Shown: piece by piece, positions 1 through 46,545 of the stretch
Numbering within the stretch: position 1 is the first letter of the stretch
How the letters are laid out: each line of letters starts with the position of its first letter
Source of the DNA: Patescibacteria group bacterium
GTDB lineage: Bacteria > Patescibacteriota > Minisyncoccia > JAHISW01 > Tagabacteraceae
Direction of reading: 5' to 3'
Assembly (NCBI GenBank): GCA_042577045.1
Contig: JBHPEK010000004.1
Location: 1-46,545, forward strand
Length of the DNA: 46,545 nt
Program-made: the position numbers and the translations under genes
The notes under the pieces: generated by a model
What the model was told of the DNA's origin: nothing
What the model saw: only the letters and a program-made list of their open reading frames with translations
Databases searched by the model: none

Positions 1-101
1 CAGATAAAGACCCCAAATAAAACCACCTTGCCTTGAGTCCTGCCGAAGGGTTTTCAATATCTTTTTCACCCAACTCATGACAAGCTCCATATTTTTCTAA
101 A

Positions 102-446
102 ATGCTTCTTCCAACTTCCGGCTTAGAAATTTTTAAAAAGTTAGATGAATTAGTTGATGGCATTGTGGTAATGACTAAAGGATCTGATGGTGTCGTCGTT
201 TCTGATGGAAAGAATATGTATTCAGCAGGAATTCCAGAATCTGGAATGGTAGATCGAACCGGCGCTGGAGATGCTTTTGGCTCGGCTTTTACTGCTGGGT
301 ATATTGAAACAGGAGACATTGTTTATGCGATTCAACTCGGTACGGCCAATGCCACTTCGGTTTTACAGCAAATGGGAGCGACCAATGGCTTGCTTAAAAA
401 AGGTGAATGGGGTGAGTGGACAAAAGTTGAGGTAATCAAGAATTAA
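102..446 (+). CDS. PfkB-family carbohydrate kinase, C-terminal part (5' end disrupted)
   Basis: PfkB signature DRTGAGDAFGSAF and 'VVMTKGSDG'; the + frame has a stop at 18-20, and nt 1-125 encode a PfkB-like upstream segment on the minus strand. Confidence 0.85.
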   Translation: MLLPTSGLEIFKKLDELVDGIVVMTKGSDGVVVSDGKNMYSAGIPESGMVDRTGAGDAFGSAFTAGYIETGDIVYAIQLGTANATSVLQQMGATNGLLKKGEWGEWTKVEVIKN

Positions 447-448
447 AA

Positions 449-2563
449 ATGGCAAAGAAATCTAAGAAAACAAAAAAGAAAAAAACTCAAGACAAAGAAG
501 AAATCAGCGAGAGGCAAGAAGGATTAAGGGACGAAACAAAACATTCCATTTGGGCAGTAGTTTGTCTTGGCTTGGCGTTCTTTTTAGTTTTGTCTATTTT
601 TGGTAAGGCAGGGCCAGTAGGAAAATATATTTATTTAGTCCTAGATTTTCTTTTTGGGGATGGGTTATTTTTGGCGCCTACTCTTTGTTTTTTGGGTGCC
701 ATTTCACTTTTTGCGTCTTTTCGAACTAATATTCTAATGTCCAATTTTATTGGAGGTGTTCTTATTCTTTTAAGCGGTCTGGCTTTGGCCGAATTAATTT
801 TTGGTGAAAAGACAGGTGGATATGTTGGCTTTTTTGTCTCTTTACCATTTTTAAAACTCGTTGATTTTTGGGCAACTTTAATTTTGTTTCTCGTACTATT
901 ACTGATTGGCTTTTTAATAATGTTTAATATTCCAGTTTCTTTCTCTATTTTTAGAAAAAAATTAAAACAACAAAAACTTTTTGGAAAAGATGATGAAGAA
1001 GATTATACTGATACAGATTCTGAGGAAGACAACTATAAGGTTGAGGGTGGTAATCAATCTGAAGAAATTAAAGAAGAAAAAAACGAACATTTGAAAAAAG
1101 ACGATGGGGCTGAAGTAGAACCTATTAACAGAGGATTAAAAAAAATTTTTGGTAAAAAAATTCAACCACCACCATTTGACTTGCTAGAAAGTGACAAGGG
1201 TAAACCTTCGGCAGGCGACATAAAGGCAAATGCAAATATTATCAAAAGAACTTTTCAAAATTTTGGTATCAGTATAGAAATAGATGAAGTTAGTATTGGT
1301 CCATCTGTTACTCAATATTCTATTAAACCAGCTGAGGGCGTTAAGCTTTCTCGGATAGTTGCCTTAAATAATGATTTGGCCCTTGCTTTGGCGGCTCACC
1401 CGATTAGAATTGAGGCTCCTATTCCTGGCAAATCTTTGGTTGGTCTTGAGGTTCCCAATAGGTCTTCGTCAATTGTTGGCTTGAGACACCTACTTAAAGA
1501 ATCTGAAAACAAAGATATACCACTTCTTATTGCTTTGGGGAAGAATGTTGCTGGTCGTCCTGTTTTTTCTTCAATTACCAAGATGCCACACCTTTTAATT
1601 GCTGGAGCTACAGGTTCTGGAAAATCTGTTGCCATTCATGCACTTATGATGAATTTACTCTACATGCATTCACCAATAGAATTACGTTTTCTTTTGATAG
1701 ATCCCAAAAGAGTGGAGCTTAACGTTTATAATGACTTGCCTCATCTTTTGTCACCTGTTATTACAGAACCCAAAAAGGCAATTATGTCTTTAAAGTGGGC
1801 CACTAAAGAAATGGAAAGACGCTACGATGTTCTTTTGGATGCTGGCGCTAGAGATATCCACTCGTATCACAAAAAAAATCCAGATGAAAATATGCCATAT
1901 ATTGTTGTTGTAATTGATGAGTTGGCGGATATTATGGCCACTTATCCTCGTGAATTTGAGGCCTCTATTGTTAGGCTTGCTCAAATGTCTCGGGCGGTGG
2001 GCATTCATTTAGTTGTTTCTACTCAAAGACCGTCTGTAGATGTTATCACCGGATTAATTAAAGCTAACATTACCGCACGTGTTGCTTTCCAAGTTGCTTC
2101 CCAAGTTGATTCGCGAACTATTTTGGATATGGCTGGAGCAGAGCGCCTTTTGGGAAATGGAGATATGCTTTTTCTCTCAGGGGATTCAGCAAAGCCTCGT
2201 CGTATTCAAGGAGCTTTTGTTTCGGAGGGAGAGGTTCGAAAGGTGGTAAAATATCTAATCAAGTACTATGAAGATATGGACGTAAATGACATCACGCTTG
2301 GCAGTGGAGAAGTTCAACAAGCTTCTATTTTTGACGAGAGCTCGGACGATGAAGAGGGAAATGACGAACTCTATGAGGAGGCACGGGAGTTAGTGATTCA
2401 GGCTGGCAAAGCATCTTCGTCTTATTTACAGAGAAGACTTAGAGTTGGATATGCTCGAGCAGCTCGATTGCTAGATATGCTGGAACAACGGGGGGTGGTT
2501 GGTCCCCCGGATGGATCTCGGCCGAGGGATATTTTAGTAGAGAAACCAGGCGAGCAATACTAA
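449..2563 (+). CDS. ftsK: DNA translocase FtsK/SpoIIIE
   Basis: N-terminal TM helices, Walker A GATGSGKS, 'IDELAD', 'RLAQMSRAVGIHLVVSTQRPS', C-terminal gamma domain 'LQRRLRVGYARAARL'. Confidence 0.97.
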   Translation: MAKKSKKTKKKKTQDKEEISERQEGLRDETKHSIWAVVCLGLAFFLVLSIFGKAGPVGKYIYLVLDFLFGDGLFLAPTLCFLGAISLFASFRTNILMSNFIGGVLILLSGLALAELIFGEKTGGYVGFFVSLPFLKLVDFWATLILFLVLLLIGFLIMFNIPVSFSIFRKKLKQQKLFGKDDEEDYTDTDSEEDNYKVEGGNQSEEIKEEKNEHLKKDDGAEVEPINRGLKKIFGKKIQPPPFDLLESDKGKPSAGDIKANANIIKRTFQNFGISIEIDEVSIGPSVTQYSIKPAEGVKLSRIVALNNDLALALAAHPIRIEAPIPGKSLVGLEVPNRSSSIVGLRHLLKESENKDIPLLIALGKNVAGRPVFSSITKMPHLLIAGATGSGKSVAIHALMMNLLYMHSPIELRFLLIDPKRVELNVYNDLPHLLSPVITEPKKAIMSLKWATKEMERRYDVLLDAGARDIHSYHKKNPDENMPYIVVVIDELADIMATYPREFEASIVRLAQMSRAVGIHLVVSTQRPSVDVITGLIKANITARVAFQVASQVDSRTILDMAGAERLLGNGDMLFLSGDSAKPRRIQGAFVSEGEVRKVVKYLIKYYEDMDVNDITLGSGEVQQASIFDESSDDEEGNDELYEEARELVIQAGKASSSYLQRRLRVGYARAARLLDMLEQRGVVGPPDGSRPRDILVEKPGEQY

Positions 2564-2564
2564 A

Positions 2565-2921
2565 ATGCAACCGAAATCACTATTGTACATAAAAATATCT
2601 GCTGTTGTGGTTGTCGCGATTATCTTGAGTTTCTATTTTTTTCATCAGGCCAAGGCTTTCTTGTTGGGACCACAACTTACCATAGATTTTCCTGAAGATG
2701 GGCAAGTTTTGGGAGATGCTTTCATCTCTGTGAGAGGAAAAACATTAAACACAGTTCTTTTGATGGTTGACGGTAAACAAATTTTGACTGACAGTTTCGG
2801 AAGTTTCAGTAAAAGTTTGATTTTGGCTGAAGGCTATAATATCATTGAATTGTCAGCAAAAGATAAATTTGACAGAGAAATTAATAAAAAATTAAAAGTT
2901 GTTTTAAATCAAAATAAATAA
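2565..2921 (+). CDS. Membrane-anchored hypothetical protein with a small Ig-like beta domain
   Basis: One N-terminal TM helix, then '[13 protein letters not shown]' beta-sandwich pattern; closely coupled between ftsK and recA. Confidence 0.7.
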
Positions 2922-2922
2922 A

Positions 2923-3921
2923 ATGGCAAAACCAAAAAAACCACCAAAAACCACTGGAGATGACCTAAGTGTTATTTTAGATGGCATTAAGTCAAAGTAT
3001 GGAGAAGGCGCTATAATGAAATTAGGGGAAGCAAAGAAGGTTGATGTTGATGCTATTCCAACTGGTTCTATTGCTCTTGATGCGGCATTAGGTGTTGGAG
3101 GATTACCTCGCGGTCGGATTATTGAAATTTATGGTCCAGAGTCTTCTGGGAAAACCACGCTGGCTTTACATGTAGTGGCTCAGGCGCAGAAAAAAAATGG
3201 CTTGTGTGCTTTTGTTGATGCCGAACACGCTATGGATCCAGAGTATGCAAAGAAATTAGGAGTGAAAGTGAACGACTTGTTGATTTCTCAACCGGATACA
3301 GGTGAACAAGCTTTGGAAATAACGGAAAGTTTGGTTCGCTCGGGTAAGCTTGATGTGATTGTAATAGACTCTGTGGCTGCTCTTACCCCGCGCGCTGAAA
3401 TAGAGGGAGAAATGGGGGATTCTCACATGGGCTTGCAGGCCCGTCTAATGTCTCAAGCGCTTCGTAAACTTACAGCTATTGTGTCTAAATCTAAAACCGT
3501 GGTTATTTTTATAAACCAAATTAGAATGAAGATCGGTGTGGTGTTTGGAAATCCAGAAACAACACCAGGAGGAAAGGCTTTGAAATTTTATTCATCAGTA
3601 AGGATTGATATTCGTAGAATTGCTCAAATTAAAAAAGGAGATGATATAATTGGCAATCGTACGCGCGTTAAAGTAGTTAAGAACAAAACAGCTGCACCTT
3701 TTAGGGTTGCCGAGTTTGACCTTATTTATAACGAAGGTATCTCACCTTTCGGCGAGATTTTAAATCTTGGTGAAAAGTATGGGATTATTAAAAAATCTGG
3801 AGCATCTTATTCGTATGAAAATACTAAACTAGGAGTTGGATATGAAAAAGCTAGGAACTTCTTGAAAGAAAATCCTAGCATTTCCAAAGAGTTAGTTAAA
3901 AAAATTAAGGAAGAACTCTAA
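2923..3921 (+). CDS. recA: Recombinase RecA
   Basis: GPESSGKTT, 'DAEHAMDP', '[23 protein letters not shown]'. Confidence 0.99.
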
Positions 3922-4121
3922 TCGCCAACAAATGGAAGTAATCCTAGAAAACGGGCTTGCTTTACTGCTAAGGCAAGTCCTTTTTGGTGCTTGATACAAA
4001 GATTGGTGTGCTTTTTGGGCATAATTTTGGCCTGTTCGTCGATAAAATTCTTCAAAGCATCTGTGTCTTTGTAGTCAATTTTTTTTATATTATTTATACA
4101 AAAATGACATTGTTTGGTCAT
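3918..4121 (-). CDS. rpsR: 30S ribosomal protein S18
   Basis: 'CHFC...IDYKD...[19 protein letters not shown]'; last gene of rpsF-ssb-rpsR. Confidence 0.95.
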
Positions 4122-4128
4122 AAAGGAT

Positions 4129-4262
4129 TAAATTCGAAATTCGAATATCGAAATTCGAAACAATAATTAAATTATAAATTATAATGTTCTAAACTGTTTT
4201 GTATTTTGAATTTTGGTTATTTGAATTTGTTTCGGATTTCGTGCTTTGTGCTTCGGATTTAG
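4129..4262. repeat. Heptamer-repeat inverted element between ssb and rpsR
   Basis: Left arm aaattcg-aaattcg-aatatcg-aaattcg-aaaca; right arm tgtttcg-gatttcg-tgctttg-tgcttcg-gatttag, imperfectly complementary. Confidence 0.7.
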
Positions 4263-4263
4263 T

Positions 4264-4722
4264 CTAGAAGGGAATATCTTCTGGATTATTATTTTCCTCT
4301 GGGTATTCAATGGTATCTAGTGATTCTTTTCCGGTGTCCTGATTTTTAACATCAGGAGTTGGAACTCCGGCAGTGCTTTTGGCGCTCGTCGGAGTCCTTC
4401 TTGGTCCTAATTGTAATCTTTCGGTAACAATTTCTGTTCGTGATCTTTTTGACCCATCCTGTGCCTCCCATTGTCTTGTTTGAATTCTCCCTTCAATCAT
4501 TACCATACTTCCTTTGTTTAGGTATTGATTGGCAATTTCTGCTTGTCTACCAAAAGCAACGATATTGTGAAATTGAGTATCTTGTTGTTTTTCACCAGAC
4601 TGATTTTTCCATGTCCTGTTTGTTGCTATCCCAAAAGATGTTACTGCTGTACCTGAAGGAAGGGTGCGGAGCTCTGGGTCGCGTGTTAGGTTGCCAACAA
4701 TGAATACTTTGTTTAAATTCAT
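4264..4722 (-). CDS. ssb: Single-stranded DNA-binding protein
   Basis: 'NKVFIVGNLTRDPELR' OB fold; acidic C-terminus EDIPF. Confidence 0.98.
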   Translation of the reverse strand: MNLNKVFIVGNLTRDPELRTLPSGTAVTSFGIATNRTWKNQSGEKQQDTQFHNIVAFGRQAEIANQYLNKGSMVMIEGRIQTRQWEAQDGSKRSRTEIVTERLQLGPRRTPTSAKSTAGVPTPDVKNQDTGKESLDTIEYPEENNNPEDIPF

Positions 4723-4730
4723 ATTTTTAT

Positions 4731-5240
4731 TTATTCACCTAATAATTCTTCTATTTGTTTATCAATTTCTTCTTCCTTTGTTCCGATGTCTGCCTTTGGC
4801 GGGGTTGGGAATTCGAGATCGTTTTTGGCGATCGTCGGAACTTCTTTTTGTGTATCCTCCTTTTTAATAAAGGAGAACTTCTTAAACTTTTCTCTGGTTT
4901 TTGAAAAGGGTTTGAAGCTTGTTGGTTTTTGGTCTTCTCTTGTGGCCTTGATAATTAAAAATCTAATAAGTTGTTCTTGTTTATCTAAATACTCTTTAAT
5001 TTCTTCGACTGAAGATAATTTTGTAGAAATTGAAAATTTGATCCAATTAAAAAACGCAGTCAATTCTTTTTTGATAGGGTAGGCCAGAATTTCTTTTTTT
5101 ACCTTTCCTTCATTAATAACCAATCCACTTTTTTCAGTGATAATGTTTCTAAGTTTTTCGGAGAACGCTAAAACATCCTCGTCTTTAAGGTTTGTTTTTA
5201 GTAAATACCCAATTTCATATATATTTTTATCGGTACTCAT
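4731..5240 (-). CDS. rpsF: 30S ribosomal protein S6 with long C-terminal extension
   Basis: 'YEIGYLL...LAYPIKK...LIRFLIIK'; start moved to the ATG at 5240 (MSTDKNIYE). Confidence 0.9.
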   Translation of the reverse strand: MSTDKNIYEIGYLLKTNLKDEDVLAFSEKLRNIITEKSGLVINEGKVKKEILAYPIKKELTAFFNWIKFSISTKLSSVEEIKEYLDKQEQLIRFLIIKATREDQKPTSFKPFSKTREKFKKFSFIKKEDTQKEVPTIAKNDLEFPTPPKADIGTKEEEIDKQIEELLGE

Positions 5241-5297
5241 ATACAAGAAGTATCTTAGCAATTTTGAGAAATTTTGCAACCATTTTTATATAAAAGG

Positions 5298-5326
5298 TTG
5301 ACAAGTAAGTGGTATTGGTTTATTGT
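5298..5326 (+). promoter_or_regulatory. Sigma70-type promoter of ORF 5362
   Basis: TTGACA-17 nt-TATTGT, followed by SD AGGAGG. Confidence 0.55.
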
Positions 5327-5361
5327 GTAGGCAGAGCAAACAATAAAGAGAGGAGGGTGTT

Positions 5362-5589
5362 ATGTCCGACAAAATAAGGCCATATCGTATTTTTTTAAAA
5401 AATGTGCCAGTTACTGATTTGGAAATTGAAGAAGTTTGTAAAGAAGAACTTGGTGATGTAAAAGTTGTTAGTTGGGAGGTTGAAAGAAATATTTCTTACG
5501 AGGATACCGTTATTGGTGCAGTTACCAACAACGGCGTAAGACCACAAAATCTTTACATTATAAAGTTATCCTATCGAGAAAAAGAATAA
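5362..5589 (+). CDS. Hypothetical protein
   Basis: 75-aa ORF with promoter, SD and a downstream terminator. Confidence 0.65.
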   Translation: MSDKIRPYRIFLKNVPVTDLEIEEVCKEELGDVKVVSWEVERNISYEDTVIGAVTNNGVRPQNLYIIKLSYREKE

Positions 5590-5594
5590 AAAAC

Positions 5595-5625
5595 AAACCC
5601 AGCCCTTACGAAAGGCTGGGTTTTT
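5595..5625. terminator. Probable bidirectional intrinsic terminator
   Basis: aaacccagcc / ggctgggttt stem with A and T runs on either side, between convergent genes. Confidence 0.75.
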
Positions 5626-6508
5626 ATATTAGGAACTCTATAATGTCGCCGTCTTTTACAACGTAGTCTCTACCCTCGGTACGCAGAAGCCCTTTTTCGC
5701 GCGCCCTGAACCACAAGCCTTGCTTGGGTTCAGGGCAAGTATTTTTAATTGTCGAGAAGTCGTCAAAACTTAAAACTTCAGCCCTAATAAATTTTTCTTG
5801 AAAATCACTATGGATTTTACCACCAGCCTCGGGGGCATTGAGTCCGTTTTTTAGAGATGAGGCGCGTAATTCTTTTCCACCTTTTATTGTATAAAAAGTT
5901 AACAACCCGAGTGTTTTATAAGAAAGTTTTATGACTTCGTTTATTTTTGGTTTTAATTCCAGTTCTTTCAGCTCCTCTGTATTCATTTCTGACATTTCAA
6001 GTTCTAATTTAAAATCTAATTCTAAATCACAATTTTCAAAATCTTTATTATCTCCTTCAGATTTAATGTTACAAACTTTTATCAAAGGTTTTTGTGTCAA
6101 TTCTTCACTTTTTAATTTTAGTTCGTTTTTTATAATTTCAAAATCACGAGACGGGTCTATTTCATTTTCAATATGTATGATTTTTTTATTTTCAAAGCAT
6201 CTGATTACCAAAAGAATAGCATCAACAGTATAAATGTAAGAGAGGAACTGATTACCAAGGCCTTCGCCTTTATGCGCACCTTTTACAAGTCCAGCAATGT
6301 CTACAAATTCAACAACAGCTGGAATTATTTTTTCTGGTTTTACAATTTCAGCAATTCTTTCAAGTCGCTTGTCTGGAATTGTGGCAATTCCAACATTTGG
6401 ATCAATAGTACAGAATGGATAGTTTGAAATATTCACCTTCTTCTGTGTAATAGCCTGAAAAAGTGTTGATTTTCCCACATTTGGTAGTCCTACAATTCCT
6501 ATCTTCAT
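5624..6508 (-). CDS. ychF: Redox-regulated ATPase YchF (Obg family), short form
   Basis: GLPNVGKST, 'NYPFCTIDPN', 'DIAGLVKGAHKGEGLGNQFL', C-terminal 'EGRDYVVKDGDI'. Confidence 0.95.
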   Translation of the reverse strand: MKIGIVGLPNVGKSTLFQAITQKKVNISNYPFCTIDPNVGIATIPDKRLERIAEIVKPEKIIPAVVEFVDIAGLVKGAHKGEGLGNQFLSYIYTVDAILLVIRCFENKKIIHIENEIDPSRDFEIIKNELKLKSEELTQKPLIKVCNIKSEGDNKDFENCDLELDFKLELEMSEMNTEELKELELKPKINEVIKLSYKTLGLLTFYTIKGGKELRASSLKNGLNAPEAGGKIHSDFQEKFIRAEVLSFDDFSTIKNTCPEPKQGLWFRAREKGLLRTEGRDYVVKDGDIIEFLI

Positions 6509-6531
6509 ATTGCTATGATATACTAGAAAAT

Positions 6532-7302
6532 ATGAAGAATCTAGAAGAAATTAAAAAAGAAGAGTTGGATAATATAAAAGTTGTTACTTTTGATATTGAT
6601 GGAGTGATAGCTCCAACGGGCACAGAGATTCGTGAGGAAGACGGAGGCGCAAAGTTCTACATGGACTCTAAGCCACTTTCCAAAGAGTTTATGGAAAATT
6701 TAAACAAATTAGAAAAACACGTGCGACTTAATTTTTCGTCGGGTAGAAATATTTTATATCTAAAAAGTTTGGTGAACGAAATTTTTGACAAGCAGACTAT
6801 TTTACAGGCCGAAAATGGAAATATTACTTGGTTAAATAATCAAATTACACATCCAGTATATCCAGACGATTATTTTGATAAACTAAGAGATCTTAAAGAA
6901 AAAATAAGAGATTTAAAAAAGACGGACTCACGTATCCGAGGGTTTGAACCAAAATTATTTATTCTTACGGTTCATTGTGAAGAGATGGAAGAAATTCCTA
7001 AGTTGGTTGAAAAAATAGGTGGGGGAAGTTTGTATAGTTTGTGGACTAATGAAGGGTACGACATTGGAAACAAAGAAATGTCTAAGGGGGTTGGAATAAG
7101 TAAATTGGCTGAAAGCTTGGGTATAGACCCAAAACAAATTATGACCACCGGTAACAATTTCAACGATGCTGAGATGCTTCAGGTGGGCAAAGGTGTTACA
7201 GTGAACCCCGAAAGAGTAGAGGCCGAGTATTTTGTAGAGCACAAGCCAGAAGAGCTTGGAGGAGAAGTTTTGGCAGAATTTTTATTGAAACATTTTGAAT
7301 AA
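6532..7302 (+). CDS. HAD-superfamily hydrolase (Cof/class IIB-like)
   Basis: DIDGV motif I, 'SSGR' motif II, 'SKGVG...GNNFNDAEML' motifs III/IV; start placed at ATG 6532. Confidence 0.85.
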   Translation: MKNLEEIKKEELDNIKVVTFDIDGVIAPTGTEIREEDGGAKFYMDSKPLSKEFMENLNKLEKHVRLNFSSGRNILYLKSLVNEIFDKQTILQAENGNITWLNNQITHPVYPDDYFDKLRDLKEKIRDLKKTDSRIRGFEPKLFILTVHCEEMEEIPKLVEKIGGGSLYSLWTNEGYDIGNKEMSKGVGISKLAESLGIDPKQIMTTGNNFNDAEMLQVGKGVTVNPERVEAEYFVEHKPEELGGEVLAEFLLKHFE

Positions 7303-7562
7303 AAACTAAAAGATTGTTGCACATCTTTTTTTATTTTTATTATTCAATTTAGTTTTTATCTACGATCGTAAGTAAAAGCTAAATCTGTAAATATTAAACA
7401 TTAAAAATACACTGAAAGAAGATCTGTTGAAATTTTTAATGGGTGTTTTTGGGTAAAATTTGAAAGAGACAAACATGAGAGAAGAAAAAGTTTTAAATGA
7501 TTCTGTTGTTTGTGCTAAACTGCGTTACTTTGTTGAATTTTGTGAGGTTGCAATAGGGGTAG

Positions 7563-8372
7563 ATGAACAAAAAAATAAAAATTTATGGGAGTGAGGGATA
7601 CGTGGGTAAAGCTGTTTGTGATCTTTTGGTTAGTAATTATCAGCTTATAAAAATCGATCCTTCGTTAAGTAAAACATCTCAAACTAAAGCTAAAAAAAGC
7701 AAAAGTGATTTAGCAATTATCTGTGTTCCTACACCTCAAAAGAAGGATGGAGCGTGCGATATAAGTATTGTGGAAGAGGTGGTTAAAGAGTGCAATAGTC
7801 CTTTAATTTTAATTAAGTCTACAATTCCGCCTGGAACAACTAAAAAACTAAAGAAAAAATACAAAGAAAGAATTTGTTTTAGCCCGGAATATATTGGCGA
7901 AGGAAATTATTTTGTTCCGTATTGGAAAGATTATCCGCACCCAACCAAAATGAAATATCACAGTTTTCAGATATTTGGTGGCGATCGCAAAGATACAAAC
8001 CAACTAATTAATATTTTTCAGCCTGTTATGGGACCAGATTGTCGTTATTTTCAAACCGACAGCACTAGTGCTGAATTAGTAAAATATACTGAAAATCTTT
8101 GGCTTGGGACTAAGGTTACTTTTTGTAATGAAGTTTATAGAATTGCCAAGGTTCTAGGTGTAGATTACAACGACTTACGTGAAATGTTTATTGCCGACGG
8201 AAGAGTTGGCCGAATGCACACTATGGTTACCGAGGGTAATTTTGGTTTTGGCGGCAAGTGTCTTCCTAAGGACATTAATGCTTTAGCCAAGGTATCCAAA
8301 AAAGCCGGCTATATTCCAGAATTCGTCAAAGCTGTTTTAGAAAATAATGATAGATTTAGAAAAGACAACTAA
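7563..8372 (+). CDS. UDP-glucose/GDP-mannose dehydrogenase family protein (short form)
   Basis: 'ICVPTP', 'IKSTIPPGTT', 'FSPEY', 'SAELVKY', 'GFGGKCLPKD'; lacks the usual C-terminal UDP-binding domain. Confidence 0.85.
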   Translation: MNKKIKIYGSEGYVGKAVCDLLVSNYQLIKIDPSLSKTSQTKAKKSKSDLAIICVPTPQKKDGACDISIVEEVVKECNSPLILIKSTIPPGTTKKLKKKYKERICFSPEYIGEGNYFVPYWKDYPHPTKMKYHSFQIFGGDRKDTNQLINIFQPVMGPDCRYFQTDSTSAELVKYTENLWLGTKVTFCNEVYRIAKVLGVDYNDLREMFIADGRVGRMHTMVTEGNFGFGGKCLPKDINALAKVSKKAGYIPEFVKAVLENNDRFRKDN

Positions 8373-10063
8373 ACCTCAATGACGACCGGTAATACCATCG
8401 GTCGTCTTTTTGTTTTTTGAAAGAGGAATTTGCCAATGCGTTCACGGATTTGGTCTTTCATAAAAGAAATATTTACGGGGTGCATATTGGAAGATTCTTG
8501 TACTATTTTTTTAACAATACTGCGAACACTTCTAAGAAGTTCTTGAGATTCTTTTAAATAGACAAACCCGCGAGAAATAATATCTGGTGAACCGATTACT
8601 TTGCCATACTTGGAATCTATCGCAGCAATAATTACAAATATTCCGTCTTGAGCGAGCATTTTTCTATCACGAAGCACAATTTCTTTTACATCTCCTACCC
8701 CAAGTCCGTCTACCATAACATAGTTTGCCGGAACGGTATTTTTTGATTCTTTGATTTTATTTCTATCAACTTCTATTATTGAACCGTTTCCTGATGGAAT
8801 TTGAATATTTTCTTTTGGTATACCCACTTCTTCAGCAAGATTGGCATTAGTTTTAAGCATAAAATAATGTCCATGAACTGGGACAAAAAACTTTGGTTTT
8901 ATCATTTTAATCATTAACTTTAGTTCTTCAGAATAAGCATGACCGCTGGCATGAATGTCGGCAACTTGGTAATGAATTATTTTCGCCCCTTGCTTAGAAA
9001 GATTGTCTTTTAAGATTTGGATACTTTTTTCATTACCAGGAATAATAGAGGAGGAAAGGACAACTGTATCTCCAGAATGAAGTTTTATGTGAGCATGTTT
9101 GTTTCGGGCAATTCTCATCAAAGAAGCATTTTTTTCTCCTTGAGCCCCTGTACAAATTATTATTATTTTTTCTTCTGGATATTCGTCTATATTATTTATC
9201 GAGATCATGGTGTCTTTCTTTGGAGAAAAAAGACCTAGTTTTTTGGCAATTTCTACATTTGTTTTCATGCTTAGTCCGTCGATGGCAACTTTTCTTTTTA
9301 TTTTCTCAGCAGTTTTGATAATATCTATAATTCTTTCTAGTTGAGATGAGAAAGTTCCCACGATAATTCTTTTTTGAGATTCTCGAAAAACTTTTTCTAA
9401 AGTTTTTCGTACAGTCTCTTCAGAAATTGAATGCCCGGCTTTTTCAGAGTTGGTGCTTTCTAGAAGTAAAAGTAGGTTTTTTTCTTTTCCTAGTTTAAGA
9501 TATTCTCCTATTTTGGTTGGTTCGCCCTTGCCGTCGTGTTCTATCTTGGCATCTCCTGGATAGATAATGTTTCCGAACGGTGTCGTGATAACTGTACCAA
9601 TAGCATCTGGAACAGTATGAGTAACATCAAAAAACTTAGCCCCTAATTTTCCAAGCTTGATGCTTTCTCCAGATTTTACTTCTTTTACAATAAGTTTGGT
9701 GGCTGCAGGAAACTCTTCTTGACGCTTAATGATCATCGCCTTAGTAAGTCGGGTAGTGTAAATTATAGGATTGCCAATTCTATCTATCAAATAGGGGATA
9801 CCGCCAATATGGTCTAAGTGCCCGTGACTTAAAATAAGCCCTCGGATTTTATCTTTTCTTCCTTCAAGATATTTGGTGTTTGGTAGAATGTAATCTATTC
9901 CGGGGGTATCTTCTTCGGGGAATTGAAAACCAGCATCCACTACAATGATGTCGTCTTTGTATTCTATAACTGTCATATTGCGACCAATTTCTTCCACTCC
10001 TCCTAGAGGAATTATTTTTATCTTGTCAGAAATTTCTTTTTTCGGCCTTGTTCTATTTTTCAT
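8369..10063 (-). CDS. rnj: Ribonuclease J
   Basis: 'PLGGVEEIGRNM', HGHLDHIGG metallo-beta-lactamase motif, 'HASGH', C-terminal 'RRPMVLPVVIEV'. Confidence 0.97.
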   Translation of the reverse strand: MKNRTRPKKEISDKIKIIPLGGVEEIGRNMTVIEYKDDIIVVDAGFQFPEEDTPGIDYILPNTKYLEGRKDKIRGLILSHGHLDHIGGIPYLIDRIGNPIIYTTRLTKAMIIKRQEEFPAATKLIVKEVKSGESIKLGKLGAKFFDVTHTVPDAIGTVITTPFGNIIYPGDAKIEHDGKGEPTKIGEYLKLGKEKNLLLLLESTNSEKAGHSISEETVRKTLEKVFRESQKRIIVGTFSSQLERIIDIIKTAEKIKRKVAIDGLSMKTNVEIAKKLGLFSPKKDTMISINNIDEYPEEKIIIICTGAQGEKNASLMRIARNKHAHIKLHSGDTVVLSSSIIPGNEKSIQILKDNLSKQGAKIIHYQVADIHASGHAYSEELKLMIKMIKPKFFVPVHGHYFMLKTNANLAEEVGIPKENIQIPSGNGSIIEVDRNKIKESKNTVPANYVMVDGLGVGDVKEIVLRDRKMLAQDGIFVIIAAIDSKYGKVIGSPDIISRGFVYLKESQELLRSVRSIVKKIVQESSNMHPVNISFMKDQIRERIGKFLFQKTKRRPMVLPVVIEV

Positions 10064-10764
10064 ATTTTAGTAAAGCAATTTTCTAATGTTAAAATGTTTT
10101 TGTATTTTTCAGGATTATTTAAAAAGTCTAATTTTTCCGGTGTGTCTTTTAGGTCGTAGATGGGTTTGTTAAAAGTTATTCCTAGTTCTGGTATTTCTCT
10201 TGGTTTTAGTTTTATCAATTCGGGCACTTCATCATAGTTCGGGTTTTTTATAAATTCACCATTTTCCAAAGCATAATAGCAGGCACCATGAAGTTCGGTG
10301 TAGGATTGGTAGTCGCTTTCCAAGTCTAAACTTAACCAGTTTGAAAGAATTGTTTCTTTTTTCGTTGGATTTATACTTATTATTCCAAAACCTGGTAAAA
10401 ATATTGTACTTTCTTTTTCGTTGGCCTCTACCAAATATACTTCGGTAATTATTTTGGGGTTATTTTCGTATTTTTGGAAAAGCCACTGTATTTTTCCCTT
10501 GACCACTCCCATTATTTCTATGCCACCTTTTTTGTGGTAGTGCCCATATGTTTTTGAAAACTCTTTTCCAAGCGTTTCAGGATAAATGAAAGTTAGGTCG
10601 TATCTTAGGTTCTTAACATTTTCTACGCCTCGATAAACATCGTAAATTATACGGTCTTCTTTGTCGTTTGGTTTTTGCAAGACTGAGCTCATTGCCGAGA
10701 GCGTGCGCGGTTGAGATTCTTTGTTTTTAATAAGTTCTGTTATTCTTTTATAAAAATTTTCCAT
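10060..10764 (-). CDS. Cupin-type glucose-6-phosphate isomerase family protein
   Basis: 'YDVYRG...RYDLT..YP..LGKEFSKTYGHYH' cupin PGI motif, 'GACYY'. Confidence 0.75.
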   Translation of the reverse strand: MENFYKRITELIKNKESQPRTLSAMSSVLQKPNDKEDRIIYDVYRGVENVKNLRYDLTFIYPETLGKEFSKTYGHYHKKGGIEIMGVVKGKIQWLFQKYENNPKIITEVYLVEANEKESTIFLPGFGIISINPTKKETILSNWLSLDLESDYQSYTELHGACYYALENGEFIKNPNYDEVPELIKLKPREIPELGITFNKPIYDLKDTPEKLDFLNNPEKYKNILTLENCFTKI

Positions 10765-12524
10765 ATTTTTTTAGTTTTTGTATACCAGTCATAAATTTGA
10801 GAAAATCTCTCGGAGGACATGGTAATAGATTCTTCGTCGACACCTTGAATAGAACTAGGCAAGAGGTGAATAAAGTGAGGAGAGTATAAGAAAATTGCTG
10901 GGACATCTTTTCTTAATTCTTCTTGAAATTCTCGATATTTTTTTTCTCTTTCATTGGCGTCAATTGTGCTTCGAGCATCTTCTAGTAGCTTGTCTACGGT
11001 AATATTGGCATAGAGGGCAATGTTTAGGCCGGGGTCATTTCTTTGGGAAGAGTGCCAGAAGGCAAAGGCGTCTGGGTCTTTGCTCATAATTTCTCCAAAA
11101 AGAAGTATGTCGTATTCTCGTGGGCGAATTACATTTTGTTCAAGGTCGCCGATTTCATAAATTCTGACGTTTACCTTTGCTCCCAAGTTTTCCCAGGTTT
11201 CTTTTAGGATTTGAGCAGTATTTACTAGGTCGGGGACGTTGGATGTGGAAATTGAAAACTCTAATCTTTTGGTTTCCGATTTTGTTTTTTTGGTATAGAC
11301 GGTTTCCTCTGTTTCGTTTTCCTCTCCTTCGTTTATTTTTGTGGTGACTAGTTTCCAGCCGTTATTTTCTAGAATATCTTTAGCCTTTTTTAGCTGGTCT
11401 TCGTAAGTTGCTTCTATTTCTTCTTTTACAGTTTCAATGTAGCCAATACTCCCTGGTGGAATAGGGTTGTCTATCTTGGTACCAAAATTTTGCAAAACTT
11501 CATTAACAATTTTATCTTTATCGACACTAAAATTCAGTGCTTTTCTTATTTCTTGATTTGTAAAAATGGAGGCTTTGTCTTGATTAAAAAATACGGCGAA
11601 AATTCTAGAAAGAGAATAATTTTTTAAATATGAACTAGATCTTTTTATGTCTAAAATATCTTTTGGCGATATAGCACTTAAACTGCCTATTTCTTTTTGT
11701 TTGTAGGCGCTGATTAGGTCTTTTTCCGATGGGTAGAATTTGAGGATAATTTTCTTAAGATATGGTTTTTTTAGGGAAAAGTTTTTGTTGGGAATTAGGG
11801 TGTAAGATTTTATAATTCCAGAAGAATTTCTGTCTATTTGGTCTATTTTAAATGGTCCAGAGCCAATAGGGTCTATATTGAAATTACTTAGAGGCATTTG
11901 TTCTGGTAAAACATTTTTCCAGATATGAAAAGGAAGAATGCCGATGGTTGTGTTTTCTAGAAATGGTGCATAAGGTTTTTCTAGGCAGAATTTAATTTTT
12001 TGGTCATCTATTTTGACAACATCAACTCCTTCCCATGTTGCCCTTTTTGGGCTTTTTGTTTCGGGGTGTTTGATTTGTTCAATCGTAAAAAGTATATCAT
12101 CGCTGGTGAGTGGTTTTCCGTCGGACCAAGAAAGTTTTGGTTTTAGGGTGAAGGTGTAGCATGATCCATCTTCACTTACCTCGTAGCTTTCTGCCAAGTC
12201 AAAGACAAGTCTGTCTTCTTGGGATCGCATTAATCCTGAATAAACAAGCATGGTTAAGTCTCGGTCGGCGTCGGAAATCGTTAGGATTGGGTTTACAAAT
12301 CGGGGGGTGCCTATAATACCTTCTCTTAAGGTGCCGGCACTTGTTGGAACCTCAATACTAATTTTCTGATCAATTTTATATATTAATATTACTCCACTTA
12401 TCAAAAATAAAAATACTAACATTAGTAATATTTTTTTCAAAGCTGGAGTAAGAGTATTAATTGCGTATCGGAAACGCAACTCTAGCCAGAGAATTTTAGA
12501 TTGGAGTATTTTAAAGTATTTCAT
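10740..12524 (-). CDS. Peptide/oligopeptide ABC transporter substrate-binding protein (family 5)
   Basis: 'WSDGKPLTSDDILFT', 'PIGSGPFK', 'FWHSSQ', N-terminal TM anchor. Confidence 0.9.
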   Translation of the reverse strand: MKYFKILQSKILWLELRFRYAINTLTPALKKILLMLVFLFLISGVILIYKIDQKISIEVPTSAGTLREGIIGTPRFVNPILTISDADRDLTMLVYSGLMRSQEDRLVFDLAESYEVSEDGSCYTFTLKPKLSWSDGKPLTSDDILFTIEQIKHPETKSPKRATWEGVDVVKIDDQKIKFCLEKPYAPFLENTTIGILPFHIWKNVLPEQMPLSNFNIDPIGSGPFKIDQIDRNSSGIIKSYTLIPNKNFSLKKPYLKKIILKFYPSEKDLISAYKQKEIGSLSAISPKDILDIKRSSSYLKNYSLSRIFAVFFNQDKASIFTNQEIRKALNFSVDKDKIVNEVLQNFGTKIDNPIPPGSIGYIETVKEEIEATYEDQLKKAKDILENNGWKLVTTKINEGEENETEETVYTKKTKSETKRLEFSISTSNVPDLVNTAQILKETWENLGAKVNVRIYEIGDLEQNVIRPREYDILLFGEIMSKDPDAFAFWHSSQRNDPGLNIALYANITVDKLLEDARSTIDANEREKKYREFQEELRKDVPAIFLYSPHFIHLLPSSIQGVDEESITMSSERFSQIYDWYTKTKKIWKIFIKE

Positions 12525-12527
12525 TCA

Positions 12528-12755
12528 CTAGTTAATAAGCAATGCAATGAAAGTAGATAAAAAGAATAAAACTGCTAAGATAATGGTTGATCTAAATAAG
12601 ATTTTTTCAAAGCCTCTTCTGGTGCTATAGCTTCCTCCGCCATCTCCACCACCAAAAACACCAGACATACCAGAACCACGTTGCTGTAAAAGAACGGCAA
12701 CGACAAGCAAAACAGAAATAACTATTTGAATAATTGGTAGAATGTTGATTAACAT
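12528..12755 (-). CDS. secG: Preprotein translocase subunit SecG
   Basis: Two TM helices around 'LLQQRGSGMSGVFGG...TRRGFEKIL'. Confidence 0.93.
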   Translation of the reverse strand: MLINILPIIQIVISVLLVVAVLLQQRGSGMSGVFGGGDGGGSYSTRRGFEKILFRSTIILAVLFFLSTFIALLIN

Positions 12756-12821
12756 AAGATAGTTTCAACGTTGATTACAGTATAACGGAGGGGTTGAAAT
12801 TGTCAAGATAGTTTGTTATAC

Positions 12822-12855
12822 ATCAAAACCGTCCACAGTGGACGGTTTTTTGTTT
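12822..12855 (+). repeat. Hairpin/terminator-like direct repeat, copy 1
   Basis: atcaaaaccgtccacagtggacggttttttgttt; matches 13497-13530 at 32/34 nt. Confidence 0.85.
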
Positions 12856-12895
12856 TAAGTTGTTAAGTTGAGATAAAAATTGGTAAGATGGGTTT

Positions 12896-13192
12896 ATGGA
12901 AGAAGAATTGTTTAAAAAATTAAAAGAATTAAATTTGCCACTTGGTAAATATGCTGTTTTTGGAAGTGGGTCAATGTGTGCACATGGACTACGAGATTGC
13001 AATGACATAGATTTACTTGTTACTAAAGATTTGTTTGAAGAATATAAATTGAAAGAAGGGTGGAGTGTTAAAAAATTGAAAAGTGGATTAGTAGTTCATT
13101 CTAGGAAAACACGCCTACATTTTCCTAGAATAGAGCGTGTTTTGGGTTCTGTGGGAAGTCCGACTTCCCACAGAAGAGGACTTTACAAATAG
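12896..13192 (+). pseudogene. Nucleotidyltransferase-like protein, probably 3'-truncated
   Basis: 'YAVFGSGS....GLRDCNDIDLLV' minimal NTase motif; the tail runs through two palindromes (about 13100-13128 and 13147-13175). Confidence 0.5.
13147..13175. repeat. REP-like perfect palindrome, 13-bp stem with CCG loop
   Basis: ttctgtgggaagt-ccg-acttcccacagaa. Confidence 0.75.
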
Positions 13193-13284
13193 CATTTCAG
13201 ATGCTATTTTTTGGTTGAAATAAGTTATTTGAAAATCGACCCGCCTTCGCCAAAGCTATGGCGAGGCAAGAAAGGAGATATAGT

Positions 13285-13494
13285 ATGAAAGTTCATTTTG
13301 ATGAAGTCCACAAGGCACATTTAATAGTAATGGGGCAAAAGCTGTTTCCTAATTTGTCTGGAAGTGATGTTGCACTAAGAGTGGATAAGGCAAGTAAGGG
13401 ATTTTTGAAATATATACTTGATTTTGTTAATGATGACGGGGAGCTAACTATAAAAAACACAAAAGGCGATACCGAGGTACTAAAACTTTTCTAA
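13285..13494 (+). CDS. Small hypothetical protein
   Basis: SD AAGGAG ahead of ATG 13285 (MKVHFDE); ends just before the hairpin repeat. Confidence 0.55.
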   Translation: MKVHFDEVHKAHLIVMGQKLFPNLSGSDVALRVDKASKGFLKYILDFVNDDGELTIKNTKGDTEVLKLF

Positions 13495-13496
13495 AA

Positions 13497-13530
13497 ATCA
13501 AAACCGTCCATTGTGGACGGTTTTTTGTTT
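13497..13530 (+). terminator. Hairpin/terminator-like direct repeat, copy 2
   Basis: aaaaccgtcca-ttg-tggacggtttt followed by a T run. Confidence 0.85.
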
Positions 13531-13577
13531 GAGGTTTTGTCACTACGACACCGGACTTCGTAGTATGTAGTACAGAT

Positions 13578-13622
13578 AAGACCTTGTCACGAGTTGACAA
13601 GGTCTTTAAAATTGGTTAAATT
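13578..13622 (+). promoter_or_regulatory. groESL promoter with an overlapping 12-bp inverted repeat
   Basis: TTGACA(13594)-17 nt-TAAATT; inverted repeat aagaccttgtca-N5-tgacaaggtctt. Confidence 0.65.
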
Positions 13623-13630
13623 TCTAACAT

Positions 13631-15624
<1,994 letters not shown>

Positions 15625-15644
15625 GATATACAATTTTTTGAACG

Positions 15645-15675
15645 AACCCCTGTTTCTAGCGAAGCAGGGGTTTTT
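15645..15675 (+). terminator. Intrinsic terminator after groEL
   Basis: aacccctgtttc-tagc-gaagcaggggtt followed by T's. Confidence 0.75.
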
Positions 15676-15715
15676 GATATATAATAAGGTTATTAATAAG
15701 TAATAAACAAACAAT

Positions 15716-16276
15716 ATGAGTACAACTACTATAATAATTTTGGCGGTTTTGGGGGTCATTCTTTTGTGGCTGATTTATACTTTTAATCGTTTGATTGTTT
15801 TAAGAACCCGAAGCAGGGAAGCGCTTTCTGACATAGACGTGCAGACCAAGCGCCGATACGATTTGATTCCTAATTTAATGGAAACAGTCAAAGGATATAT
15901 GTCGCACGAGAAAGATGTCTTGGAGAATGTTACGCGCGCGCGGACGGAAGCCATGTCTGGATCTGGAGATGCTTTAGACAAGGAGGGGAAAGAGAACATG
16001 CTTTCGGGAACTTTGAAGTCTTTATTTGCTGTGGCTGAAAGTTATCCTGACCTAAAAGCTAATGCTAACTTTTTGGATTTACAGAGGGAGCTGGCAGACA
16101 CGGAAAACAAGATTCAGGCAGCGCGCAGGTTTTTTAACACAAATGTCCGTGATCTCAACATCAAGATTCAAAGTTTCCCAACCCTTTTAATTGCCGGCTT
16201 GTTTAGATTTACGAAAATGGACTTTTTTGAACACGAAAACGAAGCAGAGAAAGAACCCGTCAAAGTGAATTTTTAA
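15716..16276 (+). CDS. lemA: LemA family protein
   Basis: 'DIDVQTKRRYDLIPNL', 'AESYPDLKANANF', 'ENKIQAARRFFN'. Confidence 0.95.
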   Translation: MSTTTIIILAVLGVILLWLIYTFNRLIVLRTRSREALSDIDVQTKRRYDLIPNLMETVKGYMSHEKDVLENVTRARTEAMSGSGDALDKEGKENMLSGTLKSLFAVAESYPDLKANANFLDLQRELADTENKIQAARRFFNTNVRDLNIKIQSFPTLLIAGLFRFTKMDFFEHENEAEKEPVKVNF

Positions 16277-17172
16277 TGACAAATTTATATACCCACAAAG
16301 AATCTAATCTCCGTAAAACTTGGATGCTGTTCACGATTTTTTTTATTGTGGTTATTGGTGTTGGCTGGGTATTTTCCCAAATTTATGGAAACTCTCTAAT
16401 TTTGATTGTCTTTGTTTTGTTTAGTGTCGCCATGAGTTTTACCAGCTATTGGTATAGCGACAAGATTGTCTTGAAAATTAGTAAGGCCAAAAAAATTGAA
16501 AAGAGAGATTCGCCCGAGCTTTATAATATTTTAGAGAATCTATCTATTACAGCAGGGCTTCCGATGCCTCGGCTTTATCTGGTAAATGAACAAGCATCAA
16601 ATGCATTTGCGACAGGAAGAAATCCGGAAAAAGCCGTGGTGGCGGTAACCAGTGGCTTGCTTGCTCAGCTAGACCGAAGCGAATTAGAAGGTGTTTTAGC
16701 ACATGAGTTGGCTCATATCGGAAATAGAGATATGCTTCTTTCCACGGTGGCGGTGGTTTTGGTTGGCTTTGTGGCACTTCTTTCGGACGTCTTTTTAAGA
16801 TCTCTTTTTTGGGGAGGGTTTAGGGATAGAGATCAGGGCAGGGCGGGGGCTATTTTAATGATTGCTGGTATTGCCTTGGCAATTCTTGCTCCCATTGCTA
16901 CTATGCTTATTCAATTAGCTATTTCCAGAAAGAGGGAATATTTGGCCGATGCGTCTGGAGCGCTTTTGACCAGATATCCAGAGGGGTTGGCAAGCGCTTT
17001 GGAAAAAATTTCTAAAGATACTACGCCCATGAAAGTGGCGAACAAGGCGACTAATCATTTGTGGCTTGCTGATCCGAAAAAGAAAATTTTAAAAAGAAAG
17101 GCCAAAGGTTTATTCTTGACCCACCCACCAATAGAGGATAGGGTAAAAAAATTAAGAGGAGGAGTCGCATAG
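16276..17172 (+). CDS. htpX: Zinc metalloprotease HtpX (M48)
   Basis: 'NAFATGRNP', HELAH zinc motif, 'SRKREYLADA', 'THPP'. Confidence 0.95.
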   Translation: MTNLYTHKESNLRKTWMLFTIFFIVVIGVGWVFSQIYGNSLILIVFVLFSVAMSFTSYWYSDKIVLKISKAKKIEKRDSPELYNILENLSITAGLPMPRLYLVNEQASNAFATGRNPEKAVVAVTSGLLAQLDRSELEGVLAHELAHIGNRDMLLSTVAVVLVGFVALLSDVFLRSLFWGGFRDRDQGRAGAILMIAGIALAILAPIATMLIQLAISRKREYLADASGALLTRYPEGLASALEKISKDTTPMKVANKATNHLWLADPKKKILKRKAKGLFLTHPPIEDRVKKLRGGVA

Positions 17173-17242
17173 TGGCCGAGTGCGCCACCTTGGAAAGGTG
17201 GTATACCGCAAGGTATCGCAGGTTCGAATCCTGTCTCCTCCG
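17158..17242 (+). tRNA. tRNA-Ser (anticodon GGA)
   Basis: Acceptor GGAGGAG/CTCCTCC, anticodon arm CCACC-TTGGAAA-GGTGG, long variable arm ATACC-GCAA-GGTAT, T arm GCAGG-TTCGAAT-CCTGT; CCA not encoded. Confidence 0.95.
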
Positions 17243-17261
17243 CATCAGCAATTTTTATAGG

Positions 17262-17270
17262 TTATCCACA
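17262..17270 (+). promoter_or_regulatory. Consensus DnaA box upstream of the RNR gene
   Basis: TTATCCACA. Confidence 0.5.
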
Positions 17271-17310
17271 AAAATTCATTTTTTGTGAATTTTTGTTTTT
17301 AAGGTAAGAT

Positions 17311-19944
17311 ATGTGTATGGAGAGAAAAAATCCTCAAATTAAAATCCCCAAGCAAATAAAAAAGCGGGACGGGAGAGTTGTTCAATTTAAAAAGGACCGT
17401 ATTGTTGAAGCGGTTTTTAAGGCTTTTGAGGCGAGCGGAAAGCCAGATAGAAAATTGGCAGAAGAGGTCATGCTTGCTGTTATTGAAAAGCTTAACGAAA
17501 AATATAAAAATAATGTTCTAAAAGCAATCCCGACTATTGAAAACCTGCAGGATTTGGTAGAAGAATCTTTGGTAGACAAAGGTTTTGCCAAAGTTGCTAA
17601 ATCTTATATTTTATATAGGCAAAAACGGGGTGAGATTCGCAAGGAAAAGCAGGACATTTTAAATAAGACTGAAACAGACGAAGTTGATAAAAGTTTTGAT
17701 CCAAACGCATTAAGAGTCCTTAAAAGTCGTTATTTAAAAAAAGATTCCTCGGGTGCCGTTAAGGAGTCACCAAAAGAGCTTTTTGAAAGAGTGGCGCTTC
17801 ATTGTGTTTTGCCAAATGTTTTATACGACAAGCGAGTTGGGCGGAAAAGAGTAAAGAAAGACATTATGCCAAGCCCAGAAGAGATGACTTTAAGCGATCG
17901 AAAGGCAGTTGCTTTAGAAAACGAACTTAGAATAGGGGATTATTACTTAAATCGTTTTCATGTTAAGGCGCTTTATCATTCTTTCAGGCGATTTGAGGAA
18001 AACGGCCGAATTAAAGTAAAATGGGAGCGCTTGGTAAAAATGATGAGAAGTAATCAGTTCAAAGAACAGGAGAAGGAGATTATTAGTTTTTATAATTTAA
18101 TGATTTCGCGAAGTTTTATGCCTAATACCCCAGCTCTTGCTAACTTTGGGAGTTATTTGGGTATGGGTTCAGCTTGTTTTGCATTGGGTATAGACGATTC
18201 CATAGACTCTATTATGGGCACACTGAAAAAGGCTTCTATTATTTTCAAATCTGGAGGTGGGCTTGGTTATAATTTCTCAAAATTACGTCCAGAAGGGGGT
18301 TTTATAAAAACAACTGGAGGGGCTTCTTCGGGACCCCTAAGTTTTATGCGCCTTTTTGACACAATGACAGAAGTTGTTAAGCAGGGGGGTATTAGAAGAG
18401 GTGCAAATATGGGTATTATGAATAGCAACCATCCAGATATAGAGAAATTTGTTGTTGCTAAGGGGGGGAATAAAGCTTTGAATAATTTTAATATTTCCAT
18501 ATTGATAATGGGAGACTTCTGGGATCACTATAAAAAAGACAAACCCTACCCATTAATAAACCCAAACACGGGAGAGGTACAGAAACAGATTTCTCCCAAA
18601 GCATTATTTGAAAAAATAGTTTACCAGGCATGGGAATCTGCTGAACCAGGAGTTCTTTTCTATGACACTATCAACGAACTCAATCCTCTATTAGATGTTT
18701 TGGGTCCAATTGTTACTACTAATCCTTGCGGAGAGCTACTTTTGTATCCAGATGAATCTTGTAATTTAGGTTCTTTAAATTTGTGGGATTTTGTAAAAAT
18801 TGATTCACAAGAAAGAAGGTCAATTGACTGGGAGAGGTTAGCTATATCTACGCGGTTAGCGGTGCGACTTTTAGATAATGTAATAGACATCAACAAATTT
18901 CCACTTCCTGAAATAGAGGAGATGACACTGCAAACTAGAAAAATTGGCCTAGGGATTATGGGGTTGGGAGATTTGTTTTATGAAATGGATATTCCTTATA
19001 ATTCTCATAAGGGAAGAAATTTGATGGAAAAAATTGCTGAATTTATAAATTACCACTCCAAACTAGAATCTATGGAGTTATCTAAGAAAAGAGGACCTTT
19101 TCCTTTGTTTAAAAAGAGTTCTTATGCTGACGGGAAAATGCCTTTTAGGGGTTTTAAAGATAAAAAGTCTTGGAATTTTGACTGGAAAGAACTGTCTAAA
19201 GACATTAAAAAGTATGGACTTCGAAATAGTTATACTACGGTTATTGCGCCAACAGGTTCTACCTCCATGATTGCTGGTTGTTCGTCTGGTATTGAGCCAG
19301 TTTACTCTTTGGTTTATCAAAAGAATGTCGCCGTTGGCTCCTTTTATTATATCGATCCTGTTTTCGAGCGTGTTATGCAGAGAGAAGATTTATTTGATGA
19401 CAACTTAATTACTGACGTTATTGATTCTAAGGGGTCTGTTAAAAATATAAACTATATTCCGCCCCAAATTAAGAAAGTTTTTGTTACTAGTCATGATATT
19501 AAGCCGGAAGATCATGTTAAAAGTTTGGCATCATTTCAGAAGTGGGTAGATTCTTCAATTTCAAAAACTATTAATTTCCCAAGCAATGCCACTCAAGAAG
19601 ATATGCGGAAGGTGTATCTTCTGGCATATGAGCTGGGGTGTAAAGGAGTGGCGGTTTATAGAGATACTTCTATAAAAGAACAAGTTCTTTCTTCTTCTTC
19701 TGAAGACGTCAAAAGAACATCCAAAGGGAAAAAAGATAAATCGGATGGTTTACAAAGCTTAACGGACGAAAAAGCAGAAGGGATGGCTGTTTATCATGAT
19801 CCGTCTACGGTGAATATGAATGGTAGTAGTAATGGCACAGATTCAAGTAAAAAACCTACTCATTGTCCAAATTGCAAAGTAGAAGTTTCTTTTAAAGAAG
19901 GGTGTTTGTCTTGTCCTATTTGTGGATGGGGATTATGTGCCTAA
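17311..19944 (+). CDS. nrdJ: Adenosylcobalamin-dependent (class II) ribonucleotide reductase with ATP cone
   Basis: ATP cone 'IKKRDGRVVQF', 'SACF', TNPCGE, 'IAPTGSTS', C-terminal CxxC..CxxCxxC; no small subunit adjacent. Confidence 0.88.
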   Translation: MCMERKNPQIKIPKQIKKRDGRVVQFKKDRIVEAVFKAFEASGKPDRKLAEEVMLAVIEKLNEKYKNNVLKAIPTIENLQDLVEESLVDKGFAKVAKSYILYRQKRGEIRKEKQDILNKTETDEVDKSFDPNALRVLKSRYLKKDSSGAVKESPKELFERVALHCVLPNVLYDKRVGRKRVKKDIMPSPEEMTLSDRKAVALENELRIGDYYLNRFHVKALYHSFRRFEENGRIKVKWERLVKMMRSNQFKEQEKEIISFYNLMISRSFMPNTPALANFGSYLGMGSACFALGIDDSIDSIMGTLKKASIIFKSGGGLGYNFSKLRPEGGFIKTTGGASSGPLSFMRLFDTMTEVVKQGGIRRGANMGIMNSNHPDIEKFVVAKGGNKALNNFNISILIMGDFWDHYKKDKPYPLINPNTGEVQKQISPKALFEKIVYQAWESAEPGVLFYDTINELNPLLDVLGPIVTTNPCGELLLYPDESCNLGSLNLWDFVKIDSQERRSIDWERLAISTRLAVRLLDNVIDINKFPLPEIEEMTLQTRKIGLGIMGLGDLFYEMDIPYNSHKGRNLMEKIAEFINYHSKLESMELSKKRGPFPLFKKSSYADGKMPFRGFKDKKSWNFDWKELSKDIKKYGLRNSYTTVIAPTGSTSMIAGCSSGIEPVYSLVYQKNVAVGSFYYIDPVFERVMQREDLFDDNLITDVIDSKGSVKNINYIPPQIKKVFVTSHDIKPEDHVKSLASFQKWVDSSISKTINFPSNATQEDMRKVYLLAYELGCKGVAVYRDTSIKEQVLSSSSEDVKRTSKGKKDKSDGLQSLTDEKAEGMAVYHDPSTVNMNGSSNGTDSSKKPTHCPNCKVEVSFKEGCLSCPICGWGLCA

Positions 19945-19945
19945 A

Positions 19946-19966
19946 AACCGAAATCCGATTTCGGTT
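19946..19966. repeat. REP-like palindrome of the RAYT locus
   Basis: aaccgaaat-ccg-atttcggtt. Confidence 0.85.
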
Positions 19967-20033
19967 AGAATTTTGTTTTTGTGAGCGAGGATAGGCAAAA
20001 ATCCTTTGTTATTTTACTGTATTTTTTGACTTC

Positions 20034-20052
20034 CCCGAAATCCGATTTCGGG
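20034..20052. repeat. REP-like palindrome of the RAYT locus
   Basis: cccgaaat-ccg-atttcggg. Confidence 0.85.
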
Positions 20053-20066
20053 ATAAACTAGAACAT

Positions 20067-20768
20067 ATGAGGAAAGAAATATTTGTACCAGGAGAATATT
20101 ATCATATTTATAACAGAACAATATTAAATGTTCCAGAATTTGAGAAGTATGAAAATGCTCTTAAACTTAAACAGGCTTTTTTATTGGCTAATTCTACAGA
20201 ATCTACTAAAGCATTTGAGCGTCATAGAAACTATGGTGGGGAAAAATGGCAAAAGGCAGTAGAAATTGCGTGGAGAGGTGATAAGCTTGTGGAAGTTGTT
20301 GCTTATGCAGTTATGCCTAATCACTATCATCTTTTGGTAAGAGAATTAAGAGAAAACGGAATAATCGACTTTATTCGTAAATGCAATATCGCCATTGCAA
20401 AATATATAAATATAAAAAATGACAGAAAGGGAACTCTTTTTGAGGGTAACTTCAAAGCCAAACACATTGATTCAAACCAATATCTTTTACATGCTTCATT
20501 ATATATCCATCTCAATCCACTAGATTTTATTGATAGCAAAAACTGGAGAACTGGAAATATAAAAAATTGGAATTCAAAAAAGGGGGAACTCATTAAATAT
20601 CCATGGTCTAGCCTGAAGGGTTATTTGTACGACGATTTTGAAGATTTAATATTAGACGGAACAGAAATAATCTTAGACCAATTTAAAAATAGGGGGGAGT
20701 ATGAGAGGTTTTTAAGAGAGTGGTCAGAGACGGATTTAGGGAGAGTAAATAGCATGCTTTTAGATTAA
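20067..20768 (+). CDS. REP-associated tyrosine transposase (RAYT; HUH/Y1, IS200-like fold)
   Basis: 'YYHIYNR', HUH motif 'MPNHYHLL', 'GTLFEGNF', 'YIHLNP', 'YPWSS'; flanked by repeated palindromes. Confidence 0.9.
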   Translation: MRKEIFVPGEYYHIYNRTILNVPEFEKYENALKLKQAFLLANSTESTKAFERHRNYGGEKWQKAVEIAWRGDKLVEVVAYAVMPNHYHLLVRELRENGIIDFIRKCNIAIAKYINIKNDRKGTLFEGNFKAKHIDSNQYLLHASLYIHLNPLDFIDSKNWRTGNIKNWNSKKGELIKYPWSSLKGYLYDDFEDLILDGTEIILDQFKNRGEYERFLREWSETDLGRVNSMLLD

Positions 20769-20818
20769 TTTTCTATGGACAAGAATAGGAAAAAAATCCT
20801 TATCATCTCGTTGTATTT

Positions 20819-20855
20819 CCAACATTTCCCGAAATCCGATTTCGGGAAATGTTGG
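20819..20855. repeat. REP-like palindrome of the RAYT locus, 17-bp stem
   Basis: ccaacatttcccgaaat-ccg-atttcgggaaatgttgg. Confidence 0.9.
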
Positions 20856-20911
20856 GTTGGTTGTGTATAAAGTAATGGCGTAATGATGATACGCAGTGGT
20901 ATAATATAAAT

Positions 20912-21796
20912 ATGAAAAATTTAGATAAAACTCTAATTTTATTAGTTGCATCTTTTGTTGCAATTGCGCTTTTTTTCTTTTTTTCAATAAAAATTATCGG
21001 AGCGCAAGAGGACACAAAAACATTTGTAATTGCAACTGTTAATGTTCAAAATGCTGAAATTTTGTCACAAGAGGAGAATAATTTTAAATTAGCTTTTGAT
21101 ATTACAAATAGAGTTGGTGTTCAACCGGGGATTAAATATATGGTTCGCCTTTTTAGTTCTAAGGGAGGATTATTTGATGAGAAAATTTACGATGAAACTA
21201 TTGATTTAAAAGAGGGTGACAGTATTCATAAAGAAATAGATTACGTTGCCCCAGATTCTTTAAATGGCGAATTCAAGGTTTTTATTATTAGTGAAAACTC
21301 TGTGGGTTTGTCTTTGGGAGGCGCGTTAGCGGGTGATGTTACGCTCAATGGAGATGGAGGTTCTGAAATTAGTCCTACTAATTATGATTCTGATGATTAT
21401 TCAGCTAAAGTTCAAAACTTGATTTTAGATAAAGATTTTTATTCAAAAGGAGATACTGCAAAGCTTTCTGTTACTTGGTTTGCTCGAGAAGATTTTGAAA
21501 AAGTAAATTTGCAGGTAAGTGTTGAAGATTGTTCAAATGTTTTTAGTAAAGAGATTTTAAAAGAAGATTTTGTTCCGATAATTGATGTTGAAATTCCTAT
21601 TATTAAGGATTGTAGAGATCCTCAAGTAAAAATTACTTTATTTGGTCCCGATAATAGTTCTTTAGATCAAACTGATTTTGGTGTTGTTACTGAATCTACC
21701 CCAGATTCTTCTGGGCAAGGATATGTATATGCAATAATCTTTATTGTTCTAATTGTGATTATTGGTTTAATAATCAAAAATAAAAAAGATGAATAA
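20912..21796 (+). CDS. Exported/membrane hypothetical protein
   Basis: N-terminal signal/TM, beta-rich middle, C-terminal TM and basic tail; overlaps the next start. Confidence 0.75.
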   Translation: MKNLDKTLILLVASFVAIALFFFFSIKIIGAQEDTKTFVIATVNVQNAEILSQEENNFKLAFDITNRVGVQPGIKYMVRLFSSKGGLFDEKIYDETIDLKEGDSIHKEIDYVAPDSLNGEFKVFIISENSVGLSLGGALAGDVTLNGDGGSEISPTNYDSDDYSAKVQNLILDKDFYSKGDTAKLSVTWFAREDFEKVNLQVSVEDCSNVFSKEILKEDFVPIIDVEIPIIKDCRDPQVKITLFGPDNSSLDQTDFGVVTESTPDSSGQGYVYAIIFIVLIVIIGLIIKNKKDE

Positions 21797-24700
21797 AATT
21801 TTAATATTTTTTGTTATTTTGTTGGCAGGATTATCTATTGGACCTTTGATGGTAAAAGCGGACACAGTAGCAATTACGGGCGATTTTTATAATTGCTGGC
21901 CACAATCGGGGACGAATACTTTTACGTTTAATTTGGACGAGTCTACTTATGTGGAGGGTGAGAATATGGAGGCGACATTACTTTCTCCTCCGTATATTCC
22001 GTGTGATGATATTGGGAATTCTCCAAATCTTTGTCCTGATATTTTAATGCTCGAAATCGGGGTGATCTGGGGGGTTGATCTTGAGAATTTTATGCTAAAT
22101 GGTGGCCTTGCTGGCTACGAGCCTGCAGATTTTTATTGTGGGACTGTGGATATCCCGACTCCTCTAATTTCAAATTCTCCCGCTCCTTCTGTTTCAGGAA
22201 ATTATAACGTTTCGGGGTTGATTGGCTACGGGGGGCTCGAAGAAGAAGACTGTTTTGATCCAGAAGATCCAGATACGTGGTATGGATGTCCACCAGAAGG
22301 CGTGATTTCATCTGGTAATCTTTCTATTTCTATATCAGTTCTCCCTGCTATTCCTACAAACATCACAGCAACAGAAAGCACTTGTGGACAAGTAAATTTG
22401 ACTTGGGATGATAATTCTAATGGAGAAGATGGATTCTATATAATTAGAAGACAATCCACTCCAACTAGTGGCAGTTATTCAACGATCGCCACGGTTGGAG
22501 CAAATGTAGAAAGTTATGTTGATACAAACGTAGAAGATGGCGCTGGATATTTTTATAGAGTAAGGGCCTATGATAGTGAATCAGGAGAAAACCCGAGTAA
22601 TAATAGCAATATTTATTATGATGGAATAGAAATAGCTGGGTGTCCTATATGCACAATAAATCTTGGTGTTTCTCCATCTGGTGCTGGTTCAGCCAGTGTT
22701 ACATCAGGAGACGAATCATATTATTGCGGAGATGGAAATACTTCTTTTGTTACAGCTTCTGAGAGTTCTGGGTATACCTTTTCAGGTTGGGATTCTACGG
22801 GAGATGGTAATGTAAATTATTCTGGTAACCCTCTAGAAGTTAATCATACTGCAACTAAGAATATTACAGCGTTGTTTACGGCGATCCCCATTACCGTCTC
22901 TGTTACTGCTACGACTCCATACAATATAGTTCCAAGCACAGCCATTTCTTTCGAGCATACTCCGTATACCAACATTGGATCAACACAATGTGCTTTAGTG
23001 GATTACAGGGCAGACATTTATCATGCATTGACTAGTTGGTCAACAGCTAATCCAATAGTCTATGGGTCTATAAGTACTCCTGGCTCTACTGATTATTACA
23101 TCATATGTAAAAATACCACATCTGGCACGATGGCAACTTCAAACAAGATTGTTGTGAACACAATAGGTCCTCCAACATTAAATGTATCAATAAGCCCAAG
23201 TCCAATAGTTGAGGGTGATTCAACTACACTAACATGGGATTCAGAGGATGCAACCAGTTGTACAGGTGATGGTGGTAATTCGATTACTTTGGATGGTAGC
23301 TTAACTTGGTCTCCTCCAGAAACAAGGACATTGACTTTGAATTGTACGGGCATAGGAGGAGATATTTCAGATAGTGCTACGGTCACTGTAAATCCAGCCG
23401 TCTATGACTGCGGACGTTGTAGTACTACCTATAATTATACTTGGGCAGAATTTCAAACAACTGATTCGGCTTGTGTTAATATAATTCCAGGAAGTGTTGT
23501 TTACAGCTGTAATTCATCTTGTGAAGAGGGTTATCTACTATATGATAGCTGTTGCATATCTACTTATGGCAACCCTTGTACCTCGGACCCTAACGTCTGT
23601 GGACAAACCGATACTGGAACAATTAACTGTGGTGGTGCATGTACAGCAAGTACTCCATCGGATGCTTCCTGTTCTGTTGATGGCGGATGGAGTGATTGGT
23701 CTTCTTGGGATTCTTGTTCAGTAGATTGTGGTGGTGGAACTCAAACAAGAACTAGAACATGTACAAATCCTGCGCCTGCTTATGGCGGAGCCGAATGTGT
23801 AGGAGCTTCTTCAGAGAATCAAGACTGTAATATACAAGCGTGTACTCTTAGTACGACCTTATCAGCCACACCATCTTCAGGAACGGCTCCATTAAATGAT
23901 GTTGATCTTACGGCTGATGTTAGTGGAACTGCTATTGGTACTATTAATTATACTTTCTATTGTAATCGTTCTGATACTGGTACGAATATTACAGAACCAT
24001 ATGACGCTAAATATGACGGAACCAATGATGACCCGAAAACAGCGACTGACGTTTGCGATTATGAAACAAGCGGTGGCTACACAGCTAAAGTTATTGTGGA
24101 AAGAGGAACAGCTGATCCTGCTGAAGCAAGACAGGCAATAACTGTTGATTGTGCATATGGGGCAGGTGATATTTGTTATTCAGATCCAAATTCCTGTGGT
24201 AGCAGATATCAAGGAATTGTTTCGTGCGGTGGGAGTTGCTCTGTGGGAAGCACACCACCACCAGACAGTGAGTGCACACCAACCAAGCCATCAAGTCTTG
24301 ATGCAGACGCCGGAGCTTGTGGAGAAATAGATTTAGAGTGGACAGATAATTCAGACAATGAAGATGGTTTTAAGATAGAAAGAGCGGCGGGTGCTAGTGG
24401 AATATATAATCAAATAGACACAGTTGGCGCAAATGTAATAATATATACAGATTCTGATTCTGCATTAGAGAGTGGAGTTAATTATGACTATAGAGTGAAA
24501 GCATATAATAGTACTGGTGGTGATTCTGATTATTCAAATAAGGCAAATGATACGGTGGTCGGGTGTACTTTGAGTGTTACACTTTTGGCCACTCCCTCGT
24601 CAGGAAACGCACCGTTGAACAACGTAGACTTAACTGCTTCTGTAAGTGGAACTGAAACAGAAACTATCAACTATACTTTCTATTGTAATAAAAATACTGG

Positions 24701-25577
24701 AAATACTATTCCTGACAATGAACCCGACCATGACTTTAAGATAGACGGAACAGATATCAACCCGTATGAAAAACTAGATTTGTGTGATTATTCAACAGAT
24801 GGAACATATACAGCGAAGGTTATTGTAGAAAGGGGAAGTTCAGCTCCTGCAACTGAAGATAGGCAGACTATTACAGTGGCAAACAATATTCCTACGGCAA
24901 CAGAATTACAAACAAGTAGTGGAGGCTATTGTACGTCTCCGTATCAGAGTTTTTCTTGGACGTATTCTGATTCTGACGGAAATCCTCAAAGTCAGTTCCA
25001 ATTTCAAGTAGATAATAATAGTAATTTTAATACGCCGGCAGTGAACAGGTGTGGCGATTTGCAAGAACCTGTTGGAGATAGTTGTCCTGTTCCAGGAAGT
25101 CTTTCAAATGATCCTCCAGCTCCAAATAATCAAACTGTTACTATAGCTGTTTTTCCTGGAGACAATCAAATTGGTTATAACGATACTTATTATTGGAGGG
25201 TGAGAGTTTATGATTCTACTGGTCAGGAGTCTGTATGGGTAGAAGGAACACCAGTAACAACCGCCGACCACATATATCCCACCTTAGATTTTAGGTGGGA
25301 ACCAGAAACAGTTCACAAAGATGAAGATATTTCTTTTTTTGATGAGTCAGTTGTTGACTACTCAGGACCATTTGCACCTGCTTGGACCTGGACCTTTGCA
25401 GATGGCGTCCCAATAAATTCTTCTGCACAAAATCCAACAGATATACAATTTGTTTCCACAGGATTGAAGCAAGTAAGTCTTCAGGTTACAGATTCCGATG
25501 GATATAGTTGTCCATCTTCGGATGATGTTAATGTAAAAATTAATTTACCCACGTGGATAGAGGTTCTTCCAGAATAA
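21789..25577 (+). CDS. Large secreted Cys-rich surface protein with FN3, thrombospondin type-1 and PKD-like domains
   Basis: Signal peptide; two 'L.W.DNS..EDGF.I.R...Y.YRV.AY' FN3 repeats; TSP1 'WSDWSSW..CSVDCGGG...RTRTC'; C-terminal 'WTWTF.DG...NP' PKD-like. Confidence 0.85.
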   Translation: MNKILIFFVILLAGLSIGPLMVKADTVAITGDFYNCWPQSGTNTFTFNLDESTYVEGENMEATLLSPPYIPCDDIGNSPNLCPDILMLEIGVIWGVDLENFMLNGGLAGYEPADFYCGTVDIPTPLISNSPAPSVSGNYNVSGLIGYGGLEEEDCFDPEDPDTWYGCPPEGVISSGNLSISISVLPAIPTNITATESTCGQVNLTWDDNSNGEDGFYIIRRQSTPTSGSYSTIATVGANVESYVDTNVEDGAGYFYRVRAYDSESGENPSNNSNIYYDGIEIAGCPICTINLGVSPSGAGSASVTSGDESYYCGDGNTSFVTASESSGYTFSGWDSTGDGNVNYSGNPLEVNHTATKNITALFTAIPITVSVTATTPYNIVPSTAISFEHTPYTNIGSTQCALVDYRADIYHALTSWSTANPIVYGSISTPGSTDYYIICKNTTSGTMATSNKIVVNTIGPPTLNVSISPSPIVEGDSTTLTWDSEDATSCTGDGGNSITLDGSLTWSPPETRTLTLNCTGIGGDISDSATVTVNPAVYDCGRCSTTYNYTWAEFQTTDSACVNIIPGSVVYSCNSSCEEGYLLYDSCCISTYGNPCTSDPNVCGQTDTGTINCGGACTASTPSDASCSVDGGWSDWSSWDSCSVDCGGGTQTRTRTCTNPAPAYGGAECVGASSENQDCNIQACTLSTTLSATPSSGTAPLNDVDLTADVSGTAIGTINYTFYCNRSDTGTNITEPYDAKYDGTNDDPKTATDVCDYETSGGYTAKVIVERGTADPAEARQAITVDCAYGAGDICYSDPNSCGSRYQGIVSCGGSCSVGSTPPPDSECTPTKPSSLDADAGACGEIDLEWTDNSDNEDGFKIERAAGASGIYNQIDTVGANVIIYTDSDSALESGVNYDYRVKAYNSTGGDSDYSNKANDTVVGCTLSVTLLATPSSGNAPLNNVDLTASVSGTETETINYTFYCNKNTGNTIPDNEPDHDFKIDGTDINPYEKLDLCDYSTDGTYTAKVIVERGSSAPATEDRQTITVANNIPTATELQTSSGGYCTSPYQSFSWTYSDSDGNPQSQFQFQVDNNSNFNTPAVNRCGDLQEPVGDSCPVPGSLSNDPPAPNNQTVTIAVFPGDNQIGYNDTYYWRVRVYDSTGQESVWVEGTPVTTADHIYPTLDFRWEPETVHKDEDISFFDESVVDYSGPFAPAWTWTFADGVPINSSAQNPTDIQFVSTGLKQVSLQVTDSDGYSCPSSDDVNVKINLPTWIEVLPE

Positions 25578-25605
25578 TTAATTCTGTTGTATATTACATA
25601 CAACA

Positions 25606-26820
25606 ATGGCTATCAAAAAAACAAAGAAAACTATCAAAAAGAAAGTGGTAAAGAAAGTTACCAAGCGGAAGGTGGTAGCTAAAAAACCGGCTCGCCTCGC
25701 TGGAGCTGTGGCGAAGCGGGTAAAAAGGGTAAAAAAGAAAGATAAGAAAGAAAAAGAACTAACAAACGAACAAAAGATAGAAAAACTCCTAAAAAAGGGA
25801 CAGACCAGAGGTTTTGTAACTCACAAAGAGATCTTGAAAGAATTCCCCAAAGTGGAAGAGGATTTGGTGTTTTTAGATCATCTTTATTTCAAATTTGAGG
25901 AACAGGGAGTAGATGTTTTAGATAGTACGGATCTTTTACAGTTTGGTGATGATAATATAGACGAAAAAGAGGCGATTACCAAAGCACCAACTTCGTCTGA
26001 TTCAGTACAGATGTATTTGAAAGAAATTGGAAAAATTTCCCTTATTCCTGCTCAAGAAGAAAAGAGATTGGCCAAACTGATTGAACAAGGAGATGAAGAT
26101 GCCAAAAAACAATTAGCCCAAGCCAATTTACGTTTGGTTGTTTCTATTGCCAAAAGATATATTTCTCGAACCCCAAACCTAACAATTTTAGACCTTATTC
26201 AAGAAGGGAACTTAGGTCTTTTTAGGGCGGTAGAAAAATTTGACTGGCGAAGAGGTTTTAAATTCTCAACATATGCAACTTGGTGGATTAGGCAAGCGAT
26301 TACTAGAGCTTTGGCGGATCAAGCGAAAACTATTCGTATTCCAGTGCATATGGTGGAGAGTATTTCTAAGTATCAGCAAAACGTGCGAAGATTAACACAA
26401 GACTTGGGTAGAGAACCATTGGCTGAAGAAATTGCTTCAGAGATGGGGTTGGAAGTGGAAAAAATTAGACATATGCAAAAGATTTCTCAAGAAACGGTTT
26501 CTTTGGAGGCGCCGGTGGGTGATGATGATAAAGATTCTACGCTTGGAGAATTTATTGAAGATGACAAGATTTTGTCACCAGACCAACAGTCGATGAGAGG
26601 TATTTTGAAAGATCAGGTTGGAGAGATTTTGGTTGATTTAACTTTACGAGAGAGAAAAATTTTAGAGATGAGATTTGGATTAACTGATGGAGTTACTCAT
26701 ACACTTGAAGAAGTGGGGAGGGAGTTTGGAGTAACCAGAGAGCGAATTAGGCAGATTGAGGCGAAAGCGATTGAAAAAATTCGTTTACATGGTAAACTCA
26801 AAAAGTTGAGAGAATATTAA
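25606..26820 (+). CDS. rpoD: Primary RNA polymerase sigma factor RpoD/SigA
   Basis: '[11 protein letters not shown]', '[11 protein letters not shown]', '[16 protein letters not shown]', '[20 protein letters not shown]'. Confidence 0.97.
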
Positions 26821-26835
26821 GATAAAATAACTGGC

Positions 26836-27080
26836 TCTGCGGTAGCTCAATGGTAGCGGAAAAAAGTAAAGATGTTTACTTTTTTCCACTGTTTTAAAAT
26901 ATAAAGCTCTGGCGTAGCTCAATGGTAGAGCAACTCCCTGTTAAGGAGTGGGTTGCAGGTTCGAATCCTGCCGCCAGAGCTTTATGTTTTAATCAGGAAT
27001 TGGTTGCGGGTTCGAAGCCCTAAAGGACTGCTGTTTGTAACCACGCAAAGCGTGGACAAACAGGGAGCCTGCCTGCAGAG
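26836..27080 (+). ncRNA. Interrupted outer tRNA-like shell enclosing tRNA-Asn
   Basis: 5' TCTGCGG-TAGCTCAATGGTAG and 3' GCGGG-TTCGAAG...CCTGC-CTGCAGA-G pair with each other; three hairpin insertions. Confidence 0.55.
26908..26979 (+). tRNA. tRNA-Asn (anticodon GTT)
   Basis: Acceptor TCTGGCG/CGCCAGA, D arm GCTC-AATGGTA-GAGC, ACTCC-CTGTTAA-GGAGT, GCAGG-TTCGAAT-CCTGC. Confidence 0.96.
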
Positions 27081-27087
27081 CAAACTG

Positions 27088-27116
27088 TTGACACGATTGA
27101 TATAATCGTGTATAAT
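27088..27116 (+). promoter_or_regulatory. Consensus sigma70 promoter with a palindromic spacer
   Basis: TTGACA-17 nt-TATAAT; inverted repeat acacgatt-N5-aatcgtgt (27091-27111). Confidence 0.75.
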
Positions 27117-27167
27117 TACTTATAGAATTTATAGAACTAAAAACTTTGACAATAGGGAGGAATTGAA

Positions 27168-27593
27168 ATGAACCAAATGCAGTTATTTACAGTTGTGGGT
27201 GTTATTGCTTTTTTGTTCGTCAGTTTTTTTACTGTCGCAAACACTTACGAACGCCATTACTATGTCGGCAAAGGTGACAACAAGCAACTTTACAAAGCGC
27301 TACACATTGCACTGCCAGGTTACACGACCATTTATTACCCTGAACAGGAAGTAGATTTACAAAAGTGGACAGGGTCAAAGTATGATGGGTTGGTAGCCGT
27401 CAACAAGAAAGACGGAACTGAAAACCTTGAAGTGACAGCGAGCTTTGCACTGAAAGCGATGGGGCTTTATACAGACTATAAATTGAAAGAGAAGAATGGG
27501 CATTATATCTTGCATCGTCCTGAAAAAACTACGGAGATATTTACCTGGAAAGCGTACTATCGTATCTGGAAGGGCAAAAAAGCAGAATCATAA
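27168..27593 (+). CDS. Hypothetical protein with N-terminal TM/signal
   Basis: Own promoter, SD GGGAGG, 141-aa ORF, hairpin with T run at about 27612-27645. Confidence 0.7.
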   Translation: MNQMQLFTVVGVIAFLFVSFFTVANTYERHYYVGKGDNKQLYKALHIALPGYTTIYYPEQEVDLQKWTGSKYDGLVAVNKKDGTENLEVTASFALKAMGLYTDYKLKEKNGHYILHRPEKTTEIFTWKAYYRIWKGKKAES

Positions 27594-27732
27594 GGTTTTT
27601 TAACCAGGAACAAAAAGCGGCGCGATAACATCAATCCGCTTTTTTATTTTGCAAACTCATATTGTGGCAAAGATAGTATTTGCTCCAATTCTTTCTTAAT
27701 AGTTACCCAATAAAGAGTTCTGTTTTCGTTCC

Positions 27733-27767
27733 TACACCTACACGATACTCGGTATCGTGTAGGTGTA
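27733..27767. repeat. Palindrome of the CTACACGATAC family (opposite orientation), 16-bp stem
   Basis: tacacctacacgatac-tcg-gtatcgtgtaggtgta. Confidence 0.9.
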
Positions 27768-27889
27768 CTCTAAGGAGTGCGGGTTTTCACCTTGAAAATA
27801 CTAAAAATATGAATATTAATCTCGTAATAACTTTGTTTTTTTGGTATTATTAGATTATTACCAAATGTTATTCTAAATATATTATTTGT

Positions 27890-30800
27890 ATGAATAGTTT
27901 TTTAAAAAATAACTTTAAAATTATCTGTTTTATTGTTTTTTTGAGTGTTTTTTCTTTTTCAATTTTTATTGATTATTCTAGTGCGCAAGGCAAGGGTGGC
28001 GGACAAGAAGTGAACTTAGTTTTAAGTCATATCGAATGCGCTGAGGAGCAAGGGCAGGTTGAATTCCATTTTGTTGTTAATCACCTTGATAAAGATGCTA
28101 GTGATTTTGGCACGGTTAGCTACACAGTTAATAGTCAAAATTTTACGGCGGATTTTGATAAGCTTACAGGCAAAACTGCTCATTATTTAAGCTATATTTC
28201 CTATACGAGCTCCAGCTATGATGTTTCCAGTGCAAGCGTGACTGTTGAGGGAGAAGCCTTAACTTTGCACAACCTACAAAATAAAGAATTATCCTGCCAA
28301 ACAGAGGTAGACCTATCTATTTCTAAAACAGTTGATAATGCAAGCCCCTCCGCAGGCGATACAATCACTTATACAATAACTGTGCAAAACAACAGTAGCT
28401 TTGGCACAGAAAATGTTATTGCCGAGGATCAACTGCCTGCTGGAATTACTTATCAATCACACAGCACCTCGCAGGGTAGTTATGATCAAGGAAGTGGTGC
28501 GTGGAATATAGGACAGCTAAACGACTCTTCTTCTGCCACGCTTGATATTACTGTTTTAGTTGACGATTCTTCTGCGGGTATGGATATAGAAAATGTTGGA
28601 AGTGTTGTTTCTTCAGATACGCCGGATTCATCTTTGGAAAACAATTATGATGATGCGCTTATCACAATAAGCTTTATTGCGCCAGTTGCCCATGACGATG
28701 ATTATTCAGTTGATGAGGATGAAATTCTGCATATTGATGCTCCAGGTCCTTTATCTAATGATGAACATATTGACCAAGGGGCAATTACCGCTGTTATTGC
28801 CAATCATCCATCTCATGGAGAAATAACTTTTCATGACAGTGGAGAATTTACATACACGCCTGCAGAAGATTATAACGGCACAGACAGTTTTACTTATGAA
28901 GTTTGTGGGGATCACTCTTTGTGCAATACAGCAACCGTGGCGATTACAATTAATTCTGTTAACGATGCGCCCGTAGCAAGTGGTGATTTGGCTACTACTG
29001 TGGAAGGTCAGCCGGTCACGATAAATGTTATACATGATGACCACGACGTAGATGATAATTTAGACCCGTCTTCTGTATCTATTGTTGATTTACCTACGAA
29101 TGGCATCGCGGTACCAAATACAGATGGAACTGTTGTTTATACTCCAAATGATGGTTTTGTGGGAACAGATATTTTTACTTATAGTGTGTGTGATACAGAA
29201 GGCCTGTGTAGTGAAGTATCTTCCGAAGTATCAGTTTTGGTTTTAAGCGAAGAAGGAGCTTCGTTGATTGCTGTTGGTGATCTTACTACTATAGATGAAG
29301 GATCTTCAGCGATAATTTCTGTTTTGCTTAATGATATATATACGGGCGAAGGCGAACTTTATCTTGACTCAATTTTAGAATCCCCAACACATGGCGAGAT
29401 TACTATAAACGAAGGTGGGACTATTACTTATACACCAGAGGAAGATTTTTTTGGCACAGATTATTTTACTTATGTTGTTTGTGATAATCTAGATCCACAA
29501 ATTTGCGCCGAATCAGATGAAGGGACTATTACAGTAAATGGCGTCAATGATGCTCCGATTGCAAATGATGATGTTGTTGCTATTGAAGAAAACGAGACAA
29601 TAGTTATCCATGTTACCCATGATGATATTGATATGGACAACAACCTAGACGAAACTTCACTTTCTTTGGAAAGTAGCCCAAGCAGTGGTACTGCCGAAGC
29701 ACACATTGATGGAACCATCTCTTACACACCCCACAAAGATTACACTGGAAGCGACGAATTTATGTATAAAATTTGCGATGAAGGAGAAATGTGCGATACA
29801 GCGAGGGTCTCTGTTTCAATTATAGGAGCAGTTCATGCGCCTACGGCAAACAATGACTATATTTCTGTAATTGGTAGCGAATCCGTCCAAATAAATGTTT
29901 TAGAAAATGATGAGAGTGAAAGTGGTAATTTATATGTAGACAGGATTTTGAATGATGCTCTTTTCGGAACATCTGTTTTAAATGGCGACAATACGATTAC
30001 GTATACGCCAAATGAAGAATATTATGGGGAGGATGAAATTGTATATATTGCTTGCTCTGAACCTGATGTTTGCGCTCAAGCGGAAATATTTATTACGGTA
30101 AGCGAAATGAATCATGCGCCAGAGGCCCATGATGATATTGCTAGTACTTTCAAAAACGAAACTGTTGTTATTAATGTTATCCATGATGATATTGATGTAG
30201 ATAATAATATAGATCCATCTTCTGTTTCTATAACAAGTGGTGTTATGAATGGCAGGCTTACCGAAAATGATGATGGAACAATTTCTTATACTCCTGATCC
30301 AGGTTTTGGCGGAACAGATACTTTTAAATATAAAGTTTGTGACACAGATGGTTTGTGTAGCGAAGTTCACGCTACTGTAGAGGTGTCGGTAATAGAAAAA
30401 CCCAAGACTAATACTAGTGGTTCGGGTGGTGGAGGTGGGGGGTCTTCCATCGTCGTTCCTATAGGAATAGATGACGAAGGGAGTGTTTTTCGTCATGAAG
30501 TTTTACTAGTTGATCCACTGGCGAATGATTTGCCACTCAATAGTTCATATTTGTTTGTTTCTCGTATTTCGTATGAGCCACTTTATGGAACGGTTGAAAT
30601 AAATGAAGATAATACTATTTCTTATTTTCCAGACGGAGAGTATGTTGGAGTAGACAGATTTGATTATGTAGTCTGTGATTCAAGGGTAAGCAGGCTTTGT
30701 TCGGACGCTGAGGTGGTAGTTACTGTTTCTGAGGATGACACAGCGCCGATTGCTCAAGATGATTTTGTGAGTGTTCATGAAAATGGCTCAGCTGAAATTG

Positions 30801-31597
30801 ATGTGTTAATAGATGATTTTGATTTGGAGAAAAATATTGATACGGAAACTTTAAAAATAATTTCTTTCCCAACAAACGGAACGGCAAAAATAACAGATAG
30901 TGGAATTATAATGTATACAGCAAATGAAAATTTTGTTGGACTGGATGGGTTGGAGTATTTAGTTTGTGATACAGAAGATAAATGTGACACCGCAACAGTC
31001 ACTTTTGATGTTTTTGCAGGTAATCATTTGTTGGATGCCGAAGGACACAAAGAATGCGAGGACTATTTAAAAAAGTATATTAAGATTGGCGCAGAAAATG
31101 ATTATGAGGAAGTTAAAAAAATGCAAAAATTCTTAATTTTCTATGAAAATAGGATGGACGCCGATATGAATGGAATTTTTGACCAACATCATTGTGACAT
31201 TGTGCTTGAATTCCAAAGTAAATATGCAGAAGATATTTTAGAGCCATGGGGATTAGAAAAACCTACTGGTTATGTTTACGAAACAACAATTAAAAAAATC
31301 AATGAACTTTATTGTTTTGCATCCTGCCGCCCTTATTTAACTGACTTCATAAAATACAGGGGGCAAAATGATGCAAATCAAGTTAAAAAGCTTCAAAAGT
31401 TTTTGAAAGATTATGAGGGGCACGAAGGAGTTGTAGAAACCGGCATTTATGACAAAATAACTTACGATGCAGTGTTAAATTTTCAGAAAAAATATTCTAA
31501 GGACATTTTGGGCTACTGGAGCTTGGCACAACCAACCGGGTATGTTTATAAAACAACAGTAAAAAAAATAAACGAACTTTATTGCAAGAATAAGTAG
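27890..31597 (+). CDS. Large surface protein: DUF11-like domain, tandem ~95-aa Ig/cadherin-like repeats, two C-terminal peptidoglycan-binding-like repeats
   Basis: Signal peptide; 'DLSISKTVD...GDTITYTITV.N'; repeated 'NDAP.A..D...YTP...F.GTD.F.Y.VCD'; two copies of 'VKK.QKFL...G.FD....V..FQ.KY..DIL..W.L..PTGYVY.TT.KKINELYC'. Confidence 0.88.
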   Translation: MNSFLKNNFKIICFIVFLSVFSFSIFIDYSSAQGKGGGQEVNLVLSHIECAEEQGQVEFHFVVNHLDKDASDFGTVSYTVNSQNFTADFDKLTGKTAHYLSYISYTSSSYDVSSASVTVEGEALTLHNLQNKELSCQTEVDLSISKTVDNASPSAGDTITYTITVQNNSSFGTENVIAEDQLPAGITYQSHSTSQGSYDQGSGAWNIGQLNDSSSATLDITVLVDDSSAGMDIENVGSVVSSDTPDSSLENNYDDALITISFIAPVAHDDDYSVDEDEILHIDAPGPLSNDEHIDQGAITAVIANHPSHGEITFHDSGEFTYTPAEDYNGTDSFTYEVCGDHSLCNTATVAITINSVNDAPVASGDLATTVEGQPVTINVIHDDHDVDDNLDPSSVSIVDLPTNGIAVPNTDGTVVYTPNDGFVGTDIFTYSVCDTEGLCSEVSSEVSVLVLSEEGASLIAVGDLTTIDEGSSAIISVLLNDIYTGEGELYLDSILESPTHGEITINEGGTITYTPEEDFFGTDYFTYVVCDNLDPQICAESDEGTITVNGVNDAPIANDDVVAIEENETIVIHVTHDDIDMDNNLDETSLSLESSPSSGTAEAHIDGTISYTPHKDYTGSDEFMYKICDEGEMCDTARVSVSIIGAVHAPTANNDYISVIGSESVQINVLENDESESGNLYVDRILNDALFGTSVLNGDNTITYTPNEEYYGEDEIVYIACSEPDVCAQAEIFITVSEMNHAPEAHDDIASTFKNETVVINVIHDDIDVDNNIDPSSVSITSGVMNGRLTENDDGTISYTPDPGFGGTDTFKYKVCDTDGLCSEVHATVEVSVIEKPKTNTSGSGGGGGGSSIVVPIGIDDEGSVFRHEVLLVDPLANDLPLNSSYLFVSRISYEPLYGTVEINEDNTISYFPDGEYVGVDRFDYVVCDSRVSRLCSDAEVVVTVSEDDTAPIAQDDFVSVHENGSAEIDVLIDDFDLEKNIDTETLKIISFPTNGTAKITDSGIIMYTANENFVGLDGLEYLVCDTEDKCDTATVTFDVFAGNHLLDAEGHKECEDYLKKYIKIGAENDYEEVKKMQKFLIFYENRMDADMNGIFDQHHCDIVLEFQSKYAEDILEPWGLEKPTGYVYETTIKKINELYCFASCRPYLTDFIKYRGQNDANQVKKLQKFLKDYEGHEGVVETGIYDKITYDAVLNFQKKYSKDILGYWSLAQPTGYVYKTTVKKINELYCKNK

Positions 31598-31622
31598 TTT
31601 TTATTTTAAGCCAAAGATAATC

Positions 31623-31659
31623 TTGGGACTACACGATACCGAGTATCGTGTAGTTGTGT
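31623..31659 (+). repeat. 37-bp palindromic direct repeat, left boundary of the DGR cassette
   Basis: ttgggactacacgataccgagtatcgtgtagttgtgt, identical to 34607-34643. Confidence 0.93.
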
Positions 31660-31699
31660 AAGAAAGGAAACAAAAGTGTGTGGACATTACCACAACCAC

Positions 31700-31727
31700 T
31701 TGACAAATTATGTGGTTCGTGTATAAT
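31700..31727 (+). promoter_or_regulatory. Sigma70 promoter of the DGR target gene
   Basis: TTGACA-16 nt-TATAAT. Confidence 0.7.
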
Positions 31728-31903
31728 ATGGGTTAGAATCTAAATTAGTGAAAAGAACTTTAAAATAAATTACTTGCAAGACATTGGTCACAGCCAAAAG
31801 GTGTTTAATTATAGACACTTCCTGGCTGTGACCACAATGGTTAAGCCCCTTATCTCACGGGTAGTGAGGAAACTATCAGCGAACAGCTGAAAGGAGAGAA
31901 ATC

Positions 31904-32515
31904 ATGAAATACGGTGAATTGAATTTCGGACAAGTGGAAGCAATCGTCAACAAGCTCGGTGGTATGGAGGGAGTTGATCGCTTTCTCCGCGGAGAAACCA
32001 CGATCTCCGAACCGGAGCACTCTTGGCGCGAACAAGACGGCGTAATCTACTTCTCGGTCACCAGCGACGGTACAACCGGTGAGGAATGGATCAAGCGTCT
32101 GGAAAGCAAGGGCTTCCGCGTAAGCGACTACGCCAAAAGCGTACTGCGTTCCTCGGACTTCAGGCCGACCGATGGAGTGAAGACCGAAATCGTTGTTCTT
32201 AAGGGAATGCTGTTCTCGGACAAGAATCGTGTAACGAAGAAGATCCGTGCCGAGGCCGACAAGCGAAAGCTCACCAAGCCGAACACCGAAGTCGCTTGTC
32301 TCATCCGTGAGAAGTTTACGGATGAGGAAATCGAAGCCATGGGTCTCTGGGGGATCGTCGCAATGCACGAGCCCATCAAGGATTCCGACGGTGATCCGAA
32401 CCTGCTCCTCGCGCTCCGGTATGGTGGCGGCAGGTGGCTCTACGCGTTTTGCGACTACCCTGGCCTCAGGTGGTTTCGTGGGCACGGGTTTGCCTTCGTC
32501 GCTTCGCAAGTATAG
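31904..32515 (+). CDS. DGR target (variable) protein, probable C-type-lectin-like C-terminus
   Basis: SD AAGGAG; 3' end carries the VR and ends in 'GFAFVASQV'; no signal peptide or TM seen; fold is inferred. Confidence 0.9.
   Translation: MKYGELNFGQVEAIVNKLGGMEGVDRFLRGETTISEPEHSWREQDGVIYFSVTSDGTTGEEWIKRLESKGFRVSDYAKSVLRSSDFRPTDGVKTEIVVLKGMLFSDKNRVTKKIRAEADKRKLTKPNTEVACLIREKFTDEEIEAMGLWGIVAMHEPIKDSDGDPNLLLALRYGGGRWLYAFCDYPGLRWFRGHGFAFVASQV
32383..32509 (+). repeat. DGR variable repeat (VR)
   Basis: 127-bp ungapped match to 32821-32947 with 18 mismatches, all opposite a TR adenine. Confidence 0.96.
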
Positions 32516-32541
32516 CGCTTAGCACTTTGACACTTAGTCCT

Positions 32542-32572
32542 AATCCCTATGTACCTTTGGTACATAGGGATT
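32542..32572. promoter_or_regulatory. Perfect hairpin downstream of VR (DGR target-recognition stem-loop and/or terminator)
   Basis: aatccctatgtacc-ttt-ggtacatagggatt, 14-bp stem, followed by a T run. Confidence 0.75.
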
Positions 32573-32820
32573 TTTTTGATAAAATAAAAATGGTACTAGG
32601 TGAATATGCGGACGGTAACGGCTTTCCGCTACCGAATCCAGTAATATGACAGATCGAGAATATTTCTGGCCACGGCTTGAAACAGAGTGATCTGTATGAA
32701 CTTTCAAAAAAGAAAATACTTGGTGTAAGATACTGGAGTATTTTAGATACCAAATAATATTCAGTCTTGAGATCGTTATGTGACTTCTATGGACAGTGGC
32801 ACAGAGGGTGTCTTACACAT

Positions 32821-32947
32821 TTCCGACGGTGATCCGAACCTGCTCAACGCGAACCGGAATGATGACGGCAGGTGGCTCAACGCGTATTACGACAACCCTG
32901 ACAACAGGTGGAATCGTGAGAACGGGTTTGCCTTCGTCGCTTCGCAA
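32821..32947 (+). ncRNA. DGR template repeat (TR)
   Basis: AAC/AAT-rich invariant copy of the VR (reads N A N R N D D ... in the VR frame). Confidence 0.95.
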
Positions 32948-32964
32948 CTCTTTTTTTTCTCTCC

Positions 32965-33312
32965 CTATTTGGGAGAGTTTTGTTTTGTTACGCTCCCATA
33001 CCATCCTCCGAGCATTTTTCCAATGCTGTCTAACTTTAATGAGAGAGCGATGTATTTTTTGTTGTCTAAAGTCTTAGTCTCCCAAAGAATCATTAGTAAG
33101 ATTTTCAATGTATCTAATTTCCGTATGGCGAGGCGAATATATGGTGCCTTTTCATTTTGTTTTAAAAAACTAGCGAAAGAAACTATTTCGATAGCATCGA
33201 TGAAATACTTATCTATTTTTTTACCCAGAGAGTGCCTGTGTAATTTAGGTAGATCTTTATAATAAGTAAACCACAACAAATATATCTCTTTTAACCTTTG
33301 CAACACTGGCAA
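32965..33312 (-). CDS. avd: Avd-like four-helix-bundle accessory protein
   Basis: Basic 115-aa helical protein, 'LPK..R.SLG..I', C-terminal 'IGKMLGGW'; lies between TR and RT; true start uncertain because of the G11 tract. Confidence 0.85.
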   Translation of the reverse strand: MPVLQRLKEIYLLWFTYYKDLPKLHRHSLGKKIDKYFIDAIEIVSFASFLKQNEKAPYIRLAIRKLDTLKILLMILWETKTLDNKKYIALSLKLDSIGKMLGGWYGSVTKQNSPK

Positions 33313-33319
33313 AAGTCTC

Positions 33320-33330
33320 GGGGGGGGGGG
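33320..33330. repeat. G11 homopolymer between avd and RT
   Basis: ctc-G11-tagtatt. Confidence 0.9.
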
Positions 33331-33343
33331 TAGTATTATAAGT

Positions 33344-34366
33344 ATGAGAAAGATTTTTATTCATACTTATAATGATATCATTTCTGTCGAAAATTTACTC
33401 GAAGGTTGGAGTGAATTTTTAGGGGGTAAACGTTCACGTGATGATGTACAGAAGTTTGAACAAAATTTGATGTTGAACATTATTGACTTACACAATGTTC
33501 TTGTTAATAAGACATATAAACATTCTAAGTATGAAGCTTTTAATATATCCGATCCTAAGCCACGAAATATACATAAAGCAAAGGTGAGAGATAGGTTATT
33601 GCACCATGCTATTTATAGAAAACTGTACCCGTTTTTTGATAGTAAGTTTATTGCTGATTCTTATTCTTGCAGAAATGAAAAAGGAACACATAGGGCAATA
33701 AACCGTTTAAGAGATTTTACACGTATTGTTTCCAAGAATAATACGAAGACAGTTTGGGTTTTAAAATGTGATATAAGGAAGTTTTTTGCCAGTATTGATC
33801 ACGAGGTTTTAATTAAAATTATCAACAAGTACATTTTAGACAAACAAATTATCTGGTTGTTGTCCGTAATTATAAGAAGTTTTCATGCAACAGAAAGAAA
33901 TGTTGGTTTACCGTTGGGCAACTTAACTTCACAATTGTTCGTAAATATATATATGAATGAATTCGATCAATTTATGAAGCATAAAATTAAAGCAAAATAT
34001 TATATCCGATATGCTGATGATTTTGTGATATTGTCTCATTACAAGGATTGGCTTGAGTTATTATTGCCACAAATAAAAACTTTTCTCAGCGAAGAACTAA
34101 AATTGGAATTACATCCGAAAAAAGTATCAATAGAAACTATTGCATCAGGAGTAGATTTTCTTGGGTGGATTCATTTTCCTAGGTACAGGATATTAAGAAC
34201 GGTGACAAAGAGACGTATATTTCGTGGGATACAAGACAAAAACGCGAAACCTAAGACTGTCCAGTCTTATCTTGGTTTAATAAGTCATGGTAATAGCAAA
34301 AAGATACAACAAAAGATAGAAAATTTTATTTGCGAAATTAACTCATTCTATTTTGTTGAAAAATAA
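33344..34366 (+). CDS. DGR reverse transcriptase
   Basis: 'PKPRNI', 'RDRLLHHA', 'LKCDIRKFFASIDH', 'GLPLGNLTSQ', YADD, 'DFLGW'; 340 aa with no maturase or endonuclease extension. Confidence 0.96.
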   Translation: MRKIFIHTYNDIISVENLLEGWSEFLGGKRSRDDVQKFEQNLMLNIIDLHNVLVNKTYKHSKYEAFNISDPKPRNIHKAKVRDRLLHHAIYRKLYPFFDSKFIADSYSCRNEKGTHRAINRLRDFTRIVSKNNTKTVWVLKCDIRKFFASIDHEVLIKIINKYILDKQIIWLLSVIIRSFHATERNVGLPLGNLTSQLFVNIYMNEFDQFMKHKIKAKYYIRYADDFVILSHYKDWLELLLPQIKTFLSEELKLELHPKKVSIETIASGVDFLGWIHFPRYRILRTVTKRRIFRGIQDKNAKPKTVQSYLGLISHGNSKKIQQKIENFICEINSFYFVEK

Positions 34367-34392
34367 TGTGGAAATAAAGCCTTAATTTACCC

Positions 34393-34430
34393 AATGAGAC
34401 ACCATAAAACACCTATTATGGTGTCTCATT
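34393..34430. repeat. Perfect 15-bp inverted repeat after RT
   Basis: aatgagacaccataa-N8-ttatggtgtctcatt. Confidence 0.8.
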
Positions 34431-34582
34431 TGTCTCATTTTCTCTGAAAATCTAGGGTTTCTCCGACCAACCCAGGGTAGAGAAGTCCAAAATCAAGAAC
34501 CCTTGTGGGGTCTTGCTGGAATTTGGTTCACGACCAAGGTAGGGAGCCAGGGATTTTATTTATACAAACTTCAAACTTTTTT

Positions 34583-34605
34583 AAACCGAAACCTGGTTTC
34601 GGTTT
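34583..34605. repeat. Variant of the RAYT-flanking REP
   Basis: aaaccgaaac-ctg-gtttcggttt, compared with aaccgaaat-ccg-atttcggtt. Confidence 0.7.
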
Positions 34606-34606
34606 T

Positions 34607-34643
34607 TTGGGACTACACGATACCGAGTATCGTGTAGTTGTGT
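34607..34643 (+). repeat. 37-bp palindromic direct repeat, right boundary of the DGR cassette
   Basis: Identical to 31623-31659. Confidence 0.93.
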
Positions 34644-34761
34644 CGGCTAATTCTGGAACAGGGCAGGCAGGCGCATCCAGTTGGGAGAGCTAGTCATTGA
34701 CATAGTTTTTACAACCATGCTATTTTTATTTTTAGAAAAAGAATTTTTAAGGAGGATTTGA

Positions 34762-35193
34762 ATGACCCCATATGCAATGGAATGTGTTTCAGAGGAAGAC
34801 GTTGTTGTTTTTGAAAAAATTAGAAATGCCATTTGGGAGCTTCCCGACATAGACTTGGGGGTTGATGAGAAGGGTAATAAAATTATTCTTTCCTGCCATA
34901 TTTTAGCGAGAGCTGTAGCAAAAGTTTTTTCTTTGAAATATGTTGATGGATATTTCTTGCCAAATTTTTCTCACAGTTGGGTTTTGTCGCCAAATAATCA
35001 TTTGATAGATGTTTATCCGGTTGCCGTGTTGGGTGGCCCAATTTTAATGGTTGAAGATTATGGCGCGTCGCCGATAAAATGGCATTATAAAAAAATAAGT
35101 ACAAGAAAAATATCTAGTGGTTTGTTTTCGAAACCGTCATTTCGCAGATCTGTGAGACGAGTAGAAAATATTTTAAGAAAAAGCCTGAAGTAA
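34762..35193 (+). CDS. Hypothetical protein (transglutaminase-like C..H..D pattern)
   Basis: SD AAGGAGG; 'SCHILARA...HSWV...LIDVYP'; terminator-like hairpin at about 35178-35209. Confidence 0.65.
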   Translation: MTPYAMECVSEEDVVVFEKIRNAIWELPDIDLGVDEKGNKIILSCHILARAVAKVFSLKYVDGYFLPNFSHSWVLSPNNHLIDVYPVAVLGGPILMVEDYGASPIKWHYKKISTRKISSGLFSKPSFRRSVRRVENILRKSLK

Positions 35194-35315
35194 TCCTCAG
35201 GCTTTTTTTATTTCCACATAATTTATATTTTAGTTCTATAAACTTTTTGATATAATAAATTTAAAGGAGTAGTTTAAAGGTCGAGTTTTTTTATTAATTA
35301 AATATTAGAAAAATT

Positions 35316-35522
35316 ATGAACAAGTTAAATGTTTTAGATTGGATTCTATTAATCTTGGTTGTTATTGGTGGATTGAACTGGGGGCTAGTTGGAATTTTTA
35401 ATTTTGATTTAGTTGCCACAATATTTGGTGACATGTCTATTTTGTCGCGCATTGTTTACACCTTGGTTGGGTTGTCTGCAATTTATATTTTAATCATCTC
35501 TGGTAAATTATCTAAGAAATAA
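35316..35522 (+). CDS. DUF378-family small membrane protein
   Basis: 'LVVIGGLNWGLVGIFNFDLVATIFG...RIVYTLVGLSA'. Confidence 0.9.
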   Translation: MNKLNVLDWILLILVVIGGLNWGLVGIFNFDLVATIFGDMSILSRIVYTLVGLSAIYILIISGKLSKK

Positions 35523-35768
35523 AAAATTTCCAACTTTAAGTAGTTTAGTGTGTTTAAGGGAAACTTAAATGCTTTTTTGGTGTAACAAGTGAAAAAAATA
35601 CCGACAATTACCAAAGTAAGAAAATACTGAAAACCAAACTTTATTGTTGGAACATAATTTTTATTTTTGTCAAGATTGTATTTTTTACAATAAAAAATAC
35701 AATAATTTAATCGAATGAAGACCCCTGATTTCGTGGTCGCTTATTAACAAAATAAATTGTTTTTCAAA

Positions 35769-35903
35769 ATGACTACAGAAGAACTTTTTTTAGATGATGA
35801 GATCTTTGCAATGGACGATGACGATGATACAGATGTAGAGATTAACGAAGATGATGAAGAAGTAGAAGAAAGTGATGACGATGGTGACGACGAGGATGAA
35901 TAG
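35769..35903 (+). CDS. Very acidic 44-aa small protein (not in the ORF track)
   Basis: MTTEELFLDDEIFAMDDDDDTDVEINEDDEEVEESDDDGDDEDE, followed by a terminator. Confidence 0.6.
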   Translation: MTTEELFLDDEIFAMDDDDDTDVEINEDDEEVEESDDDGDDEDE

Positions 35904-35913
35904 ATAGTTTTTT

Positions 35914-35948
35914 AGAAACACCTTGCATTACTGCAAGGTGTTTCTTTT
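35914..35948 (+). terminator. Intrinsic terminator
   Basis: agaaacaccttgca-ttac-tgcaaggtgtttct followed by T's. Confidence 0.8.
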
Positions 35949-36019
35949 GTTGTCTTGACTTATAATTAAAAATGTGCCAAAATTAAATAAATTAACTTTA
36001 ATTAAACAAATAAAAAAGT

Positions 36020-36556
36020 ATGGGAAATTTTAAACGAGATGGGGGAAGACGTGACATGCACAAAGCTACTTGTGGTAAATGTGGTGCTAGTTGCGAGGTT
36101 CCTTTTAGGCCCACTGGAGACCGACCAGTCTTTTGTAGTAATTGTTTTGAAAAACAAGGAAATGGCGGTGAAAGACCTAGCAAATTCGGTGACAAACGAC
36201 CACAAGGAAGATCCAATTTTGGTGGCGATAGACCTATGTACAGTGTTGTTTGTGATAAATGTGGTAAATCTTGCCAAGTACCTTTTAGGCCTACCGCCGG
36301 TAAATCTATTTTTTGCGATGATTGTTTTAAGCAGGACAGGGGTGGCAGTAAAGGATCTGGAGAGGTTGCAGAACAAATAGGGCTATTAAATACTAAAATG
36401 GATAAGTTGATAGAAATGTTAACACCTAAAACTACGTCTAAAAAAGTTTTAACGAAAAAGCCAGAAAAAACTACCAAGCCGAAAGTCAAAAAGGTAAAAG
36501 CAAAAACTAAAGCAAAAGTTGCTAAGAAAAAAACTCCACTCAAAAAGAAAAAGTAA
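36020..36556 (+). CDS. Double CxxC-x17-CxxC zinc-ribbon protein with Lys-rich tail
   Basis: Two copies of 'C.KCG.SC.VPFRPT...(V/I)FC..CF'; histone-like C-terminus. Confidence 0.9.
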   Translation: MGNFKRDGGRRDMHKATCGKCGASCEVPFRPTGDRPVFCSNCFEKQGNGGERPSKFGDKRPQGRSNFGGDRPMYSVVCDKCGKSCQVPFRPTAGKSIFCDDCFKQDRGGSKGSGEVAEQIGLLNTKMDKLIEMLTPKTTSKKVLTKKPEKTTKPKVKKVKAKTKAKVAKKKTPLKKKK

Positions 36557-36609
36557 AAGACACTAGCAGACTTTTTTTATACAGTAAATAATGTATACTT
36601 ATTTGTATT

Positions 36610-36729
36610 ATGGCAAAAAGAGAAACAGGAGTGGGAAAGATGAAAACATCTCGCTCAAAAAAGACAAAAAAACGCTTAGCAATAAAGCGTGAAATGTTGT
36701 CTAAGCGAGCTCAAAAAAGGCGAAAATAA
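36610..36729 (+). CDS. Very basic 39-aa small protein (not in the ORF track)
   Basis: MAKRETGVGKMKTSRSKKTKKRLAIKREMLSKRAQKRRK. Confidence 0.5.
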   Translation: MAKRETGVGKMKTSRSKKTKKRLAIKREMLSKRAQKRRK

Positions 36730-36747
36730 GCCTATTTTTTTGGGGTA

Positions 36748-36776
36748 TTGACATTAAATTTTGGCTATGGTAGCAT
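36748..36776 (+). promoter_or_regulatory. Promoter of the cold-shock gene
   Basis: TTGACA-17 nt-(TGn)TAGCAT, followed by a structured leader of about 95 nt. Confidence 0.65.
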
Positions 36777-36875
36777 CGTAGTTAATCAAATCGTGGCTGA
36801 AAGAGAGACTGTAGTCAGGTTTTATTTTCCAGCATACCAGATTTGATTATTTATTAGGGTTATTTCTTTAAAATA

Positions 36876-37076
36876 ATGAACGAAGGAACAATCGCTCGAT
36901 TGACTGACAGAGGTTTTGGATTCATTACTCGTGAAGGAGAGGAAAAAGATCTTTTTTTCCACTCAAACGAACTTCAAGGAGTTGAATACAACGAACTGCA
37001 GGAAGGTGACAAGGTCACTTTCGAAGTGACAGAAGGTCCAAAAGGACTAAGTGCCACAAGTGTCAAGAAAGCGTAA
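36876..37076 (+). CDS. cspA: Cold-shock domain protein
   Basis: RNP1 'RGFGFI', RNP2 'LFFHSN', 'GPKG..A..V'. Confidence 0.93.
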   Translation: MNEGTIARLTDRGFGFITREGEEKDLFFHSNELQGVEYNELQEGDKVTFEVTEGPKGLSATSVKKA

Positions 37077-37084
37077 ACATTTCA

Positions 37085-37120
37085 AAAGTCCCCCGATATA
37101 CATCCGGGGGCTTTTGTTTT
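37085..37120 (+). terminator. Intrinsic terminator after csp
   Basis: aaaagtcccccg...cgggggcttttg GC stem followed by a T run. Confidence 0.7.
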
Positions 37121-37188
37121 TGTGGATGTTTTGCTAGTATAAAGACGAAAAAAATATTTTGACAATTTAAAAAAGGGGAGGTATCGAG

Positions 37189-37803
37189 ATGCTTAAAAGA
37201 GAAAGAAAAGGTTTTTTGGTTAGACTTGCGGTGATTATATCTTTGATTTTATCGTTTTTTATGTTTTTTCCTAAGGAGTCTTTGGGTAAGGTTGGAAGTT
37301 TCAAGACTTACCACTTTGGTGAATATGGTTGGAGGGTAGAGTTGGATAGTGGATGGGATCGCATGAGCGTTCCTAATAAAGAGGTAGTTTCGGTTGCCGT
37401 GGATTCAAAAGTTTTAATCAAGTTTAAACATACAAATGTTGGTGTTCGAGTTGTTGTTTTTGTCAAGAATAAAGTCGTTAAAAATTGGTCGAAAAATCAA
37501 ATCGTAAAGGCAGTAGAATATTATGTAAAGAACACCAGAATGGTAAAAAGAGGACAAACTTTTAGTCTGAAAACTTTTCTCGGGGAATCTTTAAGTTCCT
37601 TTGGTAGATCTTACGATGCTATAGATATCCTGATGGGGACAGAGTATTGGTCTCGAGTGGGCAAGTTTGTATCTTTTTCTCATCAAGGTAGAGATTTTGC
37701 ATTTTTTGTTTACGTTCACGATGAGATGCGAAATTATGATTTTGAAACTTTGTCTATGGTTATAAAAAGAGAAATTCTTAATGGGATGAATTTTGTGGAA
37801 TAG
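37189..37803 (+). CDS. Hypothetical exported protein
   Basis: SD GGGGAGG, N-terminal TM/signal, 204 aa. Confidence 0.65.
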   Translation: MLKRERKGFLVRLAVIISLILSFFMFFPKESLGKVGSFKTYHFGEYGWRVELDSGWDRMSVPNKEVVSVAVDSKVLIKFKHTNVGVRVVVFVKNKVVKNWSKNQIVKAVEYYVKNTRMVKRGQTFSLKTFLGESLSSFGRSYDAIDILMGTEYWSRVGKFVSFSHQGRDFAFFVYVHDEMRNYDFETLSMVIKREILNGMNFVE

Positions 37804-37814
37804 GAGGTGTTTAA

Positions 37815-38417
37815 TTGAGAGAAATTTTGATAGCTACGAAAAACCCGGGTAAAATTTTAGAGATTCGAGAAATTTTTAAATTGCTAGACAATAGCATTCA
37901 GTTGGTTTTTTTAAGCGAATTAGGAATTAAAGGAGAACCAGTAGAGGACGAATCGACTTTTAAAGATAATGCATGGAAGAAAGTAGAATTTTACTCCGAT
38001 TTTACCAATATACCAATTTTAGCCGAGGATTCAGGCTTAGAAATTGATTATCTAAATGGCGAACCAGGAGTGTTGTCTCGTAGGTGGCCAGGGCATGAAA
38101 TGACAGATGAAGAGGCATTAGAGATAGCTTTAACCAAAATGGAAGGAGTATCTTGGGCAAAAAGAGGCGCGCAGTTTACAGTGGTAATGGCCTTAAAAAT
38201 TATTGGACAAGATATTATGTTTGCCGAGGGGTTCATTCGAGGGATTTTAACTACTGAACCTAAAGCAAAAATTATTCCTGGGTATCCATATCGTTCTATT
38301 TTTTATGTTCCAAGCCTGGGAAAAACCTTAGGGGAACTAACAATGAAAGAAGAGGCACGAGTTGCTCATCGAAAAGATGCCCTCTTAAAACTAATGCCCT
38401 TTTTAATGAATATCTAA
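37815..38417 (+). CDS. rdgB: Non-canonical purine NTP pyrophosphatase (RdgB/Ham1)
   Basis: 'IATKNPGKILE', 'TFKDNAWKK', 'AEDSGLEIDYLNGEPGVLSRR', 'AHRKDAL'. Confidence 0.9.
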   Translation: MREILIATKNPGKILEIREIFKLLDNSIQLVFLSELGIKGEPVEDESTFKDNAWKKVEFYSDFTNIPILAEDSGLEIDYLNGEPGVLSRRWPGHEMTDEEALEIALTKMEGVSWAKRGAQFTVVMALKIIGQDIMFAEGFIRGILTTEPKAKIIPGYPYRSIFYVPSLGKTLGELTMKEEARVAHRKDALLKLMPFLMNI

Positions 38418-38479
38418 ATTGTGGAAAACCGCGTATTGGCTAAAGTCAAAACGCGGTTTTTTTGGTATAATAAATACAT

Positions 38480-38956
38480 ATGAAAGAAGAAAAATATAAA
38501 AAATTAGTGGAGACGGTTAATGACTGGGTTTGGGAAGTTGATACTCAAGGAGTATATACTTATTCAAGCCCAAGAGTCAAAGATTTGCTAGGTTTTTCTC
38601 CAGAAGAAGTTGTAGGGAAGACGCCTTTTGATTTTATGACAAAAGAAGATGCGAAAAAAATTGCACCTGGTTTTGTAGAAATTGTAAAGTCAAAAAAGTC
38701 GTTTAGTGGATTGGAAAACTACAATGTAACAAAAGGTGGCAAGGTTGTTTTATTGGAAACAAGTGGCTCTCCAATTTTGGATGAAAAAGGAGGCCTTTTG
38801 GGTTATAGGGGGGTGGATAGGGATATAACGGAACGAAAACAAGTGGAAAAAGATCTAGAAACAAAGGTGAAAGAGCTGGAAAAAATAAACAAGGTAATGG
38901 TGGGCAGAGAATTACAAATGATTGAATTGAAAGAAAAAATTAAAAAATATGAATAA
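38480..38956 (+). CDS. Stand-alone PAS domain protein with coiled-coil tail
   Basis: 'DWVWEVD..G.YTY.SP....LLG.SPEEVVGK...GYRGVDRDITERK'. Confidence 0.9.
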   Translation: MKEEKYKKLVETVNDWVWEVDTQGVYTYSSPRVKDLLGFSPEEVVGKTPFDFMTKEDAKKIAPGFVEIVKSKKSFSGLENYNVTKGGKVVLLETSGSPILDEKGGLLGYRGVDRDITERKQVEKDLETKVKELEKINKVMVGRELQMIELKEKIKKYE

Positions 38957-39947
38957 AAAATTTTTTATTGTAATTGTTGTTTTGATGGCGATAATCGCTG
39001 GAGGAATTTATTGGTATCTTCAAAAACAACCGGAAAAATATACCGGACCGGTTGAGAAAATCACTTTAGCAGGATACGCCGGAGAAGCTGGAGTTCTTGT
39101 TTACATGGCTGAAAATCAGGGATTTTTTACCAAAAATGGTTTAGAAGTGACAATAAAAGATTATCAATCTGGTAAGGTTGCCACCGATGCTCTTATAAAC
39201 GGAGAAGTTGATATTTCCACTTCAGCTGATAGTGTTCTTGTGAGTAATAGTTTTGAGCATACTGATCTTAGAGTATTTGGAACTGTTGCTACTTTTGAAA
39301 ATAAAGAATTAGTCGCTCGAAAAGATAAAGGAATTACCACAACAAATGATTTAATAGGGAAAAAGATTGGAGTTACAAAAAAGAGTGGTGGTGAGTTTGC
39401 TCTTGGAATATTTTTAATATTAAATGATATTTCACAACAAGATGTAGAGATTGTTGATTTAAGACCGCCAGAAATGCTAGGAGCTATCTCAAACGGCGAC
39501 GTAGACGCGGTTTTTACCTGGGACCCTAATGTTTATAATATAAAGAAAAGTTTGGAAGAAAATGTAATAAGTTGGCCAAGTAGTGGAGATTTTTACTTTG
39601 TGTTACTTACAAAAGAAGATTGGTTAGAAAACAATCCTAAAACAGCCGAGCGTTTTATAAAAGCAATGGTGGAGACAGAGGATTACATTAAAGACAATTC
39701 TGAAAAAACTAAAGAGTTTGCAAAGGAGAGGTTTGGCTATGAATCAGATTATATTGATTACAGTTGGCCAAAACAAGAATTTTCTGTTGTGCTGCCGCAA
39801 TCTATAATTCTGGTATTTGAAGATATAGCAAGATGGAGGATAAAGAATGGTTTAACCGATGCCATTAAGGTGCCAAATTATCTAAATTATATTTATTTAG
39901 ATGCCCTAGGTGCTGTAAAACCAGACGCTGTTACAATAATACGTTAA
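38949..39947 (+). CDS. NrtA/SsuA/NMT1-type substrate-binding protein
   Basis: 'AENQGFFTKNGLEV', 'DLIGKKIGV', 'GDVDAVFTWDP'; N-terminal TM. Confidence 0.88.
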   Translation: MNKKFFIVIVVLMAIIAGGIYWYLQKQPEKYTGPVEKITLAGYAGEAGVLVYMAENQGFFTKNGLEVTIKDYQSGKVATDALINGEVDISTSADSVLVSNSFEHTDLRVFGTVATFENKELVARKDKGITTTNDLIGKKIGVTKKSGGEFALGIFLILNDISQQDVEIVDLRPPEMLGAISNGDVDAVFTWDPNVYNIKKSLEENVISWPSSGDFYFVLLTKEDWLENNPKTAERFIKAMVETEDYIKDNSEKTKEFAKERFGYESDYIDYSWPKQEFSVVLPQSIILVFEDIARWRIKNGLTDAIKVPNYLNYIYLDALGAVKPDAVTIIR

Positions 39948-39962
39948 TCATAAATTTAGAAA

Positions 39963-40802
39963 ATGAAACTTAGAACTAGACTGTATCTTAACTTCGTAAT
40001 TATAATTGTCTTACTTGCTGGCCTCGTTTTTGTAATATTTCTTACTTCTGAACGGATCACTAAAGAAAGCAAAAGGCATGAATTATCTCGTGTAGTGCAT
40101 TTGGCCGTGTCAGAGCTCAACATAATTAATTATGAATATTTGATGTACCACGAGGAACGAATGATGCAGCAATGGCTTTCAAAATATAATTCCTTGTTGC
40201 CAGTTTTGGCAGAAGAAGAAGAAGAAGGCTTAATAGGTGAATTAAATACTGACTATATAAAAATTGGTGATTTATTTTTACAAGTAATTGCAAATCACGA
40301 CAAGAGACAGGACTTTACCCAAGAGCAAGTTCTTCAAGAAGAAAGATTAACAGCTCAATTATTAATAAAATCTCAATCAATAATTTCTGACGCTTCTAAG
40401 CTGACGGAAAGATCAATGGCGAATTTAATAAACACCCAAGAAGTAGCTAGAAATTTAATTTTATTTTTAGCGCTAATTTTTCTTATTCTCTTGGGAATTA
40501 CGAGCCTTATTGTTGCTAGAAGTATTTTAAGGCCATTAGACAAGCTGACAAAAGGGGCGGGAATAATTGCTAAGGGCGATTTGGGCCATGAGATTAATAC
40601 AAAATCAAAAGATGAGTTGGGTGATTTGTCTCGGGCTTTTGATAAGATGACGGTTTCTCTTAAAAAATCCAGGGTTAATATAGAAAAACAAATTGCCGAT
40701 CGGACAGCCAGATTAGAAAAAATAAATAAAACAATGGTCGGCAGGGAATTAAAAATGATTGAACTTAAAAAAGAGATATTAGAATTAAAAAAGAAAAAAT
40801 AA
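39963..40802 (+). CDS. Membrane sensor with HAMP domain and no output domain
   Basis: Two TM helices with a helical periplasmic region, HAMP 'PLDKL..GA..IAKGDL...SKDELGDLSRAFDKM'. Confidence 0.88.
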   Translation: MKLRTRLYLNFVIIIVLLAGLVFVIFLTSERITKESKRHELSRVVHLAVSELNIINYEYLMYHEERMMQQWLSKYNSLLPVLAEEEEEGLIGELNTDYIKIGDLFLQVIANHDKRQDFTQEQVLQEERLTAQLLIKSQSIISDASKLTERSMANLINTQEVARNLILFLALIFLILLGITSLIVARSILRPLDKLTKGAGIIAKGDLGHEINTKSKDELGDLSRAFDKMTVSLKKSRVNIEKQIADRTARLEKINKTMVGRELKMIELKKEILELKKKK

Positions 40803-40803
40803 T

Positions 40804-41238
40804 ATGGACAATAATTTAGTAACAATGTTAATAGGTCAACATAATATTTTAAAAAAAGAACTCACAACTGTTTCTAGTTTACTTTCTGGCGGTCTGGAAG
40901 AGTCTACTTTTACAGAAATAGACAAGATGTTTAAAAAATTTACAGAGGATTTGTTGGAGCATTTAGTATTAGAAAATGACACTTTTTATCCAGACTTGCT
41001 TAAAAAAATGAAAGAAGTGGGGCAAGACACGAATGACACAGAGAAATTTATTGAAGAAATGATTGGCATAGGGAAGGTTGTGGAAGGATTTTTAGGAAAG
41101 TATGGCAGTTCGGAGTCAATTAAAAGCCAAATTAACGATTTAAAAAAAGAGTTACCAGATATTATCGGTGCCTTGGTCTTGAGAATTGAGTCTGAAGAGG
41201 CGGGTGTTTTTGAGTTTTGGAAAACATTAAGTGAATAA
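40804..41238 (+). CDS. Hemerythrin-like domain protein
   Basis: 'L..QH..L', 'HLVLENDTFYPDL', 'RIESEEAGVF'. Confidence 0.7.
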   Translation: MDNNLVTMLIGQHNILKKELTTVSSLLSGGLEESTFTEIDKMFKKFTEDLLEHLVLENDTFYPDLLKKMKEVGQDTNDTEKFIEEMIGIGKVVEGFLGKYGSSESIKSQINDLKKELPDIIGALVLRIESEEAGVFEFWKTLSE

Positions 41239-41241
41239 TAA

Positions 41242-43554
41242 ATGAAAATTAGAACAAAAATTACATTAAGTTCTTTTCTGGTTCTTTTGATTTCTTTGGC
41301 TGTCATTGGCTTAGTGATGCAAATAGTTAGTACGCAAATGTTGAAGGAGCAGATTTTTGAACACTTGAAAACAACTATTCAATCAAGAGCACACCACATA
41401 AGATCTTTTCTTGAAGAGCAAAAAGTGCTTGTTGAAAGTCTAGCTTTAGTTGGAAAAGTGGAGCAATTATTGTTAACAGACAAAAAAGCTCTTGATTATA
41501 ATGACAAGATTAAAGCTGTTAATGAGAGACTAGAAAAGACAGTTGTCTCTCTTGAAGGTGTTGACAGTATTGCAGTTTTGGATACCTCGGGAGTAATAAT
41601 TGCAAGTACTAATAAAAAGTTAATAGGTCTAAATAGAAGTAATAACGAAGCGTTTTTGTATGGAAAAAAAGACACCTATGCGCAAGGAGTCAATTCTGCG
41701 TTAGAGGAGACAGGAGAACCTATAATATTTTTCTCAACACCAGTAATAAGAGATGGTGAATTTTTGGGGGTAGTTGTTCTACGGAGAACTACAGAAAGTT
41801 TAAATACAATACTGCTGAATACGGCTGGTTTAGGAGAAACAGGAGAAATTTATTTAATGAATAGAGATGACTACATGATAACCCCTTCCCGTTTTTTTGA
41901 GGATGTTATCTTAAAACAGAAAGTTGATACAGAGGCATCTAGGAATTGTTTTGAAAAACATCCAGGGGGTGAGGATATAGAAATGTTTTTATACAAAGAT
42001 TACAGGCAGTTGGATGTTTTGGGTTCGCATTTTTTTATTTCTTCAGTGGATTGGTGCTTAATTGCTAAAATAGATGAAAAAGAGGCTTTGGCACCGACAA
42101 TTGATATTTTCTGGAATTATTTAATAGTTGCTTTAGGTGTTTTAATTACCTTCTTCTTTTTGTCTTGGTATTTGTCCAGAAGAATTAGTGCTCCAGTCGA
42201 AAGATTGCGCCAAGGATCAGAAATAATCGCTGGTGGTGACTTAGACCATAAGGTTGGCACAGAAGAAAAAGATGAAATTGGTATTTTGTCGCGAGCTTTT
42301 GATAAAATGACTTTGGCCATCAAAAAATCACGTGCGGAAATTGATCAAAAAGTAGAAGGGCAAACCAAAGAAATTGTTGGGAAACAAAAAGATATTGAAG
42401 AGCAACAAATGGCGACTTTAAATGTTTTGGAAGATGTTGAAGAAGAAAAAGAAAAAGTTTCTTTAGAAAAAGAGAAAACAGATACTATTTTGCATAGTAT
42501 TGGTGACGGAGTGTTTGTGGTGGATAATGATATGAAAATAGCAGTTTTCAATAAGGCCGCAGAGCAAATTTCAGGGTTTACGAAAGAAGAAGTGTTTGGC
42601 AAAAAGTTTAATAGTGTTTTGAAGTTTTTAGATGAAAAAGACGGAAGTCCTGGTGATGAATTTGTAATGAACACCTTGAAAACTGCCAAAATACAAGCAA
42701 TGGAAAACCATACAGTTTTGGTAAGAAAAGATGGCGAACATGTTCCGGTGGCTGATAGCTCGTCTCCTATTAAAGATAAAAATGGGAATGTGCTTGGTTG
42801 TGTGGTGGTCTTTAGAGATGTATCTCAGGAAAGAAAAGTGGAAAAAATGAAATCGGAATTTGTATCTGTGGCATCACACCAATTAAGAACACCACTAACC
42901 GGCATTCAATGGGTAGCAGAAAGATTAATGAAGCTTAAAAAATTGCCCAAAAAAGAATTAAGTTATGTAAACGACATTCATATATCTGCACAAAGACTAT
43001 CTCGCCTTGTGGATGATTTGCTTAATGTCTCAAGAATTGAAGAAGGAAGAATTGCAGTTGCACCTGAGAAAATTGATTTAATAAACTTTATTCAAGACTA
43101 TTTTAAGGAGTGTGCGCCGATTTGTGCCAAAAAGAATATTCAAATAACATTTTCTAAACATCCCAAAGAGCTTGAAATATTTACAGACAGGAACGCACTT
43201 CAAAATGTGACACAATCTGTAATCTCTAATGCCATAGAATACACACCGGATAATGGAAAAATAGACGTTACTTTGGAGAAAAAAGACAGTATTTTTGTTT
43301 TTACTGTTAGTGATACTGGTATAGGTATTCCTAAGGAGGAACAAGAAGACATCTTTAAAAAGTTTTCTCGAGGTAGCAATGCTCAGGCTGTTAAGACTGA
43401 TGGTACGGGATTGGGGCTATATATTGTGAAGCAAACAGTAGATCTACTGGGTGGCAAGGTGTGGTTTGAGTCTGAAGAAAACAAAGGGACTACTTTTTTT
43501 GTAGAACTACCATTAAAATCTAAGGCTAGGGAGGGTGAGGTTGGGTTTGCATAA
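41242..43554 (+). CDS. Sensor histidine kinase (Cache-HAMP-PAS-HisKA-HATPase)
   Basis: H box 'SVASHQLRTPL', 'NAIEYT', 'DTGIGIP', 'GTGLGLYI'; PAS 'SIGDGVFVVD...VFRDVS'. Confidence 0.95.
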   Translation: MKIRTKITLSSFLVLLISLAVIGLVMQIVSTQMLKEQIFEHLKTTIQSRAHHIRSFLEEQKVLVESLALVGKVEQLLLTDKKALDYNDKIKAVNERLEKTVVSLEGVDSIAVLDTSGVIIASTNKKLIGLNRSNNEAFLYGKKDTYAQGVNSALEETGEPIIFFSTPVIRDGEFLGVVVLRRTTESLNTILLNTAGLGETGEIYLMNRDDYMITPSRFFEDVILKQKVDTEASRNCFEKHPGGEDIEMFLYKDYRQLDVLGSHFFISSVDWCLIAKIDEKEALAPTIDIFWNYLIVALGVLITFFFLSWYLSRRISAPVERLRQGSEIIAGGDLDHKVGTEEKDEIGILSRAFDKMTLAIKKSRAEIDQKVEGQTKEIVGKQKDIEEQQMATLNVLEDVEEEKEKVSLEKEKTDTILHSIGDGVFVVDNDMKIAVFNKAAEQISGFTKEEVFGKKFNSVLKFLDEKDGSPGDEFVMNTLKTAKIQAMENHTVLVRKDGEHVPVADSSSPIKDKNGNVLGCVVVFRDVSQERKVEKMKSEFVSVASHQLRTPLTGIQWVAERLMKLKKLPKKELSYVNDIHISAQRLSRLVDDLLNVSRIEEGRIAVAPEKIDLINFIQDYFKECAPICAKKNIQITFSKHPKELEIFTDRNALQNVTQSVISNAIEYTPDNGKIDVTLEKKDSIFVFTVSDTGIGIPKEEQEDIFKKFSRGSNAQAVKTDGTGLGLYIVKQTVDLLGGKVWFESEENKGTTFFVELPLKSKAREGEVGFA

Positions 43555-43674
43555 AGACGAGTATTTGGAATTAAGTATGGATAAGCTTATAAATGGGCTT
43601 ATAAAAAGCTCTATGAACAAGTAGCTGTTGTTATACTTTATTCTTTATTCTGTATACTATATACTAAAGACATT

Positions 43675-44094
43675 ATGAAAAAGATAAAAATAGCATTAAT
43701 AGAGGATGACGAAGTGTTGTCTAAGGTGTTAAACGAAGAATTAATCGACGCTGGTTTCGAGGTTCATCAAGCTTTTGATGGAGAGGCTGGTTTAGAGTTG
43801 GTTCAAAAGGAAACACCCGACTTGGCTTTATTAGATATTATGCTTCCCAAAATGAAAGGTTTTGATGTTTTAAAGGAGATGAAAAAATCTCCCGGCACCA
43901 AAGGTATTCCGGTGATGATTCTTACTATGCTTGGAAGTGATGATGATATTAAAAAAGGCCTTCAGTTGGGGGCTAATGACTATATTGTAAAATCTCAACA
44001 TGCTGTTGGAGAGATTGTAGATAAGGTAAAAGATTTTTTTGGACAAGAAAGTAGACCAGAGGCCAAACAAGCAGAAGAGACAGAAGAAAAATAA
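43675..44094 (+). CDS. Single-domain response regulator (receiver)
   Basis: 'IEDD', 'LLDIMLP', 'ILT', 'GANDYIVK'. Confidence 0.93.
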   Translation: MKKIKIALIEDDEVLSKVLNEELIDAGFEVHQAFDGEAGLELVQKETPDLALLDIMLPKMKGFDVLKEMKKSPGTKGIPVMILTMLGSDDDIKKGLQLGANDYIVKSQHAVGEIVDKVKDFFGQESRPEAKQAEETEEK

Positions 44095-44099
44095 TTTTA

Positions 44100-46124
44100 A
44101 TGTTCAAGTTTAGGGTTTTCTCAACTCTATTTATAATTTTCTTAATTTACATTTTTGGTGTAAGTGGTGTTTTTGCAGACACCACTGCTACTTTACGACC
44201 AATTGCTGATGGTGGAGAGGATAGTGCTAACTGGGCTAATACTGGCAGTACTGCTTGTGATGCAACTGATTGTTATACGGAGGTAGATGAATTGGCTGGG
44301 GCTTCCTGTACCGACAGCGATGGAGACACATCTTATATTGAAACTAGCAATGGCAAGGAGGGACAAACATTTGATATAGATGTTTCTAGTATTACAGACG
44401 ATTCCATAATAACTCAAATTGATATCACTTTTTGTGGCATTCGCGGGCAAGCGGGTTCAGGCGTTAAAACAAGGCAATGTATTGATGGTTCTTGTTCTAA
44501 TGCCGATGTTAGTGCGTCTCTTACAGATGCTTATGCTGAAACAACACAATCTTTTACAGGGTTAAGTGTTGTAAAAAGTGTAAGTACAGATGTTGAAATA
44601 GGTATTTTAAATGTTGCCCCGAAAATTTCTAGGATAAGCCAAGTTTCGGCTGTTATAACATATACACCGCCAGATACCACTGCGCCAAGTGCCGTGGCGG
44701 ACTTAGCAACTTCAGGTGCTTCCCAAAATTCCATAAGTCTTACTTGGACAGCACCCGGAGATGATGCTGGCTCGGGAACTGCCACCACATATGATGTACG
44801 CTATTCCACAGCCACCATCAACGATGGAAACTGGGGATTAGCCACTCAAGCCACAGGTGAACCATCTCCATCTGTTGCCGGTTCTTCAGAATCTTTCACC
44901 GTTACAGGTCTTTCACCATCAACCACATATTACTTTGCAATCAAGACATCGGATGAAGTTCCAAATGAGTCTGCTATTTCTAATGTGGATAGTCTAGCGA
45001 CTACAGCAACCCCAGACACCACAGCACCATCTGCCGTGTCTGACCTTGCTGCATCAGGAGCAAGCAACAACTCCATAGACCTAGATTGGACAGCGCCCGG
45101 AGATGATGCTGGCTCGGGAACTGCGACGAGTTATGATGTGAGATATTCTACTGCAGACATCACAGATGATACAGATTTTAATAATGCCACTCAAGCCACA
45201 GGTGAACCATCTCCATCTGTTGCCGGTTCTTCAGAATCTTTCACCGTTACAGGTCTTTCACCATCAACCACATATTACTTTGCAATCAAGACATCAGATG
45301 AAGTTCCAAATGAGTCAGCTGTTTCAAATGTACCAAGCGATACAACAAGCGAAGAAAGTTCTATCGTTATCACGGGTGATAGTGGTGGTGGAGGTGTGGC
45401 AGCCACAATGGTTGTTTTTGGAGGGCAGGCGTATCCTGGAAGTGAAATTATAGTGCAATTTAAAGACAGCTTAAACAACCAGTTTAGGAATGTTCCTTTG
45501 TCCACTTACCAAATGGAAAATGATGGAAAATTTTACATTTCTTACATGGCATTTCTTTCTGGAAAATATTTTTTTAGCCTAAAAGCCCAAGACAAATTAG
45601 GACAAACAACTGGCATAAAGTCTTACAATGTAGATTTTAATTCTGAGAAGAGTTTAATAGTTGAGGATATACTTTTTCCTCCAACCTTGAATTTTGGAAA
45701 CGGTGTTTATACTTTGAACGAAGATATTAATATTTCTGGGTATTCCACAGCTCATTCCAAGATAAATTTGAGTATTGATGATATAATTAAAAAAGAGACA
45801 ACTTCTGACAAAGATGGTTGTTATCAGTTTGTTTTTAGTCCTAGCGAGTTGGAGGTTGGAGATTATTTTGCAAAAGTTAGCCAAACATCTGTGGGTGGAG
45901 AAGAGAGTGGTTTTTCTTTTCCTCGGGCTTTCAGAATTTCCTCATTAAGTTTCCCTCGCGCAGATTTTAATAAAGATAACGGCATAAACATAACGGACTG
46001 GAGTATATTTTTATACAGGTGGGGTTCAGAGGAGGAGTCTCTCAAACGAACCATAGATTTAGATGATAATGGCCAAGTTAATATTATAGACTTTAGTATC
46101 TTTTTAAAAAATATAAATATCTAG
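44100..46124 (+). CDS. Secreted protein with two FN3 repeats and a C-terminal dockerin-like domain
   Basis: Two copies of 'WTAPGDD..SGTA..YDVRYS...GLSPSTTYYFAIK'; paired Ca-binding loops DFNKDNGINITD and DLDDNGQVNIID. Confidence 0.85.
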   Translation: MFKFRVFSTLFIIFLIYIFGVSGVFADTTATLRPIADGGEDSANWANTGSTACDATDCYTEVDELAGASCTDSDGDTSYIETSNGKEGQTFDIDVSSITDDSIITQIDITFCGIRGQAGSGVKTRQCIDGSCSNADVSASLTDAYAETTQSFTGLSVVKSVSTDVEIGILNVAPKISRISQVSAVITYTPPDTTAPSAVADLATSGASQNSISLTWTAPGDDAGSGTATTYDVRYSTATINDGNWGLATQATGEPSPSVAGSSESFTVTGLSPSTTYYFAIKTSDEVPNESAISNVDSLATTATPDTTAPSAVSDLAASGASNNSIDLDWTAPGDDAGSGTATSYDVRYSTADITDDTDFNNATQATGEPSPSVAGSSESFTVTGLSPSTTYYFAIKTSDEVPNESAVSNVPSDTTSEESSIVITGDSGGGGVAATMVVFGGQAYPGSEIIVQFKDSLNNQFRNVPLSTYQMENDGKFYISYMAFLSGKYFFSLKAQDKLGQTTGIKSYNVDFNSEKSLIVEDILFPPTLNFGNGVYTLNEDINISGYSTAHSKINLSIDDIIKKETTSDKDGCYQFVFSPSELEVGDYFAKVSQTSVGGEESGFSFPRAFRISSLSFPRADFNKDNGINITDWSIFLYRWGSEEESLKRTIDLDDNGQVNIIDFSIFLKNINI

Positions 46125-46164
46125 TATTAAGTATTTAGTATAAAGTATTAAGAATTAAGTATAA
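46123..46164. repeat. Degenerate 7-bp tandem repeat (AGTATTA x6)
   Basis: agtatta agtattt agtataa agtatta agaatta agtataa. Confidence 0.7.
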
Positions 46165-46170
46165 TTAAGT

Positions 46171-46417
46171 ATGAGTTTAAATAAAATTTTCATTATATTG
46201 GGGTTGGTCGTTTTTTGTGTGTATGCCTCTCCAGTAGATGCAGCTAGAACGTACTTGTTACCTGAAACAAGGTCTTTAAGCATTGGTCAAGAGTTTTATG
46301 TTGATTTTAAGGTAGACACTGAAGATGTTTTTATAAATGCGGTTCAATCTACCGTTAACTATCCGAACGATGTTTTGGAGGTTGTTGGGGCCGAAAAAAT
46401 TAGTTCAGTGTTTAATT
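46171..46417 (+). CDS. Cohesin-domain secreted protein, partial (continuation is inverted)
   Basis: Signal peptide; 'IGQEFYVDFKVDT....INAVQ..VNYP.DVLEV......SVFN'; continues as FWIDEP... on the minus strand at the window end. Confidence 0.7.
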
Positions 46418-46545
46418 CTCACAATCTGCAAAGAACTTCCAGATACTCCCTTGGCTGTACCACCTATAAAATCTAATATCCCTAAATCATTTGAAGGAGA
46501 TGGCTCGTCTATCCAGAAATTAAACACTGAACTAATTTTTTCGGC

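Follow-up and report, generated by a model that had tools for sequence, protein, structure and literature searches.

The window, that is the whole stretch of 46,545 nucleotides that was analysed, almost certainly carries a diversity-generating retroelement (DGR) of architecture B3, formed of a template repeat (TR), a reverse-strand avd gene and a reverse transcriptase (RT) gene. Taken as a whole, the region is very probably a complete chromosomal DGR of the CPR (Patescibacteria) type, in which a target gene with its variable repeat (VR) is followed by the TR, the reversed avd and the RT gene, and which would work as proposed in the Discussion. The genome (579 kb, 81% complete) contains a second DGR of a different type on another contig. 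In DGRs in general, the TR is copied into cDNA with errors opposite adenines, and the VR is replaced. The genes and repeats of the element in the window are the following.

31904 to 32515, plus strand: target (variable protein) gene, 203 aa, an ORF with the VR at its C-terminus
32383 to 32509, plus strand: VR, last 42 codons of the target (codons 160 to 202 of 203), member of the repeat pair
32821 to 32947, plus strand: TR, member of the repeat pair, ending with a 23-nt A-free GC-rich run
32965 to 33312, minus strand: avd (accessory variability determinant), 115 aa, TTG start, antisense to the TR and RT, identified by NF033474 and PF22296
33344 to 34366, plus strand: DGR reverse transcriptase, 340 aa, intact, with RVT_1, LGNLTSQ and YADD

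Adenine-restricted changes in the VR

A repeat search of the window aligned VR and TR over 127 nt without gaps, at an offset of 438 and with 86% identity, which ends abruptly on either side. The pair described in the first-pass annotation was recovered with identical coordinates. The recount also agrees with its figures for the mismatches: 18 of the 31 TR adenines are altered in the VR (A>T 9, A>G 5, A>C 4), every mismatch being an A in the TR copy, and the non-A positions are the same in 96 out of 96 cases, realignment of the 127 nt giving no non-A mismatch. The probability that 18 of 18 mismatches land on the 31 A among 127 positions is 6e-14 (hypergeometric). In the frame of the target ORF, 14 VR codons are changed, all non-synonymously and without a stop, including AAC>CTC three times (32408, 32414, 32465) and AAT>TTT once (32474), as had been claimed before. 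The residues newly present in the VR are L (three), Y (three), G (four), F (two), C (one) and H (one).

Close to the TR end, the A-free GC-rich run (32923-32945) is the same in the VR, and the homology stops 2 nt beyond it; this run is a candidate IMH-like homology anchor and the putative 3′ limit of mutagenesis. The TR itself, situated between avd and the terminator of the target gene, is non-coding, and the ORFs overlapping it have no family match. Scanning the genome for additional VRs by BLAST with the TR gave none beyond the known pair, the only other hit of the search being a 19-nt match attributed to chance.

The same bias was found in 33 related loci, which were retained if they had an Avd match, an RT match beginning before residue 30 and a target alignment reaching at least residue 198. 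These loci and the window contain 605 TR/VR mismatches in total, 550 of them at a TR adenine; without locus L031, set aside because its ungapped alignment was off, the numbers are 554 and 532. That the two copies are an ordinary duplication or a gene-conversion tract with an A-bias arising by chance has a negligible probability: this is ruled out by the P value of the A-restriction, by the adjoining RT and Avd genes, and by the recurrence of the pattern in these 33 and in 16 other cassettes. The mutagenic retrohoming proposed in the first-pass annotation is supported by independent parts that it had not cited, namely a DGR-type RT, Avd, the location of the VR at the 3′ end of the ORF and the 33 related loci.

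Genes encoding the DGR reverse transcriptase and Avd

In DGR RTs, the motif of group II introns is replaced by the signature [LIV]GxxxSQ, and the catalytic YxDD is present. The RT of the window begins 397 nt downstream of the TR and forms a 340-aa open frame with LGNLTSQ and YADD, which matches RVT_1 at 6.7e-26. Its best solved relative is 8ub7_A, a 328-aa 'Reverse transcriptase' (E 2.1e-40, residues 10-310), while retron and group II RTs match at E 2e-19, around 20 orders weaker than 8ub7. No curated DGR-RT model of NCBIfam matches the protein, the top row being a group II model below its cut-off. A group II intron (TIGR04416, 157.6 versus a cut-off of 300) and a retron (St85 model, 58.2 versus a cut-off of 235) were both rejected, the Rfam search giving no intron and no retron RNA family match.

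Avd is present in most but not all DGRs. Here, the protein matches NF033474 DivGenRetAVD at 6.1e-15, covering positions 1-103 of 104 with 55.4 bits, below the cut-off of 80, and PF22296 bAvd with 40.8 bits versus a cut-off of 40; the search of its sequence against solved structures gave no match. The avd gene occupies the same place, on the minus strand, in every related cassette. Judging from the taxonomy, the RT would belong to 'DGR clade 2' as outlined in the accessible part of Roux et al. 2021 (PMC8144416).

A large family of probably lectin-like target proteins

The target has no Pfam or NCBIfam match but 2182 relatives at E ≤ 1e-3, the best 120 of these 2182 being 68-86% identical. Between genomes it is 70-76% identical where RpoD is only 56-69% identical, and the columns that are hypervariable in the family alignment correspond to A-containing TR codons. 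The family is very large, strongly conserved and wholly unannotated, and consists of small soluble, probably lectin-like proteins of Patescibacteria. With no signal peptide or membrane segment and a maximum Kyte-Doolittle(19) value of 0.49, the target is apparently a stand-alone, cytoplasmic, soluble protein. [quoted passage not shown] (PMC8144416).

The AF2 model of the target has a pLDDT of 82 and a pTM of 0.73. Comparison of this model by VIA-align listed nearly exclusively CLec-fold chains, the top rows having Z values of 5-6.7; the chains listed include the Bd2740 C-terminal domain (6.7), EgtB (6.5), PvdO (6.0), TvpA (6.0, 140 residues aligned) and Mtd (4.6). Residues ~40-203 of the target thus probably form a C-type-lectin fold, a membership that is probable and not proven because Z values below 8 are middling by the tool's own scale. 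Foldseek with the model against the PDB gave nothing below E 0.25, the PDB sequence search yielded two chance-level rows only, and the ESM Atlas returned 'hypothetical protein' clusters only, the nearest named ones being <0.9.

Conserved transcription signals surround the target gene

Several signals were located around the target gene and at the limits of the cassette.

31623 to 31659 and 34607 to 34643, no strand assigned: left and right copies of a perfect direct repeat of 37 nt, a palindromic hairpin, bracketing the cassette, from the repeat search
31700 to 31727, plus strand: target promoter, TTGACA, 16 nt, TATAAT, matching the consensus at 12/12 positions
31735 to 31903, plus strand: structured 5′ UTR of the target mRNA, with a long hairpin, a second hairpin and a third just before the ribosome-binding site, conserved in 73 loci
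32542 to 32579, plus strand: intrinsic terminator of the target gene, 14-bp stem and T-run, with compensatory changes across relatives
34393 to 34430, plus strand: terminator-like hairpin after the RT gene

The −35 and −10 boxes of the target are conserved across 73 aligned upstream regions; conservation begins there and none is seen further upstream. In the 5′ UTR, RNAalifold on 30 loci predicted 13 pairs, all with compensatory changes, and no Rfam match was obtained at E ≤ 1. This structured 5′ UTR goes unmentioned in the accessible portions of PMC5758913, PMC8144416 and the Handa preprint; Table S1 and Figures S1/S3 of Wu et al. (UVR1-6, B3 examples) may list the target family. The 37-nt repeats were considered as attachment sites or a target-site duplication and rejected as such: their 24-nt core occurs 6 times in the genome and is therefore a dispersed palindromic element, not specific to the cassette. 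The two flanking copies share 13 extra bases beyond this core.

A conserved structured leader precedes the TR

Upstream of the TR, the comparison of related cassettes revealed a promoter element followed by a folded RNA domain.

32577 to 32585, plus strand: extended −10 box TG-n-TAAAAT of the TR RNA, with TATAAT at the same place in relatives (33 cassettes aligned)
32590 to 32820, plus strand: structured leader of the TR RNA, defined by RNAalifold, covariation and model R1
32592 to 32639, plus strand: leader helix H1
32648 to 32696, plus strand: leader helix H2
32708 to 32722, plus strand: single-stranded A-rich leader strand ending ACTTG
32723 to 32734 with 32807 to 32818, plus strand: leader helix H3, ending 2 nt before the TR
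32737 to 32751, plus strand: leader helix H4
32764 to 32794, plus strand: leader helix H5

From the position of the −10 box, we infer that transcription of the TR RNA starts near 32592. RNAalifold on 28 cassettes predicted 87 pairs in the leader, 44 of them with compensatory changes; 96.8% of the cells are paired versus 36-48% in slid controls, and 0/500 shuffles reached the observed value. Helix H3 is 98.5% paired, with compensatory changes in 9 of its 12 pairs. The leader helices were recovered in an independent scan of 49 cassettes. Folded as a single sequence, the TR RNA of the window gives an unremarkable z of −1.36 and recovers the comparative structure only in part. Helices internal to the TR, which RNAalifold had also drawn, were dropped, compensatory changes being found in only 3 of their 25 pairs.

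Model R1 scores the window leader at 187.5 bits, with all helices able to form, and finds the leader in 25 of 150 other sampled genomes of the same phylum. At the 16 weaker-scoring loci that were examined, a TR with an A-biased VR partner lies 1-29 nt after the leader and is followed by a minus-strand avd in all 16; the RT comes next in 15 of them and is full length in 13, and 14 have no tblastn similarity to the target of the window. The Rfam scan gave no match for the leader. One candidate, the RT-7 RNA (RF03028), reached 22.5 bits over 52 nt of the window versus a gathering score of 116.8 and was judged a chance hit; RT-7 had no match in 12 related loci at the gathering threshold, nor in locus L019 at E ≤ 10. 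A structured leader 5′ of the TR is not described for CPR DGRs in the available portions of PMC5758913, PMC8144416, PMC8867640 and the Handa preprint (10.1101/2023.10.23.563531), whose supplementary lists may bear on this point.

Possible pairing of the leader with the 3′ end of the TR

Two elements were delineated at the 3′ end of the TR.

32945 to 32959, plus strand: proposed template-side strand pairing with leader 32708 to 32722, 12/15 standard pairs in the window
32957 to 32987, plus strand: hairpin and T-run directly after the TR, overlapping the avd stop codon, 4/6 pairs compensatory

The GAGTTTT..TTT tail of the hairpin is nearly invariant among related cassettes. This hairpin is the predicted terminator of the TR RNA and possibly also an Avd-binding stem-loop. 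The proposed duplex between the leader strand and the TR end is 79.9% paired in register versus 41-51% in slid controls. Cognate strands pair with −7.05 versus −5.39 kcal/mol for non-cognate ones over 45 distinct pairs, and with −8.12 versus −4.9 kcal/mol over 21 divergent pairs (0/5000 permutations in each case), values in which the A/U-richness of both strands and the relatedness of the sequences may still have a share. The duplex is imperfect, 2/15 positions being mismatched in 24-26 of 28 sequences, and contains only 4 compensatory pairs versus 1-3 in slid controls. The homology between TR and VR has its limits (32821 and 32947) at the places where H3 ends (32818) and the proposed duplex starts (32945). 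By analogy with the phage RNP, 32708-32722/32945-32959 would be the template:primer duplex, and G32944 would be the first templating base. A permuted priming geometry of this kind, in which the leader takes the role of the phage 3′ spacer, is a proposal to which we give slightly less than an even chance. Another pairing, of the leader A-tract with the U-tract after the hairpin, was discarded, as it consists of two short stacks in low-complexity sequence that are not mutually antiparallel.

We searched for the elements that other DGRs carry 3′ of the TR. In 207/278 DGRs, Handa et al. found a putative stem-loop for Avd binding shortly after the TR, and they predicted stop duplexes formed by sequences upstream and downstream of the TR, CPR DGRs included (10.1101/2023.10.23.563531, accessible text). 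A stop duplex of this type had no supported pairing in our scan of 49 cassettes, where no stack of at least 4 pairs with more than 2 compensatory ones joins the leader or the TR to the 260 nt that follow the TR; such elements may be listed in Table S3 of Handa et al. A same-strand structured spacer between TR and RT was not found either: the interval is made of the hairpin and T-run, then of antisense avd, with no covariation with the TR or the leader. Likewise, Rfam RT-10 (the phage spacer motif) gave no match in the window at E ≤ 1.

These data bear on what the leader does and where priming occurs. We consider it likely that the leader is part of the template RNA. Its place in the 5′ part of a transcript that needs terminator read-through to reach the RT would also suit a regulatory RNA instead of a scaffold for cDNA synthesis, acting either as an attenuator or riboswitch for read-through of the post-TR terminator into the RT, or as an antisense regulator of avd; the target 5′ UTR is likewise structured and conserved, so that structured leaders may be a general habit of these cassettes. 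However, the leader always abuts the TR (1-29 nt in 16/16 divergent cassettes, within 2 nt here), the TR/VR homology has its edges at H3 and at the proposed duplex, and the order of the elements mirrors the phage RNP. A purely regulatory leader is accordingly judged unlikely, the two roles being in any case compatible with each other. Less probable still is priming in the order of the Bordetella phage, with an RNA that reads through the hairpin, avd-antisense sequence serving as the 3′ spacer, and the complementarity between leader and TR end being a by-product of A-rich and U-rich composition. The stem-loops and the upstream/downstream stop duplexes of Handa et al., in what is accessible of their text, point that way, as does the modest in-register support for the duplex of leader and TR end. 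Against this, the ~12 nt just upstream of the TR pair with the leader in H3 with strong covariation and are therefore not free to pair downstream; the 49 cassettes show no supported stack reaching into the 260 nt after the TR, and the near-invariant T-run after the hairpin is typical of termination.

Probable recent activity of the element

The element has probably been active recently enough for no neutral change to appear in the VR, as suggested by the comparison of the two repeats. This agrees with the identity of all 96 non-A positions and with RT and avd frames that are both intact. When public sequencing runs were matched to the window, the best share of words was 0.12 and the next 0.06; run contigs aligned at 85% likeness were relatives, 85-95% alike, with one at 95-99% and none at 99% or more, and none of the public runs contains the strain of the window.

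A stretch of ~21 nt that its closest relatives have immediately 3′ of the VR is missing from the window, and with it a small hairpin retained in most cassettes (80% paired, 4/5 pairs compensatory). Efficient homing in the Bordetella phage requires a hairpin at that place (Wu et al., PMC5758913), and the loss seen here would count against the present efficiency of the element. This loss also speaks for a relic DGR, the parts of which would still be readable while retrohoming has stopped or become very inefficient, the VR being frozen at its last state. Decay of the cassette is indeed common: among 80 related loci, 5 retain the leader with a partial avd or RT, 5 the leader only, and 27 are target genes without a cassette within at least 2.4 kb, four of five genomes with such solo targets having no RT match at E ≤ 1e-10 with the RT of the window as query. 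Nevertheless, both frames are intact here with the catalytic motifs present, the leader scores 187.5 bits with all its helices able to form, and the identity of every non-A position, synonymous sites included, would be short-lived without homing or gene conversion. A relic is for these reasons rather unlikely, and recent activity is the reading that we retain.

Discussion

We propose the following working of the element. The target gene would be transcribed from its own strong promoter and end at its own terminator. A separate RNA of ~395 nt would start near 32592 and comprise the ~230-nt folded leader, the 127-nt TR and the hairpin with its U-tract, as deduced from the conserved signals; the same signals suggest that read-through of the hairpin would give the RT message, antisense to avd. 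Most 3′ ends of the TR RNA would then fall at 32980-32987, and read-through would be minor. Following the general DGR model, RT and Avd would copy the TR into cDNA with misincorporation opposite adenines, and this cDNA would replace the VR. As changes are restricted to the 31 TR adenines, of which 30 occupy codon positions 1-2, ~18 residues would be re-drawn, on the ligand-binding face of the lectin-like fold. By analogy with the RNP of the Bordetella phage, the leader may take the role of the 3′ spacer, H3, 2 nt before the TR, being the stop duplex, and the strand just 5′ of H3 may pair with the final 3 nt of the TR plus the ~12 nt beyond, which would place the TR 3′ end for priming.

More generally, we tentatively suggest, as a reading that falls just short of the balance, that the B3 template RNA corresponds to the DGR RNA of the Bordetella phage in a permuted order. 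Its protein-binding, stop and priming elements would be gathered in a ~230-nt 5′ domain, with H3 as the stop duplex and the ACTTG strand pairing with the TR 3′ end, and the RNA would finish at the post-TR hairpin and U-tract. The leader would then represent an undescribed RNA family, occurring in about 1 in 6 sampled Patescibacteria genomes and tied to TR-(avd)-RT whatever the target. If this is true, the priming scheme resolved for a single phage also exists in a permuted form, and the leader may reveal how copying begins in this class. The leader offers a concrete, testable RNA for the in vitro reconstitution of a CPR DGR. The element is one more example of a class described between 2017 and 2021, and a DGR that can be read exactly from its letters alone. 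A 0.58-Mb genome with two DGRs of unlike architecture shows the share of a minimal genome that is given to targeted hypervariation, and the ligand of the target matters for the biology of Patescibacteria episymbionts.

CPR/Patescibacteria DGRs of the same kind were reportedly found by Paul et al. in 2017. Wu et al. 2018 define B3 as TR-(avd)-RT, an architecture that makes up 90% of their CPR set (PMC5758913, accessible text). The gene order of the window, with avd reversed, is that of these B3 DGRs, and the architecture shows no difference. As in the window, they are chromosomal, reside in ultra-small genomes and have A-specific TR/VR differences mostly at AAY codons; their targets, like that of the window, are without recognisable domain, signal peptide or membrane segment.

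For the target itself, the comparison is with TvpA of Treponema denticola (2y3c), to which the predicted fold of residues ~40-203 aligns over 140 residues with Z 6.0 and an rmsd of 3.7. In TvpA and other FGE-type CLec variable proteins, the VR lies at the C-terminal end, as it does here. The identity to TvpA is, however, 9%, the target of the window has no lipoprotein or secretion signal, and it is much smaller, its 203 aa corresponding essentially to the bare fold plus a 39-residue helical N-terminus.

With the DGR of the Bordetella phage BPP-1 (mtd-avd-TR-spacer-brt), the element shares the RT family, Avd and adenine mutagenesis, and also a C-terminal VR in a fold that is here probably lectin-like. 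It differs in its target, a small soluble protein in place of a tail fibre, and in avd, which lies on the other strand between TR and RT and therefore leaves no same-strand structured spacer 3′ of the TR. In contrast to the phage, the structured RNA stands 5′ of the TR in a permuted order, and the TR RNA is preceded by a −10 box of its own and finishes in a terminator-like structure. Within the bRT-Avd-RNA particle (RNP) documented in the preprint (10.1101/2023.10.23.563531), a duplex of ~12 bp borders the TR on its 5′ side, as proposed here for H3; in both RNAs, this duplex is followed on one strand by a stem-loop and unpaired adenines, and a second duplex involves the TR 3′ end. For the phage, Handa et al. 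saw no rescue of the stop duplex. The order of strand, duplex strand, short stem-loop and unpaired adenines in the window corresponds to Sp47-56, Sp59-70, Sp71-78 and Sp79-81 of the phage spacer.

A complete DGR cassette with adenine-specific variation

A repeat search of the window returned a 127-nt pair of 86% identity, 32383-32509 (the variable repeat, VR, in the 3′ end of the target gene) and 32821-32947 (the template repeat, TR), at exactly the offset of 438 reported in the first-pass annotation. Base-by-base recounting gave 18 mismatches, each at an A of the TR copy (A>T 9, A>G 5, A>C 4). The TR holds 31 adenines, and realignment produced zero non-A mismatches (96/96 non-A positions identical), so that the adenine-only pattern first described, with 18 of 31 TR adenines changed, held in full. 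The probability that 18/18 differences land by chance on 31 A among 127 positions is 6e-14, and identity breaks off sharply at both edges. The VR forms the final 42 codons of a 203-codon ORF (31904..32515) and the TR is non-coding. In this frame, 14 codons are changed, all non-synonymously and with zero stops (including AAC>CTC three times and AAT>TTT once), as had been annotated; 30/31 TR adenines fall at codon position 1 or 2. The proposed genome scan for more VRs was carried out on the assembled genome and yielded none for this TR.

The following features accompany the repeat pair:

31700-31727, + strand, target promoter, perfect TTGACA-16-TATAAT
32542-32579, + strand, strong target-gene terminator, adjoining the extended -10 box
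32577-32585, + strand, extended -10 box TG-n-TAAAAT (TATAAT in relatives)
32957-32987, + strand, hairpin and T-run directly after the TR, overlapping the avd stop codon
32965-33312, - strand, avd (accessory variability determinant), between TR and RT, TTG start, antisense
33344-34366, + strand, reverse transcriptase (RT), 340 aa, RVT_1 (6.7e-26), motifs LGNLTSQ and YADD

Among solved structures, the RT is closest to a 328-aa protein named ‘Reverse transcriptase’ (8ub7 and eight sister entries, E 2.1e-40), which we take to be the Bordetella phage bRT; retron-type and group II RTs scored 2e-19. Avd matched NCBIfam DivGenRetAVD over its full length (6.1e-15) but under the curated cut-off, and Pfam bAvd with 40.8 bits against a cut-off of 40. 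With RT, Avd, TR and a VR-bearing target found, every canonical DGR part is present and intact, and the earlier reading of the pair as a product of mutagenic retrohoming stands. The transcription signals suggest that the TR has an RNA of its own, ~395 nt long, from about 32592 to about 32985, and the RT would be expressed by read-through past the post-TR hairpin, antisense to avd.

The window is an entire 46.5-kb contig of a 579-kb genome (24 contigs, 81% complete) and also encodes rpoD, tRNAs and a Ham1-family gene, which indicates a chromosomal and not a phage setting. Two very large probable surface proteins are encoded just upstream of the cassette (21789-25577 and 27890-31597). One (1262 aa) contains TSP1, fn3 and PKD domains, and the other (1235 aa) combines eight Big_9/cadherin-like repeats with DUF11 and a peptidoglycan-binding domain. 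The entire cassette lies between two identical copies of a 37-nt direct repeat (31623-31659 and 34607-34643), which is itself a palindromic hairpin; its 24-nt core has six genome copies (C1, C4 three times, C14 twice), and an extra 6 + 7 bases are common to the two cassette-flanking copies only.

The order TR-(avd)-RT, parentheses denoting the reverse strand, is the architecture ‘B3’ in the scheme of Wu et al. 2018 (PMC5758913), and a DGR clade restricted to Patescibacteria is described by Roux et al. 2021 (PMC8144416). We fetched 80 related loci via the target family and searched them by tblastn; wherever avd was detected downstream of the target, it was a minus-strand gene located between TR and RT. 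A TR/VR pair occupies the same place in 33 filtered related loci and the window, with 550 of 605 mismatches at TR adenines (532 of 554 if L031 is left out, because an indel in this locus spoils the ungapped alignment). Given the B3 layout and the same TR/VR placement in relatives, the window adds one member to a known DGR class: it is a textbook CPR-type DGR of an already known kind.

A second DGR, of another type, lies on contig C6 of the same 0.58-Mb genome, where the stretch C6:26206-27981 is locus L003:

C6:27368-27493, - strand, TR, directly upstream of the RT (within C6:26454-27493)
C6:27806-27931, VR, 22 mismatches, all at TR adenines
C6:23026-23147, VR, 24 mismatches, all at TR adenines

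Its mismatches are mostly A>G, its RT (IGNLTSQ and YGDD) directly follows the TR, and one of its target genes runs off the contig end; it has neither an avd nor any match to the leader model R1 described below. A third RT (C17:7876-8502, - strand, RVT_1, 78.6 bits) has near it a 103-nt repeat with mixed mismatches that are not A-specific.

The target protein probably has a C-type-lectin fold

The target has zero matches in Pfam, NCBIfam or PDB sequences. Its family comprises 2182 proteins at E≤1e-3, counted among proteins of 111-356 residues; the best 120 of these are mostly 200-235 aa long, 68-86% identical, and ‘hypothetical’ where named. An alignment of 36 members shows that the N-terminal ~165 residues are strongly conserved and that the hypervariable columns are exactly the TR codons holding A. 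The closest relative among the matches listed (P0002, 86%) shows 13 VR differences from the window's target, all at A-containing TR codons, as would be expected had two close lineages diversified independently.

The AlphaFold model built on this alignment has a pLDDT of 82. Foldseek gave no match below E 0.25, and in a structural alignment against representatives the listed rows were nearly all C-type-lectin-fold chains, covering residues ~40-203:

Bd2740 C-terminal domain, Z 6.7
EgtB, Z 6.5
PvdO, Z 6.0
TvpA (DGR variable protein), Z 6.0, 140 residues aligned
Mtd, Z 4.6

Because these Z values are middling by the aligner's own note, we regard the C-type-lectin fold of residues ~40-203 as probable and not proven. 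Neither a hydrophobic segment (maximum Kyte-Doolittle over 19 residues, 0.49) nor a signal-like N-terminus was found.

Across five cassette-bearing genomes the target is better conserved than the housekeeping sigma factor (70-76% identity to the window's copy, versus 56-69% for RpoD). Between genomes, the cassette proteins are conserved as well as RpoD or better. The target gene (~31900-32520) has 47-64% GC per 100 nt, with ~36% for the contig and ~30% for the RT gene. Strong constraint on the cassette could account for this GC contrast and protein conservation, and horizontal spread of the cassette would fit them as well. A distant target paralogue (216-aa frame) with a VR-like C-terminus was located at C1:62325-62729 (- strand) and is 32% identical to the target at residues 61-199; the assembled genome yielded no TR partner for it.

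Conservation among the related loci starts at the target promoter. The target 5′ UTR (31735-31903) is conserved across 73 loci, cassette-less ones included, and forms three hairpins that show compensatory changes, the last of them just ahead of the ribosome-binding site. It has zero Rfam matches and may be a regulatory RNA.

A structured leader RNA precedes the TR

Sequence conservation across cassettes extends over the ~230 nt (the leader, 32590-32820) that separate the TR from the -10 box. RNAalifold on 28 cassettes predicted 87 pairs, 44 of them with compensatory changes, against 12-18 in controls with partners slid by 1-3 columns; standard pairs filled 96.8% of cells versus 36-48% in these controls, and 0/500 shuffles reached the observed values. 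The covariation support sits in the leader helices (37/56 pairs compensatory) and the post-TR hairpin (4/6), not in the TR-internal helices (3/25). An independent scan of 49 freshly aligned cassettes returned the same helices, with compensatory changes at 5/5 pairs in H1, 6/6 and 6/6 in H2, 10/12 in H3, 4/4 in H4 and 4/4 in H5. The leader is without an Rfam family: the window gave only a 22.5-bit RT-7 match over 52 nt, twelve related loci gave zero matches at gathering thresholds, and a search of L019 at E≤10 brought up no relevant match.

A covariance model of the leader (R1; 221 positions, 55 pairs) found 55 matches in the window and the 80 loci, 28 being its own training rows, a single match in the window's genome, and matches in 25 of 150 other sampled genomes of the same phylum. 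We fetched 16 weaker-scoring places (34-117 bits). All 16 carry avd on the minus strand ~150-300 nt past the leader, and in 15 the RT comes next (>300 residues aligned in 13); similarity to the window's target was absent from 14 by tblastn (E≤0.01). In 16/16, a TR-like sequence begins 1-29 nt past the leader (≤6 nt in 13) and has a 65-140-nt partner in the same locus. Pooled, these pairs hold 284 mismatches, 275 at adenines of the leader-adjacent copy, a bias partly built in because the scoring favoured A-mismatches, which leaves the existence and length of the repeats unaffected. By this gene order, the leader goes with the TR-(avd)-RT module and not with the target. Some genomes hold two or three copies of leader and cassette: one (G075) has three leader matches, and L031 has two (3349-3576 and 5718-5936) in tandem cassettes, of which the upstream one has a broken RT.

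Recent activity and cassette decay

The intact RT and avd frames, the 96/96 non-A identity and the differently diversified VR of a close relative would argue for recent activity. Weighing against full efficiency of the window element is the loss of ~21 nt 3′ of the VR, just past the target stop codon (32510-32545). These nucleotides, which supply one strand of a small hairpin that most cassettes retain, are present in the closest relatives, L005 and an 88%-alike contig of sequencing run X2. The relatives' stretch at this site is rich in CTAAG/CTTAG words, which give stop codons in several frames.

Cassette decay is common in the family. Thirty of the 80 related loci are complete, five have the leader with a partial avd or RT, and five the leader only; 27 lack a cassette (leader, avd, RT) within at least 2.4 kb, and 13 end too early to tell. 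The window RT query found no RT in four of five genomes with solo targets, and in the fifth an RT with an internal TGA. Solo targets in 27/80 loci, together with the lack of an RT match in four of the five such genomes searched, indicate that the target protein persists without the diversifier.

Geometry of the template RNA compared with the Bordetella phage DGR

In the Bordetella phage, as described in the preprint of Handa et al. (10.1101/2023.10.23.563531), the spacer 3′ of the TR contains the primer strand: Sp47-56 base-pairs with TR117-129. Two nucleotides on, Sp59-70 and the sequence immediately before the TR make up the ‘cPRT Stop’ duplex, and a short stem-loop (Sp71-78) and unpaired adenines follow. 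In other DGRs, the stretch considered there reached no further than 40 nt before the TR and 100 nt after it.

In the window's clade, H3 joins the 12 nt that stop 2 nt short of the TR to a strand of the leader ~85 nt further upstream (32723-32734 with 32807-32818; 98.5% paired, 9/12 pairs compensatory). Past H3 on the leader strand come the short stem-loop H4 (32737-32751) and an unpaired stretch with invariant adenines. Directly before H3, a single-stranded segment ending in an invariant ACTTG shows complementarity to the final 3 nt of the TR and the ~12 nt after them. The duplex that we propose here (32708-32722 with 32945-32959) pairs at 12/15 positions in the window. In the main family, the register proposed has 79.9% of its cells paired, versus 41-51% when slid, with four compensatory pairs and two positions mismatched in nearly all sequences. 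In divergent cassettes both strands co-vary, for example from GAAGA/TCTTC to GAAAC/GTTTC, or form quite different duplexes of 7-10 bp. Cognate strands gave a duplex energy of -7.05 versus -5.39 kcal/mol for non-cognate ones over 45 distinct combinations, and -8.12 versus -4.9 kcal/mol over 21 divergent combinations (0/5000 permutations each), statistics that are weakened by sequence relatedness and A/U-rich composition.

H3 would set the stop of cDNA synthesis and the proposed duplex its start; the TR/VR homology edges, 32821 and 32947, coincide with H3 and this duplex, as expected if the two duplexes have these roles. We therefore suggest, with slightly more doubt than belief, that the template RNA could be a permuted version of the Bordetella phage DGR RNA. 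The leader and the geometry it suggests may be new, as a family-wide feature of which the window locus is just one example. The window-clade leader shares with the phage spacer a duplex at the TR 5′ edge followed by a short stem-loop and unpaired adenines; however, the pre-TR segment pairs with the downstream spacer in the Bordetella phage, whereas in the window's clade it pairs with the upstream leader and not with downstream sequence.

Follow-up and report, generated by a model that had tools for sequence, protein, structure and literature searches.

The window, by which we mean the whole stretch of 46,545 nucleotides analyzed here, encodes a diversity-generating retroelement (DGR) in which a run of eleven identical bases separates an upstream ATG from the core of the accessory gene avd. 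At this length of the run, the ATG and the core lie in different reading frames. The locus raises the question whether the run is a sequencing error, a first lesion in a decaying element, an unstable but neutral linker, or a switch that controls through its length whether Avd is made.

Architecture of the DGR cassette

The cassette is a complete and intact DGR of the Patescibacteria type, in which the target gene, the variable repeat (VR), a hairpin, the template repeat (TR), avd, and the reverse transcriptase (RT) gene follow one another in this order. Its genes, repeats, and candidate signals are:

31904..32515, plus strand: DGR target gene, 203 aa, with VR at its 3' end
32383..32509, plus strand: VR, 127 nt
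32542..32572, plus strand: hairpin 3' of VR, 14 pairs and a 3-nt loop, with a T-run behind it
32821..32947, plus strand: TR, containing 31 adenines
32957..32977, plus strand: terminator-like hairpin with T-run (consensus match only), directly after TR and overlapping the avd stop
32965..33312, minus strand: Avd core ORF, 115 codons from a TTG, PF22296
33313..33364, minus strand: 5' end of avd as extended to the upstream ATG (33364-33362), tract included
33320..33330, minus strand: C11 on the avd strand (G11 on the plus strand), a simple sequence repeat
33331..33336, plus strand: candidate leaderless RT promoter, a TAGTAT hexamer resembling a -10 box, directly adjacent to the tract and at a gap of 7 nt from the RT ATG
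33344..34366, plus strand: RT, 340 aa, intact, with YADD motif (PF00078, E 6.7e-26)
33372..33380, minus strand: extended -10-like TG-n-TATCAT, 7 nt before the avd ATG and inside RT codons 10-13; candidate leaderless avd promoter

VR and TR differ by 18 mismatches over 127 nt, and 18 of these 18 lie opposite TR adenines. The hairpin at 32542-32572 may be the DGR stem-loop and/or a terminator; the consensus scan for terminator-like structures gave two matches compared with 0.6 in shuffled sequences. A Pfam search assigned the target gene to no family and gave no match to the C-type lectin or Ig fold of a variable domain. Its neighbors in the ESM Atlas are unnamed and belong mostly to Minisyncoccota clusters.

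The sequence-only reading had placed avd on the minus strand between TR and RT, with a TTG start and an in-frame stop upstream, and all of these coordinates were confirmed, the stop being a TGA at 33363-33361. Equally correct was its observation that the minus-strand ATG at 33364 is one base out of frame at G11. This ATG lies 52 nt from the TTG codon and, read with G11 as it is, opens a dead-end ORF of 35 codons (33364-33257). Since RT starts at 33344, the 5' ends of the two genes overlap head to head by 21 nt. What did not hold is the assumption that avd is normally co-directional with RT, which is untrue for this lineage. The core order found here, TR-(avd)-RT with a reverse-strand avd, is a feature of architecture B3, which makes up 90% of the CPR set according to the available text of Wu et al. 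(2018; PMC5758913). The inverted avd is the published CPR layout and not an oddity. Some DGR lineages lack avd, as the same portion of that paper reports. In the genome of the window (81% complete), no second avd able to complement the first was found. Two further RT genes (C6, C17) are present elsewhere in this genome.

The Avd protein

The Avd ORF matches Pfam family PF22296 with 40.8 bits at a cut-off of 40, and a PDB sequence search with the Avd alignment yielded no match. The structural model of an in-frame relative (P0007, 86% identical) superimposes on the Avd of Bordetella phage BPP-1 (4DWL/8UB7) with TM values of 0.76-0.92 and an rmsd of 1.3 to 4DWL, and its top fold matches are Avd chains (E 1e-3 to 8e-3, probability 1.0). 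In this model, residues 1-16 have no secondary structure and low confidence, and helix 1 starts at residue 17. Judged by the model, the 115-aa product started at TTG would hold the whole predicted fold with all four helices.

A simple repeat at one site in related loci

No G/C run in the 579-kb genome is longer than G11; the other runs of at least 7 bases comprise ten of 7 and one of 8. For comparison, a first set of loci was compiled from the 80 best matches each among genomes (of 417 matches) and metagenomes (of 416), to which 29 loci from 100 related genomes were added. It contained 190 loci including the window, of which 152 were usable and formed 134 clusters at 97% avd identity; the 38 dropped loci were without a divergent RT 5' end (14), had an Avd of less than 50% identity (19), did not align (3), contained a gap (1), or were without avd (1). 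All loci stem from metagenome assemblies. The nearest named loci belong to Patescibacteria, of which the host is thus probably a member. Viral contigs were rare among the relatives, where only two were seen.

A simple repeat is present between the upstream-ATG position and the Avd core in 113 of the 134 distinct loci of set 1, and a check of Avd homologues for the tract, as suggested by the sequence-only reading, thus finds it retained as a type. These 113 repeats are 93 C runs of 7-13 bases and 20 repeats of longer units. C runs of at least 7 occur at the site in 95 of 134 distinct loci, and the other 806,846 bases of the same loci hold eight such G/C runs. The units seen at the site are C, GA, CA, CT, CAAC, GCCA, CAAT, ACGA, GTCA, ACAG, and 7-mers, with CA, CT, GA, and ACAG added by the second set of loci described below. 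In set 1, where the scan admitted units of 3, 6, and 9, the unit is not a multiple of three in 112 of 113 calls, the exception being a weak call of 2.5 copies. A need for poly-proline was rejected as the reason for the C run: the repeat-less loci L020, L081, and L068 keep the prolines with mixed codons or drop them, and the other repeat units encode different residues. The repeat is genuine; it persists as a type, differs in length between loci, and sits where it can shift the avd frame.

Reading frame of avd in relatives

Each locus was anchored on RT codon 7, and the distance from there to the Avd core was measured. An ATG occurs at the homologous spot in 97 clusters of set 1, 17 of them repeat-less and 80 repeat-bearing. 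It is in frame with the core in 15 of the 17 repeat-less loci but in only 24 of the 80 with a repeat (Fisher p 1.2e-5), and the three frames of the latter (24/31/25) show no departure from even thirds (p 0.58). Both out-of-frame exceptions among the repeat-less loci, L123 and L159, have C5, and the in-frame share declines with the length of the C run from 13/13 at C2-3 to about a quarter at 7 or more. Set 2, in which more distant loci were classified by a narrower repeat rule (61 of 74 loci usable, 59 of them distinct), gave the same picture: the ATG is in frame in 12 of the 13 loci without a repeat but in only 12 of the 46 with one (p 2.4e-5). Of the set-2 loci, 23 had already been seen during the RT-tree step, and the p-values of both sets overstate the significance, as the relatives are kin and not independent.

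The codon for RT His7 is, read in antisense, the ATG at 33364, whose presence alone therefore proves nothing. Likewise, the N-terminal residues ahead of the tract are encoded exactly opposite the first RT codons, so that their conservation alone is no evidence of a start. The evidence for the avd start is the frame test together with the synonymous-codon test given below. Up to the repeat, none of 79 loci has a stop in the ATG frame, whereas the other two frames contain stops in 65 and 72; beyond the overlap with RT, stops occur in none of 77 loci in the ATG frame as opposed to 12 and 56 in the others. Where the His7 ATG has been lost, another ATG is usually present before the tract. On these frame and repeat statistics, the earlier suggestion that tract length may switch Avd on and off is well supported.

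Transcription signals at the head-to-head overlap

On the avd strand, 92 of 97 loci carry the motif TAnnnT at a gap of exactly 7 nt from the ATG, 84 of the 97 also have the extended TG, and no SD-like word precedes the avd ATG in any of them. The motif lies within RT codons, and in these the choice among synonymous codons is biased: His7 is CAT in 84 of 89 loci against a background of 60%, Ile12 is ATC in 95 of 117 against 29%, and codon 11 encodes Asp, Asn, His, Tyr, or Ser while its third base T is kept. Such a bias under the avd -10 element points to a constraint on the nucleotides. Genome-wide, TAnnnT peaks at 6 nt before start codons (51 occurrences vs 6-24 at other gaps, in a crude set of 347 ORFs); the avd element, at gap 7, departs from this peak at gap 6. 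From these signals we infer that the avd mRNA is leaderless and starts at 33364. A sigma-70 scan, which demands a -35 match, called neither of the two proposed promoters. A second avd promoter at a TATAAT just before the tract was discarded, as this motif is not conserved (at most 8 of 66 loci at any gap).

On the RT strand, TAnnnT occurs at gap 7 before the RT ATG in 33 of 114 loci including the window, compared with 1-9 at other gaps. The -10-like hexamer abuts the tract in 25 of 31 loci, and the RT ATG lies exactly 13 nt from the tract in 32 of 94. The idea that the tract gates the reading frame of RT was rejected for the window, where the RT ATG is located 13 nt downstream of the tract. 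Of the 134 loci, 122 have an RT start between the avd-ATG position and the tract; the other 12 have none there, and in some of these the tract may gate the RT frame. The terminator-like hairpin after TR and the -10-like hexamer before the RT ATG leave the proposed TR-RT read-through transcript, antisense to avd, unsupported. They make it likely that the cassette comprises three transcription units (TR RNA, avd, and RT) and not one TR-RT transcript.

Length changes among close relatives

Tract length changes fast and the repeat unit slowly. In a FastTree phylogeny of RT from 78 loci, the frame state changes 31 times as compared with 31.1 for shuffled labels, and the distinction between mono- and multinucleotide units changes four times as compared with 12.1. 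The unit is inherited, and the frame state carries no tree signal. Three pairs of loci have identical avd cores but different tract lengths (L093/L128, L023/L152, and L043/L115), the first pair with C10 in frame and C11 out of frame. Length and phase also differ between the near-identical genomes of L015 and L037, and genome G178 contains two paralogues of 97.9% identity whose CA tracts measure 27 and 21 nt. A family with the unit GCCA includes one in-frame and three out-of-frame members, a spread of phases that homopolymer error cannot produce.

Contigs of close relatives in public sequencing runs differ from the window in tract length by -2 (X1), +2 (X3, in frame), and 0 (X5), and those in X4 and X7 end short of spanning the tract; X6 provided no coverage. 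In run X2, two contigs cover the same span with differences of 0 and -1 (in frame) at depths of 4.4 and 5.7. They have the same ends and the same number of mismatches but are longer than a pure one-base bubble, and hence may represent two strains. The window's own strain was not found in the public runs searched (best share 0.15; no RNA run listed).

Among 101 genomes of the class, MutL was found in 3, and neither MutS nor MutL was found in the 81% of the window's genome that is available. A scarcity of mismatch repair would favor slippage.

Integrity of out-of-frame cassettes

Cassettes with avd out of frame show no decay. RT was intact in 44 of the 46 out-of-frame loci that could be assessed, in 20 of 21 loci in frame, and in 12 of 13 lacking a repeat; the corresponding figures for an adenine-specific TR/VR pair are 47 of 48, 22 of 23, and 13 of 14. 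The Avd core is intact in 56 of 56 out-of-frame loci, where the choice of loci by best Avd match favors intact cores; this choice does not favor intact RT or TR/VR. TR/VR mismatches of out-of-frame loci number 722 at adenines and 27 elsewhere. Mismatches at other bases are slightly more frequent in frame (29/372) than out of frame (27/749; p 0.015). Divergence of TR and VR is not related to phase, with a median share of mutated adenines of 0.5 both in and out of frame (p 0.73). This equality is expected of a fast switch, yet it lends no support to one.

A proposed length-dependent switch of Avd translation

With a probability of about 0.78, we interpret the tract as the seat of slipped-strand phase variation that affects the translation of Avd from a leaderless ATG and thereby gates retrohoming. 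Hypermutation would thus be turned on and off at random and in a heritable manner. According to this model, the extended -10 promoter within RT would drive transcription of avd into an mRNA that has no leader and begins at the ATG at 33364, and replication slippage would lengthen or shorten the tract unit by unit. Of the three length classes, one (10 or 13 bases in the window) would fuse the ATG to the Avd core, while translation at other lengths (9, 11, or 12) would end in a short dead-end peptide. If Avd is needed for retrohoming as in Bordetella BPP-1, OFF cells would freeze their current target variant and ON cells would keep diversifying it. The tract at G11 likely leaves the window in the OFF state, and a miscount by one of G11 in this particular assembly is improbable. 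At the sequence level, the locus shows the features of a simple sequence repeat (SSR) contingency locus: a repeat in the 5' coding region, a unit that is not a multiple of three, and variation in length and phase. Here, the position of the repeat downstream of a start codon depends on a start deduced from the in-frame rule, the stop-free frame, and the promoter signature.

Avd might instead be made at any tract length, be it from a downstream TTG or GTG, by renewed initiation once the dead-end peptide has ended, or through a +1 slip of ribosome or RNA polymerase, in which case the tract would be a dimmer at most or a neutral unstable linker. This would be compatible with a short form that contains the whole predicted fold, with the over-representation of TTG at core codon 1 (61 of 130 Leu codons, or 47%, vs 15% elsewhere), and with the finding that 37 of 56 out-of-frame loci have a codon able to start translation between core positions -2 and 5. 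In addition, CCC-C is a site prone to +1 shifts, which would suit slippage on a C run. However, TTA, which is unable to start, is also over-represented at core codon 1; this codon is TTA, CTA, CTC, CTT, ATA, or ATC and thus not start-capable in roughly every second locus, and an SD-like word precedes the TTG or GTG in only 2 of 62. Start codons are no more common out of frame (29/56) than in frame (9/24; p 0.33), and they are as common in repeat-less loci (11/17). For re-initiation or an alternative start, out-of-frame loci offer another in-frame ATG in 9 of 56 cases and an in-frame ATG, GTG, or TTG near the dead-end stop in 16 of 56. Indifference to the frame would not keep 15 of 17 and 12 of 13 repeat-less loci in frame. 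Programmed ribosomal frameshifting predicts one fixed offset and one slippery sequence, whereas the offsets 0, +1, and +2 occur in 24, 31, and 25 loci and ten or more units are found. With both out-of-frame offsets about equally frequent and many relatives carrying units of 2, 4, or 7 bases, ribosomal slippage, which the sequence-only reading had offered beside tract length, is unlikely to be the main mechanism. Frame-independent production of Avd is altogether improbable as an explanation of the tract, although the OFF state could be low instead of zero if initiation leaks at TTG, ribosomes re-initiate, or a +1 slip occurs.

Still less probable is that the tract acts mainly on the other strand, where it lies upstream of the leaderless RT -10 box and could tune the spacing between -35 and -10 elements, as such tracts do in promoters of the Neisseria porA/opc type. 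The preferred gaps on the RT strand (33 of 114 and 32 of 94 loci, see above) point in this direction. So does a subset of 31 C-tract loci with an RT-strand -10, in which the distance from this element to the core is 15-19 nt with a dip at the in-frame value of 17 (8 loci at 16, 2 at 17, and 9 at 18) and only four loci are in frame (p 0.009 vs one third); this subset was defined post hoc, and its difference from the remaining loci reaches only p 0.09. Moreover, the pooled in-frame share of 31/108 does not fall below one third (p 0.18), the RT-strand -10 is present in no more than about half of the C-tract loci, the hexamer at the -35 position (most commonly TGGCAA) is a poor match and constrained by Avd codons, and the promoter scan made no call there. 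Promoter tuning explains neither the in-frame rule of the repeat-less loci nor the repeats of 40-80 nt. As an additional effect beside the frame switch, it is conceivable but doubtful. Poly-G runs are error-prone in sequencing, all loci are metagenome assemblies, and reads of the window's strain were not found, so the frameshift could be an artifact in a gene that is truly in frame. Such errors cannot explain a repeat kept at one site in 113 of 134 loci, nor the out-of-frame repeats with units of 2, 4, and 7 bases (L045, L050, L120, L010, L051, L194, and L224), and an out-of-frame share of two thirds is far above any plausible error rate. The 108 RT genes in the same loci, with 37 other homopolymer runs, are intact, which is a weak control because these genes were picked as intact. 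We consider this explanation very unlikely, and give as little credit to one-way decay, in which the frameshift would be the first step in the pseudogenization of costly DGRs. Homopolymer frameshifts are a common route to gene loss, but RT is as intact out of frame (44/46) as in frame (20/21), mismatches outside adenines are not increased (27/749 vs 29/372), and out-of-frame states do not cluster on the tree.

More speculatively, the repeat might tune both the Avd frame and the spacing of the leaderless RT promoter at the head-to-head overlap, an arrangement re-made with ten or more units. The fully active state would then be one rare length that selection keeps depleted, and populations would diversify the target in bursts and lock good variants by slipping OFF. 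This combined reading, to which we assign a low likelihood, is based on the dip at the in-frame length in the post hoc subset of 31 C-tract loci with an RT-strand -10.

Relation to known systems

The CPR DGRs of architecture B3 correspond to DGR clade 2 of Roux et al. (2021; PMC8144416), as far as the available parts of that study indicate. The cassette in the window resembles them in gene order and strands, the adenine-specific TR/VR pair, a small target without known domain, and the Avd fold. It differs in that the available parts of PMC5758913 and PMC8144416 describe no repeat tract, frameshift, or avd phase variation, and the same applies to tracts and avd phase variation in the parts at hand of MyDGR, two reviews, PMC12875486, and PMC2955026. 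In the DGR of phage BPP-1, to which the likeness lies in the modeled four-helix fold of Avd (4DWL; RT-Avd-RNA 8UB7), the order avd-TR-brt is on one strand and avd RNA flanks TR, whereas here avd is inverted and downstream of TR. Nonsense mutations in the BPP-1 avd cut DGR repair to about 1e-9, as stated in the available portion of PMC12875486. The requirement of Avd for retrohoming is carried over from that system to the window and applies if the analogy holds.

With the poly-G/C contingency loci of Campylobacter and Neisseria and the tetranucleotide loci of Haemophilus, as far as the available accounts of them go, the locus shares a repeat just inside the 5' coding end, a unit that is not a multiple of three, length differences among kin, and one phase in three that would be ON. 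In the same accounts, the targets of those loci are mostly surface structures or DNA methyltransferases of host-associated pathogens. Here, the target is part of another diversification machine in uncultured ultra-small bacteria, and the repeat is situated in a head-to-head gene overlap with many units at one site. A further parallel is the allele switching of Salmonella mutL/mutS, where slipped-strand change of a small repeat switches the mutability of populations (Chen et al., 2010, PMC2955026, in the part available). In that system the loss of mismatch repair raises mutation genome-wide, whereas a gain of frame in the DGR would start a targeted, adenine-specific mutator of one gene.

A literature search turned up no report of a repeat tract in avd or of its phase variation, and none of phase variation in uncultured Patescibacteria, within a coverage that excluded most subscription literature and Paul et al. 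(2017), the main paper on CPR DGRs. The layout of the cassette is already known; the possible novelty lies in the tract as a proposed frame switch of avd.

Implications

The control of DGR activity in nature is called "an exciting frontier" in the accessible portion of a 2026 paper (PMC12875486). If the proposed switch is true, repeat length would be a concrete answer to this question in one of the most DGR-rich groups. It could also account for part of the lower activity of clade 2: the sections of Roux et al. at hand (PMC8144416) report clades 2 and 3 as less active than average and give no cause of the tract type. Many CPR avd genes would then be annotated with a wrong start or as broken. 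As the phase of the tract can be read per molecule and set against VR diversity, the question is testable from existing metagenome reads. For the organisms, the switch would mean two layers of evolvability, with a contingency locus placed over a retroelement mutator, and it suggests that phase variation occurs in uncultured Patescibacteria.

Spread of the Repeat Among Related Cassettes

The simple repeat between the upstream avd ATG and the Avd core is not shared by all cassettes with the TR-(avd)-RT order (architecture B3). It is absent, and the ATG lies in frame, in the more distant loci L178, L180, L181, L183, L191, L208, L217, L222, L230, L237, and L242, and the proposed switch is therefore not universal to this architecture. 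Scattered repeat-less loci (L081, L020, L038) also occur among the close kin, and these look like locked-ON alleles. Where a repeat is present, it can be long or compound: the GA tracts of L194 and L210 span 37-39 nt, and the tract of L195 consists of CA units followed by GA units.

Start Regions and Translation Signals

Reading of the sequence at the overlapping 5' ends of the RT and avd genes revealed one further element:

Window 33335-33347 and 33361-33373: perfect inverted repeat of 13 bp

Through this repeat, RT and avd share the same start region (7 nt plus the ATG) when each gene is read on its own strand. The 3' end of the 16S rRNA in the same genome (L192, contig C3, 46451-48049, minus strand) lacks the canonical CCTCC anti-Shine-Dalgarno (SD) tail. 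Nonetheless, SD-like 4-mers peak 5-9 nt upstream of start codons in this genome, and one such 4-mer precedes the DGR target gene.

Surroundings of the Cassette and Target Variation

The following features lie in the window or elsewhere in the same genome:

Window 27890-31597: 1235-aa protein, directly upstream of the DGR
Window 31623-31659 and 34607-34643: identical copies of a 37-nt palindromic repeat, one on each side of the entire cassette
Window 44100-46124: 674-aa ORF with long internal direct repeats within 44665-45331
Contig C17, 7675-8499: additional RT gene, 49% identity to the DGR RT
Contig C6, 26325-27221: additional RT gene, 37% identity to the DGR RT
Contig C1, 62352-62723: paralogue of the DGR target (32%)

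The 1235-aa protein has a hydrophobic N-terminal stretch and numerous internal repeats and, judged by eye, is adhesin-like. The direct repeats of the 674-aa ORF comprise 146 nt at 97% and 162 nt at 74%, with a spacing of ~345. No convincing gene was found in the ~300 nt between target and TR (window 32516-32820), no avd beside either additional RT gene, and no TR match for the target paralogue.

Many VR positions (window 32400-32484) differ between the window and the contigs of close relatives in the public sequencing runs X2 and X3, a pattern that would fit diversification of this target within that lineage. The palindromes bordering the DGR represent a REP-like element, 23-25-nt cores of which recur at window 27738-27762 and on contigs C1, C3, C7, and C14; this element may be a signature of the acquisition and loss of the DGR cassette, or may favour these events.
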